In this document: one piece after another, positions 1 to 30,148 of the stretch | Position numbering within the stretch: position 1 is the first letter of the stretch | Layout of the letters: each line of letters begins with the position of its first letter | Source: Spirogloea muscicola | Taxonomy: Eukaryota | Assembly (NCBI GenBank): GCA_009602725.1 | Contig: WELB01000004.1 | Coordinates: 62,001-92,148 of the forward strand | DNA: 30,148 bases | Reading direction: 5' to 3' | Position numbers and translations under genes: made by a program | Notes under the pieces: generated by a model | Told to the model about the DNA's origin: nothing | Databases searched by the model: none | Seen by the model: only the letters and a program-made list of their open reading frames with translations

Positions 1-23814: not shown

Positions 23815-24131
23815 AGAAGAATGCGGCTGCTGATATCAAAAGAGCGGCTGTAACAGCCAGCCAGTTGCGTACAGAGGGTGTTCATGACTACGTATAGCCC
23901 GCTACTAATTCCGCTTCTGCTTCTGGTAGCGGAGCCACACGCTAGGCCGAAGCTCTTGGTACCGCCGTGTCAGCAGTAGAACCAGATGATCAGAAGAATG
24001 CGGCTGCTGATGTGAAAGAATCGGCTGTAGAATGCCAGCCAGATGCATACAGGTGTTCATGACGGAGCCAGAGGCTAGGCAGACAGGGCGCCCTCAATAC
24101 CCCCGTGTCAGCAGTAGGAAGTCAGATGAGC
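23815..24131 (+). repeat. Degenerate tandem duplication (copy 1 ~23815-23991, copy 2 ~23992-24131)
   Basis: Shared blocks in the same order: agaagaatgcggctgctgat, cggctgta, gccagccag, ggtgttcatgac, ggagcca..gctaggc, ccgtgtcagcagtag, cagatga. Confidence 0.85.
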
Positions 24132-24342
24132 TGAGGGGAGGAAGAGCAACCCCGCTGCGCAAGCTAGAGGCTGCTGCAAGGGCGCGACCAGCCTGGCGAT
24201 GCAAAGCAATCGCCTGGGACCGCTGTAGGCACATAGATAAACGCATTCGGTAGCAGGACACAAGACCCAAAGTCACCGAGCCACCGCGAAGGGCTGCACC
24301 CTGGCCCCGGCGCCGCTGGTCAGCTTGCGAGGCCAGCAGCCG

Positions 24343-24393
24343 AAACCCTAAACCGGCTCAGCGGAGGCCTTCAACCTCCAAACCCAACCCTAA
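24343..24393 (+). promoter_or_regulatory. Telo-box elements upstream of DUS1
   Basis: AAACCCTAA at 24343-24351 and AACCCTAA at 24386-24393. Telo-boxes are known promoter/5'UTR elements of plant translation-related genes. Confidence 0.6.
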
Positions 24394-24422
24394 AGAGGGT
24401 GCGACTGCAAAGCACCTGTCCC

Positions 24423-24453
<31 letters not shown>

Positions 24454-24479
24454 CGCTGCCTGCGGCGCCGCAGCCCGCG

Positions 24480-24480
24480 N

Positions 24481-24530
<50 letters not shown>
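24480..24530. other. N plus poly-A run, probable assembly artefact in DUS1 exon 1
   Basis: Single N followed by 50 A next to a (GGC)n tract, interrupting a coding 5' end. Confidence 0.8.
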
Positions 24531-24531
<1 letters not shown>

Positions 24532-26520
24532 CCGCGGGCGACGGCGGGGCCGCGCGGGAGCGCCGCGCGGCGGCGGCGTGGGAGCACTTCCGGCGGCTGG
24601 GGTCGCCGGCGTGGCACGTGGCGCCCATGGTGGACCAGTCGGAGCTGCCGTTCCGGGTGCTGTGCCGCCGCCACGGCGCGCACGCCGCCTACACGCCCAT
24701 GCTCCACTCCCGCCTCTTCGCCAACGACGCCAAGTACCGCCGCGTCGAGTTCTCCACCTGCCCCGTGAGCCCCTAGCCCCATGGCTCGTCTTTCCCAGCT
24801 GCCGGCTTCGCTTATAGAGGCCTCCAGACGGGCTCCTGAGTCGTGCTTTGACTTCGCTACCAGCGGCCAGCGGCCACAGAGCGGTCTCTGTCTCAGAGTA
24901 CCTTGTTCGTTTGCCAGGCTGCCCATTCAAGCCTTGGTCGATGGTACATGACACCGTCATGGCTGCTCTCTCCGGCAACCGCCTCGTTTGGTCACTGCGG
25001 CCAGAGTGACCAAGTCTGACTCTCCACGCGGTGCTGGTCCTTGTGCAGGAGGATCGGCCGCTGTTTGTGCAGTTCTGCGCCAACGATCCGCAGACGCTGC
25101 TGGCTGCAGCCAAGCACGTCGAGAACGACTGCGACTACATTGACATCAATCTTGGGTATGTTGATATTCTATGGCCTTTCCCTGAGGGACGTGTATTTTG
25201 TGCCAGCAAAGGCTACTATAGCAGCAGAAATAGTACAAGGTGATCAGACCAGAAGCAAGGGAGAGCCTAAGCAATGGGCAGGGTGAGGCTCGTCACGTGT
25301 GACAGACACCTACTCGTAGCGGCCATCCAGGCATGCAGCTGAAGATCTTCTGTCCTGCATGTCACTCTGAAATCTCCACGCTTGACAAGGGTTCTTGCAC
25401 CTTCTGCCGCAGGTGCCCACAAAGGATTGCCAAGCGGGGCTACTACGGCGCGTTCCTGATGGACAACATGCCCCTCGTCAGGTCGCTGGTGGAAACCTTG
25501 GCAGCGGGCGTGAGCACGCCCGTCTCCTGCAAGATCCGCCTCTTCCCCCAGCTCGAGGACACAATCGCCTACGCCAAGATGCTGGAGGACGCGGGGTGCT
25601 CACTGCTGGCTGTGCATGGCCGGACGCGGGACCAGAAGTGCGGGCGAGCCGTGAGGGCCGACTGGCCGGCAATCCGCGCTGTGCGGCAGGCCGTGTCCAT
25701 CCCCGTGCTCGCCAACGGCAATGTGCGGTGGCTGGAGGATGCAGTCGAGTGCATGCGCTTCACAGGCGCGCAGGGCGTGATGTCTGCGGAGTCGCTCCTA
25801 AGCAATCCAGCACTCTTCGCAGGACAACGCATGCCTGCCGAGAGCGGCAGCAGCATCGAGAGCGTGCTTCTGCAGGAAGGCCGGGATACACGGCCAGGGA
25901 CCCCTTGTGAGGCCTCTGCAGCCTCGGCGGCTGCAGCTGAGACGCGGGTGCTCGACGGTGAGCCCTGCAAAGACCAGAAGGCTGATGTCTCAGCAGCGGT
26001 CGAGGTGGTCGCAAGTCAAGTTGAAGGAGGTGAGCACGAGCTGGATGGCAGTGAAAGGAACGGCAGCGGAGCTGGCGAGGCTGCTCCTGACCAGCTGTCG
26101 CTGATGGCGGAGTACCTGGACCTGTGCGACGCCTATCCCGTGCCTATGCGCATGATTCGCGCGCATGTCCACAAGCTCCTAGGTTCGTGGTTCCGTGTGC
26201 ACACGGATCTGCGTGAGCGGCTGAACCGGGAGCATAAGCCGTTGCTGCCCTGGCTGCACTCGATCGTGGTGGAGATTCGCGAGAGAAACTCCAGAGATCC
26301 ATCGTTGAGGCCCTTAAGCGAGAAAATGCCGGGCAGCAGTGCCGCGCTGGGGACTTTGGGCACCGTCGAGCACCCTGCAGCAACTCCCTGCCCCAAGGGG
26401 ACCCAGACGGACGCCAGACCGCAACAGTCATTGGAGTTTCCTTCAAAGGAAGGGCTCATCTGTGGGGACGTGCTTGGCAGCAGCAGTGCGTCAGCTGCAG
26501 CAATCACAACAGTTTCTTAG
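24531..26520 (+). CDS. DUS1: tRNA-dihydrouridine synthase DUS1-like. Exons <24531-24764, 25049-25155, 25413-26520; start hidden in the N/poly-A gap
   Basis: [103 protein letters not shown]. Confidence 0.95.
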
Positions 26521-26879
26521 CGTACTTATGCTCCAAGACAAGTTCAAATTATTACAATCTCGAATTGGAGAGTCTACAGCACATTCACTCAATATGCAAG
26601 TCGTGATACATACACCTTTCGGTCACTCCTGCTCAGCTCCTTGCCTTGCACCAGTTCATCGGACTGAAAAAGGTATGCACGTATTACACATGGCCTGGCA
26701 GAGGTGCCATCTCTTGAAGCGCAGCTTAATGATATAAGTTTAACAAAGATGTCATCAAAATGGGGGCCCCTTTGCCCAAGAATCAAGAAGAAGCCATGCT
26801 TGTGGCTTGAAAAGCAAATAATCACAGGTGCCAAAGCAAGCCGATATTCTAATCAGCTGGTCTTTGGAGCTAGATTGCT

Positions 26880-29800
26880 TCAAGAAGTTGCAGCCAAGAG
26901 GATCCCAGAAACAAGGAGGCCAGTGAGAGAGGCTACTGCCGCGCTTGGTAGGCGACCTCCAGTGGATGGAGGGGGAGGCGCAGTTGGTGCTGAGGCCGGA
27001 GGTGAACCAGCACTAGGAGGGCTTGAGGGTGCTGCAGCAGGCCCTGCAGCAGGCCCCGCAACTGGCACTGGTGCGGCAATGGGGACTGGAGCTGGTGGCG
27101 GCGGCCCCCCTGGGGAGGTGAATGGCGCGCCTGCCGGCGCATTCGAGGGCCCATTTGATGGTGCTGCAGCAGGGCTGGCTGGCAGCGGAGTGCCTCTGAT
27201 GACCACTTTCTGGCCTGCGTTCAGCACCGCGGCAGGAGGACTTGCACTGATGAACAGGCTCGATAGGAAAGACCGCTTTGCAGCATTGAAATAGCCGACA
27301 GTTACATAGCAGTTTCATGGGGTCGTGAGGGGAATGCTACAAGTTCCTTGAAGTGAGTATCAGATAAGGTCATGAGCGACTGGTTGATACCTTCTATGCA
27401 ATGGATGGGAAGTCCAGGAGGACCTTCACTGCAGGCAATGTACTGAGCTTCCAGTGTAACATTGATGATGGTGCCCGACATGAGCCCATTGGTCTCCACT
27501 GCCAGCTTGGTGGCGCCCGTGAAGTTGCATGTCTGGTATGCTACGACGTTTGGCAGCCTCCATACGTTGTGGCAGCAGGAATACTGCAGGCCTGTGCGCA
27601 CATTATGATTAGAGACATGGTTATCAGCGTGATGTTGCCTGATGGCAAGCAGACTCATGCTGGAGGCACTGCTTTCTGAAGGCCCTAGGCTACGGCTCCT
27701 GTCTAACCGTCCTAGGACAGGCTTCCTTCTCCTGACTAGGGACAGAAAAGCAGCAGTCTCACCAACTTGGTCGCCATCGTAGAGCGTTGTAACTTCACTC
27801 CAGCGCGTGTAATTAAGGCTGCCGTCATTCCACCAGAGCGGCCAGTAGCCGCTGGCGATGTAAGGGGGTGGCGGCACAGCCAGGCTGGCTTGCCCCAGCC
27901 CTGCTTGAATGACAACCTTCATCCCTGCAGCAACAAGAAGGTGTCACTATGAGGTTGTTAAGGTCCATTGACAGCAGTAGTACCTCTGAAGCATGTCAAG
28001 CTGCAGGGGGAGCGTACATGGCTTTTGAAGCCAGTGGCCAAGTCACATACCCTGCATGCAGTGTGGCCCAACTGGGCACCCGTAGTACTTGGGCGAACTT
28101 GTGACGGGCACCAGGAAGCCGTGGCCCCTGCCATGAGTCTCATTGGCCAGGCTGACAGAGTGGTTGAAGTTGCATATATCATATGCTTTTCGATCGGGAA
28201 ACTGCATCACTTCATGAAAGGCCAGATATTTGAAGGCTGCACACAGAACGCAGGCCGACCGTCAAATCAACAAGTTACGGAGAGCTCAGACTATCCCATA
28301 GGGCTGGGCTGCTAGTATTCAAGCTTGGGGCTTCAGTGAAAGACAAGGCTCTGCCCTGGCTCCTACAGGGTGTGCCACCTGCACATTGTGGAGCATCACG
28401 TGCAAGTGCAGAAGAAGCTGGACTATGATGAGGCAGCGCAAAGAGACAGGAGCTCCAACGTGAATGAGCAAGGCTCCTCACCAACAATGTCGGTGGTTGT
28501 GAGGGGCGTACTGAGCGCCCACTGCGTGTAATTGGGGCCGCCGGAAACCCACCCTTGCGGTCCTCCGATAGTGAGGATCGAACCCTTGTTTCCCGGTGCC
28601 ACTGTGGACGGTGCACTCAGCGTGATTGTGTCGGTGGCCGCGACCACCAACTTCTGGCCTGTTTGTGCCAAAAAAGCGAGGTATGTTTAGCTTTTCGTGA
28701 CTTACTTCATGTGTCCCCAGTAACAATATCACTTACTTTGCTGGCAGAACGCGCAATTAGAGACTTTCACTTGATACTGTCGCAAGTCGAGCAAGGTGGC
28801 CCATGGGACTTGGCAGAGGTGCAGCCTCACCCTCGATACAGTGGATGGGTATGCCCGGGGGGCCCTCGATGCAGGCAATGTACTGTGGCGCAGCAGTGAC
28901 CTTGATGGTGACGCCTGATCGCGTCCCATTGGGCTCGCCGGCGAGCTTCGCAGCGCCCGTGAAGTTGCACGTCTGGAAGGCCTGCTCGCTGACCAGCCTG
29001 TACACAGTGTGGCAGCACGAGTACTGCAGGCCTGCACAACAAGTACGCAGAGCAGGTGGCGGGAAATGCGTGAGCAAAAGCACTCACACGTGCGCCCTGC
29101 CTGCCATACTGTCGGCGGCTTGCATCAGAGCAGGCCGTATGGGTTGCAGCTCGCGTGCTCACCAACACTGTCGCCAACGCGGAGGTCGTGCTCGGCGGCC
29201 CACTGGCTGTAGTCGAGGGCGCCGTCGGCCCACTCCAGCGGGTAGTAGCCCTGAGCTTCGGCGGGCGGCGGGGGCGACTCCGGAGTCGCTGCGTTGCCCA
29301 GCCCGGCCTGGATGATGACCTTCATGCCTGCAAGAGGCGGGCCCACGCTGCATATCTGACTGGAGGCAGTCTGCGCCCTCGATGCGAGCTGCGCTTTGAG
29401 CTGCTGAGCTGCAGAGTGGGCCGCGGCGATGCGGACGCAGAGACGTGCATGTCGTGGCGCTCACCCAAGATGCAGTGGGGCCTGACGGGGCAGGCATAGT
29501 ACGCGGGCTTCCTCGTGACGCGCACGACGAAGCCCTCGCTGCCGCCGTCCTCCACGCCGGCCAGCAGCTCGGAGCCGTTGAAGTTGCAAGCCTCCCAGTA
29601 GCTGCGGTTGGCCATGCGCGACACCTGGTGGCTGCCGATGTACCGGAAGGCTGCGCACGGCAGGAGAGTGAAGGCGCGTTGTGGGCGTAAGGAGATTGGA
29701 GCTCCGAGCTCGAGCGCTCGAGCCAGGACGTGTGGAGTGTGTATCGAGTGATGGAGGGCCTGAGTGGCCAAGTACGAAGGCAAGCACATTGACAGCTGTA

Positions 29801-30054
29801 CACCGCCTGCTGCTAAGCCGACCCGCTCAGTAACCACGAGAGTCAGCACGTAGAGGTCGTTAAGTCACATTGGAGATTGTCTTAAGGGGGACCAGCAGCG
29901 AGGCCGGCGACGGGCCGACGAGGCGCGCACCGACGGAGTCGCGCGTGGTGAGCGGCGTGGCGGCCGCCCAGGCGGTGTAGTTGGCGGCGCCCTCGGCCCA
30001 GCCGCCGGGGCCGCCGACCTGGACCACGGCGGCGCGCGCGGCGGCAGCTGCGGC

Positions 30055-30058
<4 letters not shown>
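26880..30058 (-). CDS. Four-domain phytocyanin (blue copper) with AGP-like stalk and GPI-signal-like C-terminus; start lost in poly-A. Exons >30058-29931, 29650-29465, 29327-29163, 29031-28831, 28658-28482, 28236-28051, 27924-27763, 27591-27391, 27214-26880
   Basis: Four copies of the plastocyanin-like pattern W..(N/D)Y..W....D.V.(F/L).Y...H.V...C...C-xn-HC..G(M/Q)K, followed by AP/SP/PA-rich AGP motifs and a hydrophobic tail (SAAVASLTGLLVSGILLAATS*). All 8 introns are phase-1 GT-AG. Confidence 0.93.

Positions 30059-30148
<90 letters not shown>
30059..30148. other. Terminal poly-A run, probable assembly artefact masking the phytocyanin start
   Basis: About 90 A replacing the expected signal-peptide coding sequence, adjacent to a GC-rich exon. 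Confidence 0.75.

What the first reader, a model, noticed from the sequence alone, without database searches (positions are those of the whole stretch)
26880..30058. GPI-anchored four-domain phytocyanin with alternating Met/Gln copper sites: a candidate cell-surface electron-transfer chain
Seen: four tandem plastocyanin-like domains, each with a full type-1 Cu ligand set. D1 is H...C-PVRP-H-CILG-M, D2 is H...C-IEGPPGIPI-H-CIEG-Q, D3 is H...C-PVGP-H-CMQG-M and D4 is H...C-SEGPPGLPI-H-CIEG-Q. These are followed by an AP/SP-rich stalk and a GPI-like tail. Known: Met axial ligands define uclacyanin/plantacyanin types, Gln defines lower-potential stellacyanins, and land-plant phytocyanins usually have one domain, occasionally two. 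Inference: one chain alternating higher- and lower-potential Cu centres could relay electrons along an extended protein in the wall, which I do not recognise as a described architecture.
Basis: partly seen in the sequence, partly recalled or inferred. Interest (0 to 1): 0.85.

Follow-up and report, generated by a model that had tools for sequence, protein, structure and literature searches.

The report
Four-domain blue-copper cell-surface protein
This gene of the streptophyte alga Spirogloea muscicola encodes one protein with four phytocyanin (blue-copper) domains whose axial copper-ligand positions alternate Met and Gln; it is likely a flexible, multi-site redox protein tethered to the cell surface and not a rigid electron wire, and four-domain relatives already sit unremarked in cotton and other plant databases.

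Summary
On the minus strand, 26880-30058, nine exons (eight GT..AG introns, all phase 1) join into one frame. The frame equals the public Spirogloea muscicola model SM000004S14907 from its start onward. It has four PF02298 phytocyanin domains. Each has His, Cys, His, the family's disulfide pair, and axial Met, Gln, Met, Gln. A Pro/Ala/Ser stalk and a hydrophobic C-terminal tail follow. Every domain boundary lies inside an exon. Transcript-like contigs bridge introns 2-8, so this is one gene. The start codon is hidden by a 90-nt A-run that is probably an assembly artefact. The homeolog (601 aa) supplies a signal peptide.

D1/D3 and D2/D4 are sister pairs, so a two-domain unit was duplicated. 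That unit, marked by a Cys-Cys-His motif, also occurs in Coleochaete and two unnamed relatives, but there as Q|Q or M|M.

The electron-wire reading has no support. Linkers model as disordered and inter-domain confidence is low (pTM 0.36 for the whole protein, 0.58 for D1-D2). Four- to six-domain phytocyanins exist elsewhere (for example Gossypium, 4xGln, GPI-like tail), although the papers I found describe at most three domains. M-Q-M-Q and the Cys-x9-His Gln sites are specific to this protein and its homeolog among the 151 proteins parsed.

Verdict: a new variant of a known kind, of moderate interest.

The parts
30059..30148 (.). 90-nt A-run at the window's end. It replaces the 5' part of exon 1 (start codon and most of the signal peptide) and is likely an assembly artefact.
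   Evidence: Other homopolymer runs in the window abut N gaps (24480 N followed by A50; a T-run before the N at 2180). The public model starts at an internal Met in exon 2.
29931..30058 (-). Exon 1 (5'-incomplete): end of the signal peptide (..LAAAAAARA) and the N-terminal half of domain 1.
   Evidence: It aligns to residues 24-64 of homeolog P0002, whose annotated model has the same exon1-exon2 join. It is not covered by run X1.
29465..29650 (-). Exon 2: C-terminal half of domain 1 with His (SHQV), the disulfide Cys, and Cys-PVRP-His-Cys.
   Evidence: (aligned to mavicyanin 1WS7).
29163..29327 (-). Exon 3: axial Met and last strand of domain 1, Pro-rich linker 1, and the N-terminal half of domain 2. 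The domain boundary lies inside this exon.
   Evidence: A contig join across intron 2 lies near the predicted border.
28831..29031 (-). Exon 4: C-terminal half of domain 2 with Cys-Cys-His and Cys-IEGPPGIPI-His-Cys (Cys-x9-His).
   Evidence: (the His region aligns to stellacyanin 1JER).
28482..28658 (-). Exon 5: axial Gln and last strand of domain 2, linker 2, and the N-terminal half of domain 3.
   Evidence: Contig joins sit exactly at introns 4 (172 nt) and 5 (245 nt).
28051..28236 (-). Exon 6: C-terminal half of domain 3 with His, the disulfide Cys, and Cys-PVGP-His-Cys. At 186 nt it has the same length as exon 2.
   Evidence: (aligned to umecyanin 1X9R).
27763..27924 (-). Exon 7: axial Met and last strand of domain 3, linker 3, and the N-terminal half of domain 4.
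   Evidence: A contig join sits at intron 6 (126 nt), and a loose end matches the intron 7 join.
27391..27591 (-). Exon 8: C-terminal half of domain 4 with Cys-Cys-His and Cys-SEGPPGLPI-His-Cys. At 201 nt it has the same length as exon 4.
   Evidence: (100% identical to P0001).
26880..27214 (-). Exon 9: axial Gln and last strand of domain 4, an about 84-residue Pro/Ala/Ser/Gly stalk, a 20-residue hydrophobic C-terminal tail (predicted GPI signal), and the stop codon at 26880-26882.
   Evidence: Loose ends match the intron 8 join. The AF2 model gives the stalk pLDDT <50 and a terminal helix.

Best explanation
This is a real nine-exon gene of Spirogloea muscicola for a four-domain phytocyanin, and its domains likely act as four independent type-1 copper redox sites strung on flexible Pro-rich linkers at the cell surface, not as a fixed wire.

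Shown:
- One reading frame carries four PF02298 domains.
- Each domain has His/Cys/His, an axial Met or Gln, and the phytocyanin disulfide pair.
- Every domain boundary lies inside an exon.
- Intron-skipping contigs bridge introns 2-8.
- D1/D3 and D2/D4 are sister pairs, so a four-exon block encoding a two-domain unit was duplicated. The exon lengths and intron phase are preserved.

Inferred:
- The protein is secreted. The signal peptide is seen only in the homeolog.
- The stalk is O-glycosylated like an arabinogalactan protein.
- The C-terminal hydrophobic tail is exchanged for a GPI anchor.
- Each domain binds one Cu.
- Each site exchanges single electrons with small apoplastic reductants or oxidants, or with wall enzymes, as proposed for single-domain phytocyanins.

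On this reading four sites per anchor raise the local site density. Two site chemistries (Met with a short loop, Gln with a long loop) would broaden the range of potentials by about 40-100 mV. Electron hopping between domains would occur only through transient collisions of tethered domains.
For: Gene model:
- 8 of 8 introns are GT..AG and in the same phase.
- the spliced frame equals P0001.
- contigs of run X1 show no cover in the bins that fall wholly inside introns 3-8. They join at introns 4, 5 and 6 exactly and at introns 2 and 3 within a few nt. Loose ends match the joins of introns 7 and 8.

Family:
- PF02298 at E 1e-19 to 3e-24.
- all 4 PDB sequence hits are phytocyanins (1JER, 1WS7, 1X9R, 2CBP).
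- Foldseek ranks 1-9 are all phytocyanins, target TM 0.70-0.84.
- the ligand and disulfide columns are filled in 4 of 4 domains of P0002.

Duplication:
- D1-D3 54.8% and D2-D4 58.5% identical; cross pairs 32-39%.
- sister pairs with SH-aLRT 94 and 99.
- exons 2 and 6 are both 186 nt, exons 4 and 8 both 201 nt.

Flexibility:
- linkers 139-155, 258-271 and 383-389 have pLDDT <50; pTM 0.36.
- the D1-D2 construct has mean pLDDT 88.9 but pTM 0.58, with the linker block at about 52.

Surface tethering:
- the homeolog has a hydrophobic N-terminal core followed by ASAASA before the first domain. The stalk is 30% P, 23% A and 15% S, with 17 [ASTG]-P dipeptides in 84 residues. The tail is hydrophobic (hydropathy 1.81) and nothing follows it.
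- Phytocyanins are reported as GPI-anchored cell-surface proteins thought to do redox chemistry with small molecules (PMC7575197, passages).

Potentials: stellacyanin (Gln) 265 mV against cucumber basic protein (Met) 306 mV; rusticyanin M148Q 563 mV against wild type 667 mV (PMC11881046, Table 1).
Against: - Copper binding, secretion, glycosylation and GPI anchoring are all untested.
- The window itself lacks the start codon. Exon 1 and intron 1 have no transcript cover in the one run available.
- The run is only guessed to be RNA.
- Low pTM is weak evidence of flexibility. The alignments were shallow (53 and 25 rows), no inter-domain error map or coordinates were available, and the complex predictor never ran.
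- The D2/D4 sites depart from all solved phytocyanins: Cys-x9-His instead of Cys-x4-His, and a Cys-Cys pair before the first His. They may not be ordinary type-1 sites. In the full-length model the D2 loop (244-250) had pLDDT <50, but it was confident in the two-domain model.
- D2 and both flanking linkers are identical between the two homeologs (0 changes in 138 residues, against 9 in 104 for D3). This could mean stronger constraint on the linkers than 'flexible spacer' implies.
Confidence: 0.6

Rival explanations
1. One reading: the four copper centres form an intramolecular relay. Electrons would step along the chain through alternating higher-potential (Met) and lower-potential (Gln) sites across the wall space.
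For: All four sites are complete and alternate M-Q-M-Q. The pattern is kept in both homeologs with none of the 15 ligand positions present in both proteins changed. Linker lengths are nearly equal at 16-17 residues. Linker sequences are identical between homeologs. Axial Gln lowers potential by roughly 40-100 mV relative to Met (PMC11881046).
Against: - No confident inter-domain packing: pTM 0.36 and 0.58, linkers at pLDDT about 50 or below.
- No match to the domain arrangement of enzymes that do pass electrons between copper sites; those hits have rmsd of 12 A or more.
- The shared two-domain module is Q|Q in Coleochaete and M|M in two unnamed relatives. Other 3-6-domain phytocyanins are mostly all-Gln. 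The potential step is therefore not what multi-domain forms have in common.
- An up-down-up-down potential ladder gives no net driving force along the chain (inference).
- From the cupredoxin topology as I recall it, both chain termini lie at the end opposite the copper. Neighbouring sites joined by a 16-residue linker would then be hard to bring face to face (recalled, not computed).
Confidence: 0.12
2. The protein's main role is not redox. It would be a multivalent arabinogalactan-type surface protein used for adhesion, wall organisation or signalling, as proposed for early-nodulin-like phytocyanins. The copper sites would serve copper buffering or be incidental.
For: The stalk and tail are of the chimeric-AGP type. 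Close zygnematophyte relatives (Closterium P0009 and P0011; unnamed P0012) are three-domain proteins that have lost all copper ligands. Netrium P0005 keeps a site in only 1 of 2 domains. So multi-domain forms persist without copper. An NCBI label for the cotton four-domain protein is 'GPI-anchored adhesin-like'; that label is automatic.
Against: All 16 ligand positions and all 8 disulfide cysteines are intact in P0002. All those present in P0001 are unchanged, across two homeologs and an old internal duplication (domains only 55-58% identical). This argues for selection on the copper sites.
Confidence: 0.22
3. The four-domain protein is an annotation or assembly artefact: tandem phytocyanin genes wrongly fused, or a collapsed repeat.
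For: The assembly is a draft with N gaps and homopolymer fillers. The public model is N-truncated. Some land-plant 'four-domain' entries with about 100-residue spacers (Protea, Turnera) could themselves be fused tandem genes.
Against: Each domain boundary lies inside a single exon (exons 3, 5, 7, 9), with no stop codon and no signal peptide between domains. Contigs join every intron from 2 to 8. A second locus on another scaffold (s7) encodes the same four-domain protein at about 95% identity.
Confidence: 0.02

Closest known systems
Single-domain land-plant phytocyanins: stellacyanin (1JER), mavicyanin (1WS7), umecyanin (1X9R), cucumber basic protein/plantacyanin (2CBP, 1F56), uclacyanins
   Same: Same Pfam family (PF02298), fold (target TM 0.70-0.84) and ligand order His...Cys...His...Met/Gln. 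Same disulfide next to the second His, secretory design, AGP-like stalk and hydrophobic C-terminus. The phase-1 intron inside the domain matches the conserved one noted in PMC4499708.
   Different: Four domains instead of one. Both axial types occur in one chain. The Gln domains have Cys-x9-His instead of Cys-x4-His and a Cys-Cys pair before the first His. A second phase-1 intron sits just before each axial ligand.
Multi-PCLD phytocyanins described in land plants (types III, IV, V, VIII, X of Cao et al. 2015, PMC4499708; rice type VI, PMC3184959)
   Same: Tandem plastocyanin-like domains in one secreted protein, attributed to intragenic duplication (passages read).
   Different: Those papers report two or three domains. 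I found no paper reporting four. I did not see their axial-ligand patterns per domain, because I did not open their supplements.
Gossypium four-domain phytocyanin (P0013, 541 aa; for example XP_012462113.1; 541-aa forms in 6 cotton species in its cluster)
   Same: Signal-peptide-like N-terminus, four contiguous PF02298 domains each with His/Cys/His and the disulfide, a short Ser/Pro/Thr stalk and a hydrophobic C-terminal tail.
   Different: All four sites are Gln with Cys-x4-His. The four domains are near-identical recent repeats forming their own clade, so the architecture arose independently. There is no Cys-Cys-His motif.
Two-domain phytocyanins of other streptophyte algae: Coleochaete scutata P0006 (best relative, 43% identity over D1+D2), unnamed P0008 and P0010, Netrium digitus P0005
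   Same: The D1-like first domain and the Cys-Cys-His second domain are the same module as D1-D2 and D3-D4. The motif occurs in 8 of 231 domains, all in these 6 proteins.
   Different: They have one module, not two. Axial pairs are Q|Q, M|M, M|M and Q|none. The Cys-Cys-His domains have Cys-x4-His or Cys-x2-His, so the five-residue loop insertion is specific to Spirogloea.
Multi-cupredoxin enzymes that pass electrons between copper sites (copper nitrite reductase, laccases and other multicopper oxidases, ceruloplasmin)
   Same: Several cupredoxin domains in one chain. Nitrite reductase shows that a long Cys-x8-His loop can hold a type-1 site (H95, C136, H145, M150; table in PMC517927).
   Different: These enzymes have rigid domain interfaces and type-2/3 sites fed through a His-Cys-His motif. 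Here the ligand Cys is flanked by Ala/Gly and Pro/Ile/Ser, not His. There are no extra His clusters. Structural matches are only at rmsd 12-23 A.

Membership tests
Phytocyanin (Pfam PF02298 Cu_bind_like, cupredoxin fold) | Significant match to the family profile | tested here: met
   P0001 70.3 bits and P0002 85.3 bits against a cut-off of 20.8, with 3 and 4 stretches. Single exons alone fall below the cut-off: 2 of 9 pieces gave weak hits.
Phytocyanin (Pfam PF02298 Cu_bind_like, cupredoxin fold) | Four type-1 copper ligands (His, Cys, His, Met/Gln) at the family's positions | tested here: met
   HCHM, HCHQ, HCHM, HCHQ in P0002. D1 aligns to mavicyanin and D3 to umecyanin through all ligand positions. 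For D2 only the first His region aligns to stellacyanin by sequence; the rest rests on my HMM alignment.
Phytocyanin (Pfam PF02298 Cu_bind_like, cupredoxin fold) | Conserved disulfide pair (the Cys after the first His region, and the Cys following the second His) | tested here: met
   both columns are Cys in 4 of 4 domains. PMC3184959 (passage) states that the pair is highly conserved in rice and Arabidopsis.
Phytocyanin (Pfam PF02298 Cu_bind_like, cupredoxin fold) | Phytocyanin-type beta-sandwich fold | tested here: met
   Foldseek ranks 1-9 are 2CBP, 1WS7/8, 1JER, 1X9R and 1F56, target TM 0.70-0.84, probability 1.00. These are predicted models, not solved structures.
Phytocyanin (Pfam PF02298 Cu_bind_like, cupredoxin fold) | Actually binds one Cu per domain with blue (about 600 nm) absorbance | not testable with these tools
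   Needs expressed protein.
Stellacyanin subfamily (domains 2 and 4) | Axial Gln with the usual Cys-x4-His-x4-Gln loop | tested here: inconclusive
   Gln is present with His-x4-Gln spacing, but the Cys-His spacing is 9. Spacing is 4 in 159 of 191 His/Cys/His domains parsed and 9 in 9 of them, 4 being Spirogloea's. Subfamily definitions as given in PMC13032376 and PMC7575197 (passages) rest on the ligands only.
Uclacyanin/plantacyanin type (domains 1 and 3) | Axial Met with Cys-x4-His-x4-Met | tested here: met
   Which of the two Met subfamilies applies was not resolved; the domain tree places D1/D3 in an unresolved polytomy.
Chimeric arabinogalactan protein (phytocyanin-like AGP) | Signal peptide plus a Pro/Ala/Ser/Thr-rich region with Ala-Pro, Ser-Pro and Thr-Pro glycomodules | tested here: inconclusive
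   Stalk: P+A+S+T is 75% of 84 residues, with 17 [ASTG]-Pro dipeptides. The signal peptide is seen only in homeolog P0002 because the window is cut. No signal-peptide or glycosylation predictor was run.
GPI-anchored protein | C-terminal signal: small omega-site residues, a short spacer, and a hydrophobic tail with nothing after it | tested here: inconclusive
   The sequence ends in a 20-residue hydrophobic stretch (hydropathy 1.81) preceded by Ser/Thr/Gly/Gly and Pro-Ser-Ala-Ala, which AF2 models as a terminal helix. This is a heuristic only; no predictor or experiment.
Multicopper oxidase / nitrite-reductase type multi-cupredoxin enzymes | His-Cys-His motif and extra His clusters for type-2/3 copper; fixed domain interfaces | tested here: not met
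   The ligand Cys neighbours are A-C-P, A-C-I, G-C-P and A-C-S. Structural matches are only at rmsd 12-23 A. pTM is 0.36 and 0.58.

The most novel reading that the evidence does not exclude
The Met/short-loop domain and the Cys-Cys-His/long-loop Gln domain are a purpose-built hetero-pair: a tethered donor-acceptor couple with a 40-100 mV step. One site is tuned to take electrons from a wall or plasma-membrane donor, and the other passes them to an acceptor. The pair is duplicated to give two relay units per anchor. The Cys-Cys pair beside the copper and the nine-residue loop would make D2/D4 a copper site of a kind not yet characterised in any cupredoxin.
Probability: 0.1. Interest if true: 0.7.

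Novelty: new variant of a known kind. Interest (0 to 1): 0.35.

Why it matters
Phytocyanins are abundant plant cell-surface copper proteins whose function is still largely unknown. [quoted passage not shown] It carries it in an elaborated form, with four intact sites of two chemistries in one chain.

It offers a natural construct for asking whether tethered blue-copper domains exchange electrons with each other. It also points to a small algal clade with an unexplained Cys-Cys pair next to the copper ligand.

The survey also shows that multi-domain phytocyanins arose repeatedly, in cotton, Proteaceae, uncultured eukaryotes and streptophyte algae. Family surveys that count genes rather than domains have not brought this out.

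Tried and rejected
- **Complex prediction of D1 against D2.** It never ran. The queue was full or closed, so domain docking remains untested.
- **Whole-genome search.** No genome is held for this window.
- **Exon-by-exon Pfam.** Only 2 of 9 pieces gave sub-threshold PF02298 hits, because every domain is split by an intron. I solved this by finding the annotated protein.
- **Word-indexed protein searches with P0002.** Near lengths returned only P0001 and shorter lengths only P0006. The Pro-rich words probably crowd out relatives, so these blanks say little. The exhaustive search found 512 relatives.
- **RNA evidence.** No RNA holder is listed on record. The single run X1 is 'RNA?' by guess. Exon 1 and intron 1 have no cover in it, and I do not count that as evidence either way.
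- **ESM Atlas.** It returned only generic phytocyanin clusters: 0.91-0.92 for the whole protein and 0.86-0.87 for D2.
- **Earlier findings of this scan.** Nothing on this genome and nothing relevant by words.
- **Nersissian et al. 1998 (PMC2144163).** The paper is not held. Subfamily definitions are taken from later papers' passages.
- **Intron homology between the two duplicated blocks.** Not above control pairs: 50-52% against 33-53%. The duplication is old, and introns give no date.
- **Fused-gene artefact.** Considered and rejected (see rivals).
Full report
**What is in the sequence**

The feature lies on the minus strand. Reading the reverse complement of 26880-30058, I set nine exons by their GT..AG borders:
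- 30058-29931
- 29650-29465
- 29327-29163
- 29031-28831
- 28658-28482
- 28236-28051
- 27924-27763
- 27591-27391
- 27214-26880

All 8 introns are GT..AG, 126-280 nt long and in the same phase (one base of the split codon before the intron, two after). The joined frame is open for 579 codons up to a TGA at 26880-26882. Upstream, exon 1 runs into a 90-nt A-run that ends the window (30059-30148), so the start codon is not visible.

**Identity and gene model**

A search with the translation of exon 8 found one longer protein, 100% identical. It is P0001, 525 aa, from the EukProt set of Spirogloea muscicola, model SM000004S14907, scaffold s4.

My spliced translation ends with exactly those 525 residues, so the public model uses the same exons 2-9. 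It starts at an internal Met in exon 2, presumably because the 5' end is hidden.

The same 90%-identity cluster holds a second locus on scaffold s7, P0002, 601 aa and about 95% identical. It has a full N-terminus: a basic start, a Leu-rich core, then Ala-Ser-Ala-Ala-Ser-Ala before the first domain.

The window contains N gaps (10071-10257; single N at 2180, 12818 and 24480). Homopolymer runs sit directly beside some of them, for example N followed by A50 at 24480-24530. The A-run inside an exon of 83% G+C is therefore most likely an assembly artefact.

**One gene, not several**

Each domain boundary lies inside an exon.
- Exon 3 carries the last strand of D1, linker 1 and the first half of D2.
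- Exons 5 and 7 do the same for D2/D3 and D3/D4.
- Exon 9 carries the end of D4, the stalk and the tail.

The only public run that holds the stretch (coded X1, kind guessed as RNA, kept as contigs) gives the following:
- It covers exons and leaves every depth bin that falls wholly inside an intron (introns 3-8) empty.
- Its contigs join exactly across introns 4, 5 and 6 (172, 245 and 126 nt).
- They join within a few bases across introns 2 and 3. These joins come from contigs 90-95% identical, probably the homeolog.
- Loose ends at 27216, 27390 and 27762 continue with the sequence of the next exon, as predicted for introns 8 and 7.
- Of the 84 contigs laid, 17 are at least 99% identical.

Exon 1 and intron 1 have no cover. 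Their join rests on the homeolog's annotated model only.

**Family**

Single exons barely touch Pfam: 2 of 9 pieces, both below the cut-off. The whole proteins match PF02298 at E=1.4e-19 (P0001, 3 stretches) and 3e-24 (P0002, 4 stretches).

All 4 sequence hits in the PDB are phytocyanins: cucumber stellacyanin 1JER, mavicyanin 1WS7, umecyanin 1X9R and cucumber basic protein 2CBP. D1 and D3 align through all ligand positions.

Two AlphaFold models were searched with Foldseek. One is full-length P0002 with a 53-row alignment. The other is a D1-linker-D2 part with 25 rows. Ranks 1-9 are phytocyanins in both searches, target TM 0.70-0.84.

An HMM built from the four domains and iterated on the hits places His, Cys, His, the axial residue and both disulfide cysteines in the same columns in all four domains. 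The result is HCHM, HCHQ, HCHM, HCHQ.

D2 and D4 differ from the norm in two ways.
- The Cys-His spacing is 9. It is 4 in 159 of 191 His/Cys/His domains parsed and 9 in 9 of them, 4 being Spirogloea's.
- A Cys-Cys pair precedes the first His.

A long Cys-His loop is not incompatible with a type-1 site. Nitrite reductase has Cys136...His145 (table in PMC517927).

**Stalk and tail** (on P0002)
- The 84 residues after D4 are 30% Pro, 23% Ala, 15% Ser, 13% Gly and 7% Thr, with 17 [ASTG]-Pro dipeptides.
- The last 20 residues are hydrophobic (mean hydropathy 1.81), with nothing after them.
- There are 11 N-x-S/T sequons.

This is the layout that rice and ten-species surveys call a type I phytocyanin: signal peptide, domain, AGP-like region, GPI signal (PMC3184959 and PMC4499708, passages). 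I had no signal-peptide or GPI predictor, so secretion and anchoring are inferences.

**How the four domains arose**

D1-D3 are 54.8% identical and D2-D4 58.5%, while cross pairs are 32-39%.

I built a quick maximum-likelihood tree of 63 domains from 30 of the 151 proteins, dropping domains under 85 residues. D1+D3 (SH-aLRT 94) and D2+D4 (99) are sister pairs.

Exons 2 and 6 are both 186 nt, exons 4 and 8 both 201 nt, and exons 3 and 7 are 165 and 162 nt. Intron sequences are no more alike than control pairs. So a four-exon block encoding a two-domain unit was duplicated long ago, and the uniform intron phase made that possible without a frameshift.

The intron inside each domain matches the conserved phase-1 intron noted for land-plant phytocyanins (PMC4499708).

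**Relatives and rarity of the architecture**

An exhaustive HMMER search of 1.84 billion representatives with P0002 gave 512 hits at E<=1e-3 (36 at <=1e-10, 5 at <=1e-30). The best 150 were stored. A multi-domain query favours multi-domain hits, so this set is enriched for them and is not a census.

I parsed these plus P0002 with my HMM, counting matches that span at least 50 profile positions. That gave 231 domains in 151 proteins:

| Domains per protein | Proteins |
|---|---|
| 1 | 98 |
| 2 | 36 |
| 3 | 9 |
| 4 | 7 |
| 6 | 1 |

The four-domain proteins outside Spirogloea are:
- P0013: Gossypium, 541 aa, 4xHCHQ, contiguous domains, signal-like start and hydrophobic tail. Its cluster holds 541-aa forms from 6 cotton species.
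- P0085: Protea cynaroides, 891 aa, 4xHCHQ, domains about 100 residues apart.
- P0049: Turnera subulata, 874 aa.
- P0004 and P0021: unnamed metagenome proteins.

P0003 (unnamed, 867 aa) has six domains. Pfam confirms 4 stretches for P0013, P0049 and P0085, and fewer than my HMM for P0003, P0004 and P0021.

In the tree the repeats of each of these proteins form their own clades, so domain multiplication happened independently many times.

Axial patterns among the 53 multi-domain proteins:
- 17 are all-Gln.
- 8 are all-Met.
- 24 are incomplete or other.
- 4 mix Met and Gln: P0002 (MQMQ), P0001 (-QMQ, truncated), P0021 (Q-MQ) and P0060 (Liquidambar, QM).

**Literature**

Papers report two and three domains (PMC4499708) and two domains in rice (PMC3184959). 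A full-text search for phytocyanin with 'four PCLDs', 'multiple PCLDs' or 'four plastocyanin-like domains' found nothing beyond PMC4499708. Searches for phytocyanin with Spirogloea or Zygnematophyceae found nothing on this gene.

**The closest relatives change the reading**

The best hits are streptophyte algae:
- Coleochaete scutata P0006: 245 aa, two domains, 43% identity over D1+D2.
- Netrium digitus P0005: two domains.
- Closterium P0009 and P0011: three domains, all copper ligands lost.
- Unnamed P0008 and P0010: two domains.

The Cys-Cys-His motif occurs in 8 of 231 domains. These are D2 and D4 of both Spirogloea proteins, the second domain of P0006, P0008 and P0010, and the first domain of P0005. 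The two-domain module is therefore older than the Spirogloea duplication.

Its axial ligands are Q|Q (Coleochaete), M|M (P0008, P0010) and M|Q only in Spirogloea. The five-residue loop insertion is also specific to Spirogloea. A Met-to-Gln potential step is thus not a conserved property of the module.

**Wire or beads**

*Full-length model*
- Mean pLDDT 72.4 and pTM 0.36.
- By 10-residue blocks, D1 is at 72-94, D3 at 79-96, D4 at 73-96 and D2 at 54-82.
- The three linkers (139-155, 258-271, 383-389) and the stalk are below 50.

*D1-linker-D2 model*
- Mean pLDDT 88.9, and both domains fold well. Blocks are about 86-97, including the long D2 loop. The only low blocks are the linker (about 52), a loop in D2 (63) and the C-terminal residue.
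- pTM is only 0.58. This is roughly what one well-placed domain out of two would give, by my estimate.

No solved multi-cupredoxin protein matches the domain arrangement; those hits have rmsd 12-23 A. The protein lacks the His-Cys-His motif through which multicopper oxidases pass electrons.

Known Met/Gln differences are modest. Stellacyanin is 265 mV against cucumber basic protein at 306 mV. Rusticyanin M148Q is 563 mV against 667 mV for wild type (PMC11881046, Table 1). An alternating ladder gives no net downhill path (inference).

I could not measure Cu-Cu distances because no coordinates are given. The complex predictor never ran. The evidence against a wire is therefore indirect.

One observation cuts the other way. 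D2 and both flanking linkers are identical between the homeologs (0 changes in 138 residues), while D3 has 9 in 104 and the stalk 10 in 81. This could reflect constraint on the linkers or gene conversion.

**Most likely mechanism**

I read this as a secreted, probably GPI-anchored, AGP-type phytocyanin with four independent type-1 copper sites on flexible, likely glycosylated linkers. It would do what single-domain phytocyanins are thought to do: one-electron chemistry with small molecules or wall enzymes at the cell surface (PMC7575197, passages). It would do so with four sites per anchor and two site chemistries.

The intact state of all 16 ligand positions and 8 disulfide cysteines argues that copper binding is under selection. 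They have stayed intact through an old duplication and in both homeologs. This also argues against a purely structural role, although copper-free multi-domain relatives in Closterium show that such roles evolve in this clade.

My probabilities:
- Independent-site redox protein: 0.6.
- Mainly non-redox surface protein: 0.22.
- Intramolecular relay: 0.12.
- Artefact: 0.02.
The remainder is unassigned.

**Novelty and score**

The family, the multi-domain principle, the stalk and the tail are all known. Four-domain members exist in databases. Three things are new:
- The documented combination in a zygnematophyte alga of two old, different domain types alternating M-Q-M-Q.
- The Cys-x9-His Gln sites.
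- The Cys-Cys-His clade marker.

I rate it a new variant of a known kind, interest 0.35. The boldest reading not excluded is a tethered donor-acceptor pair with an uncharacterised copper site, at probability about 0.1.

Noticed in passing
window 10071-10257; 2180; 12818; 24480-24530; 30059-30148: The window is draft assembly. It holds a 187-nt N gap, three single Ns, and homopolymer runs directly beside Ns (an A50 after the N at 24480, a T-run before the N at 2180). The A90 at the window's end looks like the same kind of filler.
   Followed up: partly
window 29732-29850 (intron 1 of the phytocyanin gene) and 23628-23751: A dispersed repeat of about 100-125 nt. The intron-1 copy matches a second copy in the window on the opposite strand (76% over 131 nt, E 3e-17). 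It also matches dozens of unrelated contigs in run X1, with summed depth up to about 4800. It is probably a small transposable element that is transcribed within many genes.
   Followed up: partly
P0001 vs P0002, residues 138-275 of P0002 (window exons 3-5): Domain 2 and both flanking linkers are identical between the two homeologous loci (0 changes in 138 residues). Domain 3 has 9 changes in 104 and the stalk 10 in 81. This points to gene conversion or unusually strong constraint.
   Followed up: no
window exons 4 and 8 (28831-29031, 27391-27591); P0005, P0006, P0008, P0010: A vicinal Cys-Cys sits directly before the first copper-ligand His. It marks a small clade of streptophyte-algal phytocyanin domains (8 of 231 domains, 6 of 151 proteins). 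Its role is unknown.
   Followed up: partly
window 26880-30058, exons 1 to 9: There is a steep 5'-to-3' fall in exon G+C, from 0.83 in exon 1 to 0.53-0.54 in exons 6 and 8. Introns fall from 0.61-0.66 to about 0.50.
   Followed up: no
window 25303-26520 (+): A long exon of a dihydrouridine synthase gene (PF01207, E 2.9e-40), convergent with the phytocyanin gene. About 360 nt separate this open frame's end from the phytocyanin stop codon.
   Followed up: no
window 9634-11025 (+): An open frame with a weak ribosomal protein S11 match (PF00411, E 1.6e-6, 28.9 bits). It is interrupted by the 187-nt N gap.
   Followed up: no
P0009, P0011 (Closterium), P0012 (unnamed): Three-domain phytocyanin-like proteins. 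They keep the disulfide pair in every domain but lack the ligand Cys and at least one more copper ligand in each. They are multi-domain 'early-nodulin-like' forms in zygnematophytes.
   Followed up: no
P0003 (unnamed metagenome protein, 867 aa): Six tandem phytocyanin-like domains (five complete HCHQ sites plus one domain truncated at the N-terminus). They are followed by a Cys-rich C-terminal region with no stalk or hydrophobic tail. This is the largest repeat number seen.
   Followed up: no

Follow-up and report, generated by a model that had tools for sequence, protein, structure and literature searches.

The window analysed here, a stretch of 30,148 nucleotides, carries a Spirogloea muscicola phytocyanin gene with nine exons on the minus strand, whose single open frame comprises 579 codons. 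The encoded protein consists of a Met-type domain (D1), a Gln-type domain (D2), a second Met-type domain (D3) and a second Gln-type domain (D4), followed by a tail rich in Pro, Ala, Ser and Thr. The features referred to below are:

26879..30057, minus strand: four-domain phytocyanin gene (open frame, GT-AG introns, identity to SM000004S14907, spliced contigs)
30057-29931 (5' end open), 29650-29465, 29327-29163, 29031-28831 and 28658-28482, minus strand: exons 1-5
28236-28051, 27924-27763, 27591-27391 and 27214-26879, minus strand: exons 6-9
29308..30027, minus strand: D1, Met-type (uclacyanin-like) domain, with His at 29630-29628, Cys-x4-His at 29492-29475 and Met at 29325-29323
28639..29250, minus strand: D2, Gln-type (stellacyanin-like) domain with Cys-Cys-His and Cys-x9-His, axial Gln at 28656-28654
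29250-29221, minus strand: GY(Y/W)PL.W.DG start of D2
29009..29017, minus strand: Cys-Cys-His of D2, with Cys-Cys at 29017-29012 and the first His ligand at 29011-29009
28841..28873, minus strand: Cys-x9-His ligand loop of D2, Pro/Gly-rich
27905..28578, minus strand: D3, Met-type domain, with His at 28216-28214, Cys-x4-His at 28078-28061 and Met at 27922-27920
27195..27850, minus strand: D4, Gln-type domain, a duplicate of D2 (63% identical), axial Gln at 27212-27210
27850-27821, minus strand: GY(Y/W)PL.W.DG start of D4
27569..27577, minus strand: Cys-Cys-His of D4, with Cys-Cys at 27577-27572 and the first His ligand at 27571-27569
27401..27433, minus strand: Cys-x9-His ligand loop of D4
26879..27194, minus strand: arabinogalactan-protein-like tail of 104 residues, stop codon included (composition, hydropathy)
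30059..30148, no strand assigned: run of 90 A reaching the window end, at the expected start of the signal peptide

All eight introns are GT-AG and interrupt the frame in phase 1. Residues 55-579 of the gene product are identical to the EukProt Spirogloea muscicola protein SM000004S14907 (P0001), a public model that begins at an internal Met and includes neither exon 1 nor D1's first His. A further protein of the same cluster, SM000007S20928 (P0002; 601 residues, 95% identical), carries a hydrophobic N-terminus and shares the exon 1 junction, and from its sequence we read it as a homeolog of the window gene. The signal-peptide-like hydrophobic start is complete in this homeolog (hydropathy); in the window that part runs into the run of 90 A, which is probably assembly filler, and two further A/T runs in the window adjoin an N. 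Introns 2-6 are bridged by spliced contigs of run X1 (two of the bridges carry variant letters at the joint) and introns 7 and 8 have matching loose ends in contigs of the same run, which is RNA by guess and not on record as such; among the joints listed for these contigs there was none for intron 1.

The preliminary description of this locus had drawn attention to two Cys directly before the first His ligand and a Cys-x9-His loop in D2 and D4, as opposed to the Cys-x4-His of D1 and D3, and we found every one of these motifs, on the minus strand. By sequence, the four ligand residues (His, Cys, His and Met or Gln) are present in each of the four domains, as is the structural Cys pair of phytocyanins. 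The 16 Cys of the protein are distributed as 3, 5, 3 and 5 over D1-D4, with no spare partner cysteines elsewhere in the protein for the Cys-Cys pairs. Since D1 and D3 are 51% identical and D2 and D4 63% (65/103), against 36-41% for the cross pairs, the protein arose by duplication of a two-domain unit of one Met-type and one Gln-type domain. In the tail, 71% of residues are Pro, Ala, Ser or Thr; it contains 26 AP/PA/SP/TP/GP/VP dipeptides and finishes in an uncharged hydrophobic stretch that is likely a GPI-anchor signal. The four-domain phytocyanin is thus likely to be secreted and membrane-anchored, judging from its predicted ends.

Membership of the phytocyanin family was consistent across methods. 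The Pfam family PF02298 (Cu_bind_like) matched P0001 with 70.3 bits over three stretches and D2 alone with 26.6 bits (cut-off 20.8), and the five matches of a PDB sequence search were phytocyanins without exception. A model of D2 built on an 88-row alignment reached a pLDDT of 93.8 and, in ten-residue blocks, 92 at the cysteine pair and 96-97 along the long loop; full-length P0002 folded without an alignment gave a pLDDT of 33, so the usable model is that of D2. Mavicyanin was its best fold match (Z 14.9, 1.6 Å over 96 residues), followed by umecyanin, stellacyanin, cucumber basic protein and plantacyanin; the top six rows were phytocyanins, Foldseek concurred, and mononuclear phytocyanins scored Z 12.4-14.9 against 6.8 or less for other cupredoxins. 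Copper nitrite reductase was a weak fold match (E 7e-3, TM 0.47), and the generic phytocyanin clusters returned by the ESM Atlas at 0.86-0.87 serve as leads only. We confidently assign to D2, as modelled, the phytocyanin-type cupredoxin beta-sandwich.

Within the family, D2 and D4 fit the stellacyanin definition (Gln as axial ligand plus a glycoprotein-like domain) given in the accessible part of PMC4499708, and D1 and D3, by sequence, fit that of uclacyanins (Met as axial ligand plus a glycoprotein-like domain). The known stellacyanins (cucumber stellacyanin 1JER, mavicyanin 1WS7/1WS8, umecyanin 1X9R) share with D2 and D4 the His/Cys/His/Gln ligands, the structural Cys pair and the glycoprotein-like tail, and their folds superimpose on the D2 model with Z 13.8-14.9 and rmsd 1.6-1.9 Å. 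They differ in that D2 and D4 put Cys-Cys ahead of the first His and have Tyr-x3-His in place of Tyr-x4-His and Cys-x9-His in place of Cys-x4-His, and in that the Gln-type domains here alternate with Met-type domains in one chain. The x4 spacing of the solved stellacyanins, seen in 4/4 solved phytocyanins aligned, is common but lies outside the stellacyanin definition as worded in the accessible part of PMC4499708. Likewise, D1 and D3 share His/Cys/His/Met and Cys-x4-His with uclacyanins and plantacyanins (cucumber basic protein 2CBP, spinach plantacyanin 1F56), and the Pro-rich tail follows the uclacyanin layout, yet here these domains alternate with Gln-type Cys-Cys domains. On its sequence the whole protein is probably a multi-domain phytocyanin-like chimeric arabinogalactan protein (AGP) by the definitions in the accessible part of PMC4499708. 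It shares with the chimeric AGPs presented there repeated plastocyanin-like domains and a conserved phase-1 intron within the domain, and would also share a signal peptide (predicted from the hydrophobic start of the homeolog), an AGP-like region and a GPI signal, both of which fit by composition and hydropathy. Four domains are found here, whereas two or three are given in that part of PMC4499708; the cotton protein P0013, among our matches, has four repeats.

Relatives were gathered by a cluster-representative search with P0002, which gave 512 matches, 150 of which were examined. Among these, four further proteins carry Cys-Cys-His, namely P0005 (Netrium digitus), P0006 (Coleochaete scutata), P0008 (Logan) and P0010 (JGI/IMG), each with two domains. 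A plain domain precedes the Cys-Cys domain in P0006, P0008 and P0010, the same order as in Spirogloea; in Netrium P0005 it is the first domain that carries Cys-Cys, and the other has neither the ligands nor the pair. The first-ligand context could be parsed in 221 cases, a count that, like the loop counts below, includes near-identical cluster members: two Cys precede the His in eight (four Spirogloea domains and P0005, P0006, P0008 and P0010) and exactly one Cys in none. The motif is thereby conserved in homologues, where its two Cys come together, next to an intact ligand set, every time. The six distinct Cys-Cys domains, four of them Gln-type and two Met-type, all retain His/Cys/His/(Gln or Met) along with the two structural Cys and have five Cys each; therefore, the pair is extra and displaces nothing. 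P0005 and P0008, with Cys totals of 8 and 10, have one pair each and no further spare cysteines. In P0006 and P0010 a second extra Cys pair is present in the neighbouring domain, so that inter-domain bonds are possible in those two proteins.

The family so delimited is a small sample of five independent proteins among the 150 of 512 matches examined, and land-plant domains in this sample lack Cys-Cys-His. A profile of the six Cys-Cys rows recovered the seeds alone from longer proteins (7996 candidates scored) and, from shorter proteins, one domain of unrelated type (P0170) lacking the pair. Metagenome contigs yielded 0 relatives among 438 pattern matches, and 50/50 matches to a Cys-Cys-His DNA pattern had no phytocyanin context; these last two collections are poor in algal genes and therefore say little about the range of the pair. 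Only the two Spirogloea copies showed YSCCH...C.EGPPG.P.HC in full.

The ligand loop behaves differently. It has four residues in 174/193 parsed loops, and 15/189 loops from outside Spirogloea have another length. Nine-residue loops number eight: four from Spirogloea, one each from Psilotum, Diphasiastrum and Selaginella, and one from another protein. Loops of 11 residues are present in Nymphaea and in the Coleochaete protein's plain domain. Outside Spirogloea the 9-11-residue loops (vascular plants, Coleochaete) thus sit in domains without the Cys-Cys pair, and the six distinct Cys-Cys domains have loops of 9, 9, 2, 4, 4 and 4 residues. Therefore, pair and loop are independent traits, and the best reading of the nine-residue loop is as a Spirogloea feature, separate from the pair and under selection. 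The earlier proposal of a single blue-copper subtype uniting the pair, the nine-residue loop and an altered domain start finds no support, given the Cys-Cys domains with loops of 2, 4, 4 and 4, two of which are Met-type, and the long loops lacking the pair. The altered start itself is present in D2 (outside the 27391..29031 region first described) and in D4, but it is not distinctive. We rejected GY.PL.W as a special trait: 37/70 aligned domains do not pass a crude VG[GD]..W test, some of them just through truncated ends, such starts being common among the matches, and the family Trp is retained in 69/70.

It had also been argued that conservation of the motifs between otherwise diverged copies indicates selection. 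Selection on D2 and D4 is shown by a dS of about 1.28 between them against a dN of 0.30, and by the EGPPG codons, 5/5 of which differ, through synonymous changes only. The argument does not extend to the motif as set apart from its surroundings: the two copies are 63% identical overall, and identity is 10/12 at motif positions and 55/91 elsewhere, a difference that is not significant (Fisher p=0.11). Residue differences to the homeolog number 0/103 in D2, 3/103 in D4, 6/101 in D1 and 9/101 in D3. Read variants are 3 non-synonymous and 13 synonymous in D2 and D4 together against 9 and 8 in D1 and D3, a difference that falls short of significance (p=0.07; the D1 list is incomplete).

For the tree, 165 deduplicated domains were reduced to 70 aligned and 55 used (12 rows of the five Cys-Cys proteins and, of the remainder, the 43 with the best scores), after the Cys-Cys and loop columns had been taken out of the alignment. 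All 12 rows of the five proteins fell in one 15-row group together with two Closterium-type domains and P0020 (support 83/93, not starred, bootstrap not fully settled), and the copper-free second domain of P0005 was sister to D2 and D4 (support 95/81). The six Cys-Cys domains by themselves were rejected as a clade (p-AU 0.027 for the whole domain, 0.038 for the C-half), while a single origin was not rejected once copper-free domains were added (p-AU 0.17-0.21), a grouping chosen after inspection of the tree; with the copper-free Netrium domain the value was 0.17. It is plausible that the pair arose once and was subsequently lost where copper binding was lost. The C-half tree gave no support to exon swapping as the cause of the non-monophyly.

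What might the pair do? The reading that we favour, with somewhat better than even confidence, is that in D2 and D4 it forms a structural vicinal disulfide ring that shapes the surface next to what is predicted to be an ordinary type 1 copper site. Since the cysteines are extra, always paired, in a domain predicted to be secreted and without a spare partner, they are most likely bonded to each other. In this proposal the protein would be glycosylated and GPI-anchored, with four mononuclear type 1 sites, each domain binding one copper and transferring electrons one at a time at the cell surface. Potentials would be somewhat lower in the Gln domains than in the Met domains; cucumber stellacyanin and cucumber basic protein are listed at 265 and 306 mV, respectively, in the accessible part of PMC11881046. 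In the oxidising secretory pathway the pair would close into an eight-membered disulfide ring, which would make the short Tyr-x3-His turn more rigid and bring sulfur to the surface patch above the copper, the presumed docking site of the partner. The side chains at the positions His-1 and His-2 face this docking patch in cupredoxin structures. In our alignments the His-1 position is occupied by Met in cucumber basic protein and umecyanin. Vicinal disulfides are assigned roles in ligand binding, structure stabilisation or switching in the accessible part of PMC12102755; known examples such as that of the arabinofuranosidase 1WD4 share with D2 and D4 the adjacent Cys-Cys, the secreted protein and the functional surface, although the bond here is predicted.

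The nine-residue loop, for its part, would reshape the same surface patch and adjust potential or partner choice modestly, creating no new kind of site. According to the accessible part of PMC7480511, swapping natural loops shifted the potential by as much as about 50-100 mV and, in one scaffold, altered the reorganisation energy by a factor of up to 2.3; the parts of PMC7480511 and PMC6115626 available to us describe modest potential shifts, a reorganisation energy that can rise and a site that can open to outside ligands. We accordingly expect an effect of the loop that is measurable but not transforming. The accessible part of PMC4059628 gives Cys-to-His spacings of 2-4 for most cupredoxins, 6 for AcoP and 7-8 for nitrite reductase, so that nine residues exceeds the cases listed there. 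A long spacing is thus shared with AcoP and the type 1 site of copper nitrite reductase, which differ from D2 and D4, where nine residues, an axial Gln and a phytocyanin fold come together. A suspected likeness of the loop itself to that of nitrite reductase was dropped, as a PDB sequence search with the loop peptide gave no nitrite reductase and only chance ribonuclease matches.

Alternatively, the pair could be redox-active or bind Cu(I) transiently, coupling the two-electron chemistry of the thiols to the one-electron transfer of the copper, acting as a redox switch or loading copper extracellularly. It immediately precedes a ligand and was seen solely alongside intact ligand sets, and the close copper-free relative, the second domain of P0005, has lost it. 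Methanol dehydrogenase, with a vicinal disulfide beside its PQQ cofactor, offers a precedent for a redox-active pair. Vicinal disulfides can also act as conformational switches, as stated in the accessible part of PMC12102755. Yet the proteins have signal-peptide-like starts and an extracellular reductant would have to be postulated, and the flanking genes give no hint of a redox partner. We hold this reading to be unlikely. Equally unlikely, on the sequences at hand, is its fullest form, in which streptophyte algae would have retained cell-surface cupredoxins of a class with a redox-active vicinal dithiol/disulfide wired straight to type 1 copper, a two- to one-electron converter within a 100-residue domain; if it were true, Spirogloea would join such a converter, in an alternating Met/Gln four-copper chain, with a Cys-to-His loop that exceeds all those listed in PMC4059628 for characterised type 1 sites.

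The cysteines might instead bond to another domain or chain (D2 to D4, a homodimer, or a wall or membrane partner) and so tie copper sites together. The Spirogloea protein has two pairs that could be cross-linked, and the extra pairs in the neighbouring domains of P0006 and P0010 would suit such bonds; the single pairs of P0005 and P0008, proteins without other spare cysteines, do not, and a copper face covered in this way would presumably block docking. We therefore think such cross-links quite improbable.

It may also be that pair and loop alike are variation that is tolerated and serves no special role, small residues fitting before the His and loop insertions being frequent, as the 15/189 loops of other lengths and the motif's unexceptional conservation (p=0.11) would suggest. 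For the loop this may well be near the truth, notwithstanding the synonymous-only differences in its five EGPPG codons. As an account of the whole it is very improbable: Cys-Cys at one given site is expected with a frequency of about 0.0007 from background Cys frequency, yet the pair is found in five proteins whose C-halves are only 28-44% identical, and never as a single Cys. Least probable of all is that pair and long loop together make an altered or second metal site, CuA-like and binuclear or with Zn or Cu beside the type 1 copper. The extra metal site suggested at first has found no support. Although both features adjoin ligands and CuA loops begin with Cys-x-Glu as do those of D2 and D4, the nine loop residues of D2 and D4 include no second, bridging Cys of the CuA type, in each of the other four proteins the pair goes with a loop of 2-4 residues, and mononuclear phytocyanins are far ahead in the structure search.

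The structural disulfide ring remains our preferred reading of the pair, and the feature of D2 and D4 is real and selected, in domains that belong to a known family, the phytocyanins, with an independent long loop added here. Literature searches, which covered few subscription journals, turned up no vicinal disulfide beside type 1 copper, and targeted searches of the same coverage no description of a Cys-Cys-His phytocyanin motif. For Spirogloea phytocyanins there was no relevant match, and the accessible part of PMC7612518 makes no mention of phytocyanins. The Cys-Cys-His phytocyanin variant of streptophyte algae is thus apparently undescribed.

Second-sphere residues and the ligand loop's length are the main handles on the potential and electron-transfer rate of type 1 copper, and have mostly been studied by engineering. 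D2 is a small natural domain that combines a nine-residue loop with a ligand-adjacent cysteine pair and therefore allows a direct test of both, with its homologues, in which the pair occurs with short loops and long loops occur without the pair, as natural controls. Our findings should be of interest chiefly to copper-protein chemists and to those working on algal cell surfaces. What phytocyanins do biologically is poorly known, a matter that the present finding does not settle. As the motif occurs in the two algal classes nearest to land plants and is absent from the land-plant domains sampled, it may identify a lineage of redox proteins at the cell surface that predates land plants.

In the public model of the phytocyanin gene, SM000004S14907, translation begins at an internal Met. 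The 5' part of the gene (window 29615-30057, minus strand), with exon 1, the signal peptide and the first His ligand of domain D1, is therefore missing from it, whereas the model of the homeolog (SM000007S20928) has all three. Within intron 1, the stretch 29713-29831 was matched by many contigs of run X1, a sequencing run presumed to be of RNA, that continue into unlike sequence, with a depth of 2179 and 13 loose ends at 29733; this stretch is probably a dispersed repeat. A/T homopolymer runs were also found within GC-rich first exons, two of the three adjoining an N, and these are probably assembly artefacts. The runs and the neighbouring coding features are as follows.

2170-2180, strand not given, A/T homopolymer run
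11590-12093, minus strand, DUF179/AlgH-like exon, by sequence match
17988-18485, plus strand, class I fructose-bisphosphate aldolase exon, by sequence match
24237-26520, plus strand, dihydrouridine synthase gene (Pfam Dus)
24480-24530, strand not given, A/T homopolymer run
30059-30148, strand not given, A/T homopolymer run

The dihydrouridine synthase gene is convergent with the phytocyanin gene, at a stop-to-stop distance of ~360 bases. Elsewhere in the window lie candidate patatin-like (near 1630-2334), pectin methylesterase-like (near 9688-10416), PRCC-like (near 12856-14088) and protein disulfide isomerase-like (near 21558-22190) sequences; Pfam gave zero matches for the pieces tested from these stretches.

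Ligand loops (the Cys-to-His spacing) vary in other phytocyanins. The first domain of P0005 (Netrium digitus) combines Cys-Cys-His and Gln with a Cys-x2-His loop, the shortest spacing observed (2 of 193 parsed loops among the matches listed). The first domain of P0006 (Coleochaete scutata), itself lacking the cysteine pair, carries a Pro-rich loop of 11 residues whose end is similar to the Spirogloea loop, possibly a related insertion. Loops of 9 or 11 residues also occur in P0032, P0047, P0083 and P0063 (phytocyanins of Psilotum, Diphasiastrum, Selaginella and Nymphaea), the first two of which cluster together in the domain tree (support 100/99).

In addition to their Cys-Cys-His pair, the two-domain homologues P0006 (residues 38-44) and P0010 (residues 35-41) carry Cys-Gly-Trp-x-x-Gly-Cys around the conserved Trp of the plain first domain, a candidate second extra disulfide in this algal group. 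Loss of copper ligands was seen: none is left in the second domain of P0005, and two ligands, the first His and the Cys, are lost in the checked domains of P0009, P0011, P0012, P0022, P0024 and P0064, three-domain phytocyanin-like proteins of which two are named as Closterium. On the domains checked, these six proteins are an algal copper-free group.
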